Assembly: GCA_016839805.1 (NCBI GenBank)
Contig: JAEOTO010000036.1
Coordinates: 1 to 64,000, forward strand
DNA from: Candidatus Hermodarchaeota archaeon
GTDB lineage: Archaea > Asgardarchaeota > Hermodarchaeia > Hermodarchaeales > Hermodarchaeaceae
Reading direction: 5' to 3'
DNA length: 64,000 nt
Positions 1 through 64,000 of the stretch are shown piece by piece. Numbering within the stretch: position 1 is the first letter of the stretch; each line of letters starts with the position of its first letter. The notes under the pieces were generated by a model. The model had not been told where the DNA came from, did not search any database, and saw only the letters and a program-made list of their open reading frames with translations. Made by a program: the position numbers and the translations under genes.

Positions 1-335
1 GCAGTTATTTCATCAGCTTTCAACAATTCGATGACTGCTTGTTCATCGTAGATTTCGTCGCCTCGTTCTGCTTTTCGTCGAACATCTTCTAATTGCTTCT
101 CAATATACTGAAACCGCAGCGCGAGTTTTTGTGCAGCTTTCGCGTCATATTTTCGAAGGCTTTTGAGAATCATGATTCGAATTGTTTCAATGGGTGTATC
201 TTCTTCAGAGTTTTTCACAACTTCAATGGCGACTTCATCAGCGATACCAGATGAGAGCCCTATCTCTATAAGTAAGTCCATTATTTGAAGTTTGAACGGC
301 TTGCGTTTCTTTTCTACCCTGGACACTTCAGACAT
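1..335 (-). CDS. Partial CDS (runs off window start) with an N-terminal ATP-cone-like domain
   Basis: Not in ORF track. Manual translation from ATG at 335 (AGGAG directly upstream) stays open to the window edge: MSEVSRVEKKRKPFKLQIMDLLIEIGLSSGIADEVAIEVVKNSEEDTPIETIRIMILKSLRKYDAKAAQKL... The helical pattern resembles an ATP-cone. Confidence 0.6.
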   Translation of the reverse strand, partial: MSEVSRVEKKRKPFKLQIMDLLIEIGLSSGIADEVAIEVVKNSEEDTPIETIRIMILKSLRKYDAKAAQKLALRFQYIEKQLEDVRRKAERGDEIYDEQAVIELLKADEIT

Positions 336-753
336 CTCCTAATCAAATATTCATCAAGTATTGAACACCAATGCTTCTTAACATCATTCCCAAATACTAG
401 ATTGTGAAAACCTATATGCAAATATCATATATGGTTTGTCATTTGCCAGAATGCGATATGGTTGGTTTGTGTTTAAGATCCATAGATTTAGAGTATCATC
501 GCCTTGGGTTTCCCTCATTTGATATATCCTCCGTGATTATAAAAAAGTTCCAGAATAAAAAGCCTTGGAAGCAATTCTCTTTTATTAAATATCTATTTTT
601 TTGGGCTGCTCAATTAAGCTACACCTCAAAAAATAAAATCTAAAGTAATTTGAAGAAGGAAATCAGGTTAAGAAGAATCATAAAACTCCTTTGTGTCCAA
701 ACTCGAATTGACAAATTTGGCTATCCTCATATCTTTTTATTGCTGGAATTGGT

Positions 754-1314
754 GTGAATAATCAGGTGATAGGATTGGATGAGGGAATTCCAGTTTTTGA
801 TGCTTCCACTTACAGATGGGATATTCTAAGGGTTCGACGCTTGATTTTTAATTTAATCTGGACTCCTATTGCTATTGTTTTAATGTGGCTTTTTTTAACA
901 ACGCCATGGATATTTTTTTTAGTCAGTTTACCAGGGCTGGTTAGTTTCTCTGTCGGTTTAATGCTAAGTGTAGTAGTACAGGTGCATCATGAATTAGGTT
1001 GGTCATCGAGGCTTCTTGCGAAAATTCCTTATCGTGAAAAGATAAGAAGAATTCGATGGTGGCACTTGATAATTATGATACCTCTAGGAATACTTTTCAC
1101 ATTCGTAATTAATTTTGGAATTCAGTGGCTTCATTTATTCTCTCCAATAGGACTTTGGATATTATTCATCTTATCCGCCGGCTTTGTAATTTTCATCTTA
1201 GGCGCCCTTATTGTTGGGTTCTGGCCGCTCTTGTTCACTCAACTATATTGGGAGCGCAAAGAGGGGAAAATTATCGTGAAACATGGTAATTACTGGGTTG
1301 GAAAAGGCGCTTAG
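754..1314 (+). CDS. Hypothetical membrane protein (~4 TM)
   Basis: 186-aa ORF with four hydrophobic segments; no family motif recognised. Confidence 0.7.
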   Translation: MNNQVIGLDEGIPVFDASTYRWDILRVRRLIFNLIWTPIAIVLMWLFLTTPWIFFLVSLPGLVSFSVGLMLSVVVQVHHELGWSSRLLAKIPYREKIRRIRWWHLIIMIPLGILFTFVINFGIQWLHLFSPIGLWILFILSAGFVIFILGALIVGFWPLLFTQLYWERKEGKIIVKHGNYWVGKGA

Positions 1315-1401
1315 GGTGATTTTCTAATAATTCGTTTATAACATCAGAACTTACAGGATGAAGAACTTGACGAATTTGGTAATCCTAATATCTTTTGGCG
1401 A

Positions 1402-2544
1402 CTATTCGATTGATAGTTCGTCTTCTTTTAGGAGGAAATCGTTGAGTTTGTCTCGGGCTTTCTCGCGGCGTTTCTGGTGGTCTGTTAAGAACTTGGTGGC
1501 TAAATCGATGCAAATGTTTTTACATTCTCCACAGAGCATCTCGCCACTTCGGCATCGTTGTTCCAATGCATCTAACTTGTCTTGTTGTGGGATAAACACT
1601 AGTTGGTAATTGGGAAAGATGGAACAGATTTCAGGTTGGCCACCCAGTTTCCGTTGTTCAGCGGCGTTCCCTCGTCCTCCCGTAAAGGCGTTTTGAAGCT
1701 TCTTTTTAATGACCTCCGGTGGATCCACTGTAAAGAGAGCTGAGTCGGGATCTGACGCAGACATTTTTCCACCTTGCTGTAATCCAGGGAGAAATCTCGA
1801 GTGCAAAATTCCGGGTTTGAGGTATCCGAGTTTTGGTAAGACATCTCGGGCCACTCGGAAGTGGGCGTCTTGGTCGATAGCTAAGGGAATCACACAAGGC
1901 ACGTTGCGACCTACTCGGACGGAGTGAAGGAACGCTGGTACGGCTTGAAAACTTGTAAAGAAAATCGAACCGATGTTATTAGAATTGGTGAAACCAAATA
2001 CAGCTTTGGCTGTAGAGAAGGTGATCCGTTTTGCCACGTGAATGGCTAATGGATAAATCGTTCTCGCATGATAAGAATCCATAATGAGATGTGTTTTCTT
2101 TGGATCAAAGCCTGTAGCAATGAGATCCAGTGCATTTTCTTTGGCATAGAACCTGGCTTGGTCTAGCTCGAGTTCGAATTTGAAGAGGAATTTTTCGTCG
2201 TCGGTAAGTTGGAGGTAGTAAGGGCATTTGAATTTATCTTGCATCCATTTTGTGAAGATGAATTGGGTGAGGTGTCCAATGTGGGTATGTCCACTGGGCC
2301 CTCGACCATTGTATAGGTAGAAGGGATTGCCTTTCTCATATTCATCGAAGACAAAGTTCATGTCACGGTGACTAAAGTAGATGCCCCGTTGCAGGAGATA
2401 ATGGAGCTCGCCAGCATGTTTTTCAATCCGGGCGAGGAGCTTAGCATCAATGAGCTCGGTGCCAAACTGTTTCACCAACTTGGCATAATCCACGTCTCCC
2501 TTGACTTCCCATGGGGTTACGACAAATTCTTCATCACTGGGCAA
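1402..2544 (-). CDS. trpS: Tryptophan--tRNA ligase (archaeal/eukaryotic type)
   Basis: N-terminal VTPW, GRGPS, HIGH, AIDQD and KMSAS motifs, CGECK near the C-terminus. Confidence 0.97.
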   Translation of the reverse strand: MPSDEEFVVTPWEVKGDVDYAKLVKQFGTELIDAKLLARIEKHAGELHYLLQRGIYFSHRDMNFVFDEYEKGNPFYLYNGRGPSGHTHIGHLTQFIFTKWMQDKFKCPYYLQLTDDEKFLFKFELELDQARFYAKENALDLIATGFDPKKTHLIMDSYHARTIYPLAIHVAKRITFSTAKAVFGFTNSNNIGSIFFTSFQAVPAFLHSVRVGRNVPCVIPLAIDQDAHFRVARDVLPKLGYLKPGILHSRFLPGLQQGGKMSASDPDSALFTVDPPEVIKKKLQNAFTGGRGNAAEQRKLGGQPEICSIFPNYQLVFIPQQDKLDALEQRCRSGEMLCGECKNICIDLATKFLTDHQKRREKARDKLNDFLLKEDELSIE

Positions 2545-2893
2545 AATGTATCACATCTCCTTTTTGGATTAATTCAACGACAGACGTTCTCTTCTTACCT
2601 AAGCTCTGATAATAGTTAGCCATTGAAAAAGCTAGGTATTCAAAAGCTGTTACGGTAGCAAAGCTAGCTAGGCGGAGAGAAGAGAATAGATTACGGATAG
2701 AGCCAAAAACAATCGCCTATCATCATACACTACCACCGGCAACCTCTTCAAATCCTCTATTTAAATTGTTTCATTCTCAATGGACTGACTGCAGTTGCTG
2801 GGTAAATGAAAAATTAACCTTTTAAGGATGGCTTTAGAAGTGCAACAGGGAGGGACCCAACCTTTCCCTTTTCTTATTCATGGAGGCTTCTCT

Positions 2894-3976
2894 TTGGATT
2901 ATGAATCTGAAAAACCGAAATCTGAATATGTACCCATGGATTTTGGGACCGTTCTCAGTAACTCGTTAAGTTACTGGATGAAGAATCTCAAATCATTCTG
3001 GATTCTCTATTTCGCCCTTCACATCGGCTTCATTACCGTTGGATATGGAATTCTCTTCCTTTCAGGCTCAAATTATATCGTTGCCGAAATTGCCGCCCTG
3101 CTAGGCGTAATATTCCCTGACTGGTTGATTGCCGTTATCTTTCCTAATACCGTGACAATCATCCTCATAATAATCATAGTTGTAATCGTCATCATCAATA
3201 TCATCATCCAAACACTTCTAGCAGGCATGGTTGTTCAGCATACTGCTGACCACCATTTGAAACGCTCTCCAATTCTCAGTGAAAGTCTTTCGGTCTCCCG
3301 CTCCCAAATCTGGTCCTTAATTGGTGCACAAATACTCATCATTGTAATTACTCTCGGAATCACTTTCGGGAGTATCGGTCTTACGGCGCTTGCCTTCGCT
3401 GGCACCTTCTTCCTCTTCCCTATCAATCCATTTGCTATCCTTGTGGTGGGAATTGGAGTACTTGCAGGGGTGGTCTTGATGATGATTCTTTTGATCTATA
3501 TAATGACCCGGTTTGCCGTTGTGATACCCTCGATCATATTGGGGAAATTTAGTGCCGTAGAAAGTATTAGACATAGTTGGCGTTTAGTTAATGGGAATTG
3601 GTGGCGTACCTTTGGAGTCTCATTCATTATCGGTCTCCTTTCCTCTGCCCTTGGAATGCCACTTACCATCGGTTCGATGATCCTGACATTCGGCTTCGTA
3701 TTCCCATCTATTACCCTGCTAGCCATCTCTATTATCGTCATCGTAGGCGCTGTCATGACGGGAATCACAGCTCCCTTAGGAAACACTACTACCACCATGA
3801 TCTATCACGACCTCATGGGTCGCCAATCAATGGAATATCGACCTCTCAAACCTAAACCGTATCTAGCTGAAACTGGACGGGTTCACCAACACAATGTCTG
3901 TCCTGTCTGCAAAGCACCAGTGTCTGCAAGTGACCGATTCTGTGAAAAATGTGGACGCAACCTAACAATCGACTAA
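2894..3976 (+). CDS. Multi-TM membrane protein (DUF7544/GDPD membrane-anchor-like) with C-terminal zinc ribbon
   Basis: Several TM helices, SIRHSWRLVNGNWWRTFG motif, C-terminal CPVC...FCEKCG. Start moved to TTG 2894 after GGAGG; the track start is 2828. Confidence 0.75.
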   Translation: MDYESEKPKSEYVPMDFGTVLSNSLSYWMKNLKSFWILYFALHIGFITVGYGILFLSGSNYIVAEIAALLGVIFPDWLIAVIFPNTVTIILIIIIVVIVIINIIIQTLLAGMVVQHTADHHLKRSPILSESLSVSRSQIWSLIGAQILIIVITLGITFGSIGLTALAFAGTFFLFPINPFAILVVGIGVLAGVVLMMILLIYIMTRFAVVIPSIILGKFSAVESIRHSWRLVNGNWWRTFGVSFIIGLLSSALGMPLTIGSMILTFGFVFPSITLLAISIIVIVGAVMTGITAPLGNTTTTMIYHDLMGRQSMEYRPLKPKPYLAETGRVHQHNVCPVCKAPVSASDRFCEKCGRNLTID

Positions 3977-3990
3977 CATTCAAGTGAGTA

Positions 3991-4008
3991 AGAAAAAAGG
4001 TTTAAATC
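3991..4008 (+). promoter_or_regulatory. BRE/TATA promoter of tRNA-Trp
   Basis: AGAAAAAAGG-TTTAAAT about 35-40 nt upstream of the mature tRNA 5' end. Confidence 0.6.
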
Positions 4009-4040
4009 CCACATTACAAACCTTACGCCAGTTTGTCACA

Positions 4041-4185
4041 GGGGTCATGGCCTAACCAGGTATGGCAACGGGCTCCAGAAGTAGCAACCAGACAAACAAA
4101 CTGACCGGACATCCGGGATGACGATGTTCTGGAGCGACCTGGTGATACCCGTAGGTTCTGGGTTCAAATCCCAGTGACCCCACCA
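4041..4185 (+). tRNA. trnW: tRNA-Trp(CCA) with a 68-nt intron at 37/38 (intron 4079-4146) and encoded 3' CCA
   Basis: Acceptor stem GGGGTCA(4041-47)/TGACCCC(4175-81) + ACCA. Anticodon stem ACGGG(4068-72)/CCCGT(4148-52), anticodon CCA 4075-77. T-arm CTGGG-TTCAAAT-CCCAG. BHB-like junction. Confidence 0.93.
4079..4146 (+). ncRNA. Intron-encoded box C/D-like guide RNA (partly degenerate)
   Basis: D' box CTGA (4101-04), hairpin CCGGA-CA-TCCGG, C'-like GATGA (4117-21), then TTCTGGAGC (4127-35) complementary to 4072-4080 across the anticodon. Same layout as known archaeal pre-tRNA-Trp intron guides. Confidence 0.6.
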
Positions 4186-4339
4186 CCTCCTCTTTTTCAC
4201 TCCAGATACTTATTCGTTACAACTTTGGTTTGTTAATTCTTTGAATGGTTTGGTAACATAGAACCAATATGGGTTCCCTAGCAACTTTTAGGCTTAGACA
4301 TCTAAATGGCGGCTTGTTAACACGATAAATAGAGGTGTA

Positions 4340-5275
4340 GTGTTAATGCAATTCTTTGATCCTCAGATCATAATCCAGCTCCAATCTATTCTTCCTTACG
4401 TTGCCTGGGAAATCTTGAACCTGTTCGGTGAACAGATTATCTACGTCATGCTACTCGGTGTCGCTTATTGGTGCTTGAGTAAGGAAGAGGGAAACATCGC
4501 CGTCATGCTCGTAATGTTTTCTAGTTTCATCAACATCCTCATCAAGTACGCGTTTGGGATGCCCCGCCCACCACCCGAGCTTCGTCACAATCCGGAGTAT
4601 GCTACGGATCAATCCTATGGCTTTCCTAGTGGTGCAGCGCAGACAGCCACTACGTTCTGGGGCTGGGCTCTGCTTCGTCTCAAACGGTGGTGGCTAGTTA
4701 TCGTTGGCATACTCTTCATCACCATAACCGCTCTTGCTCGGATGGGCCTTGGTTTGCATTTTCTTGGTGATGTGATGGGTGGGATTATCGTTGGTGTGAT
4801 CATTGTGGTCTGGGCATACTTCCTTGTCCCTTACTTCTTACCACGGTGGAAACGAGCACCTCATTATTTCCAGAACTGGTTTCTTCCAATCGTTGCACTA
4901 ATCTTCTTCTTCATCTATTTCATTGCGTACGCTTTCGGGTTACCTTATTTTCCATCCGAAAATATTGCCGTCTCTATGGGCGTTGTGGTTGGATTTAGTG
5001 TCGGTATTGGCTTAGAAAAGCAATATGTGGAGTTCTCTATGGCGGTGTCAAAAAATACCAAGGTAGTGCGTGCAATTATGGGAATCATTATCGCCCTTGT
5101 GCTCTACTATGCTTTAGCAGCCGTCTTCGCCTTGATTCCCGCCATTCCCCTTCTAGAATATTCAACTCGGTTCATTCGATACAGTCTTGTTGGTTTCTTT
5201 GGAGCCTTTGTCATTCCCTTCCTCTTCAACTATATTGAGAAACGAAATGAAGTAACTACAAAGACATCAGAATGA
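4340..5275 (+). CDS. PAP2-family membrane phosphatase
   Basis: KxxxxxxRP, FPSG(A), and ARMGLGLHFLGDV motifs; multi-TM. The usual PSGH His is Ala here. Confidence 0.85.
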   Translation: MLMQFFDPQIIIQLQSILPYVAWEILNLFGEQIIYVMLLGVAYWCLSKEEGNIAVMLVMFSSFINILIKYAFGMPRPPPELRHNPEYATDQSYGFPSGAAQTATTFWGWALLRLKRWWLVIVGILFITITALARMGLGLHFLGDVMGGIIVGVIIVVWAYFLVPYFLPRWKRAPHYFQNWFLPIVALIFFFIYFIAYAFGLPYFPSENIAVSMGVVVGFSVGIGLEKQYVEFSMAVSKNTKVVRAIMGIIIALVLYYALAAVFALIPAIPLLEYSTRFIRYSLVGFFGAFVIPFLFNYIEKRNEVTTKTSE

Positions 5276-5312
5276 CTATATCAAGTCGATGAAAAAGCAA
5301 ACATGCTCACTG

Positions 5313-5846
5313 CTAACGGACCTTTATCTTTGTGTCTAAAACGATTTCCTCAAAGAACTCCTGTTTAGCCCGACAAATCGGACAAACATGCGGAGGTTCC
5401 TCGCGGAACGTAACATAACCACAGACTTTACAATAGAAGAATTTACGATTTGTATCCCTAGCAGCTCCTTTCGTATCAGGGGCTTCTTTCTTTTCAGGAA
5501 CCTCTCCAGACGCGCGATTGATTTTTTCTTGGGGACGGCGCTCAGGAATCGGTTCAATAGGTTTAGCACCCTCTGCGACATCTTTGCGGACATAAAGGGC
5601 GCAATAGCACATACCAAATTCTTCAACGTCAGGATCTCGATAATCACAGGGACAAATAATATCGCGGTCCCAATCAAAATTTCCGGAGGCTAGACGACAT
5701 GGACACGAGGGGTAGCCATAACGTTCCTCGTTTTCTTTGAGTCCTTCAAGAAGGTTTTGGAGGAAATCGGGATCTGGAGTTAGAAAATATCCATGGGCTT
5801 TTGCATCCATTTCTGCCCGGCGCTTTACATTCTCTAATGTTATCAT
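5313..5846 (-). CDS. Ferredoxin:thioredoxin/disulfide reductase catalytic subunit with C-terminal rubredoxin-like domain
   Basis: CPC...CPC...CYC FTR motif; C-terminal CKVCGY...CPIC. Confidence 0.9.
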   Translation of the reverse strand: MITLENVKRRAEMDAKAHGYFLTPDPDFLQNLLEGLKENEERYGYPSCPCRLASGNFDWDRDIICPCDYRDPDVEEFGMCYCALYVRKDVAEGAKPIEPIPERRPQEKINRASGEVPEKKEAPDTKGAARDTNRKFFYCKVCGYVTFREEPPHVCPICRAKQEFFEEIVLDTKIKVR

Positions 5847-6127
5847 ATTCCCAACGCCTTAGATATATTATCTTTCTTAAAACCAGTAATCAAGATTTTC
5901 TCATCAACGATAACGGTGGGAAATGCTAAGCGACCACCACGTTTTTTGATGTCCTTATTAACAAGGTCTCGGTCCTCGTTATTCAGTTTATCAACATCAA
6001 CATATTCGTATTCAATGCCCTTATCTTTCAGAAAGGCCTTTGTCATTTTACACCAGCCACACGTGCTAAGGGCATAGAGGAGGACTTGGTGGTCTTTTTT
6101 AGTACCTTCGACTGTTATGCGGTCCAT
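5843..6127 (-). CDS. Glutaredoxin/NrdH-like protein
   Basis: CGWC active site, FPT cis-Pro motif; 4-nt overlap with the FTR gene. Confidence 0.9.
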   Translation of the reverse strand: MDRITVEGTKKDHQVLLYALSTCGWCKMTKAFLKDKGIEYEYVDVDKLNNEDRDLVNKDIKKRGGRLAFPTVIVDEKILITGFKKDNISKALGI

Positions 6128-6298
6128 GTTTTGATGTCCCTCCGCACCCTCTCGCTTCTGGACTTTAAAAGAGTTATCAAGTTACCTATACCTAACTAGA
6201 TACTCGTCGTGTTGCTTGCTAGCAAACTCGATATATTGAAAAACAAAGGACCAGCACTAGGCAGGTATTCGTTGGATTGTAATGGAGTGTTTTTTGGT

Positions 6299-7681
6299 AT
6301 GAAGTTTGAGCTCATCAGTGCTCCTGGAATCGCTCATAATAGTTATTTCTTCGCTGATAAAGGTGAAGCTTTCGTTGTCGACCCACGTCGGGATGCGAAT
6401 ATCTATCTTGAAATGGCGAAGGGCGTTTGTGCAAATATTCTCTATATTTTCGAAACCCATCGCAATGAAGACTATGTCATCGGTTCTTTAGAACTCCAAA
6501 ATCTCACCGGTGCTGAAATCATACATAGCCGCCAAACTTCCTTCAAATACGGAGAGCACAACGTGAAAGATGGTGATACCTTTAATATCAGCCGATTCCG
6601 CGTTGAAACTCTTTATACCCCAGGACATACCGATGATAGCATCTGTTATAGTGTCACGGATACTGCGAGTAGTAAACGACCTTTTCTGGTCTTCACAGGT
6701 GATACCCTGTTCGTTGGAGATATTGGTCGAACTGATCTTCCTGGACTTGACATCTGGGAAAAAATGACTGAGAAACAGTATCATAGCTTACACGAGAAGC
6801 TTCTACCTCTGGGTGATGATGTCCTTATTTATCCGGCACATGGTGCGGGATCAATTTGTGGACACAAACTAAGTGATCGTGATTTTAGCACCATTGGATA
6901 TGAACGAACTCATAATCCAGTGTTGCAACTCGAGAAAGAAGCTTTCATCGAGTATGTGCTAAATATCAAGTTGCGTCGTCCACCCTATTTTCGAATAATG
7001 GAGGAATATAATTTAGTTGGACCCCCTCTTCTACATGATGCACCTGTTCCTGTGGCTTTGACAGTTGCTCAATTTGAGAAGGCCAGGGAGGAATCTAATA
7101 CTATTGTTGTGGACACACGTAATCCCGATGCTTATGCTTCTTCTCATCTGCCAGACTCATTAAGCATATCGCTTCGAGGGTTGTCCTTCTATCCTGGATG
7201 GGTATTGACCCACGACCAACAGATTCTCCTCATTTTGGAAAGACCCGATGATATAGAAACGGTGAAACCTTTTCTCTGGCGGCTCGGGTATGATGATATC
7301 ATAGGATATCTATGTCCAGGGATTGATGCTTGGCGAAACCAAGGAAAACCCATTACACAATTTGGTACCATCACCGCAACTCAATTGAAAGAAAAACTGG
7401 AAAAGAATGAGTTAGCACTAATAGACGTTCGTTCAACTGCAGAATGTGAAACCGGTTTCGTAGAGAATTCAACATACATCTATGTTGGAGAACTTGCAGA
7501 ACACCTAGATAGGATTCCAAAGAATAAACCGCTTGCTACAGCCTGTGCAACAGGATTGCGTGGGAGCCTCGCGGCGAGTATTCTTCGAAGACATGGTTTT
7601 ACTGATGTTAGCAATGTATTAGGTGGACTTGAAGCGTGGCATACTTTGGGTTATCCAATGGTGCCAGAATGCCCCGTATAA
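6299..7681 (+). CDS. MBL-fold hydrolase (persulfide dioxygenase-like) with two rhodanese domains
   Basis: ETHRNED, TPGHT, FTGDTLF, PAHGAGS motifs; C-terminal rhodanese CATGLRG. ATG 6299 preferred over track start 6209. Confidence 0.9.
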   Translation: MKFELISAPGIAHNSYFFADKGEAFVVDPRRDANIYLEMAKGVCANILYIFETHRNEDYVIGSLELQNLTGAEIIHSRQTSFKYGEHNVKDGDTFNISRFRVETLYTPGHTDDSICYSVTDTASSKRPFLVFTGDTLFVGDIGRTDLPGLDIWEKMTEKQYHSLHEKLLPLGDDVLIYPAHGAGSICGHKLSDRDFSTIGYERTHNPVLQLEKEAFIEYVLNIKLRRPPYFRIMEEYNLVGPPLLHDAPVPVALTVAQFEKAREESNTIVVDTRNPDAYASSHLPDSLSISLRGLSFYPGWVLTHDQQILLILERPDDIETVKPFLWRLGYDDIIGYLCPGIDAWRNQGKPITQFGTITATQLKEKLEKNELALIDVRSTAECETGFVENSTYIYVGELAEHLDRIPKNKPLATACATGLRGSLAASILRRHGFTDVSNVLGGLEAWHTLGYPMVPECPV

Positions 7682-7723
7682 TTTGGGACCAGTGATATAT
7701 TGGTAGTTATCCTCAAAACAACC

Positions 7724-9397
7724 TTAAGAAATGAAATAGGCCCAAAAGAAGGCTAGAATCGCTACAGCGATAGTCACTATTAGGGCGATGGGAACAGCAT
7801 AACGAAGGACACGCCCTTCGATGCCTGATTCGTCGATAACTGCAGCGGCATTTTGAAGCTTTGCTGGTGAAAGAACACTGGCGAGACCACCTCCAATTCC
7901 ACTACTCGCTCCTACGACCAGGGGGTGGGCACCAATGATGGTGGAAGTTGTTTGATGGTAGGACTGGAACATCGCAATAGTTGAGGTTTCACTCCCACTT
8001 ACAAAACCTCCTAATAATCCTAAGAATGCGGCTGTAAGGGGATAAAGTGGCCCAAAGGTTGATGCAGTGACCACTGAGAGAACAAAAATCATATTCCACG
8101 GGTTATGAATTTGCCATGAGCCATCGCCAGCAATGTAACTCCCCGAAAAAATCATGACATATGCTAGCGCAAAGAAAATGGTTGCTGAAATAAAGGGGCG
8201 CCAAGTACGACGTAACCAGGTTTTTGCAGCATCTTGGACCTGCAAAGAAAATTCAGGAATTCGTTTCTGACGTTGTGCAAGAATTGCATCAATGCTAATG
8301 GCAAGGAGTGAAGCGATAAGAACCCAGAAATACGCATTCCAAAGGAATCGTGTTCGAATGGTGATTCGACCAATAACTATGGGAAAAGTCAGAATATTGA
8401 AGAAAAGGTCATAGATTGGTGGGATGAGATTGACAAAGAAGCAAAAGAAAATGAGGATGAGCCAGGGGCTCATTGCTCGGATTAGTCCCATAGATTGTAG
8501 GACAGGTTGGTCTTCTTCGGTGAGAACTGTTTTGTCAACCAGTCGAAGACCGCGAACTTTTGAATAGGTTAGCATTACTCCAATCACAGCGAGCCCGGCA
8601 AAAATATTGGTAAGTGGGGTCAAACCAACCCATGGAAGATTACAGAGGTAACAGATGAAGCCTGCAGTCAAACCGGTTACACATGCTAAAACAAGGGCTT
8701 CCTTGTTGAATAGGAGTTTTCGACCTCCCGCGATCCATAGCATAGCAAGGGCTATACCTGTTGCAACCACTGGCATGAAAAGCGAAAAGACATGACCAGA
8801 CATGTAGAGGGGATCAGCACCTGGATATTGGCTTGCCCAATAGGTGGGATCTGCAGTGTTGACACTATCTGCAAAGACGAGAACAGGAATCCCCAAGAGG
8901 GCATATGTTGTCAGTGGATCATAGCCAATGGCTGGTAACATAACCGCGACTAATGGGGAAAATCCCATGGCTAACATAACGGGTGGAAGCATACTAACTG
9001 GAGTAGCTCCCAATCCCACCAAAAATAAACCAAGTCCCACATTGATTAACATAATCTGGATCGCTTTATTTCCCGATCCCAAGGTTTTGAAGAACACCGT
9101 AATGCGAGCCAGAGCTCCGGTTCGAATCATATACGTAATCATAAGAATCGATGTGACAACCATCAAGGAAATGGGAAATGAGGCAATGATGCCGCTAATA
9201 CTGGCTAAAACTGCAAGGAAGGGATGAGTGCCAAAAAAGAGACTCGCGATAATGAATCCAAACGCAAAGGCCACAATCCCCGTTTTGTCCGCAGACCATC
9301 GACGGAATGCCAGCAGATACAAGGCAACGATAATCGGTAATAAAATAAGTAGTGTTCCAAGCCAGGGGATAGCAGCAATTAGATCTGCAAAGACCAT
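7724..9397 (-). CDS. L-lactate permease (LctP family)
   Basis: Very hydrophobic 557 aa; GGFVSGSETS and SVLSPAKLQNAAA motifs. Confidence 0.8.
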   Translation of the reverse strand: MVFADLIAAIPWLGTLLILLPIIVALYLLAFRRWSADKTGIVAFAFGFIIASLFFGTHPFLAVLASISGIIASFPISLMVVTSILMITYMIRTGALARITVFFKTLGSGNKAIQIMLINVGLGLFLVGLGATPVSMLPPVMLAMGFSPLVAVMLPAIGYDPLTTYALLGIPVLVFADSVNTADPTYWASQYPGADPLYMSGHVFSLFMPVVATGIALAMLWIAGGRKLLFNKEALVLACVTGLTAGFICYLCNLPWVGLTPLTNIFAGLAVIGVMLTYSKVRGLRLVDKTVLTEEDQPVLQSMGLIRAMSPWLILIFFCFFVNLIPPIYDLFFNILTFPIVIGRITIRTRFLWNAYFWVLIASLLAISIDAILAQRQKRIPEFSLQVQDAAKTWLRRTWRPFISATIFFALAYVMIFSGSYIAGDGSWQIHNPWNMIFVLSVVTASTFGPLYPLTAAFLGLLGGFVSGSETSTIAMFQSYHQTTSTIIGAHPLVVGASSGIGGGLASVLSPAKLQNAAAVIDESGIEGRVLRYAVPIALIVTIAVAILAFFWAYFIS

Positions 9398-9579
9398 GGT
9401 CGAATTCCTCGTCTATTCGTTAGAATAGTTGTTTTCGTAACGTTTCCCCCTAAATAATTACTAGTTCTTGGCTTTTGTCTCCTTGGAGAGAACCTGTTTC
9501 TTTTCTTTCCATAAAGAACAAAAGGAGAAGGCACGCCAGTTCTTTCTGACTCTAAGATTGAGATGGAGTTCTGGTTGAC

Positions 9580-10893
9580 ATGACAGAGAAATTCGATATT
9601 ATTGTTGTTGGTGCTGGTATCCTCGGAGTCGCTAGTGCTTATTATTTGCAAAAAAATAATCCTGATAAAACCGTCCTGTTAGTGGATAGTCAACCAGATG
9701 CCGGACAAGCGAATACGGCTATGAGTGCTGCGGCTATTCGCAACATGTTTTCGTCGTCAACGAATCAGTTACTCACCGATACCAGTATCGACTTCTTCCG
9801 ACACATTCATGACGACTTGAAGTTTGATCTAACCTTACACCTCTGTGGGTATCTCTGGTTACTGAGCGAACAGCAATTCAAGGAGCCTTCGGTACAGACA
9901 TGGATGCAACGTATGGAAGCTAACGATATTGCGTATCGGGTCATTGAGCAGAAGGAACTCCAACAGTTAATACCTGGTTTGGTGTGTGAGTTTTCCGCTG
10001 AAGATGAAGAAGCCGCTCTTATGCATCTTAATAATGTTGATTACGCGTTATTTGGTGCAGAATGTGGTGTATTAGATCCTAGCCTGTTAGTTCAATTTTA
10101 CAAATCAGAATTCCTCAAACTCTCCAAAGTGAAACCTCGGTTTAATTTACGGGTCGACTCACTGCTCCTCGAGGCTCAGCCTTCTTTGGGTCTACCCGGA
10201 GAACCCCTGGTCTGGCAACAGAAACAAGTAACTGGAATTCGAACCTCGCAAGGAAATATTCATGCAGACAAAGTGGTTGTAGCTGTTGGACCTTGGACTA
10301 ACACACTACTGGATCCTGTGGGGATTCCAAGTTATGTGAAAGCTAAGAAACGGCAGCTCTTCATGGTGGCAGCCAGCGATCATCCTCCCCTTGAGGAACT
10401 CTTGTTTACGAAGGGCTTCAGCGACACAGGCTTCATCCCCTTCACCATTCTCCCCTCTGGCGGCGTCTATGTGCGGGGGGTTCCAGAGGAAAAATCATTC
10501 TGGATTGGCTGTGCAGACAAAGTTGGACGAGCCTACAAATACACGATGGATGAGGAAGATTACAGCGGTGAAAGAGCCTACTATGAAAACAGCGTCTATC
10601 CTGTTTTAAGCAAATACTTTCCAGCTTTTGCGAATATCCGACCGGGTAATATGTGGGCGGGTGATTATGCCTACGCGGTGGATGCTATTCCCTTGATCTA
10701 TGAACATTCGGGAGTATTAGTCGTGACTGGGGCGAGTGGGTCGGGTATCATGAAAGCTGACGCTATTGCTCGTATTGCAGATGCTCTGTATCGGGGTGAA
10801 CCTAAAGCAACCTTGTATGGTGGTCGAACAATACCAGCGGATTCATTAGGACTGACGAATCGAAAGGTCGAGGTTGAAAGCGTTCTCATATAA
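9580..10893 (+). CDS. FAD-dependent oxidoreductase (DAO/sarcosine oxidase beta-like)
   Basis: GAGILG dinucleotide-binding motif, SGSGIMK C-terminal motif. Confidence 0.88.
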   Translation: MTEKFDIIVVGAGILGVASAYYLQKNNPDKTVLLVDSQPDAGQANTAMSAAAIRNMFSSSTNQLLTDTSIDFFRHIHDDLKFDLTLHLCGYLWLLSEQQFKEPSVQTWMQRMEANDIAYRVIEQKELQQLIPGLVCEFSAEDEEAALMHLNNVDYALFGAECGVLDPSLLVQFYKSEFLKLSKVKPRFNLRVDSLLLEAQPSLGLPGEPLVWQQKQVTGIRTSQGNIHADKVVVAVGPWTNTLLDPVGIPSYVKAKKRQLFMVAASDHPPLEELLFTKGFSDTGFIPFTILPSGGVYVRGVPEEKSFWIGCADKVGRAYKYTMDEEDYSGERAYYENSVYPVLSKYFPAFANIRPGNMWAGDYAYAVDAIPLIYEHSGVLVVTGASGSGIMKADAIARIADALYRGEPKATLYGGRTIPADSLGLTNRKVEVESVLI

Positions 10894-10952
10894 TTGTCTG
10901 CTAAATGGAAGATTTTTTTAACTTAATGCATGTCGGTTCCTGTGGTGAGTAG

Positions 10953-11582
10953 TTGAGAGAATTGTTTTTAGTTCGACATGGGGAATCTGAGCATCATGTG
11001 AAAGGGTTCACTGGAGGATGGACAAATACATCACTCACCGATCTTGGTCGAAAACAAGCGAGCCTTACAGGTCACCGGTTACGTACAATGATTTCGGGTA
11101 AATCGGTAGCGTTTTACTCCAGTGACTTGAATCGGGCGGTTGAAACAGCACAAATTATTAGTTCTATTCTGGGTATAACGTCACTTCCTGAGAAGGGGTT
11201 ACGCGAGCTCAATTGGGGGATTGCTGTGGATATGCCACTCGAAAAGGCTAAAAAACTTGAGTTAGAAAAAACCGAACCATTAATTGATTGGGTACCGTTT
11301 CCAGCGGCTGAAAGTCGGCGAATGTTGTACCACCGTATTAGTGCTATACTCGCTGAAATTAATGCAAACGAGGAGGGTACAGTTCTAATAGTGAGTCATG
11401 GGAATGCAATGGAAGAGTCGATTTTTTGGTGGCTCGATTTCCCCATTAGTTTGCGATCATCAATTTCCTTCGATATTGACCCATGTAGTATTACTCGTTT
11501 GCGTGTTAATGAATGGGGTGAACGAACTGTCGCCCTCTTGAACAGTTCTGATCATCTCCTCAATCTCTCATCAGACATCTAA
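10953..11582 (+). CDS. Histidine phosphatase (phosphoglycerate mutase family)
   Basis: RHGES, SSDLxRA, LRE and VSHG motifs. Confidence 0.92.
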   Translation: MRELFLVRHGESEHHVKGFTGGWTNTSLTDLGRKQASLTGHRLRTMISGKSVAFYSSDLNRAVETAQIISSILGITSLPEKGLRELNWGIAVDMPLEKAKKLELEKTEPLIDWVPFPAAESRRMLYHRISAILAEINANEEGTVLIVSHGNAMEESIFWWLDFPISLRSSISFDIDPCSITRLRVNEWGERTVALLNSSDHLLNLSSDI

Positions 11583-11694
11583 TACTAGTTTTTTCCTTCT
11601 TTCCTCCAAATACGTTCTTTCCTTGTGCGTTACCGCAATCTTTTTAGGAATCACCTTGGTTTTGACCTTCTATCCTCATTGAGGGTGACAGATT

Positions 11695-13614
11695 GTGCGT
11701 CGCCGAATCATAGGTATCTCGCTACTTATCATGTTAACTGCTTTAACACTCCTGCCACCGCTATTTGGGTTTCAACCCATAACGCCTGCAGTAGTTAACG
11801 CGAATCCAGTTACACCTGGACCCAACGACCTAAACGCTACAACCCCGCTCGTCGCTTATGATGAATACACACCAGCAACTCCCGATGGCAACTCGTCATT
11901 ACTTGATGTATTAGTCACTCTGGTAAATGCATCAGACATTGGCGAGTGCAAAACAGGTCAACTCAGAAATCATACCTTCGGCGTCTACTTCACAGATAAC
12001 GATTCCTTAGTGTTCGAGGATGATCTCGAATACATTACTGATACTGGATGGGCCGCCTACAACTACAGTCTGTTACAATGGAATCTGAATGAGTCGACTT
12101 ACAAGGTAAGATGTTTCTTCGAACGGGATACAGGGATAGAAATCTGGAATACGACAACCGAGTTCTCGAGTTCGTTCACTTATAAACATCGCATCACAAT
12201 CGGTCAACCTGATTTCACATATATCGGAGATACCTCAGACACGATTGATGTTTGGACTGTACATATTTCCAGCACAATCTGGGGAACTCTCACATCTGTA
12301 AGCAACACAACCCTTGCCTTTGAGCAAGTCGCAAATACTTCAAATGTCGAAAACTTCTATGATGTCTTAACATACAATGTAACCTCAACCCTTTGGGAAG
12401 TTCATGAACTCAATGTCTCCGTTTTAATTCCCAATGAAGCCTACAAAATTATCATATTTGCTAACTATTCACTGAAACCTCCTGATCACCGAGGTCTGAG
12501 CACCAAATCGGATGCGTTTACTTTTCGGGGACCCTACCTGCGTGTTGCCACTCCTCTTCTATTCTATATTGGACGAGAAATCCAACTCCTAAACCTCACC
12601 GTTTCTTGGGCCTGGCATTCAATTTTTGGTAACTTGACTGGGTCGGATGTGTCCATAGCAAATTATAGCATCTTCTTAGCCAGTGGAAGCGGTGCACTTG
12701 TGAATGGCACAATGAGTTACAATAGCACAGGAGGTTTTTGGTACTTCCACGATTTGAATATCAGTGACTATATTGAACAAGGAATTCTCATAATTGGTGA
12801 AGCATTCAATGTCTCTGCTTTCTTTCACGCGCCAGGTCAGGGCGGGCGGACAGAAGTTAATGCTTCAAGTCCCTTCTCACTTACCTTTCTCATCGATCGA
12901 GATGCCCCAAGCATCCTGCAATCTGGCATAACACCTGATGATCCAACATTTCAAGACTTTGTAATAGTCACTAGTGAGGTAGAAGACGATGCTCTCATTC
13001 ATACTGTTATTTGCAGTTACTTCAATGGATCACAGTGGGTAAACATCACTATGCGGGGGACACAAAGCAAAAATGCAAATTATTCCGTGACTCTTTCGCC
13101 GTTTCCAGAACTGTTTGAAGTGCAATATCGCATCTTTGCAAATGACACTCAGAATGCCTGGGGAAACTCCACCATCAATTACTATACTGTGATAAATACC
13201 CCGCCATTAATCGCTTACATTTCGTATTTACCCTCTACTCCCACCGATACTGATTCGGTTACAATTAACGCAACGATAACCGATGGTACCGCAGTGAAAA
13301 CGGTTCAGTTGTTCTATTCGTGGGATGGTCTCAGTTATGCTGCCGTTGATATGGTGAATATTGGTGGTGATTTGTATCAGGCTGTTATACCATCTTATCC
13401 TGCTCTAATGCCTAACTTTCAATTTGAATCGGTATACTTCCGTATTCGCGCGACCGATACCTTTGATAGCGTCCATGAATCAGCGACCTTCGCTTATCTT
13501 GTCCAAGGCACCATGATTGCAGTAGATCCGACAACAGCGTTACTACTCATAAGTGTGGCTGCCTTAGCCATCGTCATCATAATTGTCCTTTACAAGATCT
13601 ACGAGCAATATTAG
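11695..13614 (+). CDS. Secreted, C-terminally anchored beta-rich surface glycoprotein (Ig/Fn3-like repeats)
   Basis: Signal peptide, many N-x-S/T sequons, two repeated D/TxPxI..P..PT..D.V.I.....D modules, C-terminal TM. Confidence 0.75.
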   Translation: MRRRIIGISLLIMLTALTLLPPLFGFQPITPAVVNANPVTPGPNDLNATTPLVAYDEYTPATPDGNSSLLDVLVTLVNASDIGECKTGQLRNHTFGVYFTDNDSLVFEDDLEYITDTGWAAYNYSLLQWNLNESTYKVRCFFERDTGIEIWNTTTEFSSSFTYKHRITIGQPDFTYIGDTSDTIDVWTVHISSTIWGTLTSVSNTTLAFEQVANTSNVENFYDVLTYNVTSTLWEVHELNVSVLIPNEAYKIIIFANYSLKPPDHRGLSTKSDAFTFRGPYLRVATPLLFYIGREIQLLNLTVSWAWHSIFGNLTGSDVSIANYSIFLASGSGALVNGTMSYNSTGGFWYFHDLNISDYIEQGILIIGEAFNVSAFFHAPGQGGRTEVNASSPFSLTFLIDRDAPSILQSGITPDDPTFQDFVIVTSEVEDDALIHTVICSYFNGSQWVNITMRGTQSKNANYSVTLSPFPELFEVQYRIFANDTQNAWGNSTINYYTVINTPPLIAYISYLPSTPTDTDSVTINATITDGTAVKTVQLFYSWDGLSYAAVDMVNIGGDLYQAVIPSYPALMPNFQFESVYFRIRATDTFDSVHESATFAYLVQGTMIAVDPTTALLLISVAALAIVIIIVLYKIYEQY

Positions 13615-13616
13615 TC

Positions 13617-13662
13617 ATGACAACATCTTTGTTTGATGTTGTCATCTGCTCTTTCTTTACTT
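13617..13662 (+). terminator. Hairpin + pyrimidine tract terminator
   Basis: Perfect 11-bp stem ATGACAACATC-N7-GATGTTGTCAT right after the stop, followed by CT-rich sequence. Confidence 0.6.
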
Positions 13663-13829
13663 TCAGAGTAGAATTGCAATTTACCTTTACGCAATACATC
13701 CATAGCAGCGCCTTCATCGCACAAAACCTTTTTAATAAATCATCACGAACGTTTTTTTAAGGCAGAGACGGTGTGAAAGCAGGGGAATTCATACTCTGTG
13801 GAACGCATCTCTGCGTAAGGTGAAAGCTT

Positions 13830-14150
13830 GTGATTGTACTCGAATACCAAGACGGAACATTCATCGAGGCCAAACAAGGCTCCGGCGGAATCCGTTGTGA
13901 AGTCGATAAAACCTCGAAGAAAATCAAAATGATCCTGCCACAGGGAACTAACCTCATTGAACGCCGAACCGCTTTACGATTGGCTGACACCATTGCGCGG
14001 AGTGGATATCTCCTTTCAACCGGCGAACGCGTCGGACAAGGATACGAACTCGTTTTTGACGAGAAAGGCACAGCTATTCCAGAACGACTTAAACAAAGTC
14101 CACGGATCAGCTATAGTACAGCTTCCATTGGCGACGTTGTTGACAAGTAG
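13830..14150 (+). CDS. Single-domain gelsolin/cofilin-fold protein (Asgard ProGel-like actin regulator)
   Basis: AAGGTGA RBS before GTG. Sequence VLEYQDGTFIE...LIERRTALRLADTIARSGYLLSTGERVGQGYEL...IPERLKQSPR matches my recollection of Thorarchaeota ProGel, including a WH2-like C-terminal tail. Confidence 0.65.
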   Translation: MIVLEYQDGTFIEAKQGSGGIRCEVDKTSKKIKMILPQGTNLIERRTALRLADTIARSGYLLSTGERVGQGYELVFDEKGTAIPERLKQSPRISYSTASIGDVVDK

Positions 14151-14237
14151 TTATCCCTCTGTGAAATGGTCTAAGAGTAATAATTGCCCTATCAGATGAC
14201 GAATGGCACGAATGCCCAACCGATTGAGGTGATAGGT

Positions 14238-14414
14238 ATGAGTGAAGAAGAAAACAAGACAGAGTCTCTGACAGATGAATTAAAACGAGAAATAAAAAAA
14301 GGCGCGAAACTCGACCACGCTCCAGAGACTAAACGTCAAGAAGTGGATCTTTCTGCAGAGAAGGCCCTCCTAGAAAAGCTTAGAGCTGAAGGTAAACTAG
14401 AAGAAGAGGATTAG
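14238..14414 (+). CDS. 58-aa microprotein, actobindin/beta-thymosin (WH2)-like
   Basis: GAGGTGA RBS then ATG 14238: MSEEENKTESLTDELKREIKKGAKLDHAPETKRQEVDLSAEKALLEKLRAEGKLEEED. A T-tract follows at ~14444-14451. Confidence 0.65.
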   Translation: MSEEENKTESLTDELKREIKKGAKLDHAPETKRQEVDLSAEKALLEKLRAEGKLEEED

Positions 14415-14484
14415 ACTCCAACTCTGAAAGTCTTCCGTTCCTCTTTTTTTTAATATCATCTAACTTAGACGTTTGACCGATCCA

Positions 14485-15360
14485 CTACTTCCTCTTTTTT
14501 GAACGAGTCACAATTGGAATCGCACCAAATTTTGGGATCCGGTGTTCAATCTCTTGTCGAAGTTTTTGGTAGACTGGGCCTGTTCGAAGTACCCATTCAG
14601 AGAAATGTTCAGCCATCGCCTTTGGGCTCCATCGATCTTCTCCTTTCTTAGGATTCCAAGAAATGGAAATAGATTTACCCTTCTGTTCTAGAATACCACT
14701 CGTTTGACACAATTGACATTCAATTAAATTATCCTGCCGAAGTTGGAAGAAAGGGGTTCCACATTGAGGACAGGTGTGGGGAGGAGATGGAATAGTTACG
14801 TCAAGACTTGGTTCTTTGATCTGGGCTACAAGGTTCTTTCCAATAAGTTCGGTTCGCTTCATTGTTTCTTCATCAAGAAGGACTTCACCAGGACCCGGAC
14901 GATACGCAATGAACCGGTCTAATAAATTCAATTGTAGGATTCCAGCTAACATCGAAAGCATCGGAAGGGTGAATGGGTCCCATTCGCGTAGCCCTGCTGT
15001 CGCGATAATTGCGCCTGGGCGCTGTTTCAAGGTTCCAAGTTGCAGGCTGAATTCGAAGAGTCGGTCAATGAGGAGCTTAATTATCCCAGCGGGACCTAAG
15101 AAGTAAGTAGGTGCTGAGAGAATCATTCCGTCTGCCCATTGCAGATGCTCCCATAATTGATGCATGTCATCATCTAGGCGACAGGGCTCTCCCTTCAAAA
15201 CACAGGCAAGACATCCCTTACATGGGAGAAGGTGAAAATCTGGTAATCGAATTGCCCGAATTTCTGCACCTTGTTCTTGTGCACTAAACAGCGAATTTTT
15301 CACTAATACTTCACAATTGCCACGTTTACGTGCAGAACCTATCACACCCAAGACTTTCAA
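14485..15360 (-). CDS. Iron-sulfur flavoprotein/flavodoxin-family protein with C-terminal zinc ribbon
   Basis: GSARKRGN, CKGCLAC...C, SAPTYF motifs; CPQC...CQLC. Confidence 0.88.
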   Translation of the reverse strand: MKVLGVIGSARKRGNCEVLVKNSLFSAQEQGAEIRAIRLPDFHLLPCKGCLACVLKGEPCRLDDDMHQLWEHLQWADGMILSAPTYFLGPAGIIKLLIDRLFEFSLQLGTLKQRPGAIIATAGLREWDPFTLPMLSMLAGILQLNLLDRFIAYRPGPGEVLLDEETMKRTELIGKNLVAQIKEPSLDVTIPSPPHTCPQCGTPFFQLRQDNLIECQLCQTSGILEQKGKSISISWNPKKGEDRWSPKAMAEHFSEWVLRTGPVYQKLRQEIEHRIPKFGAIPIVTRSKKRK

Positions 15361-15449
15361 CCAAAATCACCTGCAAGTACAGCTTCATGACACCTTAAGA
15401 GTATCTAGCTTCGGTGAAAAGAGCGTCAGAAATCTCCGTCGTGAAAAAG

Positions 15450-15785
15450 TTAGTATGTTATCTTAAAATTCCGAAGATTTGGATCAAAAGGGACATCTAA
15501 CACAACCACATCATCAACTCGTGATGAAGGAGAACCTTCAAACAAGAACTCGACAAATTCATTGATAACCTGCTCTGGTCCCTGTACTTTACATTCCACG
15601 GTACCATCCCGTTTGTTACGGACCCACCCAACAATGTTGAGTTGGTGAGCTTTGTCCCGCGTAAATGCTCGGAAGAAAACGCCTTGCACTCGACCATGGA
15701 CTATAGCTCGGATTGCACGCAAAGGAAAAACCTTTGATAATATATGCGGGAGACCTTCCCTAAGAAGCTTATCGGAATCTTCCAC
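15450..15785 (-). CDS. acyP: Acylphosphatase
   Basis: VHGRVQGVFFR and GWVRNKRDGTVE motifs; start codon uncertain. Confidence 0.92.
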   Translation of the reverse strand: MEDSDKLLREGLPHILSKVFPLRAIRAIVHGRVQGVFFRAFTRDKAHQLNIVGWVRNKRDGTVECKVQGPEQVINEFVEFLFEGSPSSRVDDVVVLDVPFDPNLRNFKITY

Positions 15786-15921
15786 AAGATCAATAAGCGG
15801 AAGTCGAATTTGTTTTATGATATGGTGAGGAGTGTGAAAAACGCGTTCATAAAATCCATGAGGGTCGTATTCGGAAACCTTAAATCATGCCAACCAACCA
15901 GCCCAGTTCGAGGACCTGAAA

Positions 15922-16227
15922 ATGTCCCATACTGATCCCGAAAAACTTTCTACTAAACAACTAAGTTCTCGAAATTATCCTGGGAAAATTACCCGGAGTG
16001 ATCTAAAAACATGGGTTAAGGTGTGTCCTGCGTGTTTTAGCATCAATATTCAACCTCTAACTAGCATTTCAGGCACTATTGTTCATGAGCAATGGATTTG
16101 CCCTGACTGTAATTACGTAGGAGTTGCTATTGAAGTCAACAAAGAGGATCTCATTCGATTTCATCATCAGCAAATCTCAAAACGCTATGATATGAATAGA
16201 AAAAATTCTGTTAAAAATAAATCTTAG
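15922..16227 (+). CDS. Small zinc-ribbon protein
   Basis: CPAC...CPDCNYVG. Confidence 0.7.
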   Translation: MSHTDPEKLSTKQLSSRNYPGKITRSDLKTWVKVCPACFSINIQPLTSISGTIVHEQWICPDCNYVGVAIEVNKEDLIRFHHQQISKRYDMNRKNSVKNKS

Positions 16228-16234
16228 AAACGAT

Positions 16235-17137
16235 TTAGGCTGGTGGGAAAGCGACTTCCGCTGCAGCCCCCATCAACGTTTTATATAAAAGATCTTTGTT
16301 TCGTGGATCGATTGCTACCAATCCAATTGTCCGAATTCCTAATAAACGAGCCACAGTGTCGGGAAGCAATGCGTCCTTGAGATCTTGTTTATTTGCTATT
16401 GCCCAAACTAATGCTCCATCAGTCCATTTCTGAATAATTGGAATTAGCTTGCGTGTCGACATGACGTTCTTCAAGGTTGAATCCGTGACCATGATGACTA
16501 CATCTGTTCCACGTAAGTAATCTTTCCACTTGGGCACTAGCAATTCCTGACCTGGGAAATCCCACACAGCTAATTCATAGGGACCAAGTTTAGCAGTTTC
16601 CATTTCCTCAACGTAAACAGCCATGGTTGCGATGTGATTGAGGTCTGCTCGTTGGCTCATGAGCATTTTGAGGATTGTGGTTTTCCCTACTCCACCTTCG
16701 CCGAGGAGGACGACTTTGAGGGTGGAGACAATAGCTTGGTCGAGAATGGGTCCAAGTTCTTGGAATACTGCGGAGTTTCGGTTGCTTTTGAAATCCCACA
16801 TTTGTTTGGCATATTTTTGTTTCATGGTCCGTACTGCAGTTTCGATTTTTTCTTGTAGGATTTCATCTTTATCTTGACGATCGGCAATAAGCACCAGGAT
16901 TAGTTCGCTATCGACGTATTTGTGGATGAATTTCATGTTGTCTAGAAAAATCGGGACCAGGACATCTTCTCCAGTGTCGCGTTCCAGTTGGCGGAGGGAT
17001 TGGATGTACTCGGCAACTATTGGTTGGTCTACTTCGATTGCCCAGTAAGAGCGATGGAAGAGTTTAATGCCGTTCCTTGTTAGTAATAGGACGTTGTGGA
17101 TCAACCCGAATTGCCTCCCAGCTGGTTTACCCCGCAT
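16235..17137 (-). CDS. Longin-like domain fused to an Arf-like small GTPase
   Basis: N-terminal IHNVLLLTRNGIKLFHRSY longin-type start; G1 GEGGVGKT, G3 WDFPGQ, G4 NKQD. Confidence 0.85.
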   Translation of the reverse strand: MRGKPAGRQFGLIHNVLLLTRNGIKLFHRSYWAIEVDQPIVAEYIQSLRQLERDTGEDVLVPIFLDNMKFIHKYVDSELILVLIADRQDKDEILQEKIETAVRTMKQKYAKQMWDFKSNRNSAVFQELGPILDQAIVSTLKVVLLGEGGVGKTTILKMLMSQRADLNHIATMAVYVEEMETAKLGPYELAVWDFPGQELLVPKWKDYLRGTDVVIMVTDSTLKNVMSTRKLIPIIQKWTDGALVWAIANKQDLKDALLPDTVARLLGIRTIGLVAIDPRNKDLLYKTLMGAAAEVAFPPA

Positions 17138-17269
17138 TTATATGTGTTTGATATGGGTTTGGGGGTTATAAAATGATTCCGCGAGGGGGATAACACCAAC
17201 ACGCGCATTAAACATTCCTAATAAGCAAATAAAAACGCATTTTCGTCGTCTAAAGCACCCTATTCCTGC

Positions 17270-18742
17270 TTATTTGGGACCTTGAGGAAGTGAAGGGATT
17301 TTATGTCGTTTCATAATGGCTTTAACAATTCCATCTAAATCTTGTTGTTGTGCTTTTGTTAACGATGAAACGTCATGAGTGGCTAATATTTCGTTGACGC
17401 GTTTTTGTGCCCTTTTATAACTTGTTGGGCTATTTTGGTTAAACCAGTTTTCATAAGGTTGGCGGTCAACCAGTGGTCCTGGCATGAAGTGTTCCTTGCG
17501 GAACCAGTTTAGTGTATGACGAAGTCGTAAAAAATCGCCACCTTGTGTTCCAACTTTTCGCAGTTCCTCAAGGGCTAGGGTTTCCTCAGTAACCGTAACG
17601 CCTCCAATAAGGCGTTTGACCATCCCTGCAAGAACATCATCGATGACAAGTTTTTCAAAACTTTGTGTACTTTCGAAAATTAACATCCCCGCTCCGGCAA
17701 TGTTATTGATGCCAGTTAGTGCACCAAGGATTAGCCCCATAGCAGCTTCATACCCGGATTGTGAATCTGCACCTTGCTTGGCGTCTGATAAACCAAGATA
17801 GCCGTGTGTCGGTAACCTATAGTATTTCGCCATTTGAGCATATGCACAAGTGAGCATAATACTTTCAATCGCACCTAATCGGGCAGTGCCATATTGCATG
17901 TCGACAGCAGTTGGGGATCCACCATAAATCACAGGAGCGCCCTTCGCTGCAAGTTGAGTGAGGACAACACCGCTTAACGACTCTGCATTGTGTAAGACTA
18001 GCGAGCCAGCGATTGTGATAGGTCCTGTTGCCCCTAGTTGGGGCATTGAAATTAATTCGATGGGTATTCCGGCTTCAGCTCCTAGTAGAAGATCATGAAC
18101 GGTTAATTCACTCCATTGTAGCGGTGCTGAGGGGCAAGTGTCGAAAATTGCTAATGGTTTTTCGCGGAGCTTTTTGGATCCTCCGACCACCGCCTCTAAC
18201 ATTTTTTGCATGTCTTCAAAGGCGTCTAGTGAAAAGGTGCCTGTTACAATAGGTTTGGTTGAGTTTTGAAGAATAAGGTATAATCGGTATCGATCAGCAA
18301 GAACTGCAGGGATATCAGCAGGAATTAATGCAGTGCTTTGTGCATCGATATAGGTGAGAGCATCTGTAACCCGAGCAAATTCAATCACGTCATTGACCTG
18401 TGGGTGCCGACGGTCACTTGTTTTTCGGTCGAGTAGATGTGTTGCTGCAGATCCTGGATTTAAATGTACATTGTTCTTTTCGAGTTTCAGAGCGGGATCA
18501 CCGTCACGAGAATAAAGAGTGATAGAAGAGGGTGCATGTTTCACCTGTTCCTCTACGAGTGAGCGTGGAAAGAACGCATGTTCTGTCTCATGATTCACTG
18601 TTGCACCAGCATTTTCAAGGAGGGTGAGAGCCTTTTGGCTTTGAATTTTCATTCCCACTTCTTCAAGCAGAATCAAACTATTTTCGTGGATCTGATGTAC
18701 GGCTTCTTCAGCGAGTAGGTTTAACCTTGGGCGATGTGTCAT
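17270..18742 (-). CDS. mttB: MttB-superfamily corrinoid methyltransferase, non-pyrrolysine type
   Basis: IHENSLILLEEVG, GATGPITIAGSL, GLSDAK, GAGML motifs. No in-frame amber codon; Leu at the Pyl-equivalent position before SDAK. Confidence 0.9.
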   Translation of the reverse strand: MTHRPRLNLLAEEAVHQIHENSLILLEEVGMKIQSQKALTLLENAGATVNHETEHAFFPRSLVEEQVKHAPSSITLYSRDGDPALKLEKNNVHLNPGSAATHLLDRKTSDRRHPQVNDVIEFARVTDALTYIDAQSTALIPADIPAVLADRYRLYLILQNSTKPIVTGTFSLDAFEDMQKMLEAVVGGSKKLREKPLAIFDTCPSAPLQWSELTVHDLLLGAEAGIPIELISMPQLGATGPITIAGSLVLHNAESLSGVVLTQLAAKGAPVIYGGSPTAVDMQYGTARLGAIESIMLTCAYAQMAKYYRLPTHGYLGLSDAKQGADSQSGYEAAMGLILGALTGINNIAGAGMLIFESTQSFEKLVIDDVLAGMVKRLIGGVTVTEETLALEELRKVGTQGGDFLRLRHTLNWFRKEHFMPGPLVDRQPYENWFNQNSPTSYKRAQKRVNEILATHDVSSLTKAQQQDLDGIVKAIMKRHKIPSLPQGPK

Positions 18743-18764
18743 GATAGTGTCCTCCTTCTGAGTT

Positions 18765-19451
18765 TCAGGTTGTTTTATCAGTATGACCGGTCAACCGTTT
18801 GGCGATTTTTACCGCATGGTTGAAATCTACACCATACCCGTCGGCTCCGATGCTGTCAGCGAATTGCTGGCTTACCGGGGCACCACCCACCATCACTTTT
18901 ACTTGTTGGTCCAGCTGTTCTTTCTTAAGTAAGTCAACAGTTTCTTGCATCCGTGCCATCGTAGTTGTTAGTAAAGCCGACATTGCAATGATATCCGCTT
19001 TTTCTTCTTTAGCTTTCGCAACAAAATTCATTGGGGTGACGTCAATACCCAAATCATAGACCGTAAAACCAGCTACTGTGAGCATGGTCGCGACAATGGA
19101 TTTACCAATATCATGAATGTCTCCTTGGACAGTACCAATTACTATCGTCCCTAAGGCTTCTTCATCGACGGTTTTGGCAAGATGGGGCTCCAGGAATTCA
19201 AGAGCTTGTTTCATTGTTTCTGCGGCTACTGCGAGTTCAGGGAGAAAGGCTTCACCTTTCTCAAATCGGGTTCCGAGCACGCGGATACCCGCAGTTAATC
19301 CCTGGTTTACAATAGTAGCAGCATCAATTCCCTGATTAATCGCTTTTTGGACTAATTCGAGGACATGCTCTGTTTGACAGTCAATCATCTCATCACGGAT
19401 TGTTTGCACTAAATCATAACTCAAGTTTCTCACCATTTGTATTCCAATCAT
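18765..19451 (-). CDS. Cognate corrinoid (B12-binding) protein
   Basis: GDIHDIGK, SALLTTT, VMVGGAP motifs. Confidence 0.95.
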   Translation of the reverse strand: MIGIQMVRNLSYDLVQTIRDEMIDCQTEHVLELVQKAINQGIDAATIVNQGLTAGIRVLGTRFEKGEAFLPELAVAAETMKQALEFLEPHLAKTVDEEALGTIVIGTVQGDIHDIGKSIVATMLTVAGFTVYDLGIDVTPMNFVAKAKEEKADIIAMSALLTTTMARMQETVDLLKKEQLDQQVKVMVGGAPVSQQFADSIGADGYGVDFNHAVKIAKRLTGHTDKTT

Positions 19452-19460
19452 TCGGCATGG

Positions 19461-20516
19461 TTAGTCAATAATTTCCCAATTGTGCTGGTATTTATCTAGC
19501 TCAGTTATTGTGCGCTTATCCATGGGGTGTTCGCGATCAGGGACGTCAAGGTGTTTGGGTTCACCGCACAATGGTGTCGTGAAGTACCGTTGACCGCTAT
19601 CATTAATCATCGTCACTATTGTTTCTAGTTCAGAATGTTTCTTTGCTAGTTTGAGGGCTGCAGCGATATTACAGCCAGACGATATCCCGCAGAACAAGCC
19701 CTCTTCGCGACTCAGCCATTGCGCCATTTCCAAAGCTTCGTCTGATGTCGTTGTAATGATTCCGTCAAGAAGACTGAGGTCAAGATTTTCTGGAACAAAT
19801 CCGTCACCGATTCCTTCGATCCGATGTGATCCCCATTTACGATGCGAGAGCAATGGTGCTTCGGTAGGTTCAATCGCGTAAAGTTTTACTTTTGGATTCT
19901 TTTCTCGTAAGTATCGGCCAACTCCCGTAACCGTTCCCCCCGTTCCTTGGCTAGCAATAAAGGCATCTACCTTACCACTTGTCTGTTCCCAAATTTCTAT
20001 CCCTGTCGTTTCGTAGTGTGCAAGGGTATTATCAGGATTGCTAAATTGGCCTGGCTCCCAATATTTCCACGGGTTCTCGGACTTCAATTCTTTTACTTTC
20101 TTCAGACAAAGATCAACATCCGATTCCCCGCCTGGTGTTAGAATTATCTGAGCACCATATGCTTTCATGAGTTTGCGACGTTCCTGGCTCATTCCTTCCG
20201 GCATGACAATAGTAACCGGGTAATCTAACATCCGCCCCACAAAAGCACAGGCGATCCCTGCATTCCCAGTCGAAGATTCAAGAATTTCCATCCCTGGCTT
20301 CAAATCACCCCGTGCAATCGCTTCATGAATCATTTTATGATAGATTCGATCCTTCAAACTACCCGTAGGTGAGTACCATTCAATTTTACCCAGGATGTTT
20401 ACTCCAGCTTTCTCACTAACCTTGGGCAAACGAAAGAGGGGCGTTATACCAATGAGATCAAAGATATTGGTTTGAACCTGTTTGTACTTATCCCAGTCTA
20501 ATGGCATCTCAATCAA
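19461..20516 (-). CDS. cysK: Cysteine synthase family PLP enzyme
   Basis: PTGSLKDR (PLP Lys), SSTGNAG, GTGGT, IEGIG motifs. Confidence 0.85.
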   Translation of the reverse strand: MIEMPLDWDKYKQVQTNIFDLIGITPLFRLPKVSEKAGVNILGKIEWYSPTGSLKDRIYHKMIHEAIARGDLKPGMEILESSTGNAGIACAFVGRMLDYPVTIVMPEGMSQERRKLMKAYGAQIILTPGGESDVDLCLKKVKELKSENPWKYWEPGQFSNPDNTLAHYETTGIEIWEQTSGKVDAFIASQGTGGTVTGVGRYLREKNPKVKLYAIEPTEAPLLSHRKWGSHRIEGIGDGFVPENLDLSLLDGIITTTSDEALEMAQWLSREEGLFCGISSGCNIAAALKLAKKHSELETIVTMINDSGQRYFTTPLCGEPKHLDVPDREHPMDKRTITELDKYQHNWEIID

Positions 20517-20862
20517 CTCTTCCTGAACTAGTCACAGCATTGACAAGCCCATAAATGGTCTGAAAATGTGCTGACATTCAATATGTGCTGAAAGAACTAG
20601 TACATAAAGATAACAAAAGTCTTACAAAACATCTACGAACTCAATCGCCCCAAAAACCACTTTTCACCCGCTCTCCCCTATCCTTAAACCTCTCCTTCCA
20701 GTGATGTACAGGAAGCACAAGCAACCATCATAACTAGGAAATCAGTCTACAGAAAAACCACTCGCTTGCCCCCTGTCTAGCCATCTCCATTTCGGATTAA
20801 AGTATCGATCCGACAAGCCCGTCAAGTCTACTTGCGGGTTTAACTCAGGAGGAGGAAGAAAA

Positions 20863-22050
20863 ACGCAACTTTCAGAACGAATCCAATTAAAGCCCTCACC
20901 TCCGCTCTCTCGTCTCTGTCATTTGGCTAAAAATCTCTACAATCTTGCCAATTATCACATCCGCCAGCAGTTCTTCAAGGAGGGTCGCTGGACGCGGTAC
21001 AAAGAGTTATACGCTCTCCTCAAACTCACCACTGCTTATCAAGACCTTCCTACTCAGACGGCCCAACAGGTGCTCCGGCTACTCGAACAGAACTGGAAAA
21101 CGTTTTTCTCCGCCATCAAGGATTGGCGAACGCACCCATGCAAGTATCGAGGACAACCTCGATTACCACGCTACAAGCCAAAAGACGGCGAAAGTATTGT
21201 GATTTTCACAAATCAGCAGTGCCGGATCAGAAATGGATTCCTATATTTTCCGAAAAAAACTCAATTGCCGCCTATTAAGACGCGTATAATAGGAAGTTTT
21301 TGTCAGGTCCGGCTCATACCGCGGGGTAATCATTACATTCTAGAACTCGTTTACAAGCAGAGTCCTGTTGACTACGAATTGGATCCACGCCACATTATTA
21401 GTATTGATTTAGGATTGAATAACCTCGTAACTGTTATCAACAACGCAGGGCTAGCACCCTGGCGCGTTAAAGGCGGGGTTATCAAATCCATCAATCAATT
21501 TTATAACAAGGAACGGGCGAGACTCTATGCACTTGGGGACAAACAAGGACTTAAGTTCCAAACACGACGGCTTAAACGCCTACTGTTGAAGCGAATGAAC
21601 AAAATTATCGATGTCTTTCACAAGGTATCTCGGCAGCTCATTGAGTATTGTATTGCTCACAATTTTGGACGCATCGTGATTGGTTATAACAAGCGGTGGA
21701 AACAGCGTATAAGGTTGGGTCTGCGAACCAACCAGAACTTCGTGAGCGTACCTTTCCTAAAACTGGTGCACCAAATTCGCTACAAGGCAGCCTTGGTAGG
21801 AATAGATGTGATATTAGCAGAGGAGGGGTATACTTCCAAGGTGAGCAGCCTTGATACGGAACCCATTGAATGTCATGCGACCTATTTGGGTAAGAGGGTG
21901 CAGCGGGGGCTGTTCCAGTCTGCGAAGGGGTGCCTTATCAACGCAGATGTGAACGGTGCTTACAATATTGGTCGAAAAGCAGTCCCGGAAGCTTTCAAAG
22001 TGGACGGGATAGAGGGTGTGGGGTTACACCCATATTCGGTGACCGTCTGA
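20863..22050 (+). CDS. tnpB: RNA-guided endonuclease TnpB
   Basis: AKNLYN, LPTQTAQQ, SIDLGLNNL (RuvC-I), EEGYTSK, INADVNGAYNI (RuvC-III). The typical N-terminus (xQLSERIQLK...LCHLAKN) extends to ACG at 20863 after AGGAGGAGG; track start is TTG 20923. Confidence 0.9.
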   Translation, partial: TQLSERIQLKPSPPLSRLCHLAKNLYNLANYHIRQQFFKEGRWTRYKELYALLKLTTAYQDLPTQTAQQVLRLLEQNWKTFFSAIKDWRTHPCKYRGQPRLPRYKPKDGESIVIFTNQQCRIRNGFLYFPKKTQLPPIKTRIIGSFCQVRLIPRGNHYILELVYKQSPVDYELDPRHIISIDLGLNNLVTVINNAGLAPWRVKGGVIKSINQFYNKERARLYALGDKQGLKFQTRRLKRLLLKRMNKIIDVFHKVSRQLIEYCIAHNFGRIVIGYNKRWKQRIRLGLRTNQNFVSVPFLKLVHQIRYKAALVGIDVILAEEGYTSKVSSLDTEPIECHATYLGKRVQRGLFQSAKGCLINADVNGAYNIGRKAVPEAFKVDGIEGVGLHPYSVTV

Positions 22051-22106
22051 TGCCGATCGGTTATAGAATTCAATGAAAATCGCTGTTTTTCACTATTTTC
22101 AATAAC
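21979..22106 (+). ncRNA. Putative TnpB omegaRNA/reRNA scaffold; boundaries approximate
   Basis: Structured region overlapping the tnpB 3' end: GGGTGT-N-ACACCC hairpin and TGAAAA-N7-TTTTCA hairpin (22074-22092). Location fits known omegaRNAs. Confidence 0.45.
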
Positions 22107-22197
22107 CTAAGAATAATACTTACCTGGAAATGCAAGAGAATATTAGTGATAAGGTCAAAGTTGGGGCAATGTATTAATTCTCTGAGGAGATTTAGCC

Positions 22198-22902
22198 GTG
22201 AAGCTTCAGGGTTCCTTTGTTTATGGTCAATTCCTTGAGCGTCCGAACCGGTTCCTCGCTATTTGCCGTGTGAAGGGGCGTCGTAAACCAGCATATATTC
22301 CTAATCCAGGACCTATGCCTGACCTCCTTTTTCCTGGCGTTGAAGTCCTTCTCCGTCACAATCCAGCAGACCACCGAAAAACCGCTTATGATCTAATTTG
22401 CGCTCGAAATAATGGAACGCTTCTTTCATTGGACTCGCGCGTCCCTAATTGGTTACTTGCTGAGATTCTACCCAGGGGTCAGCTAGCTCCTTTTGCACAA
22501 TATACTGACGTATACACTGAACCTGTCTATCGTGAAAGTCGGCTTGACTTTCTACTCCAAAATAAGAAATTACCTCCTTGTCTGATTGAAGCAAAGTCAT
22601 CAACTGATGCAGAAGATTCTATTGGGTACTTCCCACGGGCCGTAACCGCACGAGGACAACGTCATCTACAGGAATTAATGCACGCCGTAACTGACGGGTA
22701 TCGTGCTGCAATTGTGTTCATTGTACAACGAACCGATGCCAAGAAGTTGTGCCCTAATGATCGCATCGATCCCACTTTTGGGCAAATTCTACGACAAGCT
22801 GCAAAGAAAGGCGTTGAAACTTATGCATGGACAACCCAATTTGATGAAGCCAAATATGAAATTTCAATTAACCAAAAAGTACCAGTTGATTTGACGCCCT
22901 AG
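22198..22902 (+). CDS. sfsA: SfsA DNA/RNA nuclease-like protein
   Basis: RPNRF, NPG.M, SRLDF, IEAKS, FP.A.T.RG.RHL.EL motifs. Confidence 0.93.
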   Translation: MKLQGSFVYGQFLERPNRFLAICRVKGRRKPAYIPNPGPMPDLLFPGVEVLLRHNPADHRKTAYDLICARNNGTLLSLDSRVPNWLLAEILPRGQLAPFAQYTDVYTEPVYRESRLDFLLQNKKLPPCLIEAKSSTDAEDSIGYFPRAVTARGQRHLQELMHAVTDGYRAAIVFIVQRTDAKKLCPNDRIDPTFGQILRQAAKKGVETYAWTTQFDEAKYEISINQKVPVDLTP

Positions 22903-22916
22903 CAATTATTCACGAA

Positions 22917-23957
22917 TCATGGAAGGTGACCATATTTCTTGGTAGCGGTCACCATTGCTCGAATATTCTCTAAGGGTGCATGAGGTGGAATTTCACAACC
23001 ACTACTCAGAATGTATCGCCCATCTCCACCAACAGATTCAATACAGATTCTCGACGCTTCTTCGACATCCTTCGGTGTACCGGTAAGAAGAAGTTCAGTT
23101 GGATTGAGGTTTCCCATGAGAATCACTTTATTTCCCACTCTCTTTTTCGCCTCAACCATATTAACTAGATAATCCAATTCTACTACACTTACACTAGTCG
23201 CTGCCATTAAATCAAGAATGGAATTCGTATTTCCACAAATATGCAATGAGGCAAAGGCTCCCGCTTTTTGAACAGCCTTAGTAATCGCAGCCAAGCGTGG
23301 TGCAGCAAAGGATTCGAAAGTCTTTGGGCTAATTAAACTCCCACTGGCTGTAGGATCTGCTGTGACAATCACATTTACTCCCATGCTAACGTTAGCCATT
23401 GCATAGGTCTTCGAGGCTTCCGTCGTAATTTCTGTAATATCTCGGACAAACTGGGGGTCACGAATCGTTGCCATCATTAAATCATTAATACCACATAATT
23501 GACCTGCTAGCGTGAAAGGACCCGGAGTGTAAGCAAATAATGGAATCTGACCTTCCACGCGATTCTTAATCAACTCAAGTAATTTCATGTGAAGTGGAAG
23601 CCGACCATTGCTATGCGGATCTGGAATGGTTAGCTGGTCTAAATCGCTTGGAGATTTTATGACATATTCAGCGACCTGAGGAACTGAATCCTCCGGGAAC
23701 CGCATCGTACAACCCATCGCCTCCGCCAACAAGTTAAAGGAACTTTCCCACCCCACATAGATCGCATCATACTCTAACTCACGTTGTCCAGCTAAAAGAG
23801 CGTCTGCTGTTTTTTCGGGGCTATGAAGAGCTTCCACCAAGCCCACACCTGTTAGCTGAGCAGTAGTATAGGTAATCTGGGGAATACATGGGATGCGGTC
23901 GGGTTTTTCTCCATTTAACACTGCCATAACTCGCTCAAAGTGGGCACGAGGCGTCAT
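22917..23957 (-). CDS. MtaA/CmuA-like (uroporphyrinogen decarboxylase family) methylcobamide methyltransferase
   Basis: AEAMGC, GPFTLA, ADPTASGSLISP, Zn-binding LHICG and SSGCEI motifs. Confidence 0.88.
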   Translation of the reverse strand: MTPRAHFERVMAVLNGEKPDRIPCIPQITYTTAQLTGVGLVEALHSPEKTADALLAGQRELEYDAIYVGWESSFNLLAEAMGCTMRFPEDSVPQVAEYVIKSPSDLDQLTIPDPHSNGRLPLHMKLLELIKNRVEGQIPLFAYTPGPFTLAGQLCGINDLMMATIRDPQFVRDITEITTEASKTYAMANVSMGVNVIVTADPTASGSLISPKTFESFAAPRLAAITKAVQKAGAFASLHICGNTNSILDLMAATSVSVVELDYLVNMVEAKKRVGNKVILMGNLNPTELLLTGTPKDVEEASRICIESVGGDGRYILSSGCEIPPHAPLENIRAMVTATKKYGHLP

Positions 23958-24145
23958 AAAGGACTTCTCCGAACTTTATTCGGTAGTTTGTGAATTGTTG
24001 GTTCTATATGAATCCATTTCTCGATATATAAGGGAAAAAAAGTGCCAGGTCGTAGGCAGCATCTTTAAATTATCATACGTCTAGGTTGCCCTGGGAATGT
24101 GCCTTTCCCCCTTTAGTGGTTAGGACGGGTTCGGATCCGATTAAC

Positions 24146-25102
24146 ATGCCTGAAAATTCCCGACGAAGAACACAATCAGATGCTAGCTCACCAGAGGATG
24201 AGCCACATAAGTGCCCCAATTGTGGGAGCACGAACTATATCATGACGACCCAGCGTGAGTTAGTCTGCGCGGACTGTGGGCTAGTCCTAAATGACGATGT
24301 AATTGATTTTGGCGCTGAATGGCGGGAATTCTCAGCTGAGGAACGTGATAAACGGGCGCGAGCCGGACCGCCCGCAACATTGACAATGCATGACAAAGGC
24401 TTATCCACAACAATTGACTGGCGTGACGTTGACGCTCGTGGACATCGACTCGATGCACGACGGCGGGCAGAAATGCAGCGAATTCGAAAATGGCACAATC
24501 GCAGTCGGGTCTATCAGGCCAGTGAACGCAACCTAGCCAGTGCCATGAGTGAGCTCGACCGACTCGCTGGTCAATTAGACCTTCCCCAACGCGTGCGACA
24601 GACAGCAGCTTTACTCTACCGTAGAGCACTTGAAAAAAACCTCATTCGAGGTCGGAGCATCGAAGCCATCGTTGCCGCCTGTGTATACGCTGCTTGCCGG
24701 CTCACAAGTTTTCCACGAACCCTTGCTGATGTGGGACGCTATACTCGCGTAGGTCGAAAAGAGTTAGGGCGCTCTTATCGCCTGATCGTTCGACGACTTG
24801 GGCTCCAAATGCCCGTCACTCAACCTGAAGACTTTGTCTCCCGATATACTAATGCACTTAAACTATCACAACGCACCCACGCTAGAGCACTTGATATTCT
24901 CATGCAAGCCCGAAATAAGGGAATTACCTCCGGCAAAGATCCTACCTGTATTGCTGCCGCAGCCATTTACATCGCCTCAATTTTAGAAGGAGAACGACGA
25001 ACCCAACGTGAAATTGGCGAAGTAGCAGGCGTAACAGAAGTCACAGTTCGAAACCGCTACAAAGAGCTAGTCCGAGCCCTCGATCTTGGAGTCGAAGTTT
25101 AA
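24146..25102 (+). CDS. tfb: Transcription initiation factor IIB
   Basis: CPNC...CADCG ribbon, GAEWR.F, ERNL, RGRS, VTEVTVRNRYKEL. ATG 24146 preferred. Confidence 0.97.
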   Translation: MPENSRRRTQSDASSPEDEPHKCPNCGSTNYIMTTQRELVCADCGLVLNDDVIDFGAEWREFSAEERDKRARAGPPATLTMHDKGLSTTIDWRDVDARGHRLDARRRAEMQRIRKWHNRSRVYQASERNLASAMSELDRLAGQLDLPQRVRQTAALLYRRALEKNLIRGRSIEAIVAACVYAACRLTSFPRTLADVGRYTRVGRKELGRSYRLIVRRLGLQMPVTQPEDFVSRYTNALKLSQRTHARALDILMQARNKGITSGKDPTCIAAAAIYIASILEGERRTQREIGEVAGVTEVTVRNRYKELVRALDLGVEV

Positions 25103-25216
25103 CTTTCATGAAACTCTTTTCCCCACTAACTTTTCTAAGCAAAAGTACTTAAACTCGTAAGCGTCAGAAGAATCAGATTTCCAGCAAAGACGGAAGACGC
25201 CGTCTCTTTGCTCAAA

Positions 25217-27454
25217 ATGGATGAGATTAATTTGAAAAAACCTTCCATACTCATTTCCTTTTCTATAATCCTACTTACTCTCTGTCTACTTGGCAGCTCT
25301 TCCTCAAGTGCAATGATGACTTCACCAAACACCTCACAACAGCTTATCCATATCAATCAATTATCAATGACTCAATTAGGAACTCGTTCCGGAACTCCTG
25401 CTCCTATACTTGTCCCTCAACCTCATTACAATGAAACGGTGGTCCTTATTGTAGATTCTGCCCTATGGATGAATGGTGCCGTTCAGACAGCAGTAAATAA
25501 TTATCGAACAGATCTCAATGATACCGGCTATCAGACCCTCCTTCATACTAGTGCTGTGGCCTCGGTACAGGCCCTTCGAACGTTACTTCAAGGCTGGTAT
25601 ACAACTAATAATATCACGGGGGCTGTACTCATAGGGCCTCTCCCCTTTGCATGGTACTATCATCCGGCAGGTGGACAATTTACTGCTGAAACCTTTGTCT
25701 GTGATTTGTACCTCATGGATCTTGATGGTAGCTGGTGGGACCTTAGCGGCGACGGGGTCTATGATAAACACAACGCCTCAACGGGTACCGATATTTACCC
25801 CGAGATTTATGTCGGTCGTATCGATGCCACGACACGAACGCTAAGCGGTACCAATACTAATAATATACTTAGTCTTCTTGGTCGCCATTCCTCCTATCGG
25901 AGGGGTGGAGTTGCAAGAACACACCGCGCAATCACCTACATAGATGATGACTGGAGTTCACTTAACTGGCATACTTGGTTAAACAATGCTTATTCTACCC
26001 GAACTGATGTTTACACACCAGTAAGCTGGACGAATGGATCAGATTGGCTTAACAACCGTTTGGTTCAGGATTACGAATTTACTCATCTTTGTGCTCATAG
26101 CAGTGCCAATAAGGCACCCTGGTGGTTATCAGCTCATCACTTTGGTCCATCTGGGGGACCTTCGGAGGGAGTTATTACTGCAGCTCAGATACATGGTCAA
26201 CAACCGACCTTCAACTTCTACAACCTGTTCGCCTGTTCAGGAGCGGATTGGTCAACCCCTGACTGTCTCGGCATGACCTATCTGTATTCCAGTGCCTACT
26301 CGTTAGCAGTGATTGGCTCCACAAAAACAGGTGGAATGCTAGGTGGAACTTCTCTCTATAACAGCATGAGCAACAACAAGACACTTGGCCAAGCATTGAG
26401 TGACTGGTTCCAAGGAATGACAACCTATGCAGGTCAATATCTCGAATGGTTCTATGGCATGACACTCATGGGTGATCCGTTTCTCACAATACATTATGAC
26501 ATTACTGCTCTACCGCCAGTAATTTCTTCACTCACACATCCTAACCAAGGTCAATGGTATGGGAATGCTCTCCCTCAATTTACTTGGACAATTCCACCGG
26601 ACGTCAATGGTATCTCTGGCTACTACTACATCCTTGACAACAATCCCTCCACTATCCCAACAGCCGCAACAAGCAATTATACAACAGGAAATACCTTCAC
26701 GCCCGCATCACCCCTCACCGATGGACAATGGTATTTCCATGTAGTGACGAAAGACTCGGTTGGCAATATCGGCCAACATGCTGCCCATTACCAAGTGAAC
26801 ATCGATAGTGTAGGACCTGTTACAACCATCCTCTCACCGGGTGCTAACTTCAATAGCTCCTCGAATACGGTTACGATCTTTTGGTCAGCCATCGATACAG
26901 GTATTGGATATATGGGATCTGCAGTGTGGTTAGATACAACAACAAATGTCTATTCTGGACCTAACTTAAACACTACTTTAACAAGTTTAACCCAAGGCGC
27001 TCATCTAATCAATGTCACTACTACGGATTTTTTGATGAATGCCCAGAGCGCGTGGATTACTATTCACGTAGATCTTACCGATCCATCCTGCACAATCATT
27101 TCCCATTCAGATGGGGCCACAGTTAGTGGCAGCTTCCTTCTGTCATGGACAGCAACTGACATTGGATCGGGTTACCATTATACTGAAGTTTACGTCGATA
27201 ATGTCCTGGCTACTACGGTGCAGGGGCCAATGAGAAACGCAACTATATCCGGACTAACTGATGGAACTCACACACTCAATGTAACCGTGTACGATTGGTC
27301 TGGGCGGACCGCGTCCGATCAAATATCAGTTATTTCTCAATCGGCACCTCCTATTCCACCAATTCCTGGCTTCCCCATTGAAGCAATCATCGTTGGAGCA
27401 GTTATCGCCTTAGGATTCGGAATTTACTACCGTCGGAGACAAACATCTAAGTAA
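25217..27454 (+). CDS. Secreted C25 (gingipain-like) cysteine peptidase with Ig-like domains and IPGF-TM-RRR C-terminal sorting signal
   Basis: VLIGPLP, DLYLMDLDG, PEIYVGRI, His in CAHS, Cys in LFACS, LMGDP; tail IPGFPIEAIIVG...YYRRR. Confidence 0.8.
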   Translation: MDEINLKKPSILISFSIILLTLCLLGSSSSSAMMTSPNTSQQLIHINQLSMTQLGTRSGTPAPILVPQPHYNETVVLIVDSALWMNGAVQTAVNNYRTDLNDTGYQTLLHTSAVASVQALRTLLQGWYTTNNITGAVLIGPLPFAWYYHPAGGQFTAETFVCDLYLMDLDGSWWDLSGDGVYDKHNASTGTDIYPEIYVGRIDATTRTLSGTNTNNILSLLGRHSSYRRGGVARTHRAITYIDDDWSSLNWHTWLNNAYSTRTDVYTPVSWTNGSDWLNNRLVQDYEFTHLCAHSSANKAPWWLSAHHFGPSGGPSEGVITAAQIHGQQPTFNFYNLFACSGADWSTPDCLGMTYLYSSAYSLAVIGSTKTGGMLGGTSLYNSMSNNKTLGQALSDWFQGMTTYAGQYLEWFYGMTLMGDPFLTIHYDITALPPVISSLTHPNQGQWYGNALPQFTWTIPPDVNGISGYYYILDNNPSTIPTAATSNYTTGNTFTPASPLTDGQWYFHVVTKDSVGNIGQHAAHYQVNIDSVGPVTTILSPGANFNSSSNTVTIFWSAIDTGIGYMGSAVWLDTTTNVYSGPNLNTTLTSLTQGAHLINVTTTDFLMNAQSAWITIHVDLTDPSCTIISHSDGATVSGSFLLSWTATDIGSGYHYTEVYVDNVLATTVQGPMRNATISGLTDGTHTLNVTVYDWSGRTASDQISVISQSAPPIPPIPGFPIEAIIVGAVIALGFGIYYRRRQTSK

Positions 27455-27462
27455 AATATTAT

Positions 27463-27500
27463 TGGGCGCCTTTCTGGCGTCCTCTTTCACTTTCTTTTCC
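27463..27500 (+). terminator. Hairpin + T-tract terminator
   Basis: GGGCGCC-TTTCT-GGCGTCC followed by TCTTTCACTTTCTTTT. Confidence 0.5.
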
Positions 27501-27527
27501 CTTGCCTATGAAAAAAGTAAGTATTCG

Positions 27528-28310
27528 CTATTTTCGCTTGTTCCCCTGGTTGTTGAGTAATACTTCGCATTTTTTGAAAAGTTGGTCAATATTCTGAGCG
27601 AAGAGGTGGCTAGGACTAACCTGCACTAGAATCTGTCGGCTTCCCAGTTCAATTAATCGCGTAAAGAGGGGAATTACCGAGGCCACCGGAACCTTATATT
27701 CGCTCTCGAGATCACGTTTCACCTCATTAAAATCATAAATCCCCGGGCACTTATTGCATACGATATAGGTTGCGGGGACACCCAGCTTTTTAGATAACGC
27801 TAACGTGATCGCTGTTCCAAGAAAGTCTTGTTGATCTAATCGCATGATAACAAAAAGCAAGTCAGTTGTTGCCATTGAAAGTAGAGTTTCTTGATCTAGC
27901 CCTGGATGGGTATCGATGAAAAGGTAATCGAGGTTTTTCGCTTCCATTATGCGTTTAAAGCCCCGGCGAAGATCTGCAACCTCATAACCCTCGCGGATAA
28001 GGGTCGAAATATCATCTGCGTTGAGGCTAGCTGGAATAACATGCAAGCTGCCTGATCGAAGTTTCATGGGTTTGGTGTGATCGATGGTAGCTTTTTCAAT
28101 TGTACATTTTTTTCGCAAATAATCATTCAGTGTAAAGCGGAACCGCTTATCCCCCAGTCCAAATAAGACATGAAGACCTGGGCTTTGGATATCAGTATCC
28201 ATTACGCCGACGTTGCGTCCCTTACTTGCAGCCCAGAGTGCTAGATTTGCAGTTAGATTGCTTTTACCAGTTCCACCACGGAAGCTGTGAATCGTGATTA
28301 TTTTTCCCAT
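27528..28310 (-). CDS. MinD/ParA-family ATPase
   Basis: Deviant Walker A SFRGGTGKS, DTDIQSPG, IDTHPG. Confidence 0.9.
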   Translation of the reverse strand: MGKIITIHSFRGGTGKSNLTANLALWAASKGRNVGVMDTDIQSPGLHVLFGLGDKRFRFTLNDYLRKKCTIEKATIDHTKPMKLRSGSLHVIPASLNADDISTLIREGYEVADLRRGFKRIMEAKNLDYLFIDTHPGLDQETLLSMATTDLLFVIMRLDQQDFLGTAITLALSKKLGVPATYIVCNKCPGIYDFNEVKRDLESEYKVPVASVIPLFTRLIELGSRQILVQVSPSHLFAQNIDQLFKKCEVLLNNQGNKRK

Positions 28311-28410
28311 TGAGACGCACACTCAATTTTACCTGTAGCTAACACACTTTGAAAACTTATGCGGAATCGTTTACTCGGGTGATATGATTTTGCGGATTTA
28401 AAGCATTGGT

Positions 28411-29679
28411 TTAGGTCAACCATTCAACGTTATCACCTAATTTTCTTAGAATGGTGATTAACTTCTCTTCTTCAACACCGACGCGTTGAGCAATATCTAC
28501 GGATGAGTTATTTCCGTCACAGAATATCTTGGCTTGTTCAAGGATTAAGAATTCATCTCGGGGTAAACCCACCGTCTCCAAGTAAGCAATGAATCGTGGA
28601 TCACTCGCGGCAAGTTTTGGATAGAACCGAACTCGTCGAATATAACCTCGTTCTGTAAGATAGGTAAGAATTTCAGATAACTGACGGCTTTGTATTCCCG
28701 TACGGGTTCGAATTTCTTCAACAGTTGAGTAACCGTCTATTGCCCGCAGGAGATCAACACCTGCATTGCCAAATAAGTTCCCAAATTCACGGGCTGGGCC
28801 AGTGCGTTCAGCGAAAAGGGTACTTTCCATCATTGGATTTGAAGTGAAAACTTCATAATCGGAAAAAACCCCAGCTTCTTTGGTTTTTGGCTGAACTTTG
28901 ACAATGTTGGAATAATCTATGTTTCCCAAACCATAGATGTAGGGAGATATGATCTCAGCGCACCGACCTACATGGAGGTCTTCTCGAATAATTGCCAGAA
29001 GCATAAAGGATGGCTTAACTTGATGAAGAAATAATTTCGTCCCCTCATCCAAAGTCGTCTGAGACACAGCAAAATAACTTGGTAACTCCATATCCTGGGA
29101 TTTTTGTAGTTGTTTGGTTGCGACTTCAAATTCATGTGGCTTTAATTTTGATGCGATAACATACCCATCATTACTTACTAACCCAGTCCGTAAAATACCC
29201 GGTTTACCTTCAACTAAATTCAGGAGATCCTCGGCTTGTTGATAAATTTCAGGAGGTAGGATCGCCGAGGGATAACGGGATTTGATTTCAGGAATTTTAT
29301 CGTATTTACCCAGGATTTCAATCACATACTCGCGAAAACCTCCAAACAAATGTGAAGGAACAACGGATTTTTCGAGAACCTCTGTATATTGCTTTTCAAA
29401 AACCTGAGCGATTTCTTTCATGATCACCCTGTAGATGTGTTCATCATCCTCTTGTCCAATAACAATTATAAACAAGAGATTAGCGCGGCTTTCATACACG
29501 AATTTATTTTCTGCAAACGTGACAACCTGAATATGTCCTTCACCTATCTCTTCAGCAAACCCTGCCTGCGCTGATAAGAAACCGGCCACTAGAGCATCAA
29601 GTTTGGGTGCACCGTCAGGTGCGAAGTTGAAGAGGGGCATGCCACCTTTTTGTAACACAATAATTTCTTTGACTGGCAA
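28411..29679 (-). CDS. Longin + roadblock/profilin-like + tandem winged-helix protein
   Basis: EIIVLQKGGMPLF...LVAGFLSAQAGFAEEI (longin); GLVSNDGYVIAS (roadblock-like); two IDG/CDG-x-S/T-V-x-x-I HTH repeats. Confidence 0.75.
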   Translation of the reverse strand: MPVKEIIVLQKGGMPLFNFAPDGAPKLDALVAGFLSAQAGFAEEIGEGHIQVVTFAENKFVYESRANLLFIIVIGQEDDEHIYRVIMKEIAQVFEKQYTEVLEKSVVPSHLFGGFREYVIEILGKYDKIPEIKSRYPSAILPPEIYQQAEDLLNLVEGKPGILRTGLVSNDGYVIASKLKPHEFEVATKQLQKSQDMELPSYFAVSQTTLDEGTKLFLHQVKPSFMLLAIIREDLHVGRCAEIISPYIYGLGNIDYSNIVKVQPKTKEAGVFSDYEVFTSNPMMESTLFAERTGPAREFGNLFGNAGVDLLRAIDGYSTVEEIRTRTGIQSRQLSEILTYLTERGYIRRVRFYPKLAASDPRFIAYLETVGLPRDEFLILEQAKIFCDGNNSSVDIAQRVGVEEEKLITILRKLGDNVEWLT

Positions 29680-29852
29680 ACATTGTCACCAAGCTTGGAT
29701 GGTAGTAAAATCGCATCCTGATTAACCTTTGTGTCGTGAACGAATTTTACTCATTTTTTACCTATCTGCTTGCTTACTCCTGAAATGCTTATAATCCCTC
29801 TCTTCTATTGTTCTGAGGATATCAGGCGACATTACGCTGGGAGACCTGATCA

Positions 29853-31421
29853 ATGAAACTGGATTCGAATTGGCTTGCTGCAGCAATCTTAACTCTCCCC
29901 TTTGCATGGGTCATTGCCTTCCTCCTTTTCCTTAGACAAATTATCCTATCCGAGCTAATTTTTCTTTATCTAATAATCTTTGGGCTAATTCTTGGGCTGT
30001 GGATCGGTGGAATCCTTAGTGATAAGATTAGAAATAGTAGTTTCATTTTGGGTTTAATTGAGGTTATTTTACTCGTAATCGGAATTGGCCAGTTTCTACT
30101 TCCACCTACTTTTTGGGCTTCATCACTTGGATTTGCAGCGCTGTTCCTTTTGTTCTTGCTCTTTGGGGCAGGTCTTACCCTAATGACCATCTTTCTCAAT
30201 CAATTAATTTCGAGTATTCACAGAGGCTATGTGGCTGGTATTGTTACAGTCCTTACCCTGGTGATCGGAGGTATGCTATCTTATGTCTGGCATCTCTATT
30301 ACACACCATTTGCTCCAACTGTATCAGCTGCACTAATCCTCTTTGCTATCATAATCTATTTCTTCGTACACACCGGAAAGAGGGAACTGCAAACTTTCAT
30401 GGTACCTGGATCAATTCTTCCCTACGCGATTTGGTGGATTGTTTTTCTAACCGCGTTTGGTCTTTATACTTGGGCAACACCCGAATCCCTGCGTCTACTA
30501 TTCAACAGCTTTAATCCGCTGAGCAATAGCCGAATTGCTCCTGAACTAGTCCTCGTTGGAATTGGTGGGGCTACATTTGTTTTCACCTTCCTTCCGGATA
30601 AGCTCGGAAGAAAACACATGTTTACTGTGGCATCGGTCCTACTTGGTATTCTATGCATTTTTGGTAGTGCACAATTTGCAGATTTCCTTCCGATATTACA
30701 GGATCTTCCTTCTGAAACAGCCGTTATCGTGGACCAAAATCTCCGAATGACGATTTCCATTGGACTTACGATATTACAGGTGTTTGTTATCGGATTCATT
30801 ATTGGTGTTGGTGCATGGTTAGTTTGGGCGGAAGTGGGACCAGTTAGAATGAAAGGACGTCGAGCCGCGTTTGGATGGACAGCTGTTAGTATTCTTGGAG
30901 CATTCATTTGGATAATTACAATATACCAAATCAACTTGGTAGGACTGACCCTTATCGTATACCCGATCGCAGCTTCTCTCATCTTACTTAGTGTCTTTCC
31001 TATCACAAATGCGGTTGAAGTTCTAGGCAATGAGCGAGTCGTTGAAGAATTAGATATTCGGGTTGACAGTCGACAAGTTAGTCGTGCTCTCCGTGAGTTA
31101 GAAGTGGAGACACCATTGAAAAGCATTGAAGGACAAATCGAATCAGAAATCACCCAACTCGCAGCTATAAGAGGTGTATCTCGAACTCAAGCCCGAGAGC
31201 TAAGAGATGCTGGATATGAAACTCCTGAACTAGTAGCTCGTTCTAATGCGGACACACTTTCTCAGGTACTTGGTATCTCCTCGGAAGCGGCAGATGAAAT
31301 TATCAAAAATGCCCGAAAACTGGGTTCGAAACAAACTAGTCGAAGTATATCTCGTACTCCATCACGTAGAGTGAAGTCCTCGAAATCTAGAAAATCCTGC
31401 AAAAAGGGAAAACCTAAGTAA
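29853..31421 (+). CDS. MFS-like 12-TM protein with C-terminal helix-hairpin-helix domain and basic tail
   Basis: GILSDKI and LPDKLGRK MFS loops; LAAIRGVSRTQARELRDAGYETPELVA HhH (RadA N-terminal-like). Confidence 0.75.
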   Translation: MKLDSNWLAAAILTLPFAWVIAFLLFLRQIILSELIFLYLIIFGLILGLWIGGILSDKIRNSSFILGLIEVILLVIGIGQFLLPPTFWASSLGFAALFLLFLLFGAGLTLMTIFLNQLISSIHRGYVAGIVTVLTLVIGGMLSYVWHLYYTPFAPTVSAALILFAIIIYFFVHTGKRELQTFMVPGSILPYAIWWIVFLTAFGLYTWATPESLRLLFNSFNPLSNSRIAPELVLVGIGGATFVFTFLPDKLGRKHMFTVASVLLGILCIFGSAQFADFLPILQDLPSETAVIVDQNLRMTISIGLTILQVFVIGFIIGVGAWLVWAEVGPVRMKGRRAAFGWTAVSILGAFIWIITIYQINLVGLTLIVYPIAASLILLSVFPITNAVEVLGNERVVEELDIRVDSRQVSRALRELEVETPLKSIEGQIESEITQLAAIRGVSRTQARELRDAGYETPELVARSNADTLSQVLGISSEAADEIIKNARKLGSKQTSRSISRTPSRRVKSSKSRKSCKKGKPK

Positions 31422-31429
31422 TCCTTGAG

Positions 31430-33148
31430 ATGCAATACCCTAAGGAGGGACCCAATGAACGGCAGGATGACGCTGGGAGGAAGCCAACTACAATGAGTCC
31501 TAAAACCCGAAGGAGAGAACCGTCCAAACGCAAACAATTAGGTCAATATTACACACCCGCTTGGATCGTCGATTATATCGTTGAACACACATTAGGCCCA
31601 GCACTTAATGAGGATCCAGAACGATTATTGGGTGAATTCACGGTTCTTGATCCAGCTTGTGGCGATGGCGCTTTCCTTATCGGAGCTTTACAATTCCTGG
31701 CACAACAAGCCGAATCATTTCCTAGGACGCAACATCGCTTACTCTTCCGAAGTATTGTGGATAGCATCCATGGAGTAGACGTCGATCCCAAGGCTTTGAA
31801 AAAGTGCCAACAACAATTAGAAGAGATAAGTGAAACGATCCTCAAAATCTCAGCAGATTTCTCACAACGCGTACTCCTTGGTAATAGTCTCATCCAAACA
31901 GAAGCCAACGCAACAAGGATATTTGGTGACAAATTAGAAGAAAGGCATCCACTAGATTGGCATCGAGTCTATCCTTGGGTAATGCGGGATGGAGGTTTCG
32001 ACGTCATTATTGGGAATCCTCCGTTTCTCGGTATCAAAGCCATGGACGACTCACTCAAAAACTACATCCGCAGCCGATACCGAACCGTCCACCAACAATT
32101 TGACATTCTCATTCCCTTCATCGAACTGGGACTACAACTTCTCCGACCTGGCGGTCGACTCGGTTACATCATCAGCAACAAAATCCTTGCTGCAGACTAT
32201 GGAACACAACTCCGTAAAACCCTCGTCTCCAACTTCATTATTGAACAAATGGTTGACCTCTCCAACCTCAACGCCTTCGAAAATGCCGCAACCTACCCTC
32301 ATATCATCATTCTTCGCAAACCCCGTCGACCCGAAGAAATTCACAACAATAAAACCCAACTCCCCTTACCACCCACCAAACCAGGCGATTTCACCACAGA
32401 ATCCGAACAAGATAATTCCATTCCGCAACATTACTTCGCGACTCTCCCCAACTATATTCTCGCTCCATCCCTGTCCGAAGAAAAATATTCCATCCTCCGC
32501 AAGTTAATACACAACACTGTTCCTCTGGGTCAAACGTGTACTATTCGCTGCGGAATCGCAAAAACTGGGTTCACCAAACACCTCATCTCTAAAGATAAAT
32601 ACGCCCGCTTGTCTGCTAGAAAAAAACAAAACACACTGGCTTTTCTCAATGCCGGTGACGTCCGTCGCTATCACCTCCACCAAAGTAGATACCTCACCTA
32701 CACTCCAAAACTAACCTCTGATGACCAATGGCAGACCTTCCACGAACCCAAAATTGTTATCGCTGGCATGGCTAAACAGCTCCGTGTCGCTTTAGACTCG
32801 GCTGGACACGCCCTAGGTCGAGTTTACTATATTACTCAACAACAGGCCCCCTACAATCCATACTTTCTCCTGGCGATACTCAACTCTCGCCTTATCAATG
32901 CCTATTTCTCCCTCCTATTCGTTGCCACTCACCTTCGCAGTGGATACATCCGTTACAACGCTACCTACCTCAATCAAATCCCCCTGGCAACTCCAACCCA
33001 ACACCAAGAAGAGGAACTCGTTGACCTAGCCACCCTAGTTATCCAAAATCCCAAATATCTGACGAAAGGTCTTGATCAGGAAATCAATCAAGCTGTGGCC
33101 TACCTTTATGGGCTCAGCTCCAACGATGTAGAACTGCTTGAGGGATAG
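31430..33148 (+). CDS. N6-adenine DNA methyltransferase (gamma class, TaqI/Eco57I-like), no cognate REase seen
   Basis: GQYYTP, LDPACGDG, IGNPPF motifs; TaqI_C-like target-recognition C-terminus. Confidence 0.9.
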   Translation: MQYPKEGPNERQDDAGRKPTTMSPKTRRREPSKRKQLGQYYTPAWIVDYIVEHTLGPALNEDPERLLGEFTVLDPACGDGAFLIGALQFLAQQAESFPRTQHRLLFRSIVDSIHGVDVDPKALKKCQQQLEEISETILKISADFSQRVLLGNSLIQTEANATRIFGDKLEERHPLDWHRVYPWVMRDGGFDVIIGNPPFLGIKAMDDSLKNYIRSRYRTVHQQFDILIPFIELGLQLLRPGGRLGYIISNKILAADYGTQLRKTLVSNFIIEQMVDLSNLNAFENAATYPHIIILRKPRRPEEIHNNKTQLPLPPTKPGDFTTESEQDNSIPQHYFATLPNYILAPSLSEEKYSILRKLIHNTVPLGQTCTIRCGIAKTGFTKHLISKDKYARLSARKKQNTLAFLNAGDVRRYHLHQSRYLTYTPKLTSDDQWQTFHEPKIVIAGMAKQLRVALDSAGHALGRVYYITQQQAPYNPYFLLAILNSRLINAYFSLLFVATHLRSGYIRYNATYLNQIPLATPTQHQEEELVDLATLVIQNPKYLTKGLDQEINQAVAYLYGLSSNDVELLEG

Positions 33149-33191
33149 ATTTTTAAATTAGTACACTCCATCATTTTTCAATAATAACTCG

Positions 33192-33251
33192 TCTCATGTC
33201 GTGAGATAAAAAGATTAAAAAGCAAAAACCTACTATTTTCTCCTGAGAAAA
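33192..33251. promoter_or_regulatory. Palindromic putative operators upstream of the wHTH regulator
   Basis: TCTCA-N5-TGAGA (33192-33206) and TTTTCTC-CT-GAGAAAA (33236-33251). Confidence 0.4.
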
Positions 33252-33258
33252 ATGAGAG

Positions 33259-33912
33259 ATGGTGACCATGCAAAGTCAAGACGTAATTTCCTTCCAACCT
33301 GAACGAATTAAAATTATTCGAGATAAAAAAGCAATTGAAGCCTTATATGATCCCAATCATTATCCAATTATTAAGGCTCTTCGTAAAGGTCCAATGACCG
33401 TTCGAGAAATTGAAAAAGCCTACAAGAAAGAAGCCAAAGGCATAGAAGATCTCGACGCCAAATCTGATAAAACCATTTATCGCTATTTGAAAGTTTTAGA
33501 GAAAGCTGGTTTAGTTGTTCCGGCCGGTCAACGCGTGGTCATGGGAAAAACCGCAACTGAAACTCTGTTTGCTCGGACTGCTGAAGCTTTTCTTGGTGAC
33601 GATACTAGTAGTGAATACTGGGAAACTGATGCGGCAAAGCTCATCAGTAAAATCGTTGGGAAAATGCTCGGAAAATCATATGGTGATCGTACTCCTGATT
33701 TTGCTTGCATGGAAAAGTTCATGCAAAAATGGGATCGTGAAACGAGTAAACAAACACTTGCAATTATGGAAACTGCAGATGAAGAACTCTACGATTTATT
33801 CGCTTCAGTTGATTGGAAATCTAAGAATAAGGTTCTTTCCTTTGTGGGCAATTTTGCAGTTTTTTTAAACAAACCAAAACTCCTCGAAGCACTCAAAAAT
33901 TGCTTCAAATAA
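33259..33912 (+). CDS. ArsR-like winged-helix transcriptional regulator
   Basis: IIKALRKGPMTVREI...TIYRYLKVLEKAGLV...LFARTA. Confidence 0.85.
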   Translation: MVTMQSQDVISFQPERIKIIRDKKAIEALYDPNHYPIIKALRKGPMTVREIEKAYKKEAKGIEDLDAKSDKTIYRYLKVLEKAGLVVPAGQRVVMGKTATETLFARTAEAFLGDDTSSEYWETDAAKLISKIVGKMLGKSYGDRTPDFACMEKFMQKWDRETSKQTLAIMETADEELYDLFASVDWKSKNKVLSFVGNFAVFLNKPKLLEALKNCFK

Positions 33913-34167
33913 GAGTTTCAACGATTCGCATTCTTCAGGCAAGAATTACTTTTGTTTGTTTGCTTCTTCTTCCCCCATTAATTGACGACAATCCTCTGAC
34001 AAGGTCATTGTTCCATACTAGCTTTTAATCGTGCTTCCCGCTTGATGTGGCAGTTTATTTTTCTCGGCGAGTAAATTAACCTCTTTGAAACCGATACATT
34101 TATATTATACTATAGAATAGTATTCTCGTCCTATAAGAAAATCAGGACATGTGATGGTAGAATAATA

Positions 34168-34305
34168 ATGGTGAAAAAGAAAATTCGCTTCGATCGAGTC
34201 GGGGTTGGTGAACGGGCAGCACTCGGTTGTCGCAATCCTAATCCAACTCCTCACTTCCTTCGAGCATACAAAATCGTAACTTCACGAAAAGTTTCGAACT
34301 GGTAA
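34168..34305 (+). CDS. Putative 45-aa basic small protein
   Basis: MVKKKIRFDRVGVGERAALGCRNPNPTPHFLRAYKIVTSRKVSNW; TATA-like TTTATATTAT at ~34099 and GTGATGGT upstream. Confidence 0.35.
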   Translation: MVKKKIRFDRVGVGERAALGCRNPNPTPHFLRAYKIVTSRKVSNW

Positions 34306-34342
34306 AAGTCGAACATAGAAAGAATAGAGGCGGTGGTTAAGA

Positions 34343-34426
34343 ATGGACTCCACAAATCACGTTAATCGTCAACTGGAATATGCAAGTTATCAGATACATA
34401 TCGCACTTGTGACTCCCCGTAGATAA
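34343..34426 (+). CDS. Putative 27-aa peptide
   Basis: GAGGCGGTG RBS then MDSTNHVNRQLEYASYQIHIALVTPRR. Confidence 0.3.
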   Translation: MDSTNHVNRQLEYASYQIHIALVTPRR

Positions 34427-34965
34427 GTGAGCTCAATGTGTGAAGAGCTGAGGTACTTAGGAGCTTCTAATCAATGATGCTACTTAAACGACGGGCCTTC
34501 CCGAAATTCATGAATGTTCATGAAAATTCGTTGTCCTCCAGTAGGTCCACAAGCCTCAAGCAAGCCGAACAGGAAACGGGTGAAGCTCCTCAAACCTCTT
34601 GGTCGGCTCAAATGTATGGAAGGCCCGTCAATATTTCTTTCTTCTCAGTTTTATTTCATTCTTGCTTAAAGAAAAATGGTTTGTGTGTTTAATGGAAAAA
34701 TTTGTTCAAATTTAGAGACTTCTGTCATTCTAGTGATCTTTGATGCTAAAACCCACTCATTGGAGCTGCCCCCGTCCACCCCTTATCGGGAGTTATTCAC
34801 CGCAAACACGCCTCTCCCTATGTCCCAGCCAACTTTGGGTGGGTTTTGGCATCATGTTTTGTAACTATGATTCACGAAAGCAAAAGCTTTTTACATAATG
34901 TGAGATGGTATTCTCATTACTGTAGAAAATTAGGATTTTCGTTAATAAGAAATGTTCTCAAATAG

Positions 34966-36174
34966 GTGAAATTATTGAGCTCAAAAGTCTTTTTTGGTTC
35001 CATCCAACAAGGAAGGGACTCTGCTTTTGCCTCGCTGGCTGCTAAGCTTGATAAACTCCTCGAACACCTTGATTTTTCCACAATCAAAAAACAAGACAAG
35101 GTCGCCGTCAAGATGCACCTTGGCTTCGCTGTTGGATATCAAACGGTACCCGTGTTCTTCGTCAGGCGCATTGTCAAAGCTGTGAAGGAGGCGGGTGGGT
35201 GGCCTTTCATTACCGATAATCCAACTGCCGTATATAACGCAGTTGACCGTGGCTATACGAAAGAAACCTGTGGTTGTCCGTTGATTCCCATTGCGGGAGT
35301 TAAGGATGGTTACACTAAACGGGTCAAGGTGGACTTCCATAAGGTGAAATCCTTGGAAATGGGGGGTGTGATGAACGACGCCGATGTCCTCATTGATTTA
35401 ACTCATGCAAAAGGACATGCCAATTGTGGTTATGGTGGTGCTGTGAAGAATATAGCTTTAGGTGGGTATGCTGCAACTTCGCGGTGGCATCGCATCCATG
35501 GCGTGGAGAATGTCTTCCCCTGGTGGGATCCAGATAAATGTACGCCTGAACATGCCCAGAAACTTGTGGAGACTTGTCCTTACAATGCCCTTGCTTATGA
35601 TAAGAAAAAGCATAAGATGAATATTATGCGATTCGCGTGCCATTATGGTAATTGCAATGAATGTCTTAAAGCAGACAAAGACGTAGGCTGTCTCAATTTA
35701 CAACCTGAACAATTTGAAGCCTTCCAAGAAATGATGGCTATCGCAGCCAAGCACGTATTGGGCACCTTCGACAAGGATAAACGCTTCTTCATCAATATCG
35801 CCTTAGATATCACACCCCATTGCGATTGTGTGGGCATTATTCAACCCGCCGTAGTACCACATATTGGTATCTTAGCAAGCCGTGATATTGTAGCAATTGA
35901 CCAAGCGACACTCGATCTAATCGCGAAAAAAGGGTTAATTGACAGTGAGATTCCCCCATATTTCCGACATGTGAATCTAGATCCAAAAGCAGATTTACAT
36001 CCGTTTCAACGGCTATGGGGTCCGTATAAGAATCCATACCTAGTCACAAAACATACAGAAAAGCTCAAGATGGGGACTCGGAAATACGAGCTCATAGAAG
36101 TTTTGCCACCTGACGAAACTTTAACGATGAAGCCACCAAAGCAAACCTTTGAACGGGCACCCTCGTTTTATTAA
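34966..36174 (+). CDS. DUF362-domain Fe-S protein
   Basis: VAVKMHLG, THAKGH...YGGAVKNIALG, ITPHCDC, DIVAIDQA motifs with a ferredoxin-like insert. Confidence 0.85.
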   Translation: MKLLSSKVFFGSIQQGRDSAFASLAAKLDKLLEHLDFSTIKKQDKVAVKMHLGFAVGYQTVPVFFVRRIVKAVKEAGGWPFITDNPTAVYNAVDRGYTKETCGCPLIPIAGVKDGYTKRVKVDFHKVKSLEMGGVMNDADVLIDLTHAKGHANCGYGGAVKNIALGGYAATSRWHRIHGVENVFPWWDPDKCTPEHAQKLVETCPYNALAYDKKKHKMNIMRFACHYGNCNECLKADKDVGCLNLQPEQFEAFQEMMAIAAKHVLGTFDKDKRFFINIALDITPHCDCVGIIQPAVVPHIGILASRDIVAIDQATLDLIAKKGLIDSEIPPYFRHVNLDPKADLHPFQRLWGPYKNPYLVTKHTEKLKMGTRKYELIEVLPPDETLTMKPPKQTFERAPSFY

Positions 36175-36189
36175 ATCAATGGATAACTA

Positions 36190-36225
36190 GGGGCCCGTTT
36201 CGGGTCCTTGGCATTCATCTTTTTC
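36190..36225 (+). terminator. Hairpin + T-tract terminator
   Basis: GGGCCCG-TTT-CGGGTCC then CTTTTT. Confidence 0.5.
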
Positions 36226-36445
36226 AATATTAGATTTGAAAATAGTAATGGACGTGGTGAAAAGAAGAGTTTTTATAAGCTCGAATTAGTGATGTTGGTT
36301 GAGGCTTGAGCAGATGACAGGTGTTCACTTTCCTAGTTACCTACCAATCGTTTAAGACCATCCACTCCATTTTTACTGCTCAACGTCTTCTATGTTCACT
36401 ATCAAATTATTCCACGAGTGGTGGCCTCCAACGGCAGGTGAAATC

Positions 36446-37951
36446 ATGACTAAAAAGACAAAGAAACAGTCCACGAAAAAAAATGCAGATCAAGAGGAAA
36501 TTGTCACCTTCCACTACGACAAGGTCGATGATTTTTCCACTTGGTTTACTGAAATCAACAAACGTGCGGAACTCTCCGACCAACGCTATGGCGTCAAAGG
36601 GTTGGTGGTCTTCCGTGCCTGGACAACTGTGACACTAAAAATCATGTACCGGTTGCTCGAGGAAGATTTAGAACGTCACGGACATCTCCCCGTTATTTTC
36701 CCTGCCCTGGTTCCCGAATCAAATCTCATCAAAGAGGCTGAGCACGTTGAGGGGTTTGCCCCGGAAGTGTTTTGGTGTACACGGTCAGGCGCCGATAATA
36801 TCTTCGAGGAACCGTTAGCGCTGCGTCCGACGAGCGAGTCGGCTATGTATCCATTGTACGCTCTATGGATTCGAAGTTGGCGGGACCTCCCATTCAAGCG
36901 TTATCAAAGTGTGGCGATTTGGCGTTTTGATACGAAGATGACCCGACCTTTCCTACGGGGACGGGAATTTTACTGGATCGAAGCTCACAATGTTTTTTCG
37001 ACTGCAAAAGAGGCAGAAGAGCAGGTGCTCGAAGATTTGGCGATAACGAAGAACTTCGTGGAAGGCCACCTGGCTATGCCAATCCTTGTACTCATACGTC
37101 CGCAATGGGACAAGTTCCCTGGTGCCGTCTATACCATTGCTGGTGAATCGATTTTACCAAATGGACGGTTCATTCAGAACTCAACCAGTCATATGCTAGG
37201 CGATAACTTCGCACATGCATACAATGTCAAATTTGTTGATGAAAACGAGGAAGAACAATACGCACAGCAGACCTGTTTTGGTCCAGGCATAAGTCGCATG
37301 TATGGGGGACTCATTATCATGCACGGCGATGATGATGGTCTAATCTTCCCCTTCAGTCTAGCCCCAATACAAGTCATCATCATCCCGATTCCGAAAAAGG
37401 GTGCAAAGAAAGCAGTGGAAAAGCGCTGCCAAGAACTAGAGGCAACACTGCGCAAAGCTGGATTCAGGGTCCATTTCGACAACACAGAGAAACGACCTGG
37501 CGATAAGTACTATCATTGGGAGATGCGTGGTGTCCCACTGCGCCTTGAAATCGGAAACCGTGAAGTCCAGGACAATTCAGCGACCATCTTTCGACGGGAC
37601 CTTCGAACACGAGAAACGAGTTCAGTTGATAATCTAGCCAAAACCGTTAAGAAAGCTGGAAATGCAGTCACAAAGGAACTGTGGCGCCGAGCAAAGAAGC
37701 ATTTCGATAACTCATTTCAAAACGCGGACACCTTCGAGGAAATCTGTGAAATCATCAGCCAAAACAAAGCTGCACGCATTAATTTCTGCACCTTAGAAAT
37801 AAAAGGCTTGGCGTGTGCAGAAATGGTTAAGGAGGCGACTGGCGCAGATATTCGTGGGGTGAAACTGGGTGAAGACGAGAAACCATGGGGGTCCTGTCCA
37901 ATGTGTGGAGAACCAGCGACAGTCGTAGCCTATGTAGGAAAATCGTATTAG
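36446..37951 (+). CDS. proS: Proline--tRNA ligase (archaeal/eukaryotic type)
   Basis: KEAEHVEGF, LRPTSE, PFLR.REF.W.E.H, GVPLRLEIG, C-terminal Zn site. ATG 36446 after GGTGA. Confidence 0.97.
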   Translation: MTKKTKKQSTKKNADQEEIVTFHYDKVDDFSTWFTEINKRAELSDQRYGVKGLVVFRAWTTVTLKIMYRLLEEDLERHGHLPVIFPALVPESNLIKEAEHVEGFAPEVFWCTRSGADNIFEEPLALRPTSESAMYPLYALWIRSWRDLPFKRYQSVAIWRFDTKMTRPFLRGREFYWIEAHNVFSTAKEAEEQVLEDLAITKNFVEGHLAMPILVLIRPQWDKFPGAVYTIAGESILPNGRFIQNSTSHMLGDNFAHAYNVKFVDENEEEQYAQQTCFGPGISRMYGGLIIMHGDDDGLIFPFSLAPIQVIIIPIPKKGAKKAVEKRCQELEATLRKAGFRVHFDNTEKRPGDKYYHWEMRGVPLRLEIGNREVQDNSATIFRRDLRTRETSSVDNLAKTVKKAGNAVTKELWRRAKKHFDNSFQNADTFEEICEIISQNKAARINFCTLEIKGLACAEMVKEATGADIRGVKLGEDEKPWGSCPMCGEPATVVAYVGKSY

Positions 37952-38361
37952 TTGCTAGTTCTGGAATGCGTCTCCATCCAACGCCGCATTGCCGGATACC
38001 GACCTGGTACTGTACGTTCAATATAGGTAAAAACAGTGTAAAGAAGATCTCGGTCAAATTCGGGACCAAACGCTACATCCTGAACCCCATCATCACCATA
38101 GAAAAAGATGTTTTCGCTTGGTTTAACGGTGATACTGGCTTCATTTCCTTCGATGTAATAGTCCCAACGGATGAAGAGCTGAATAAAGAAATTGCGGTCT
38201 AAGGGGCGCTCAACTGTAATGTTTGCATAGCCGGAAGCTGTCACTTCGATTTCCAAATTACCCAGAAAAATAGTGTCCCCTTGGATGAGCGGCTCAGCTC
38301 TAGATAAGAGGGACAGAAGCGCTTCTTTGCTAGTTTGTTTAATGACTTGGTTGGTTGACAA
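37948..38361 (-). CDS. Hypothetical protein
   Basis: 137-aa ORF filling the gap, convergent 4-nt overlap with proS. Confidence 0.55.
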   Translation of the reverse strand: MSTNQVIKQTSKEALLSLLSRAEPLIQGDTIFLGNLEIEVTASGYANITVERPLDRNFFIQLFIRWDYYIEGNEASITVKPSENIFFYGDDGVQDVAFGPEFDRDLLYTVFTYIERTVPGRYPAMRRWMETHSRTSN

Positions 38362-38459
38362 ACCCGATATCCCATTTTATCAATACAACAATGGTATTTC
38401 ACTATTACGTTTCACTTCAAGAACACTAAAAGCAGCTATAAGAAAATTTAAATTGATTT

Positions 38460-38933
38460 TTAGTCGTTTGAGTCGGTGTCTAATGCCTGAAGAAGGTCAT
38501 GAGCAAGCCCAGTAGTGGTTCGCACAATATCACGACAACGCGTTTCCCATAGCTGCTGGTCCTTGTAGATTTTTCTGTCCTCCGCGCGATGTAAATTTAA
38601 TCCGATAAGGTCTCGACACCGAATATGGCTAAACCAGGCAACAAACAAATTGACAATATTAGTGCTAAACCCATAAGGGGGTGTATCCGGAGGTGTCTCC
38701 GATACTAATGTACGGCCAAACCGAAGTCCTAATCCCATTACGGCACCAGACAGGGCTCCACACACTTCACCATGCCGACCAATCCCCGCCCCAAAACCTG
38801 TAGCAATTTTGGGGATAACCTCGCTTTGAATATTCAGATACTGGCTTAAAGCTAATAAAACTGCCTCAGAACATAAGTATCCCTGTTCAGTAAATTGCTC
38901 AGCTAGGCTCATAATTTCCTTTTTTGATAGCAT
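38460..38933 (-). CDS. C_GCAxxG_C_C family putative redox-active protein
   Basis: CSEAV, GFGAGIG, CGALSG, C..L, C motifs. Confidence 0.88.
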   Translation of the reverse strand: MLSKKEIMSLAEQFTEQGYLCSEAVLLALSQYLNIQSEVIPKIATGFGAGIGRHGEVCGALSGAVMGLGLRFGRTLVSETPPDTPPYGFSTNIVNLFVAWFSHIRCRDLIGLNLHRAEDRKIYKDQQLWETRCRDIVRTTTGLAHDLLQALDTDSND

Positions 38934-38972
38934 ATGAGGTCTCCTTTAGTTGACGTGCAATGTTTCCTAAAA

Positions 38973-41012
38973 CTAGTTTGTGGTTTTGTCAGGTGATGTT
39001 GCATCGTTGGAATTCCTTGTCTCAGATGAGTTATTTGGCGGATCACGACGATAGTGCCAAAGAATAACTCCTAAAATTACTAGCCAAATTGGGAGGATCC
39101 AAAATTGTAATCCAGGTGAAAGGAATGATACAATTACCTGGCTAATTGCTGCTCCCGCGATGAACCCCACTGCAATAACCTGTCCACGCTTGGCAAACCA
39201 TTCTTTACCATATTTTTTATCGGTGTATAAGCGGATGAACCCACCAATTGAGAAGGGGATGAAATAAGATGGTGGCAAGAACATGGCTAGTGCTACCCCC
39301 AGATATGAAATAGGAAAAAAGGTTGCTAGAACACCGACGATTCCCCCTGCAACAAGGAACGCAATGAAGTCAAATCCAGCTCCCGTTGCAGTGGTCGCAA
39401 AAATCGAAACGATGGCAAAGCCTTGCAGCACTCCTACGGCTGGAAAGGTCTCCGTAGGAAACCCGATTAAATACCACGCCGCAAGGACAAATATAACGCT
39501 CGTTATGACCCCCGGAAAAATCTTGATGAGCTGAGCGATAAGGACCGAGCGACGAGGAGTATCCGTCATACCACCAATCTTCATATTACCTAATAAGTCG
39601 GTTGTCGTGAAGGGATTAATCGCGGGATATGCTAGAAACGGAACATACCCTTGAACTCCGATCATGGCAAGAGGAATTTCGTAAAAAGCAAGACGTTGAA
39701 CGCCCATACCAATTCCAGCTTCTCCAACAAATTTGACCAAAACGAAGGTATCAATTAATGCTATAGGTAAGAGTAACACAATTGCGATTAGTACGCTGAC
39801 CCACATTGGATAGGATGAAAATACGTTGAGACCAACAATTACTGCAATGAAAATTAATAAAATACTTAGATATGCTAGCCCCAATCGTCGCTTCCGAACT
39901 AATCCTAATATGTAGCTTTTAGCATAATCACCAAACCCTACGGTATTTCCCTCCGTTTCGTCGGTTATAGATTGCGTAGTATTTTCTCCAGACTTTCTAG
40001 CCTTTAGGAGTCTTCGAATACCAAAAACAATTAACCCACTGAGGAGCATAATCCCCAAAGCTGGACTAAGCATATATTGGAATAGGAGATTGAAGTACAT
40101 CTCCATACCAGTGAATCCCGGTGTGACTACACCTAAGGTTACCAAGATTGGTGAAATCACTGCATAGGTGATAATCCCGGCTACGAGCATTGTAATGGAA
40201 ACTTTTGGGTCAATAATGAATGAAATAGCTAAGAGGCTGATATTTAGAATGAAACCCAAAGCAAATCCAGAAAGAAGAAACGGGGTAAAGTCCCAACTTA
40301 TCGTTGTGAATCCAAAGGGCATTACTAACAAATTGATAAAATATTGCAAAATTGTAACAAAAATTCCGATTCCAAGCCAACGAAACATAAAGCGACTTTG
40401 TTGTCCGGCTTCCATACAAGTATTAATGGTCACACCACTTGCGAGATAGAACGGGAATTTTGTTTGTTTCCGGGTTTGAATGTAATCCACTACTGCTAAG
40501 GCTGCAATAAACCCAAGGAGTGTTGATAGAAACACAAAACCGAGGTGGAAGAGAATTGGGGGTATCCAGCTGGGATCGAACGGACTTCCATAGAGTAGCA
40601 CATCTTTGGATGGGACAAGCCAAAATGGTAGAGTATACACAGTATACGCTTGCACATACATGGAAATAGTTAGCATATAATACACGACGAAACCTGTAGA
40701 AGCAATCATGGTTGTAGCAATTTCTTGGCGATTCGAACCACCGCGTGCAACATGAAATAAGGTATATGCTGTTAGAACGGTGACAATGCCAAAGCCCAGA
40801 CCAAATCCGAAGTTAATGCCGAGATAAGCGTTGATGGTCGTATACACCACATTAAGAACGACTGCTAGCATGATGCCCCGAAGCGTAATGCTTTGCATCG
40901 AAGGGTTTTTTGAAGGTTTGTCCAGGCCTTTTTCACTGGTCTCACAGAAAGGATCAGGCTGATGTTGACCGGGTCCTAATTCCTCATCACGCAAGGGTTC
41001 AGAATCAGTCAT
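38973..41012 (-). CDS. OPT-family oligopeptide transporter
   Basis: ITLRG...NAYLG, many TMs, GFIAGAA near the C-terminus. Confidence 0.75.
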   Translation of the reverse strand: MTDSEPLRDEELGPGQHQPDPFCETSEKGLDKPSKNPSMQSITLRGIMLAVVLNVVYTTINAYLGINFGFGLGFGIVTVLTAYTLFHVARGGSNRQEIATTMIASTGFVVYYMLTISMYVQAYTVYTLPFWLVPSKDVLLYGSPFDPSWIPPILFHLGFVFLSTLLGFIAALAVVDYIQTRKQTKFPFYLASGVTINTCMEAGQQSRFMFRWLGIGIFVTILQYFINLLVMPFGFTTISWDFTPFLLSGFALGFILNISLLAISFIIDPKVSITMLVAGIITYAVISPILVTLGVVTPGFTGMEMYFNLLFQYMLSPALGIMLLSGLIVFGIRRLLKARKSGENTTQSITDETEGNTVGFGDYAKSYILGLVRKRRLGLAYLSILLIFIAVIVGLNVFSSYPMWVSVLIAIVLLLPIALIDTFVLVKFVGEAGIGMGVQRLAFYEIPLAMIGVQGYVPFLAYPAINPFTTTDLLGNMKIGGMTDTPRRSVLIAQLIKIFPGVITSVIFVLAAWYLIGFPTETFPAVGVLQGFAIVSIFATTATGAGFDFIAFLVAGGIVGVLATFFPISYLGVALAMFLPPSYFIPFSIGGFIRLYTDKKYGKEWFAKRGQVIAVGFIAGAAISQVIVSFLSPGLQFWILPIWLVILGVILWHYRRDPPNNSSETRNSNDATSPDKTTN

Positions 41013-41272
41013 GAAAAGCTCCTCAATATTCTAATAACGGTTAGGAGGTCTGTGATTCTGCACATTGCGTTTCAAGATATACAAATGCGTTGTGAAGATT
41101 TCATAATAACGCATAATTCATCACCAAATCTGTAAAGACCTGGTCATAGTACAAAGAAAATCCGTGAAAAACTGCTCAAAACACTGGTCACTATCTGAGC
41201 ACTTTGAGAAATCGTAAAACAGTGCTACTCAAATACTAAGACCTCCTTTTCCGATTAGAGGACTGACTTTTC

Positions 41273-42448
41273 ATGATTAATTTTCAACTCACAGATGACC
41301 AACTAGCCCTTCAGGAAAAAGCCCGAGAATTTGCATTAAATGAAGTTCTTCCGATTTCACAGCACTATGATCAAACTGGTGAATTTCCTCGTAAGATTAT
41401 TGCTAGGGCGCACAAAGCAGGTCTCATGAATTTAGGTATACCCAAAGAATATGGTGGTCCAGATTATGGATCCCTAGATTCAGTCTTGGTTGTGGAAGAA
41501 TTTTCAGCAGCTTGTGCTGGCATGACGACCTCCATTTACGTTAACGATCTCGGTCTAGCCCCTATTATACTGGGGGGAAGTGAAGCACAAAAACAGAAGT
41601 GGCTACCACCACTCACCAAAGAGCTCCGCTTCGTCTCCTTTGCTACTAGTGAACCAGGCATGGGTTCAGACGTCGCTGGTATCAAATGTAGTTATGAACG
41701 AAAAGGTGATGATTTCATTCTCAATGGGAACAAGTTCTGGATTACTAACGGCAATCACGCTGACTTATTCGTCATCTTTGCTCGACAAACGGGCAGTGAA
41801 CGTCATACTGGATTGTCTGCATTCATTGTTCCAGCAGATACTGAAGGGCTCTCAACTGGGAAACCCTTGAAAAAGCTGGGTCATCGGGCCTCAGATACTG
41901 CTGCTGTCATCTTAAGGGATGTCAAAGTGCCTGCAGAAAATCTTCTCAGCACCGAAGGAATGGGCTTTCTATTAGCGATGATGACCTTTGTCAAAACCCG
42001 CCCCGCCATCGGTGCCATGGCTACTGGTCTCGCTCGATCTGCCATGGAATATGCTATAAACTTCGCAAAACAACGAGAGGCTTTTGGTAAGAAAATCAGC
42101 AGCTTCCAAGCCATCCAAGACATGACAGCTGATATGTATGCTCGGATTGAAGCCATACGTCTCCTTACCTGGAAAGCTGCATGGATGGTCGACCAAAAAA
42201 CTGATGGTAACCTCGCCAACGTAGCCTCATCTTGTGCCAAACTAATCGGTGCTGAAGATGCCATGAAAATCGTTACCGATGCTCTCCAAATCTATGGTGG
42301 TAAAGGCTACCTTGAACAATATCCCATCCAAAAACTCTTCCGCGATGCCAAACTCTACCAAATCTATGAAGGAACGTCGCAAATTCAGCGGTACGTAATT
42401 TCACGGTATCTCTTTAAAGAATATAATCCGATAATGAAGAATTTTTAA
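41273..42448 (+). CDS. Acyl-CoA dehydrogenase
   Basis: SEPGMGSD, NGNKFWITNG, REAFG, QIYGGKGY, IYEGTSQIQ motifs. Confidence 0.95.
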   Translation: MINFQLTDDQLALQEKAREFALNEVLPISQHYDQTGEFPRKIIARAHKAGLMNLGIPKEYGGPDYGSLDSVLVVEEFSAACAGMTTSIYVNDLGLAPIILGGSEAQKQKWLPPLTKELRFVSFATSEPGMGSDVAGIKCSYERKGDDFILNGNKFWITNGNHADLFVIFARQTGSERHTGLSAFIVPADTEGLSTGKPLKKLGHRASDTAAVILRDVKVPAENLLSTEGMGFLLAMMTFVKTRPAIGAMATGLARSAMEYAINFAKQREAFGKKISSFQAIQDMTADMYARIEAIRLLTWKAAWMVDQKTDGNLANVASSCAKLIGAEDAMKIVTDALQIYGGKGYLEQYPIQKLFRDAKLYQIYEGTSQIQRYVISRYLFKEYNPIMKNF

Positions 42449-42482
42449 TTGACTTGAATGCCGTAACAATAAGAAAGAATGC

Positions 42483-42535
42483 ATGGGGAAGTCTTCACAA
42501 GGTCTAGGTGAGTTCCCTCATACTTTGTTATTTCT
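42483..42535 (+). terminator. Hairpin terminator-like element A
   Basis: ATGGGGAA...TTCCCTCAT stem followed by a T-rich tract. Confidence 0.4.
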
Positions 42536-42588
42536 TCCACTCGGGTATCTTTGTTATGTATTCGTCGACATGCTTTTTTACTGCAAAT

Positions 42589-43251
42589 TCACGATCGGTA
42601 TTTGATTATTAACGAAATGATAGCATGGGCAATTTCATTCGCGAGATCACCGATTCTTCCAAGAAGTTTGATAACATCATGCAAAATCACAAACGTTGAA
42701 GTTTTTATTTTATATTTCATCAGAAGCTTAAGTGTTTCAAACTCAACATTCCGGTTCTTTTTACGAATGGGTCGTACCTTGTGCGCTTCATCCATAGCAG
42801 AATCAAAGTCTGTACTTAGAAAGATGATACTATTCGCAACCGCTTCTGTAGCCTCAAGGCAATTATGACCCATTTCACTTAGTTTCTCCTTAATTGGTAA
42901 TTTTATAGGCTCATCAATAAGCCGGAATTTTCGAACAACGATTTCACTTCGATCCGCAATGTCATCCATTTTTTCAACTAGCGAATATCGCTCGCTACTA
43001 GTCACCGGAAGTGCCGTTGTCCGAAGTTTTTCATCAATGCGTTCTTCAAATCGATCTGCTTCAGATTCTAACACTAGCACACGTTCAGCAAGTGCCTTTT
43101 CTTCCTTATGGAGGCGGTCATCAGCCTTTTTCTTCAAAATAATATCAAGGTATTTACTAAGTGCTGTCACTGTGTCCAAAATAATCTTGGTGTATTCACT
43201 GATGAGTTCGCTAATTTCTTTCTCCTCTTTTTTTCTCCACAATCTTGACAC
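42589..43251 (-). CDS. DUF47/PhoU-like phosphate transport regulator
   Basis: LESEAD...MDDIAD motifs; downstream of the PiT gene. Confidence 0.85.
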   Translation of the reverse strand: MSRLWRKKEEKEISELISEYTKIILDTVTALSKYLDIILKKKADDRLHKEEKALAERVLVLESEADRFEERIDEKLRTTALPVTSSERYSLVEKMDDIADRSEIVVRKFRLIDEPIKLPIKEKLSEMGHNCLEATEAVANSIIFLSTDFDSAMDEAHKVRPIRKKNRNVEFETLKLLMKYKIKTSTFVILHDVIKLLGRIGDLANEIAHAIISLIIKYRS

Positions 43252-43342
43252 CTGAACGCGAGTTTTGGGATTTTCTAGTCTAAAATACTTTGTATAGCAT
43301 GGTAATTGTGCCTAAATAAAAACCATACTGAAACAGCTTTAA

Positions 43343-44359
43343 CTAAATACCTCCCAACATAAGAAAGAAGGGCCTAATCGCTAAATAGAGCCAAAATAAT
43401 CCAACAGCTAACAGGGCAGAGAGTGGAACTGTTAGAAACGAAGCAATTACAATCTTGTTTAATCCTGGACCCCTAACTGGGTTTCGGTTCGCGAGTCCGA
43501 CTCCCACCACTGCTGCTACTAGAACATGAGTTCCTGAAAGGGGGATACCCCAAAGAGTTCCGACTAAAAGAACTGAAGCCACTGCAAGTTCTGCTGAAAA
43601 ACTTGTACTGGGACGTAGTTCGGTTACCTCCATCCCCACTGTAGCTACAACTCGTCGTCCAATTAAAAACAAACCAATGGCCATTCCAATACCTCCAAGA
43701 AGTAAAAACCATGACCATAACGCAGGGTCCGGAAAGACCATTGTTAGGATTCCGACGGCTTTAGAAACGTCATTTCCTCCCCGGCTCAAAGCAGTAATTA
43801 CGACTACGACGAGTAGCAGCCATCCAAAAATTCGCTCTAATCGTTCGATTTTATCCAGGCTTGTGGCTTGGGGTAATATGGTTTTGCTCACCGCTAGTTG
43901 AACTATGAATGCAATCATCAAGCCAAAGATTGGACTCAGAACCCAGCCAATTGCGATCTCTGTCATAGTGTACCAATTGACTAACGGTCCCTGAGTGATC
44001 AGTTCGATGAGGAGTCCCACACCCAATACGCAGCCAACGATTGAATGTGTGGTTGAGATTGGATAGCCACGAAGAGACGCAACAAGAAGCCATATTGTCA
44101 TAGCGATAACTAATATCAGTACAAAATCAAAGGGCAGCGGGGTTAGTACCATATCTTGCCCAATAGTCTCAGATACTCCCGCTCCTAACAATTGGGCACC
44201 AATAACTTGAAGGCACATCCCCAAAAGAATCGCTGCATTCAATTTGAGTACTTTTCCACCAACAACACTTGCCATTGTCTCATCATTTGCCCCAATCGCT
44301 ACTGCAACAATAAACACGAGAATGAGTAGGACTGCAATCCATAGTATTGGGGAAATCAT
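43343..44359 (-). CDS. PiT-family inorganic phosphate transporter
   Basis: GANDE, PISTTHSIVG, GGNDV, PLSGTH motifs. ATG 44359 preferred over track start 44482. Confidence 0.92.
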   Translation of the reverse strand: MISPILWIAVLLILVFIVAVAIGANDETMASVVGGKVLKLNAAILLGMCLQVIGAQLLGAGVSETIGQDMVLTPLPFDFVLILVIAMTIWLLVASLRGYPISTTHSIVGCVLGVGLLIELITQGPLVNWYTMTEIAIGWVLSPIFGLMIAFIVQLAVSKTILPQATSLDKIERLERIFGWLLLVVVVITALSRGGNDVSKAVGILTMVFPDPALWSWFLLLGGIGMAIGLFLIGRRVVATVGMEVTELRPSTSFSAELAVASVLLVGTLWGIPLSGTHVLVAAVVGVGLANRNPVRGPGLNKIVIASFLTVPLSALLAVGLFWLYLAIRPFFLMLGGI

Positions 44360-44479
44360 GAGTGAAATACATCCTCGGTGACTAAACCGTAGCTGGTCAC
44401 AATAAATTCTATATTTTCTATAGGTATCAGCTTTTTCGTAACTGAGTAAAAGAATTTTTCGAAATTGTATAGACCAAAT

Positions 44480-44531
44480 CAAAAAGAATCGATGAGGGAA
44501 CTTCTCACGTCGTGAAGATTGGTTCCCTCGG
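44480..44531 (-). terminator. Hairpin terminator-like element B
   Basis: GAGGGAAC...GTTCCCTC stem; TTTTT follows on the minus strand. Confidence 0.45.
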
Positions 44532-44588
44532 ATTTACGATTTTTTCGGAGTCTAAATGTCCTAGGTGATTAATACTAGAATCTAGTAA

Positions 44589-46193
44589 CTACTCGTCTTC
44601 TTCGAATAGCTCCTTGCTAGATTTCCGTGCTCTTTGCATACTCATCGCGGCATCTTCATCTGCAATTGGTGCAGCTTGGGCAACTCCCACTACCGAACGT
44701 TTGCTCATCTCTTCCTTTTGCCGTTCTGCAACCTGTTCGGCTTCCGCGATTTCTTCATCAAGGACCTTATCAGCCTTCTTGATCGCTTTCGCAAGAGATG
44801 CTGGAGCTTGACTCTGTACGGCTCTATACGCATTTTGGGTATCTTCGAGGATTTTCTTACTCTTCGCCACTTCACCGCGATATTGTTCTTCTCCTGCTCG
44901 TTGCACCGCATAGGTAGCCGGGAGTTCTGCATCAAGGGTGTCAATGATTGGCTTTGCATCATCAGTAACTTTTACTCGTTTGGTCATCACGCGCATGCGC
45001 TGGTTACCTTCATCATCCATATAGGAGACTTGCACTTGGATGGGAACTTCTTTCTCTTTCACTTTCGCAGAAGGGCTGAGCCGAACATACACTTCACGGT
45101 CTTCGGTCACGGAGCCAATCCGTATTCCCTTCCTTAGGGAATCTGCTTCAGCACCACCTAGTCCACTAACTTCTGCGAGTTCCACGTCATCGGGGGCAAT
45201 GACTCGCATTTTAACTCCCCGTGCGACAATCTTACCAGTAGATGAAGAGCTCATGGCATCAGCGATTTCAGATGCTTGGGCATAGTACATGGTTCCACCG
45301 GTTTGCATGGGCATCACGGCTAACGCTTCTAAGGCCATAAAAGCCGATGGATCTTTGATTCCTACCACATCGATGATGATACTAGCGTTCGCAGCTTTGA
45401 TGGCTAAGTCTTCATAGAGTTGGGCTCCAGTGGTCGAGGACCCTTCGAGGGCTCCGACACCTTCATTGGCAAGTCCATCAGTGAGAAGAATAATGCGTCC
45501 TCCTCTGTCTTTCATGATGATATACCCAGCGACCATGGCGGGACCGAGGGCTGTCATATCAATATCTCGGAGTTTTTGAATATTTGAAACCCATTTTTTC
45601 GTTGTCTTTTTTAATGGTTTGAGTTCAACGTTCTTCAATTTCTTCTCGACGGCTTTGGTAATTTCGTCCACGCTATACCGCATATCGCCTGAAAGTGTGA
45701 AGATTGTCTTCATGTTCTCATCATAACAGTACACATCACTGTGGAAGGCAAGGAGGCCAAATGCCGTTTTGGGGGCATTGACACTTAAATCGGTCACTGT
45801 CCGAATAAGTGACTCTTTTACAGCTGCGAGTTTACCGCCACCCATGGATCCAGAAATATCTATCACCGCAAGAAGCGTATCTTCAGTGATGGGTTTTGCG
45901 TGAGCAAGCTGTCCTAGAATAAATTCGGAAAGATCCGTTCCTGGCATTAGCTCTTCAGGAATGACATTCACGGTACCACAAAACTCGCACTGGAATGTCT
46001 TTCTCTTGGTCTGAGACACCTTTATGATCTCTGGATTGGTTAGGGCTCCTCCACAGTTGCTACACATGATGGGGCGAGTGCTGATTTCCTTTACTTTTTC
46101 TTTCATATCGGCAAAGGAGACGCGTCCAACCCAAGGCATATCCTTGAGGATCTTTTCGTCTTTGGGAAAATAATCTGAACTAGTTTTGAACAT
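44589..46193 (-). CDS. Sec23/Sec24-like protein (Zn finger + vWA + beta-sandwich + helical)
   Basis: RPIMCSNCGGAL...FQCEFCGTVN finger; IDISGSM, TALGPA, LLTDGLANEGVG; MRVMT. ATG 46193 preferred. Confidence 0.8.
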   Translation of the reverse strand: MFKTSSDYFPKDEKILKDMPWVGRVSFADMKEKVKEISTRPIMCSNCGGALTNPEIIKVSQTKRKTFQCEFCGTVNVIPEELMPGTDLSEFILGQLAHAKPITEDTLLAVIDISGSMGGGKLAAVKESLIRTVTDLSVNAPKTAFGLLAFHSDVYCYDENMKTIFTLSGDMRYSVDEITKAVEKKLKNVELKPLKKTTKKWVSNIQKLRDIDMTALGPAMVAGYIIMKDRGGRIILLTDGLANEGVGALEGSSTTGAQLYEDLAIKAANASIIIDVVGIKDPSAFMALEALAVMPMQTGGTMYYAQASEIADAMSSSSTGKIVARGVKMRVIAPDDVELAEVSGLGGAEADSLRKGIRIGSVTEDREVYVRLSPSAKVKEKEVPIQVQVSYMDDEGNQRMRVMTKRVKVTDDAKPIIDTLDAELPATYAVQRAGEEQYRGEVAKSKKILEDTQNAYRAVQSQAPASLAKAIKKADKVLDEEIAEAEQVAERQKEEMSKRSVVGVAQAAPIADEDAAMSMQRARKSSKELFEEDE

Positions 46194-46274
46194 TATACAT
46201 AAATCCCCGTTAAGGTACTGCTCCACGCTGATGTAATAGCAAGTACAAAAGCTTGTCGTGCATAATTAAAAAAT

Positions 46275-46324
46275 GTTTATTTGACAAACTATTCGGCTCA
46301 AAATTGTTTGTATGACAAACTATT
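46275..46324. promoter_or_regulatory. Two palindromic operator copies in the divergent promoter
   Basis: GTTTATTTGACAAAC (46275-89) and GTTTGTATGACAAAC (46306-20), each followed by TATT, 31 bp apart. Confidence 0.6.
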
Positions 46325-46363
46325 TAGATAAGAACCCTATAATTCACCTGTAAACCTGCTGCC

Positions 46364-47113
46364 GTGAAGAAAATGCCAGAACCTTTGAGTGATAAAATCC
46401 GGGGCATCAAACTGACCGAGGAAGGTAAGAGGCCTCCAAAACCAGTTTTTTTCATTACTGATTCAGAAATGGCTCAATCCCTTGATGATCCCGTAAAGGT
46501 CGAGATAATCCGGGTTCTTCGAGAAGGAATTGACGATACCCAAACGACTGAGAAGTATCATGAGAAAACCAAGGAGACAGTGATACGGCAATGGTCTGTA
46601 AAACGATTTGTCCTTTCAGTCGCTGAAATCGTTAAACAATCCAAACGGCGTCGCGAGAACCCTCTTTCACGTAATCAAGTCTACCATCATCTTCCTGGAT
46701 TAATTGAAAGCGGATATATCATGAAATTCGGAACGGTGACGACGGGAAAACGAACGACCGATTATTTCCGTCGAACAGCAGAAACATTTGTTTTACCAAA
46801 AGGTACGCCAGCCATTGATGAAAAGTTTCTCGCGAAACAACTAGCAAGTGATGTAGAATACATTGGTCGTGTCTTTGGGTTTTCAATACCTAAGACTAAA
46901 CACCAAGAGTTTATCCAGTTAGGTATTAAAATGTGGGAAATAAGGGACGAATGGGCAGACATGATTCTTCAGGATCTGAAGGAAGATTTAGTTGATTCAA
47001 GGTCTCTAAAACTATACGATTGGCTTTTTGAATTGACCATGTTGGGTATTGATGAGTACGTAGAATTAGGACGCAGGATGCGGGAACTGTTATTCATGGG
47101 AAAAACGGAGTAA
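46364..47113 (+). CDS. ArsR-like winged-helix transcriptional regulator
   Basis: LSVAEI...NQVYHHLPGLIESGYI...YFRRTA; similar architecture to 33259-33912. Confidence 0.8.
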   Translation: MKKMPEPLSDKIRGIKLTEEGKRPPKPVFFITDSEMAQSLDDPVKVEIIRVLREGIDDTQTTEKYHEKTKETVIRQWSVKRFVLSVAEIVKQSKRRRENPLSRNQVYHHLPGLIESGYIMKFGTVTTGKRTTDYFRRTAETFVLPKGTPAIDEKFLAKQLASDVEYIGRVFGFSIPKTKHQEFIQLGIKMWEIRDEWADMILQDLKEDLVDSRSLKLYDWLFELTMLGIDEYVELGRRMRELLFMGKTE

Positions 47114-47119
47114 TGGATT

Positions 47120-48505
47120 ATGGAAGATTTAGCGGAAATAGCGATTTCATCAGCTTTGGACGAAGGGGTGAGCTTCGCTGATATACGAATCGAAGATACA
47201 CACAAAAATCAAATTGAGATCAATAATGGTGTGTCAAAAACCTCATTGGGTGCACAATTAAAGGGAGCAGGTATTCGGTGTTTCATTGACGGTGCATGGG
47301 CTTTTGCTCAAACCTCAGACTTCTCGTCTAAAGGAATGAAAAAGACTGGTCAGCAAGTAGCTCAAATGGCTTTAGCAATTCGTGAGTGGACAACTGAAAA
47401 ATATCAACTCATTGGTCCAAACTTCCAGGATAGGGTCAAGATCCAAGTAAAACAGAATTTACTGGATGTTCCCTTGGAAGATAAAATCTCACTTGTTCAG
47501 ATGTTAGATCAAGAGATTCGTGCTGTTGATAATCGAATCATTAATGCTCGGTCAATCTATCAGGATCTTACTACTCAATTATATGTTGCTAACTCGTTGG
47601 GTACACGTGTATGGATATCGAACTCCTTACCACGACTTATCCTACAAATTATTGCCAAAGAAAATGGTGTTCGTCAACGTGCATGGGGGCAACTAGCGGG
47701 GAGAGGAGGTTTTGAAATCATTAATGAATCAAAAGCTCGAAAGATTGCTCACGATTCTGCGAAGTTAGCTATTGATTTACTATCATCCAAAACGATTGAA
47801 GGTGGAACACATGATGTCGTTATTGATCCACGGTTGAATGCGGCAATGGTTCATGAAGCATTTGGACATCCATGTGAAGCTGATAATTGGGTTGCACAAA
47901 CAACAATACTCGAAGGAATGCTAGGGGCTCAAGTAGGTCCTGAGTTCCTAAATTTAACTGACGATCCAACACAAAAGAATTGGCGTGGTTCCTTTGAATA
48001 TGATTGGGAAGGAACTAAAGCTATTAAACGCAACCTTGTGAAAGATGGAGTTCTAACTGAATTGATGCATTCCTTAGAAACTGCTTCTCGATTAGAAATG
48101 AAACCTAATGGAGCAGCTCGGTGTCAATCCTTTATGTATCAACCAATTCCCCGGATGAGTAATACCTTCATGGAACCCGGTGATTGGGATGTAGATGAGT
48201 TGATTTCAGACATGCAAAAAGGAATCTTACTTTGTGACTACAATTATGGATATACTGATTCTTCAAAGGGCCAATTCATGTTTCAGGCAAATTACGGTTA
48301 TCTGATTGAGAAAGGGGAAAAAAGTCACATCGTGCGAGATGTTTCCATTGCAGGACAAATCCTTGATTTTCTTACAAAAATCGACGCAATTGGGAAGGAC
48401 TTCGGGATGTCTGCTGGTACCTGTGGTAAGGCGAACCAACTTATTCCCGATAATTCTGGAGGACCCCATGCTAGGATTCGACAAGTTCCTGTAGGAGGAA
48501 TGTAA
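47120..48505 (+). CDS. tldD: TldD metalloprotease
   Basis: ADIRIE, HEAFGH, PIPRMSNT, GTCGK motifs. Confidence 0.92.
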   Translation: MEDLAEIAISSALDEGVSFADIRIEDTHKNQIEINNGVSKTSLGAQLKGAGIRCFIDGAWAFAQTSDFSSKGMKKTGQQVAQMALAIREWTTEKYQLIGPNFQDRVKIQVKQNLLDVPLEDKISLVQMLDQEIRAVDNRIINARSIYQDLTTQLYVANSLGTRVWISNSLPRLILQIIAKENGVRQRAWGQLAGRGGFEIINESKARKIAHDSAKLAIDLLSSKTIEGGTHDVVIDPRLNAAMVHEAFGHPCEADNWVAQTTILEGMLGAQVGPEFLNLTDDPTQKNWRGSFEYDWEGTKAIKRNLVKDGVLTELMHSLETASRLEMKPNGAARCQSFMYQPIPRMSNTFMEPGDWDVDELISDMQKGILLCDYNYGYTDSSKGQFMFQANYGYLIEKGEKSHIVRDVSIAGQILDFLTKIDAIGKDFGMSAGTCGKANQLIPDNSGGPHARIRQVPVGGM

Positions 48506-49855
48506 ATGAAACAAGAACTTTTCGACCTCGGAGAACACGTCATTCGCGATGCTGAGAAATTAGGGGCCCAACAAGTTGAAGCTTATTTAACATCGAGGAA
48601 ACAAATTCAGATAAGAGTAGAGCAAGGCACGATTAAAACAGCTGAGGAAAAACATGATGTGGGCTGCGCCATTCGAACAGTGATTGGGAAAAAATTAGGT
48701 TTTGCTTTTACTTCAACCATTAACCGATCAGATATTCAGGCAAGCACAAAGGAAGCTGTAAGCCTAGCGAAATTTTCTCTACCAGATAATGAGTTCCACA
48801 GCTTTCCTACCTATTCTGGCTCTTTTCGAACCCTCGATGGAATTTATGATCCGAAAACAACGCAAATCACATCAGAGGCTGCTGTTGAACTCTTATTACG
48901 AGGGATTGATGCCTGTAAAACTAAACTCGGTAAAGAAAAAGCATTGATAGAAGGAGAATTGGACATTCAAGTGACTGAATTAGCGATCATTAACTCCTTA
49001 GACACTTCTGGTTCGTATCGGGATACTTTGATTGAGTTATCTGTGGATCCCACTATAAAATCAGCCAATTCTCAAGCCTCAAGTTTTGAATTTCAAATCT
49101 CGCGTACTCTGACAGAGATTGATCCCGAGTGGATTGGAAGAATTGCTGCAACCAATACGCAGAATTCATTGTACCCCAAAACAATAAAGGATGCGCAACT
49201 TCCTGTAATCTTTACACCAATGGCTTTGGATTTCCTCTTCAGAGTTGGATTAGCTGCAGCATTTAATGCCGAAGAGATCCAAATGGGACGTTCTTATTTA
49301 GCAGAATCCATTGATTGTCAAATTGCTCCATCATATTTCCATCTGAGTGATAACGCATTATTACCTAAAGGGAATCGGTCAAGACCATTTGATGCAGAGG
49401 GGTATCCGTCACAAAATACGGAAATCATCGTAGATGGTGAGCTGAACCATTTTCTCCATAATTCCTATACGGCACATAAAGCTCAACTCGCCAATACAGG
49501 TAATGCAGATCGCTCCTCGTATCAAGAATTTCCTCGAATTGCACCCTCAAATCTAGTAATTACTCCAGGAAAAGGCACTTTGGATGACCTAATCGCTGAA
49601 ATGGGTAGGGGGATTCTCTGCCGATTCACATTTGATAAACCAAATCTGAGCACCGGGGATCTCAGCGCCCTAGTCATGGAAGGTTATTACATAGATAAAG
49701 GTGAGATACAGTATCCTGTGAAAAACACGCTCATCGGTATCAATATGCGTGATTTCTTCCAAGGGATAACACTCATTGGAGCAGACACTCGATCTCTCCA
49801 CACGGTCGTTTCTCCATCGCTCGTGATTGAATCTGCTAAAATTACTTCTGGTTAG
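48506..49855 (+). CDS. pmbA: PmbA/TldE subunit
   Basis: FDAEG, NTGNA motifs, no HExxxH; abuts tldD. Confidence 0.88.
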   Translation: MKQELFDLGEHVIRDAEKLGAQQVEAYLTSRKQIQIRVEQGTIKTAEEKHDVGCAIRTVIGKKLGFAFTSTINRSDIQASTKEAVSLAKFSLPDNEFHSFPTYSGSFRTLDGIYDPKTTQITSEAAVELLLRGIDACKTKLGKEKALIEGELDIQVTELAIINSLDTSGSYRDTLIELSVDPTIKSANSQASSFEFQISRTLTEIDPEWIGRIAATNTQNSLYPKTIKDAQLPVIFTPMALDFLFRVGLAAAFNAEEIQMGRSYLAESIDCQIAPSYFHLSDNALLPKGNRSRPFDAEGYPSQNTEIIVDGELNHFLHNSYTAHKAQLANTGNADRSSYQEFPRIAPSNLVITPGKGTLDDLIAEMGRGILCRFTFDKPNLSTGDLSALVMEGYYIDKGEIQYPVKNTLIGINMRDFFQGITLIGADTRSLHTVVSPSLVIESAKITSG

Positions 49856-49977
49856 AAAGAATTCTTCTTGCGATATCTTCAAGAGGTTTAGAGGATACCG
49901 TTTCGAGCAACTAAGCTTTTTATTCGTGATTTTCAAGTTCTAGGCAAGCAACGCATCCTTTAGCGGGGATTCGAGCT

Positions 49978-52900
49978 ATGAATAAACGACTGAGTGTACT
50001 TGCTATCTGTCTAGTTGCACTGATTTGCACACAAGTTATCCCTCTGAGTTTAACGATGGCCCAAACTCCAGGTGATACTGTGCCAGTTATTGCGGTTCAC
50101 TGGAACCGCCACCAATGGACTGAGGACAATACTTACGATGGTAGTGGCGAGGAGTGGCTCTTTGGTGAGAGCATTGAACTCGTTATCTTTTACGAGAATG
50201 GTACAAACATCGCTGATAACGACTATGAAGTCAATCGTGATGAACTAGTTAATTTTACTCTGATAATTCCCACCCGGTTCTTTGAAGGCGATCGTGAACT
50301 CGAACAAGCGTCGGTGGGAGCGAATATGGGAACGATGAACATGTCTGCCGACATGCACATTAGCTATAACGTACCCCGAGATGAATGGTATGTTTTCAGT
50401 GCTATTCACGAGATGGGAAAAACAGAACCACCGGGACCAACCGAGTTTTTCGACTTTAACAGTCAATTAAGCGGAATCACTACCGTCGGTGAATACTTCG
50501 TTGTCAACTTTGTCGGCACCTTCAACACCGATTCCCCACGTGGTGTCTATCAAACCTACGCTGATGCCATGGACAACGCCAGTAACTTCATTCATCCCGC
50601 CTTCTTTTCAACCCAACCAGGGGAATATCCACTTCCCCCTATTGCCCTCGACTGCTCCCTCGATGACAGGATGGGAACCTGGCATAAACCACCCGAATAC
50701 GATTTACGGGTTTTAAACGAAACCTATCATCCTGTGCAGTTCATCGATGCCGGTGAATATGTCTACTTCGAACTTACCATGGACAAAGAAATCGGGTTTG
50801 CGGCATTTGACTTAGGACCAGTAGCATCATGGGACCAGCGTCAATACCTCAAGAACGTCACCCAGTGGTGGCCTGATGACTGGTGTAACCCAGACACAAC
50901 CTGGACCACTAACCAGTGGGAAGAACCTCCTCGTCTTGGCTTCTTCTACAATGCCTCAGCTGCTCCCCCCAACGATATTGGTGCATTCATCTTCTACACC
51001 AATACCTCCTTTGTCTGGCGTGATGATGAATATGGATATTACGGCTGGGAAAGCTACGCAGATCCCATCATTGACACTACAGGAATGCTTTCAGACTTCT
51101 TCAACTTCCACATAGCAGGAAGTCAAGCCGTAGATCCTTATACAGTGAAGTGGAAAGGTAGTTTTACTAATCTTGTTTGTAATCGCACAGAATATCCAAT
51201 GTATGGTCCGCCTAAGGTCAAATATGGAACCACATTCCATGTATGGCCTCATGACCTCCGGTTCTGGGGTACACAAGATATTGAGGGATTCTTCGCAGAG
51301 CCAAGCTTTGAGTTCATGCAATCCAACGGTCTTGTACTTGCCTTTAACGATATTCTTATCCAAGCCTGGCTTCAGGAATACGGTACATCCACACCCCTCG
51401 AAAGCATTCATCAAGATGACTGGTTCACGGTATCGATGGATATCCATGCACCCATTGAACTCTTCAACTATACATCAGGTCCCTATGAAGTAGATCCAAT
51501 TATGCATGTTTGGCGTAATGATACGCTGCTACTGGACAATATTTCACTGAGAATAGATGGCTACACTAATGGTTGGAACGATACCCACAATTGGAATGCC
51601 TACACCAACATCGAATTTACTATCGATGTAGAAACCTTGATGCTCATCGATCAGTATTGCTTCATTCAGAACTCAACTTATCGTACATATGATTGGGTTC
51701 TAGTTGACGATGTGTGGATAGATTCGAATTCAGGACTCACTGATTTAATCGCCGTTACTAACGTGCAGCTGAATCTTGGTACAGATTATTCATTCTTACA
51801 ATTCGATGCACAGTTACTATCCAATACTCCTGACGGAGACTACCACTTCTGGGATTTCCTTATCGATCAATACTTCATTGACCAACACAACCAAACTGGT
51901 ATTTGGGAGACCTACATCTATCCACAGTCCGACTTCTTTATGGGCGGACAAGTTCACTGGGCTCCTAACTTCTTCATTCTAGGGAATGCTTGGAAGTGGA
52001 TTCCTGAACCCTGGACAGTAACCGATGAAGGGGCCTTAGACCTCGATGGTAATCTCGACACGACTTATGATCAATACTTTGTCAAGCGGGTTCACTATTG
52101 GCACGATGAATGGAACCGTACAGAGGATTCCATGCATGTTGACATTATGTTTGATCCCACTGCAAGAAGGGAGTGGCACCCTGACGGTGACGAATTCCAA
52201 TCCCACAATTGGATGGGACTGATGACCGAAGAACTCACCTACACCTGGAACGAGACCTTCTATTGGTTCCACACAGATATGACACCGGTCAATGCTTCGG
52301 AATTGGTTACCATTCGAGACGTCGTCTGGCACGATGTGGCAGAACAGATACCAGCACCAGGTTATGATATGATTTCCTGGATGACACTCAACCGAACGTG
52401 GCAGGATTTGTTAGATGAATGGTGGTGGCTTGGTGATAACACCTGGGAGTGGTCCTGGTTTGGCTTTAGCACTGACCAGAACTTCAATCTGGCCACAGAA
52501 GAGAACTCAATGATTTGGGCTCACTTCCGATCCGAATTCGCAGGATTACTCATCTTCATTGACAATGTAACCATCAATGGAGGTAACGGCGTTCCTGACT
52601 TTAATGTCCATGATGGCTTCGTTGATACGAGCGAAGTCAGTCACTACTTCCTCGTCGATCATGTTGGAGATATCGAATTCACTTATCCTTTCGGTTCCAC
52701 TGAAGACACCGGCGAAGAGATCATCATGGTACACAGCGGTTACGACGAAAGCATCGATTTTGGTGTAAGAATCACGGAAGTAAACGGCACTCTCTTTCCA
52801 GTCCACACAGCAGTTGGCACTGGCATCAAAGGCTGCTGGGACTACTATCAATCAGCTGAGGGTCTAATCGGTATTGATAACTCCGACTTCGACCACATCC

Positions 52901-53634
52901 TATCTACATCAACCATTGATGAAATCGCTTTTGATGTCCACTATCACTTACACCTCCCGAATACTCCAGAAAACCTCGATCCCAACAACAACCTCATCCA
53001 AATTAAAGTCGACCAATACATTGGCGATTGGACACTGCACCACTTTGACAACTCTGTCCTTGAAGGTCGTGGACTTGCCATTACCTACTTTGGTTCACTC
53101 GGAACCCAAACCTACGCCGAATTCAGCGTGGACGACACACCTGTTGCAAGCAACAACGACGACAGCCAAATCGGTGACATGTATCGCTTTGGTGCTGAAG
53201 GTCGAACCTTTGCAGCCGTACAAATGGGCAGTCAAGTCTATGATTGGGGCAAAGACGGTCAGACCTATACCTGTGATGCAGCCACAGTTCCAATGGGTGC
53301 TTTTAGTGCGATGTTCTACTCACAAAGTGGAAAGAGCGTTACACACTGGGAAATGGATACCAGTTACTTCTTCATGCTCTCAGGATTCACTCACTGGGAT
53401 GGTTACTCTATTAATAACGATCCGAGCTTCGGAATCTACACTAGTGCCTTGAACATGATTGTTGGTCCACCACCCGGTGCCGATCCATTTGACATGTTAA
53501 TGGGCATTTTATTTGTAGGGATCACACTCTTAGTAATTGTGATTATCGTGGTCGCAATGAATATTCGCCGCCGTGGAAAAGGCACCACAAAGGGTTCTAG
53601 CAAGCCAGTGGACGATTATTGGGCTAAACAATAG
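49978..53634 (+). CDS. 1218-aa secreted, acidic, Trp-rich surface protein with C-terminal TM anchor
   Basis: Signal peptide, many sequons, DLDGNLD motif, NNDPS.G before PPPG linker, TM helix and RRR. Confidence 0.8.
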   Translation: MNKRLSVLAICLVALICTQVIPLSLTMAQTPGDTVPVIAVHWNRHQWTEDNTYDGSGEEWLFGESIELVIFYENGTNIADNDYEVNRDELVNFTLIIPTRFFEGDRELEQASVGANMGTMNMSADMHISYNVPRDEWYVFSAIHEMGKTEPPGPTEFFDFNSQLSGITTVGEYFVVNFVGTFNTDSPRGVYQTYADAMDNASNFIHPAFFSTQPGEYPLPPIALDCSLDDRMGTWHKPPEYDLRVLNETYHPVQFIDAGEYVYFELTMDKEIGFAAFDLGPVASWDQRQYLKNVTQWWPDDWCNPDTTWTTNQWEEPPRLGFFYNASAAPPNDIGAFIFYTNTSFVWRDDEYGYYGWESYADPIIDTTGMLSDFFNFHIAGSQAVDPYTVKWKGSFTNLVCNRTEYPMYGPPKVKYGTTFHVWPHDLRFWGTQDIEGFFAEPSFEFMQSNGLVLAFNDILIQAWLQEYGTSTPLESIHQDDWFTVSMDIHAPIELFNYTSGPYEVDPIMHVWRNDTLLLDNISLRIDGYTNGWNDTHNWNAYTNIEFTIDVETLMLIDQYCFIQNSTYRTYDWVLVDDVWIDSNSGLTDLIAVTNVQLNLGTDYSFLQFDAQLLSNTPDGDYHFWDFLIDQYFIDQHNQTGIWETYIYPQSDFFMGGQVHWAPNFFILGNAWKWIPEPWTVTDEGALDLDGNLDTTYDQYFVKRVHYWHDEWNRTEDSMHVDIMFDPTARREWHPDGDEFQSHNWMGLMTEELTYTWNETFYWFHTDMTPVNASELVTIRDVVWHDVAEQIPAPGYDMISWMTLNRTWQDLLDEWWWLGDNTWEWSWFGFSTDQNFNLATEENSMIWAHFRSEFAGLLIFIDNVTINGGNGVPDFNVHDGFVDTSEVSHYFLVDHVGDIEFTYPFGSTEDTGEEIIMVHSGYDESIDFGVRITEVNGTLFPVHTAVGTGIKGCWDYYQSAEGLIGIDNSDFDHILSTSTIDEIAFDVHYHLHLPNTPENLDPNNNLIQIKVDQYIGDWTLHHFDNSVLEGRGLAITYFGSLGTQTYAEFSVDDTPVASNNDDSQIGDMYRFGAEGRTFAAVQMGSQVYDWGKDGQTYTCDAATVPMGAFSAMFYSQSGKSVTHWEMDTSYFFMLSGFTHWDGYSINNDPSFGIYTSALNMIVGPPPGADPFDMLMGILFVGITLLVIVIIVVAMNIRRRGKGTTKGSSKPVDDYWAKQ

Positions 53635-53663
53635 CAATTCAACTTGTGTACCTACTTAGGTAC

Positions 53664-53700
53664 AGGGGACCTCTGGTCCCTAAATCCCCTTTTTTTTTCT
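53664..53700 (+). terminator. Hairpin + long T-tract terminator
   Basis: GGGACC-TCT-GGTCCC...CCCCTTTTTTTTT. Confidence 0.55.
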
Positions 53701-53709
53701 GTGCTAAGA

Positions 53710-54807
53710 TTAAGGTAGGGGAATTGGAGTAGGAATGAAGACTTGGAAGAATATCCAATAGAATCCCGCTTGGAGAAGGCAAAGAAATACGAAGGAAACT
53801 GCAATGGCAAGGACATGTTGTAGAGGTTTTGGACGCTGGATATTGTAGGTTACATATGCATAGATGACAAGCCACCCAAAGAGGAAGATGGTGCTTGGAA
53901 CCTGCCATAGTATAAACGCAAATGGCGCTAACGAGGTATTGATCTGAATAATTCGGTCAGCGACTGATAGTTCTCCAAATCCTGGCAGGAATATCCCTAA
54001 GATAGAGTTGACATAGATCCGGGATGCAACGAAATAGAGTCCCAAAAGAAAAATGAGGACATAGCCTGAGGAAATGATGACTTGGCGGATGGTATCAGTT
54101 TTTCCATTGATTGCTGCTGTCATCACAGGCATGATTAACCAGGCGGCAAAGATGTTGAAGCCCATGGTCAAAAGATATGGCCAACCCGGAACAGGTATAA
54201 ATCCCAACATCATGGTTGGCTCAATCCACATATTAGACCATGCTACGACTTGACCTCCTAAGAAGAATGAGACAGCAAGTGTGAGAAGAGCAAAGATAAC
54301 AGGTGTTAGGAGGTAACTGTTTCCCAGATATTGTGCACCTACGACTCGACTGGGTCGTGACACTGTTTCACGCACAAATCGTCCTTGGTTTTTAATGCTA
54401 AATTTTCGTCCCTCGCCTAACCACCATAAATTGTCAACGATGATACGTTCGGCCTCGTCAGCAAAAGGTAGGAATTTTGATCGGTCGACTTTCGGATCAT
54501 CATGTTCGCCGTAATGTAAGATCCAGTAGTCTCGAATCCGTGCAATAACATCGATGGCATCTTTATCAGGAAGCTTGATATTGACGGTTGCAGCGAAAAG
54601 GAGGGTTTCACTTTCCTGAAAGATGAGCTTGAGGTCCTCCATCTCAAATTTTTGGATCATTTCTGCATGAGTGTCTCTTGTGAAATGATAGAGTGCGGTG
54701 ATGAGGCCTGAAGAAAGGTCAGGATCGGTAGTTGTGGTTCCTTTGATGTAGGTTCGTTCAAAGAGTAGTGGTCCATTCTTACTTATGACGTACAATTGGT
54801 GAATCAG
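53710..54807 (-). CDS. Longin domain fused to a Yip1-like 5-TM domain
   Basis: (L)IHQLYVISKNGPLLF...LSSGLITALYHFT longin; C-terminal 5 TM with SRP, G...IISSGY and W..IYAY patterns. CTG 54807 after GGGGTGG preferred; track start is TTG 54795. Confidence 0.7.
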   Translation of the reverse strand: MIHQLYVISKNGPLLFERTYIKGTTTTDPDLSSGLITALYHFTRDTHAEMIQKFEMEDLKLIFQESETLLFAATVNIKLPDKDAIDVIARIRDYWILHYGEHDDPKVDRSKFLPFADEAERIIVDNLWWLGEGRKFSIKNQGRFVRETVSRPSRVVGAQYLGNSYLLTPVIFALLTLAVSFFLGGQVVAWSNMWIEPTMMLGFIPVPGWPYLLTMGFNIFAAWLIMPVMTAAINGKTDTIRQVIISSGYVLIFLLGLYFVASRIYVNSILGIFLPGFGELSVADRIIQINTSLAPFAFILWQVPSTIFLFGWLVIYAYVTYNIQRPKPLQHVLAIAVSFVFLCLLQAGFYWIFFQVFIPTPIPLP

Positions 54808-54895
54808 GTCTTTCCACCCCTTAATAGCTGGAAATAATTTAGCCTTAAAGATACTTTACGAACTGTATTCAAAAATCTGCCGTGACTGGATATTG

Positions 54896-55960
54896 TCATT
54901 CAATAACGCCTGTGATTCGTGCAAGGCGTTCAGCTGCTTTCTCAGTCAGTCCCCGTTTTCCCAAAATGGTATACCGTGAAGGATTAATTGTATGTGCAAC
55001 ATTTAGGGCTTCAATGATATAGTCATTTTTGAATCCTAATTCTTTGGCGGTAGTTGGAGCACCTATTGTAGTGAGGGTGTCACGAATTTCTTGCCAATTA
55101 ATTTCATGCAAGTAACCCATTAGAATTGTACCAATACCACATTGTTCACCGTGGAGGGCTGGTTTGGGGGCAATACGGTCAAGGGCGTGACTAAATTTGT
55201 GTTCGGCTCCACTAGCCGGGCGGCTTGATCCAGCGATGCCCATGGCAATGCCACTAGCAATTAACGCTTCTAGGACAAGTCGCACGCTTTGTTCATCATT
55301 TGGTTTGATTGTTGTGGCATTCTCCATAATGATATTTGCACCCATCAGAGAAAGCGAGGCAGCATACTCTCCATAATATTCATATCCTAGGGTATGAGCA
55401 AGTTTCCAATCTCTAACAGCAGTAATCTTTGAAATGAGATCTCCACAACCAGCTGCTGTGAACCGGTAGGGTGCCTGTGCGACAATTCGTGTATCAGCAA
55501 CAACGGCAATCGGTGATTGACCATCAATAGAAATCGATGTTCCTCCCTTTTTGATTGATGCTCGTGGACTGGATATCCCATCATGGGCTGCAGAGGTTGG
55601 TACGCTGATAAAGGGCTGGTTTTCCCTCGTTGAACACAGTTTTGCTGTATCGATTACGGAACCGCCCCCAACGCCTACAACTACTCCGGCACTATGTTTA
55701 CGAATGTTCTCACAGGATTTTTCAACCGCACTCTCCGTTGCTTTTTCAATGTGAACAACTTCCACGCTGAACCTCCCTTTTTCCAAAGCTGCAATCGCGT
55801 CTTCACCCACAATTTTCATCAGGTCCTTATTCGTAATCAATACAGACCGCCGCGTGGAAACAACTCTTTGTGCGACTTCACCCAGCTGCTGTACAACACC
55901 TGATCCAATAACAACTTCACCAGGGAGTTGCATCCGATGAGCCTTATCTTCCATTGACAT
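54896..55960 (-). CDS. egsA: sn-glycerol-1-phosphate dehydrogenase
   Basis: GGGSVID, PTSAAHDGISS, SSRPASGAEHKFSH, LHGEQCG motifs. Confidence 0.97.
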   Translation of the reverse strand: MSMEDKAHRMQLPGEVVIGSGVVQQLGEVAQRVVSTRRSVLITNKDLMKIVGEDAIAALEKGRFSVEVVHIEKATESAVEKSCENIRKHSAGVVVGVGGGSVIDTAKLCSTRENQPFISVPTSAAHDGISSPRASIKKGGTSISIDGQSPIAVVADTRIVAQAPYRFTAAGCGDLISKITAVRDWKLAHTLGYEYYGEYAASLSLMGANIIMENATTIKPNDEQSVRLVLEALIASGIAMGIAGSSRPASGAEHKFSHALDRIAPKPALHGEQCGIGTILMGYLHEINWQEIRDTLTTIGAPTTAKELGFKNDYIIEALNVAHTINPSRYTILGKRGLTEKAAERLARITGVIE

Positions 55961-56096
55961 CTGCGTTCCTCTCTTGATATCTAAATTCGGGATTGCTATT
56001 CATGTAATTCTATTAAGAGATATCTCCTAATTTCACTTATCAAGTTCTTTTTATGCTGAACGCTTCTCATCGATTCAATACCTGAATATTAGCTTA

Positions 56097-56447
56097 CTAT
56101 ACCTGCTTCGAATAGTTGAGCTTTAAATCAGCTAACCTCGCTTCTAGTGTTTTTTTGTCATCTAGTGAAATATTCTCACCGAGATGGGTAAGTAGTGATT
56201 CAAATGAATCAATCGCTGCTCGAGCTTGATCGAGATCTTTGTCAATCTCTTGTGTTTGGGGATTCACAATTAGTCCCATTTTTTGCCATGCAAGTGATTC
56301 AAAGAGACTCATACTAAATTGCATAATCTGCCAAACAGGCAATGCTCGGAGGTCCACAAACGTTGTTTCACCGGTTTCCTCAGATTTTTTTTCCTTTTTT
56401 TCCACGTCCTTGGGCATTGGTTTCACCGACATGATCACATCTTTCAA
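56097..56447 (-). CDS. DUF1844-like protein
   Basis: AWQKMGL..NP....DLDQARAAID...LKLNY. Confidence 0.8.
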   Translation of the reverse strand: MKDVIMSVKPMPKDVEKKEKKSEETGETTFVDLRALPVWQIMQFSMSLFESLAWQKMGLIVNPQTQEIDKDLDQARAAIDSFESLLTHLGENISLDDKKTLEARLADLKLNYSKQV

Positions 56448-56480
56448 TCAAAGTTAGCCCGCTAAAAAGGTTACTTCCCA

Positions 56481-57635
56481 CTAGCTATTACGACTGATTT
56501 TCATCATTCGCCAGGTGCGATAATCGACCAAGACTCGTATAAAGCCGCTCAAAATTTTATCGACATCTGAATCGCCGGTATCGATGTGAAGACCTCGCTC
56601 AGCAAGACTGCTGACTTTACTGTGCGTAGCTATTACTAGAATTTGCTCCGGTGGAATACGACGAATAATATTTGGACTAATCTGTTGATTCCCACGACCA
56701 AATAACATCCCTTGGTTCCCAATGGGAGAAACAATAACCCAGGCTTGAAGAAAATCGGGGACAAGCTCAAGTAATTGTTGTTCATTCACGTCCAGGTGAA
56801 CATTTCCATTCACATACAAGTCCACGCCTAAAAGCGTCTTCTTAATTCCCAATGCCTTCGCTACGGCTCGGACAGTAGAACCTGGTCCAAAAATATATGC
56901 ATCGCCTTCAACCATATCCTCAACGATAGTACGAGCTACTGCCTCTTGATTATCCTGTTCATTCACCGTGGTTGGCGATGTTAATTTTGCGCCTGGCATT
57001 CGAGCGGGAACGAGAGGTCCTCGAAGATACCCATACAATTTGACAACGAATTGGTCCTGCCGAATCGCTTCTTCATCTGCATCCATGACCTCAAAGAGCT
57101 CCTCCAAGGTTTCCTCTTCCAACCATTCAACCAATACACCTGCTGCGGCATCCGGAGAAAACGCAAAAATCCCACTATACATTTTCACTCCTGCAGGGAC
57201 TCCTAAGACCAACATGTTTTCCTTTTCCTTTAATGCATCTAAGATGTCCCGAGCTGTACCATCACCACCCACAAATATAATGAGATCTACGTCGCGTTCA
57301 CAGAATAACTCTACAGCCTTCTGGGTGTCCTCAGCTTTCGTAATTAGTTCCAGTCCTATTGGAATGACCTCAGGAGTAAATCCCGCTTCACGCAACACTC
57401 CTGCTCCCATGGGTTCTGGACATGTTACCCATTCAACATCATCCTCCTTGCGACGCAATCGCAGAAATGCCTTCAAGAATTGTTTCGCTCGGTTCGAGGC
57501 AACTGGCTTAGCGCCCAAGCGTTCAGCCGCTTCTACCATTCCATCTGTACCTTTCAGGCCAACGCGTCCTCCCATTCCTGCAATGGGATTAATTAAGAAA
57601 CCTAGTCGTCGACGCGTTTTTGCCTTACTCGACAC
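56481..57635 (-). CDS. ATP-NAD kinase family protein
   Basis: NPIAGMGGRVGLKGTD, GGDGTARD, GVKMYS, GRGNQQ motifs. Confidence 0.9.
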   Translation of the reverse strand: MSSKAKTRRRLGFLINPIAGMGGRVGLKGTDGMVEAAERLGAKPVASNRAKQFLKAFLRLRRKEDDVEWVTCPEPMGAGVLREAGFTPEVIPIGLELITKAEDTQKAVELFCERDVDLIIFVGGDGTARDILDALKEKENMLVLGVPAGVKMYSGIFAFSPDAAAGVLVEWLEEETLEELFEVMDADEEAIRQDQFVVKLYGYLRGPLVPARMPGAKLTSPTTVNEQDNQEAVARTIVEDMVEGDAYIFGPGSTVRAVAKALGIKKTLLGVDLYVNGNVHLDVNEQQLLELVPDFLQAWVIVSPIGNQGMLFGRGNQQISPNIIRRIPPEQILVIATHSKVSSLAERGLHIDTGDSDVDKILSGFIRVLVDYRTWRMMKISRNS

Positions 57636-57792
57636 ATTGAATCCTTCCTAACCAGAACCCTTCCTAACCTGAAATAACCTTTGCCCTCCACCAATGGGGA
57701 ATACTAGTGGTCTTGCATGAATTAACGCCGTTAATAAATGCATATACTTTATTAACTCAACCCCAACACCTGTTCGACGGTGCTGAATAACC

Positions 57793-58437
57793 ATGGAAGC
57801 CACTGGAATGCCATTAATAGGCGATAAAGCCCCAAGTTTCGAAGTACAAACCACCCATGGTAAAATAAAATTCCCTGATGACTACAAGGGTAAATGGGTT
57901 GTGCTCTTCAGCCACCCTGCAGATTTTACACCTGTGTGTACAACAGAGTTCTGGGCTTTTCAAAAACGCTTTGATGAATTCAAGAAACTGAATACCGAAC
58001 TCATTGGACTCAGTGTGGATAGTGTCTTTTCACACATCAAATGGGTCGAATGGATTGGCGAAAAATTCGGAGAAGAAATCAAGTTTCCGGTCATTGCTGA
58101 TGATACTGGTAAAATTGCCCGGCTGATGGGCATGATTCATCCTAATCGTAGTCAAGTTACGGTTCGTGCCGTCTTCTTTATCGATCCTGAAAGCAAAATC
58201 CGTGCAATTATTTACTATCCACCCGAGTTGGGTCGGAATTTTGATGAAATCTTACGCGTGATTAAAGCCTTTCAGATTGCTGATGAGAAGGGTGTTGCGA
58301 TGCCAGCGAATTGGCCTGAAAATGAGCTCATCAAAGACCGGGTGATTATACCCCCTGCATCAGATGTCAAAGCAGCCAAACAACGACTGAAAGACTATGA
58401 GTGTTATGACTGGTGGTTCTGCCACAAAGAAGCATAA
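57793..58437 (+). CDS. Peroxiredoxin (archaeal Prx6 type)
   Basis: [12 protein letters not shown] and C-terminal CYDWWFC. Confidence 0.95.
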
Positions 58438-58471
58438 GAAGTGTGGATCTCTGGTTTCTACTTCTCTTTTT

Positions 58472-59011
58472 TTAGTTATCTTGGGATTGTTGTTTTTTCT
58501 TCTTCGGTGGTTCCTGAGTTGAGACAATGGCTTGATAGGAGCGGACTTGTCCTGGTTTTCGGATTCGCTCCTCTGGTTTCATTTTTAATTGATGGTAAAC
58601 ATCTGGAATTACCACCACTATACTAAGTAATGCAAACCCCATTTGCAGGAGTCCGTTAAACATCAGAATAAGACTGGGTCCAAAAAAGGAAGATTGACCT
58701 TGTCCGATAGGAAACATAATCGGCCAACCTAGTACAAAGGGGACAAGATAGAAACCTAGCCCTATTAATAGAAGGATGCCACTGCCGCTCAGAATTCTAT
58801 TGGCAGCATATTCGGTTCCCGTAAAAATCCCCTCAATAATTAAAACATAGGCTCCATATAGTGATAGTGCCAGTCCAATAAAGGCGAGAATGTAGTAGAT
58901 TGCTGGGATTAAAGAGAGGAGAAGACCCCCAATCAGGGCAATTCCTACGCCACCTAGAAAAAATAGTTCACCTCGAATAAATTGACGAACGTTTTGTGCC
59001 ATAAACCTCAC
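58472..59011 (-). CDS. Hypothetical membrane protein
   Basis: About 5 TM segments with a basic tail. Confidence 0.65.
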   Translation of the reverse strand: MRFMAQNVRQFIRGELFFLGGVGIALIGGLLLSLIPAIYYILAFIGLALSLYGAYVLIIEGIFTGTEYAANRILSGSGILLLIGLGFYLVPFVLGWPIMFPIGQGQSSFFGPSLILMFNGLLQMGFALLSIVVVIPDVYHQLKMKPEERIRKPGQVRSYQAIVSTQEPPKKKKQQSQDN

Positions 59012-59088
59012 TCACCTTCTTGTACTCAATGTTCTAAGTAAAAACCTTCTCTTTTCAGAACAACATATAACAGTGGCATCGGATTGAA

Positions 59089-59484
59089 TTAGTCCTCTAT
59101 TTCCACTAATTCTTCATCATCAGGTCGCCAATAAGGATTAACGATGCAAATGAAGACGATATCAGAGGTACCCGTGTTTTCCAAGAATTGTGTAGCCTTT
59201 GGTGGAATGTAGATGAGTGAACCCGGACCCACTTCCTTCGTTTCAGCATCAACGTGCATAAGACCTCTGCCCTGAAGAATATAATACACCTCTGAAGCTT
59301 TTATGAGGCGATGTGGTAAAGACGTTTTTCCAACCGGGATAATAGCATGAGCGATACTATACCCTAGATGAAATTTACTGCCATCGTGAAGGGGGTTTAG
59401 GAGTTCACGAAGAATGGTTCCATCTAACGCTGTGATGACCTTACAATCCCTGAGTTTTCGTAGAAACAATAAATCAGCCTCCAT
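59089..59484 (-). CDS. Cupin domain protein
   Basis: PH.L...EVYYILQG.G and IYIPP motifs. Confidence 0.88.
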   Translation of the reverse strand: MEADLLFLRKLRDCKVITALDGTILRELLNPLHDGSKFHLGYSIAHAIIPVGKTSLPHRLIKASEVYYILQGRGLMHVDAETKEVGPGSLIYIPPKATQFLENTGTSDIVFICIVNPYWRPDDEELVEIED

Positions 59485-59622
59485 ATCACACTCATTTTGT
59501 GTTTAAGTTCTAATGATTTTCTCTATACCTCTAAGCAGGGTTATCGATAAGATTTTGAATCATGGAACGATAAAAAGACGGGGATACTTAGCGGATTTTC
59601 CTCTCTTTGAGGGATACTGAAA

Positions 59623-60171
59623 TTGAGTACAAATGAAGCAGAAAAAGTGCTTCAAGAAATTGAAGCATCACAGAATTACAATATCATTGGCAGACAACGA
59701 GGTCAAATTTTAGTCCGTTTAGCCCGCGAATTTCATCCGAGACGGATTCTGGAAGTTGGCACAAATGTAGGTTATTCAGCTATTCTAATGGGCAAGGAAT
59801 TGCCTTCCTGGACCAGTATTACTACAATTGAAATCAAGCTAAATTATGCAAAAGAAGCTAGGGAGAATATTAAACGTGCTGCTATTGAACCAACAGTAGA
59901 AGTACTCGTAGGTGATGCCCTTGAGATACTACCTACACTTAATGGGGATTTTGATCTGGTTTTTCTTGATGCAATCAAAACCCAATACCTGAGTTATTTG
60001 AAAGCATCAGAACCCCACCTATTTCGAGGAAGCATGGTCATCGCTGACAATGTTGTCCGCAGAAGTGAGGAAGTGAAAGATTATCTTGAGTATGTTCGTG
60101 AATCAGGAGAGTACACAAGTCGTATTATTTTAGTGGGGAATGACGGGGTTGAATTAAGTATCAAACGATGA
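59623..60171 (+). CDS. O-methyltransferase (Methyltransf_3/TrmR-like)
   Basis: LEVGTNVGYSA, FDLVFLDA.K, ADNV motifs. Confidence 0.88.
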   Translation: MSTNEAEKVLQEIEASQNYNIIGRQRGQILVRLAREFHPRRILEVGTNVGYSAILMGKELPSWTSITTIEIKLNYAKEARENIKRAAIEPTVEVLVGDALEILPTLNGDFDLVFLDAIKTQYLSYLKASEPHLFRGSMVIADNVVRRSEEVKDYLEYVRESGEYTSRIILVGNDGVELSIKR

Positions 60172-60270
60172 GTTCATCTGTCTAATTCGGCTTTTAATCC
60201 AACACAAAGAAACAAATAGCACTCACAATTAACCTCAACGTTAGTGATCAATTTCGAGATGATCGTGACC

Positions 60271-61338
60271 ATGGAAGCCTTTTTGAAAAAAACCCCGGGA
60301 CCTGGTGTTGAACGGGGCACTGTGGATAAACCTGGTTTTGAGGAAACTGATGTTCTCGTTGAGGTAAAAGGTGCTGCGATTTGCGGAACCGATGTTCACA
60401 TCTATGAATGGGATGATTGGGCGGCAAATCGTATTAAACCTCCACTCGTCGTGGGTCATGAAATGTCAGGGAAGGTTGTAGAGGTTGGAAAAAACGTCGA
60501 TCACATTACTATTGGTGACATGGTCTCAGCGGAAACCCATATTGTCGATCGCACATGTCTGCAATGTCTAACCGGTCGTGAACATGTCTGTCAACATATG
60601 ACTATCCTGGGAGTAGATCGGGACGGTGTATTTGCTGAATATGTATCAGTTCCTGCCCATAATGCGTGGAAAAATGACGCTGATTTAGATCCGGTTATCG
60701 GAGCAATACAGGAGCCCTTAGGGAATGCCGTGCAAACGTTGCTGCCAATTAATAATGTTGAGGATATCGCTGGACGCAATGTCGCAGTAATTGGTATGGG
60801 ACCAATTGGATTAATGGCGGTTGCTGTTGCAAAAGAACTGGGCGCAGACAGAGTCTTTGCTACTGCAGGTGGACGCAACAAAACACGTATGGAACTTGCT
60901 AAAGCGATGGGTGCTGATGAAGTTTTCAGTGCTCGGGAGTTAGGTCGTGAAGCCATTGTCAAAGCCATTCATGATTCCACGGATGGAAATGGTGTAGATG
61001 TTTCGGTGGAAATGAGTGGGCATCCTGATGGACTTGTTACTGCCTTTGAAATGCTCACGGCAGGCGGGCGAGTAAGCCTTCTAGGCGTATTTCCTCGACC
61101 CTTTGAAGTAGACCTGAACCGTTTAATGATTTTCAAAGCCGCCACCGTCTACGGTATTAGTGGACGACTCATGTATCGTACCTGGTTTCAGGTTCGAGGT
61201 CTCCTCCGTCGATCGCAACTCCGTGAAAAAGTCAGTAAAGTTGTTACGCATCGATTACCGATTCGAGACCTTGAACAGGGTTTTGACCTCATTCTTTCGA
61301 AGCAAGCTGCAAAAGTTGGTCTAACACCAAAGTGGTAA
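60271..61338 (+). CDS. tdh: L-threonine 3-dehydrogenase
   Basis: AICGTDVHIYEWDDWA, GHE, SAETH, QEPLGNAV, GISGR motifs. Confidence 0.9.
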   Translation: MEAFLKKTPGPGVERGTVDKPGFEETDVLVEVKGAAICGTDVHIYEWDDWAANRIKPPLVVGHEMSGKVVEVGKNVDHITIGDMVSAETHIVDRTCLQCLTGREHVCQHMTILGVDRDGVFAEYVSVPAHNAWKNDADLDPVIGAIQEPLGNAVQTLLPINNVEDIAGRNVAVIGMGPIGLMAVAVAKELGADRVFATAGGRNKTRMELAKAMGADEVFSARELGREAIVKAIHDSTDGNGVDVSVEMSGHPDGLVTAFEMLTAGGRVSLLGVFPRPFEVDLNRLMIFKAATVYGISGRLMYRTWFQVRGLLRRSQLREKVSKVVTHRLPIRDLEQGFDLILSKQAAKVGLTPKW

Positions 61339-61351
61339 TATATGTTAGTAC

Positions 61352-61990
61352 TTAGCTGGTTTCTTTTGTAAGGTTGTGTCCACACCCAGGACAGTATTGT
61401 TCATCACCAAAAAGACCATGAGCGCAAATTGGACATTGTGGTTGTGTACCCTCTGGACTTGTGAACTCTCTTTCAACCGTTGTGGTGATTGGTTCTAGAC
61501 CTATGGATCTGGGAATTGGTATCCAGAGGGCTATAAGAATCGCTGTGATTACAAGAAGGATTCCACCGATGACATGGGGAATAAATGGCAGAATACTCCA
61601 CACTGCGATAATGGCGTCAAGAACTATGGAGCCTCCTATTATCATGGGTGGTATAGTGAGAGCTCCGATAATAAAGAAGTAGATGGCAGCCGCAGTTTTG
61701 CGTTGTGCCCGTAGGATGGATAGTCCAATTGCAGGTCCCATAAATCCGATTATCGCCTTTATTGTAGGACTCATTACAAAGCTGAATCCATAAATCGGAT
61801 TGATAACAGAAAACATGGCCCAGCCAAGGACTGCCACTCCAGCAAAATTCACAAAGATTGCAATGCTAGCTAGAGTTGCTGCATATTGGCCAAACATATT
61901 GCGTTTAGTCAAATCAGCTTGATTCATAGTATCCGCATCCTCTTCCATTTGGATTGTTCTATTAGTTGGTGAGGTATTATCCCTCATCAA
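61352..61990 (-). CDS. Membrane protein with C-terminal zinc ribbon
   Basis: 4 TM segments + CPIC...YCPGCG. Confidence 0.7.
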   Translation of the reverse strand: MMRDNTSPTNRTIQMEEDADTMNQADLTKRNMFGQYAATLASIAIFVNFAGVAVLGWAMFSVINPIYGFSFVMSPTIKAIIGFMGPAIGLSILRAQRKTAAAIYFFIIGALTIPPMIIGGSIVLDAIIAVWSILPFIPHVIGGILLVITAILIALWIPIPRSIGLEPITTTVEREFTSPEGTQPQCPICAHGLFGDEQYCPGCGHNLTKETS

Positions 61991-62053
61991 ATAACTGAAA
62001 AAAAGCTTACTATATCTTGATAGTTTGATGATTCATCGAAGGTTTAAGAACTC

Positions 62054-62863
62054 TCAACCAAATGTGACATAGTAGAGTTCGGTTTTGATGCGCAAATGCT
62101 CCTTGTCATCTAAGCTCATAAACTGACTTGTAGCAAAAGTACGAACTTCCTGGATAATTTGACGGTGAATTACATCGGGTAAATTCTCCCACATCGAGGA
62201 AAAAACGCGTCGATCAAGATAAGAGAGGGTTTTTCGTAAGGAGATTTTCACATCGGTATGGATGTTATGAGTTTCGATTTGAGCCCCCTCAACCTTGAGT
62301 ACTTCGAATACCTCGGTGAGACGAGGTCCAGGATAATCATACACGTATCCCAGTTCTTCCCTTCTGCGAGTGTAAAACCGCATTAGGGTTGATACATGCG
62401 CTGGTGCTGGAATAATACCCATTACTAGTGTTCCATCTGGTCGTAGCACGCGCATCGCTTCAGACAAAACCTCCTTCCAATCTGAGAGTAAATGCAATAA
62501 ATGGATGAGAATGATACAAGAAAAGAGTCCTCGATGGAAAGGTAAGGCGATGGCATCTCCCGCCATCAAATTAGATCTAAAATATTTCCTTGACTGTTGG
62601 TTTAAACAGGCTTTCTCAAGCATCCCTTTAGAAATATCAATGCCGATAACAGGTATTTTTCGTTCAGCTAACTCACGTAGGAAACGACCGGCTCCACATC
62701 CCAGATCAATAACCAATGTGTGAGGTTTCAATCTACACGTGTTAGTAAAATCCTCCATTAATTCATTCATGAATTGAACAGAAAGACCACGACTAGCTTC
62801 ATACTCTTCGGCAACATGCCCATAGTCGATGCGTAATTGAGGAGAATCCACGGAATCACTCAT
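62054..62863 (-). CDS. Class I SAM-dependent methyltransferase (UbiE-like)
   Basis: IDLGCGAG, GIDIS..ML, GDA..LPF, RVLRPDG motifs. Confidence 0.9.
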   Translation of the reverse strand: MSDSVDSPQLRIDYGHVAEEYEASRGLSVQFMNELMEDFTNTCRLKPHTLVIDLGCGAGRFLRELAERKIPVIGIDISKGMLEKACLNQQSRKYFRSNLMAGDAIALPFHRGLFSCIILIHLLHLLSDWKEVLSEAMRVLRPDGTLVMGIIPAPAHVSTLMRFYTRRREELGYVYDYPGPRLTEVFEVLKVEGAQIETHNIHTDVKISLRKTLSYLDRRVFSSMWENLPDVIHRQIIQEVRTFATSQFMSLDDKEHLRIKTELYYVTFG

Positions 62864-63135
62864 ACTCGTCTCAAAAAGAAACGGTTTTTTCCTATCTAAA
62901 GGGTTGTGTTCCTAGGCTTTCGTCGTCCTAAATTTCTGTTTTTCCTTACGACAAATGATCCCGCCATAAAAGCCGGTGTCTTCACCGTGCAACTTTGTCC
63001 CTATCGCACAGCCTTGCGACAATGAAGCATTTCCCTCAAATTGAATCCCTTGTCAATACATTCACTGGGTTTCCACATTCCGGTAACCATTTAAAACCTC
63101 CTAAATAGAAGTGCACCCAAAGGAGCGTTGCGAAC

Positions 63136-64000
63136 ATGACACGTGATCCAACAGCCTTTCTGAAAGAAGAGTATGAAGAGCTAGTCAAACAAGCCTTAGA
63201 TTGGAGGCTCCGTGAACTCCAAGGCCCCAGCTCCCCCAGAGCCATGGTGGACGGCAAAGAAGTCATCATGCTCTGTAGTAACAATTACCTCGGATTGAGT
63301 AACCATCCCAAACTCAAACAAGCAGCTATTAACGCCATCAAAACGCATGGTGTTGGAAGTGGCAGCGTCCGCCCCATTGCTGGGAACATGGACCTTCACG
63401 AAGAACTCGAACGCAGACTGGCGAAATTCAAGGGAGCTGAAGCTAGCCTCGTTTATCAGACTGGATTTGCAGCTAATGCGGGTCTAATTCCACAAATGGC
63501 AGGAAAAGGTGATCTCATCATCAGCGACGAACTTAACCATGGATCTATCATTGATGGCGTTCGATTAACTCGAGCTGAACGGGCGATCTTCAAACACGCC
63601 GATGCCCCGGATCTCAATCGGGTGTTAAATGAAGCGAAAAAACATAAACCAAAATATCGTCGCATTCTCGTTATCACTGACGGCGTCTTCAGTATGGATG
63701 GCGATATTGCCCCCCTAGACCAAATTGTCAAAATTGCTAAACCCCACGGTGCCATAGTGTATGTCGATGATGCCCACGGTGAAGCAGTTCTTGGTGAAGG
63801 AGGAAGAGGGATAGTCTCACACTTCAACCTCTCACACAAAGACGTCCACGTAGAAATGGGCACTTTCAGCAAAGCCTTCGGCGTCGTCGGTGGACATGTA
63901 TCCGGTAGCGAATGGCTCCGAAAATATGCTCTGAATAAATCCCGCACCTGGCTCCTCAGCGGCTCCCACCCACCCCCTGTAGCCGCTGCATGCATTGCCG
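63136..64000 (+). CDS. kbl: Glycine C-acetyltransferase (2-amino-3-ketobutyrate CoA ligase), truncated by window end
   Basis: Not in track. AGGAG then ATG 63136: MTRDPTAFLKEEY...CSNNYLGL...SDELNHGSIIDG...DGVFSMDGD...DDAHGE...GTFSKA. Confidence 0.88.
   Translation, partial: MTRDPTAFLKEEYEELVKQALDWRLRELQGPSSPRAMVDGKEVIMLCSNNYLGLSNHPKLKQAAINAIKTHGVGSGSVRPIAGNMDLHEELERRLAKFKGAEASLVYQTGFAANAGLIPQMAGKGDLIISDELNHGSIIDGVRLTRAERAIFKHADAPDLNRVLNEAKKHKPKYRRILVITDGVFSMDGDIAPLDQIVKIAKPHGAIVYVDDAHGEAVLGEGGRGIVSHFNLSHKDVHVEMGTFSKAFGVVGGHVSGSEWLRKYALNKSRTWLLSGSHPPPVAAACIA

Follow-up and report, generated by a model that had tools for sequence, protein, structure and literature searches.

Published accounts of Asgard archaea name only profilins and gelsolins as regulators of actin (bioRxiv 10.1101/2025.11.30.690169), and both WH2 and thymosin are unmentioned in PMC13716822. 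Searching the literature, we came across no report of a stand-alone WH2 or thymosin-like protein from these organisms, in line with the original prediction, whose author knew of no free thymosin-like peptide described in archaea. The nearest systems that we found are the linker motifs of the 2DGels and arcadin-2. Asgard 2DGels place central WH2-like motifs (LRRV, LKHV and LVDV) on actin (PMC7444086, PMC9433394). They offer an archaeal LKKT-like motif on actin, as we propose here for a microprotein, ORF-B, but each is a linker of four residues within a gelsolin, lacks the WH2 helix and does not occur as a free peptide. In Pyrobaculum, arcadin-2 docks a helix into the hydrophobic groove of a protein homologous to actin and was proposed to be a functional analogue of thymosin beta-4, although its sequence shows no detectable similarity to those of actin sequesterers (PMC5173319). 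In contrast to ORF-B, the arcadin-2 helix is the C-terminal segment of a larger protein and has the reverse orientation.

Two families allow a closer comparison. Like WH2 domains (PF02205; N-WASP, Spire, MIM), ORF-B has an amphipathic helix followed by G-x-x-L-x-x-[VAT], and its first unit is in register with the first N-WASP repeat, with I, G, A and L identical. It differs from them in being a free protein of 58 aa outside any nucleation factor, in mostly lacking the basic pair and in having no Pfam match at the cut-off. Like the beta-thymosins (PF01290; thymosin beta-4) and actobindin, ORF-B is small, charged and stand-alone, and it has the beta-thymosin layout of a free 40-60-aa peptide made up of helix, motif, extended linker and C-terminal helix. 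The sequence of its linker and C-terminal helix, however, is unrelated to theirs, and a second WH2 repeat of the actobindin type is unsupported.

The window analysed here comprises 64,000 nucleotides from a Hermodarchaeia (Asgard) genome. As originally predicted, it harbors two co-oriented small genes 87 bp apart, each with a GGTGA site, and a T-tract behind the second, and both of the peptide units read in ORF-B were found in their places (table 1). The constant spacing between the GGTGA site and the start codon in the 15 genus genomes favours the 58-aa start of ORF-B over upstream starts; those giving 72 and 76 aa were rejected on the basis of ribosome-binding site spacing. ORF-B is a real gene under purifying selection, with pN/pS of 0.11/0.70 and dN/dS of ~0.06, the latter at a dS near saturation. 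We found 59 relatives in the database, including Hermodarchaeum yapensis and other Hermodarchaeia, and the gene is present in 19/19 family genomes, so that the expectation of a conserved microprotein was borne out. It is single copy except in G093, where a second, frameshifted copy (L001:2387-2559 / L045) is likely an assembly error or a product of a second strain. Within the genus, the peptide is 72-95% identical, compared with mostly 50-60% for the flanking 639-aa gene.

Table 1. Features of the ORF-A/ORF-B locus and related genes. Positions refer to the window unless a genome or contig is given.
Feature	Position	Strand	Remarks
BRE/TATA-like promoter element (T5-AATA; putative)	13719-13738	+	upstream of both genes; near-invariant in 15 relatives, both genera
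Conserved 5' leader	13762-13814	+	closing stem adjoining ribosome-binding site of ORF-A; sequence conservation
GGTGA ribosome-binding site of ORF-A	13819-13823	+	AGGTGAA invariant among relatives' upstream regions
ORF-A, 106 aa	13830-14150	+	GTG start; single predicted gelsolin-fold protein, widespread Asgard family without earlier description
GGTGA ribosome-binding site of ORF-B	14228-14232	+	5 nt ahead of ATG; equal spacing in 15/15 genus genomes
ORF-B, 58 aa	14238-14414	+	ATG start; acidic microprotein, helix-linker-helix (H2-21, H39-50)
WH2/beta-thymosin-like module, residues 11-28	14268-14321	+	amphipathic helix (L15, I19), G22, then L25-D-H-A28
C-terminal helix, residues 37-54	14346-14399	+	most conserved part; common to Promethearchaeaceae peptide C-terminus
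Oligo-T tract, 8 T, likely archaeal terminator	14444-14451	+	T-rich tracts after stop in most relatives
2DGel genes of the host	G000:C27:65854-66459 (just past window end); G000:C23:41060-41677		
L. ossiferum 488-aa tandem array of WH2-like module	L180:1336-2802 = G137:C1:4726360-4727826	-	orthologues in other Promethearchaeaceae
Profilin-like/module fusions, Lokiarchaeia	L186:1339-2094; L190:764-1534	-; +	

A sigma-70 promoter model is inapplicable to an archaeal host. We infer that the T5-AATA element upstream of ORF-A acts as a promoter. Because this element is kept and no TATA-like element is evident in the gap between the two ORFs, ORF-A and ORF-B are likely co-transcribed in Hermodarchaeia. 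One metatranscriptome yielded contigs of relatives over both ORFs, all of them too short to show expression or co-transcription. The leader of ORF-A is possibly a regulatory RNA: its consensus has 12 pairs, only one of them with a compensatory change, and a comparison with Rfam gave nothing near the cut-off. Right behind the stop codon of ORF-A, a short CTCTGTGAAATGG-like motif (14154-14170) is kept in many genus genomes.

ORF-B lies directly behind ORF-A wherever family contigs show that region. Nevertheless, the 639-aa gene and the FMN-reductase gene next to the pair are equally syntenic, and therefore position by itself only weakly supports a functional unit. Moreover, the pairing is not maintained outside Hermodarchaeia, and in Promethearchaeaceae the peptide gene does not adjoin a gelsolin-fold gene. 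With such a distribution, the dedicated unit that had been proposed is not supported. At 1.8 kb from the pair, the window also holds an Arf/Roc-type small GTPase gene with a longin-like N-terminal part (16235-17137, minus strand); Arf GTPase is likewise enriched in the published Lokiactin co-IP.

The AlphaFold model of ORF-B joins its two helices by an extended linker. Among relatives, E14, L15 and L25 are invariant and I19 is nearly so, and column identity reaches 86% in the C-terminal helix region versus 69% in the first module. The first unit resembles WH2 in its amphipathic N-helix, in the leucine placed 6-7 residues beyond the final hydrophobic residue of the helix and in the A/V/T at the fourth motif position, found in 62/62 Hermodarchaeia sequences. 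The two basic motif residues of WH2, on the other hand, are missing here, where the motif reads LDHA; LKKA occurs in 3/62 only, and a few more sequences have one basic residue. The peptides as a group are acidic, with a median net charge of -6; the acidic LDHA is a local state, with close relatives carrying LKKA or LKQA. The C-terminal helix begins 14 residues after the motif leucine, compared with ~13 in thymosin beta-4.

Both units had originally been read as WH2-like. In a tandem of the actobindin or Spire kind, they would occupy the barbed-end clefts of two monomers, and the dimer would inhibit or promote nucleation. The second unit does keep the WH2 register, with L54 at +6 from L48 as L25 is from I19, and the 29 residues between L25 and L54 are close to the 28 that separate N-WASP repeats in the profile alignment. 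Nevertheless, the fourth position of its motif is acidic (E/D) in 61/61 sequences. Some Lokiarchaeia relatives have a long charged helix at this site, lack the motif or, as in Promethearchaeaceae, end there in W-E-E-stop, and the repeat of the arrays described below is the module plus helix. We consider a tandem very unlikely. The fixed A/V/T in the first unit and acidic residue in the second indicate that ORF-B is probably composed of one WH2-like module and a conserved C-terminal helix. Thus, the claimed likeness to WH2 and thymosin holds for the first unit, by way of homologous Asgard subfamilies, but not for the second.

In direct searches, the peptide and the profiles built from Hermodarchaeia alone matched no WH2 or thymosin structure in the PDB. 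Just one of the 59 members matched Pfam WH2 (PF02205; E 0.019), none being above the cut-off, and the family had no match to Pfam Thymosin (PF01290); run on the host genome, neither model found ORF-B. We discarded matches to AIMP1, plectin and GAAD as reflecting helical composition. In the ESM Atlas, a Thymosin cluster came third for ORF-B (0.89), which we take as a lead only. Run against 1.84 billion representatives, the Hermodarchaeia profile returned only Hermodarchaeia members and one unrelated repeat protein, and missed the Lokiarchaeia relatives.

A broader Hermodarchaeia profile picked out small ORFs of Lokiarchaeia, which belong to an extensive family of stand-alone proteins 50-57 aa long. 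Across four families of genomes, it was matched in 124/135, 13/14, 4/4 and 1/1. Comparison of the Hermodarchaeia and Lokiarchaeia peptides by hhalign gave probabilities of 84.8 and 87.3 (E 6.5e-6 and 3.8e-6), and cross-profile median scores were 11-17 bits, values reached by <=0.15% of shuffles and 0 reversed sequences. Additionally, the Promethearchaeaceae members share both ends with ORF-B in hhalign, including a C-terminal EKLxAEGK motif. Homology between ORF-B and these free peptides is supported by such comparisons. Exact look-up located family members in two cultured strains, L. ossiferum (NEF87_002417) and P. syntrophicum (DSAG12_00453); a locus tag looked for in the supplement of PMC9834061 was absent.

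The Lokiarchaeia peptides do match known actin binders. The profile of their larger subfamily had N-WASP WH2 as its first PDB match (3m3n, E 1.7e-6, summed over three repeats). That of Promethearchaeaceae had thymosin beta-4 (4pl8, E 0.035), with the EIEKFDKSKLKKT stretch of which its members align. A cross-Asgard module profile, whose boundaries were chosen with WH2 in mind, found N-WASP or Spire in 6/8 matches, the WH2 domains of both being topmost. Searches of Pfam and the PDB had been suggested as a check, and they gave a divided answer: Lokiarchaeia profiles match WH2 or thymosin, whereas ORF-B itself matches neither. As the Hermodarchaeia peptide and profiles match no such model, the link of ORF-B to WH2 and thymosin is transitive, through the Lokiarchaeia peptides. 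Convergence can produce a likeness of this kind, a short helix followed by LxxV.

The module is also found in tandem arrays of ~490 aa, in which the repeated unit of module plus helix measures ~45 aa. Two Lokiarchaeia genomes encode it in one protein with a profilin-like domain, for which the PF00235 E-values of 2e-4 and 1.3e-3 do not reach the cut-off. The L. ossiferum array scored 96 and 51 bits with the Lokiarchaeia profiles (shuffle maxima 14 and -10) and -26.5 bits with the Hermodarchaeia profile, resembling the Hermodarchaeia peptide only via the Lokiarchaeia ones. We looked for both forms in the published Lokiactin co-IP and proteome, mapping identifiers by numbering offset and mass (Supplementary Table 2 of bioRxiv 10.1101/2025.11.30.690169). 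The array corresponds to GNAMCCOK_04085, five masses matching in gene order, and the free relative NEF87_002417 corresponds to GNAMCCOK_02436 (8.24 kDa, neighbour 24.81 kDa).

The array ranked fourth among the archaeal proteins of the co-IP, with a log2 enrichment over IgG of 4.53 (44 peptides, adj. p 0.002); the actin bait reached 4.44 and 2DGel1 3.97. It is not among the interactors named by the authors (bioRxiv 10.1101/2025.11.30.690169), and the study as published names neither WH2 nor thymosin. The free peptide was detected in 16/16 proteome columns, at a mean log2 of 18.4 versus 21.7 for actin and 19.5 and 17.4 for the profilins. Its co-IP enrichment (log2 0.57, p 0.042, adj. p 0.105, 5 peptides) was under the authors' cut-off and fell between those of two profilins (0.31 and 1.07); it was quantified in 3/3 IPs versus 1/3 controls. 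The cells had been crosslinked with formaldehyde, and probable off-targets are present. The third-ranked protein, for instance, matches by mass and position a protein that we take, from its sequence, to be GTP cyclohydrolase I-like.

Such off-targets among the top co-IP proteins would fit a reading in which the likeness to WH2 is coincidental. ORF-B would then be an acidic helical microprotein with a non-actin target, and the enrichment of the array would be indirect or due to antibody cross-reaction. The same reading is favoured by the lack of a direct WH2 or thymosin match for the Hermodarchaeia family and by the presence of the module within a Thorarchaeia helical-repeat protein with no assigned role. 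We regard it as quite unlikely, however, given that two separately built subfamily profiles have WH2 and thymosin as top PDB matches, that a profilin-like fusion exists and that the iBAQ of the array in the IP is similar to that of 2DGel1.

The upstream gene had been described as resembling Thorarchaeota ProGel (PDB 7C2F), with which ORF-A shares a single stand-alone gelsolin/cofilin-type domain of ~90-100 aa, according to its predicted structure. ORF-A matched no Pfam family, and neither its sequence nor its profile matched 7c2f at E <= 10 in the PDB. With the AF2 model (pLDDT 63.5), the top 20 Foldseek matches were all gelsolin-family (best E 0.006), and a VIA search of 48,161 chains placed 7c2f first (Z 7.0, rmsd 3.5, 66 aligned, 14% identity). 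ESM features also point to gelsolin. On the other hand, ORF-A differs from ProGel by an additional hairpin that follows its long helix, by conserved motifs of its own and by the lack of an HMM match, and its profile did not match L. ossiferum B35_Gel1. Homologues are found in 245/400 Asgard genomes. The predicted gelsolin fold therefore stands, but a sequence match to the ProGel chain does not: ORF-A has, with moderate confidence, a ProGel-like fold, and it belongs to a family separate from ProGel. From the model we infer that it may bind actin.

A host actin is present in the genome; its gene falls on two contigs, and over 300 residues the protein is identical to the complete actin of a relative. 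The host also has two 2DGels and a profilin (C22). Actin of the host type keeps the barbed-end cleft residues and E29/D30, which correspond to residues of rabbit actin. Direct binding of ORF-B to actin seems to us quite probable. With somewhat less confidence, we favour its being a free WH2/beta-thymosin-type peptide that binds actin monomers, buffering or sequestering G-actin 1:1. The N-helix would enter the barbed-end cleft of one monomer, the L-x-x-A motif would lie on the N-terminal strand and the C-terminal helix would serve as a second anchor, the 1:1 complex buffering or sequestering G-actin with modest affinity. The pointed-end contact and sequestering proper are more tentative and may well prove otherwise. 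ORF-A, probably co-transcribed, may work at the barbed-end cleft as well. The acidic character of the ORF-B motif points to weak binding or to a bridging cation; LVDV of Loki2DGel, an acidic motif that binds through Ca2+, provides a precedent applicable to LDHA and LEHV (PMC9433394).

The greater conservation of the C-terminal helix than of the WH2-like part could also mean that ORF-B is a filament-end shuttle or adaptor, in which the module holds a monomer and the helix dimerises or binds another partner, such as the gelsolin-fold neighbour. Transient binding would agree with the low enrichment of the free peptide in the co-IP, and the arrays and profilin fusions suggest assembly-promoting uses. 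Nevertheless, the C-terminal motif is kept in Promethearchaeaceae, in which the peptide gene lies apart from the gelsolin-fold gene; we find a shuttle unlikely and keep to monomer buffering as the preferred reading.

The 3' part of the host actin gene lies outside the window (G000:C32, L015, minus strand) and contains two insertions, of 28 and 30 nt, each of which folds into a bulge-helix-bulge motif; the first is canonical and the second has its 3' bulge inside an internal loop. If each bulge is cut behind its second base, the product has exactly the C-terminus of the relatives' intron-free actin. The insertions are apparently tRNA-type introns in an Asgard actin mRNA, a subject on which a literature search of titles and abstracts returned nothing. 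An interruption close to the N-terminus is apparent in the actin of L053 as well. A 408-aa unannotated ORF (L015:198-1424, plus strand), convergent with the intron-bearing actin 3' end, is possibly a mobile-element or endonuclease gene.

Outside Hermodarchaeia and Lokiarchaeia, a conserved helical protein of ~313 aa in Thorarchaeia (L148-L159, e.g. L150:1024-1965) has an embedded WH2-like stretch, ELKASILGGxSLxKV, at residues ~160-180. Profile search did not find the module in Hodarchaeales (0/22) or other Heimdallarchaeia-named families, and hence a descent of eukaryotic WH2 from the Asgard module is not established, convergence being possible. In 80 further genomes, a module-only profile gave 14 matches at E <= 0.2, about the chance level, the best of them in a DNA gyrase B-like protein. 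In the host, a 71-aa ORF (L117:1507-1722, plus strand; G000:C21) starts with a WH2-like helix that may be due to chance (PF02205 13.7 bits, under the cut-off) and has no clear LKKT motif.

Taken broadly, these data could mean that Asgard archaea have a WH2/beta-thymosin toolkit of their own, homologous to the eukaryotic one and made up of free sequestering peptides in Hermodarchaeia and Lokiarchaeia, Spire-like arrays as major Lokiactin partners, profilin fusions and the embedded Thorarchaeia copy, a reading that we put forward as possible but doubtful. ORF-A marks a predicted gelsolin-fold family new to description, in most Asgard genomes. The array GNAMCCOK_04085, an overlooked top protein of the co-IP, makes a candidate archaeal actin regulator directly testable. 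If the toolkit reading is true, the free peptide and the WH2-like arrays would add a monomer-buffering, possibly nucleating, layer that was thought to be eukaryotic, and WH2-based control of actin monomers would be older than eukaryotes.
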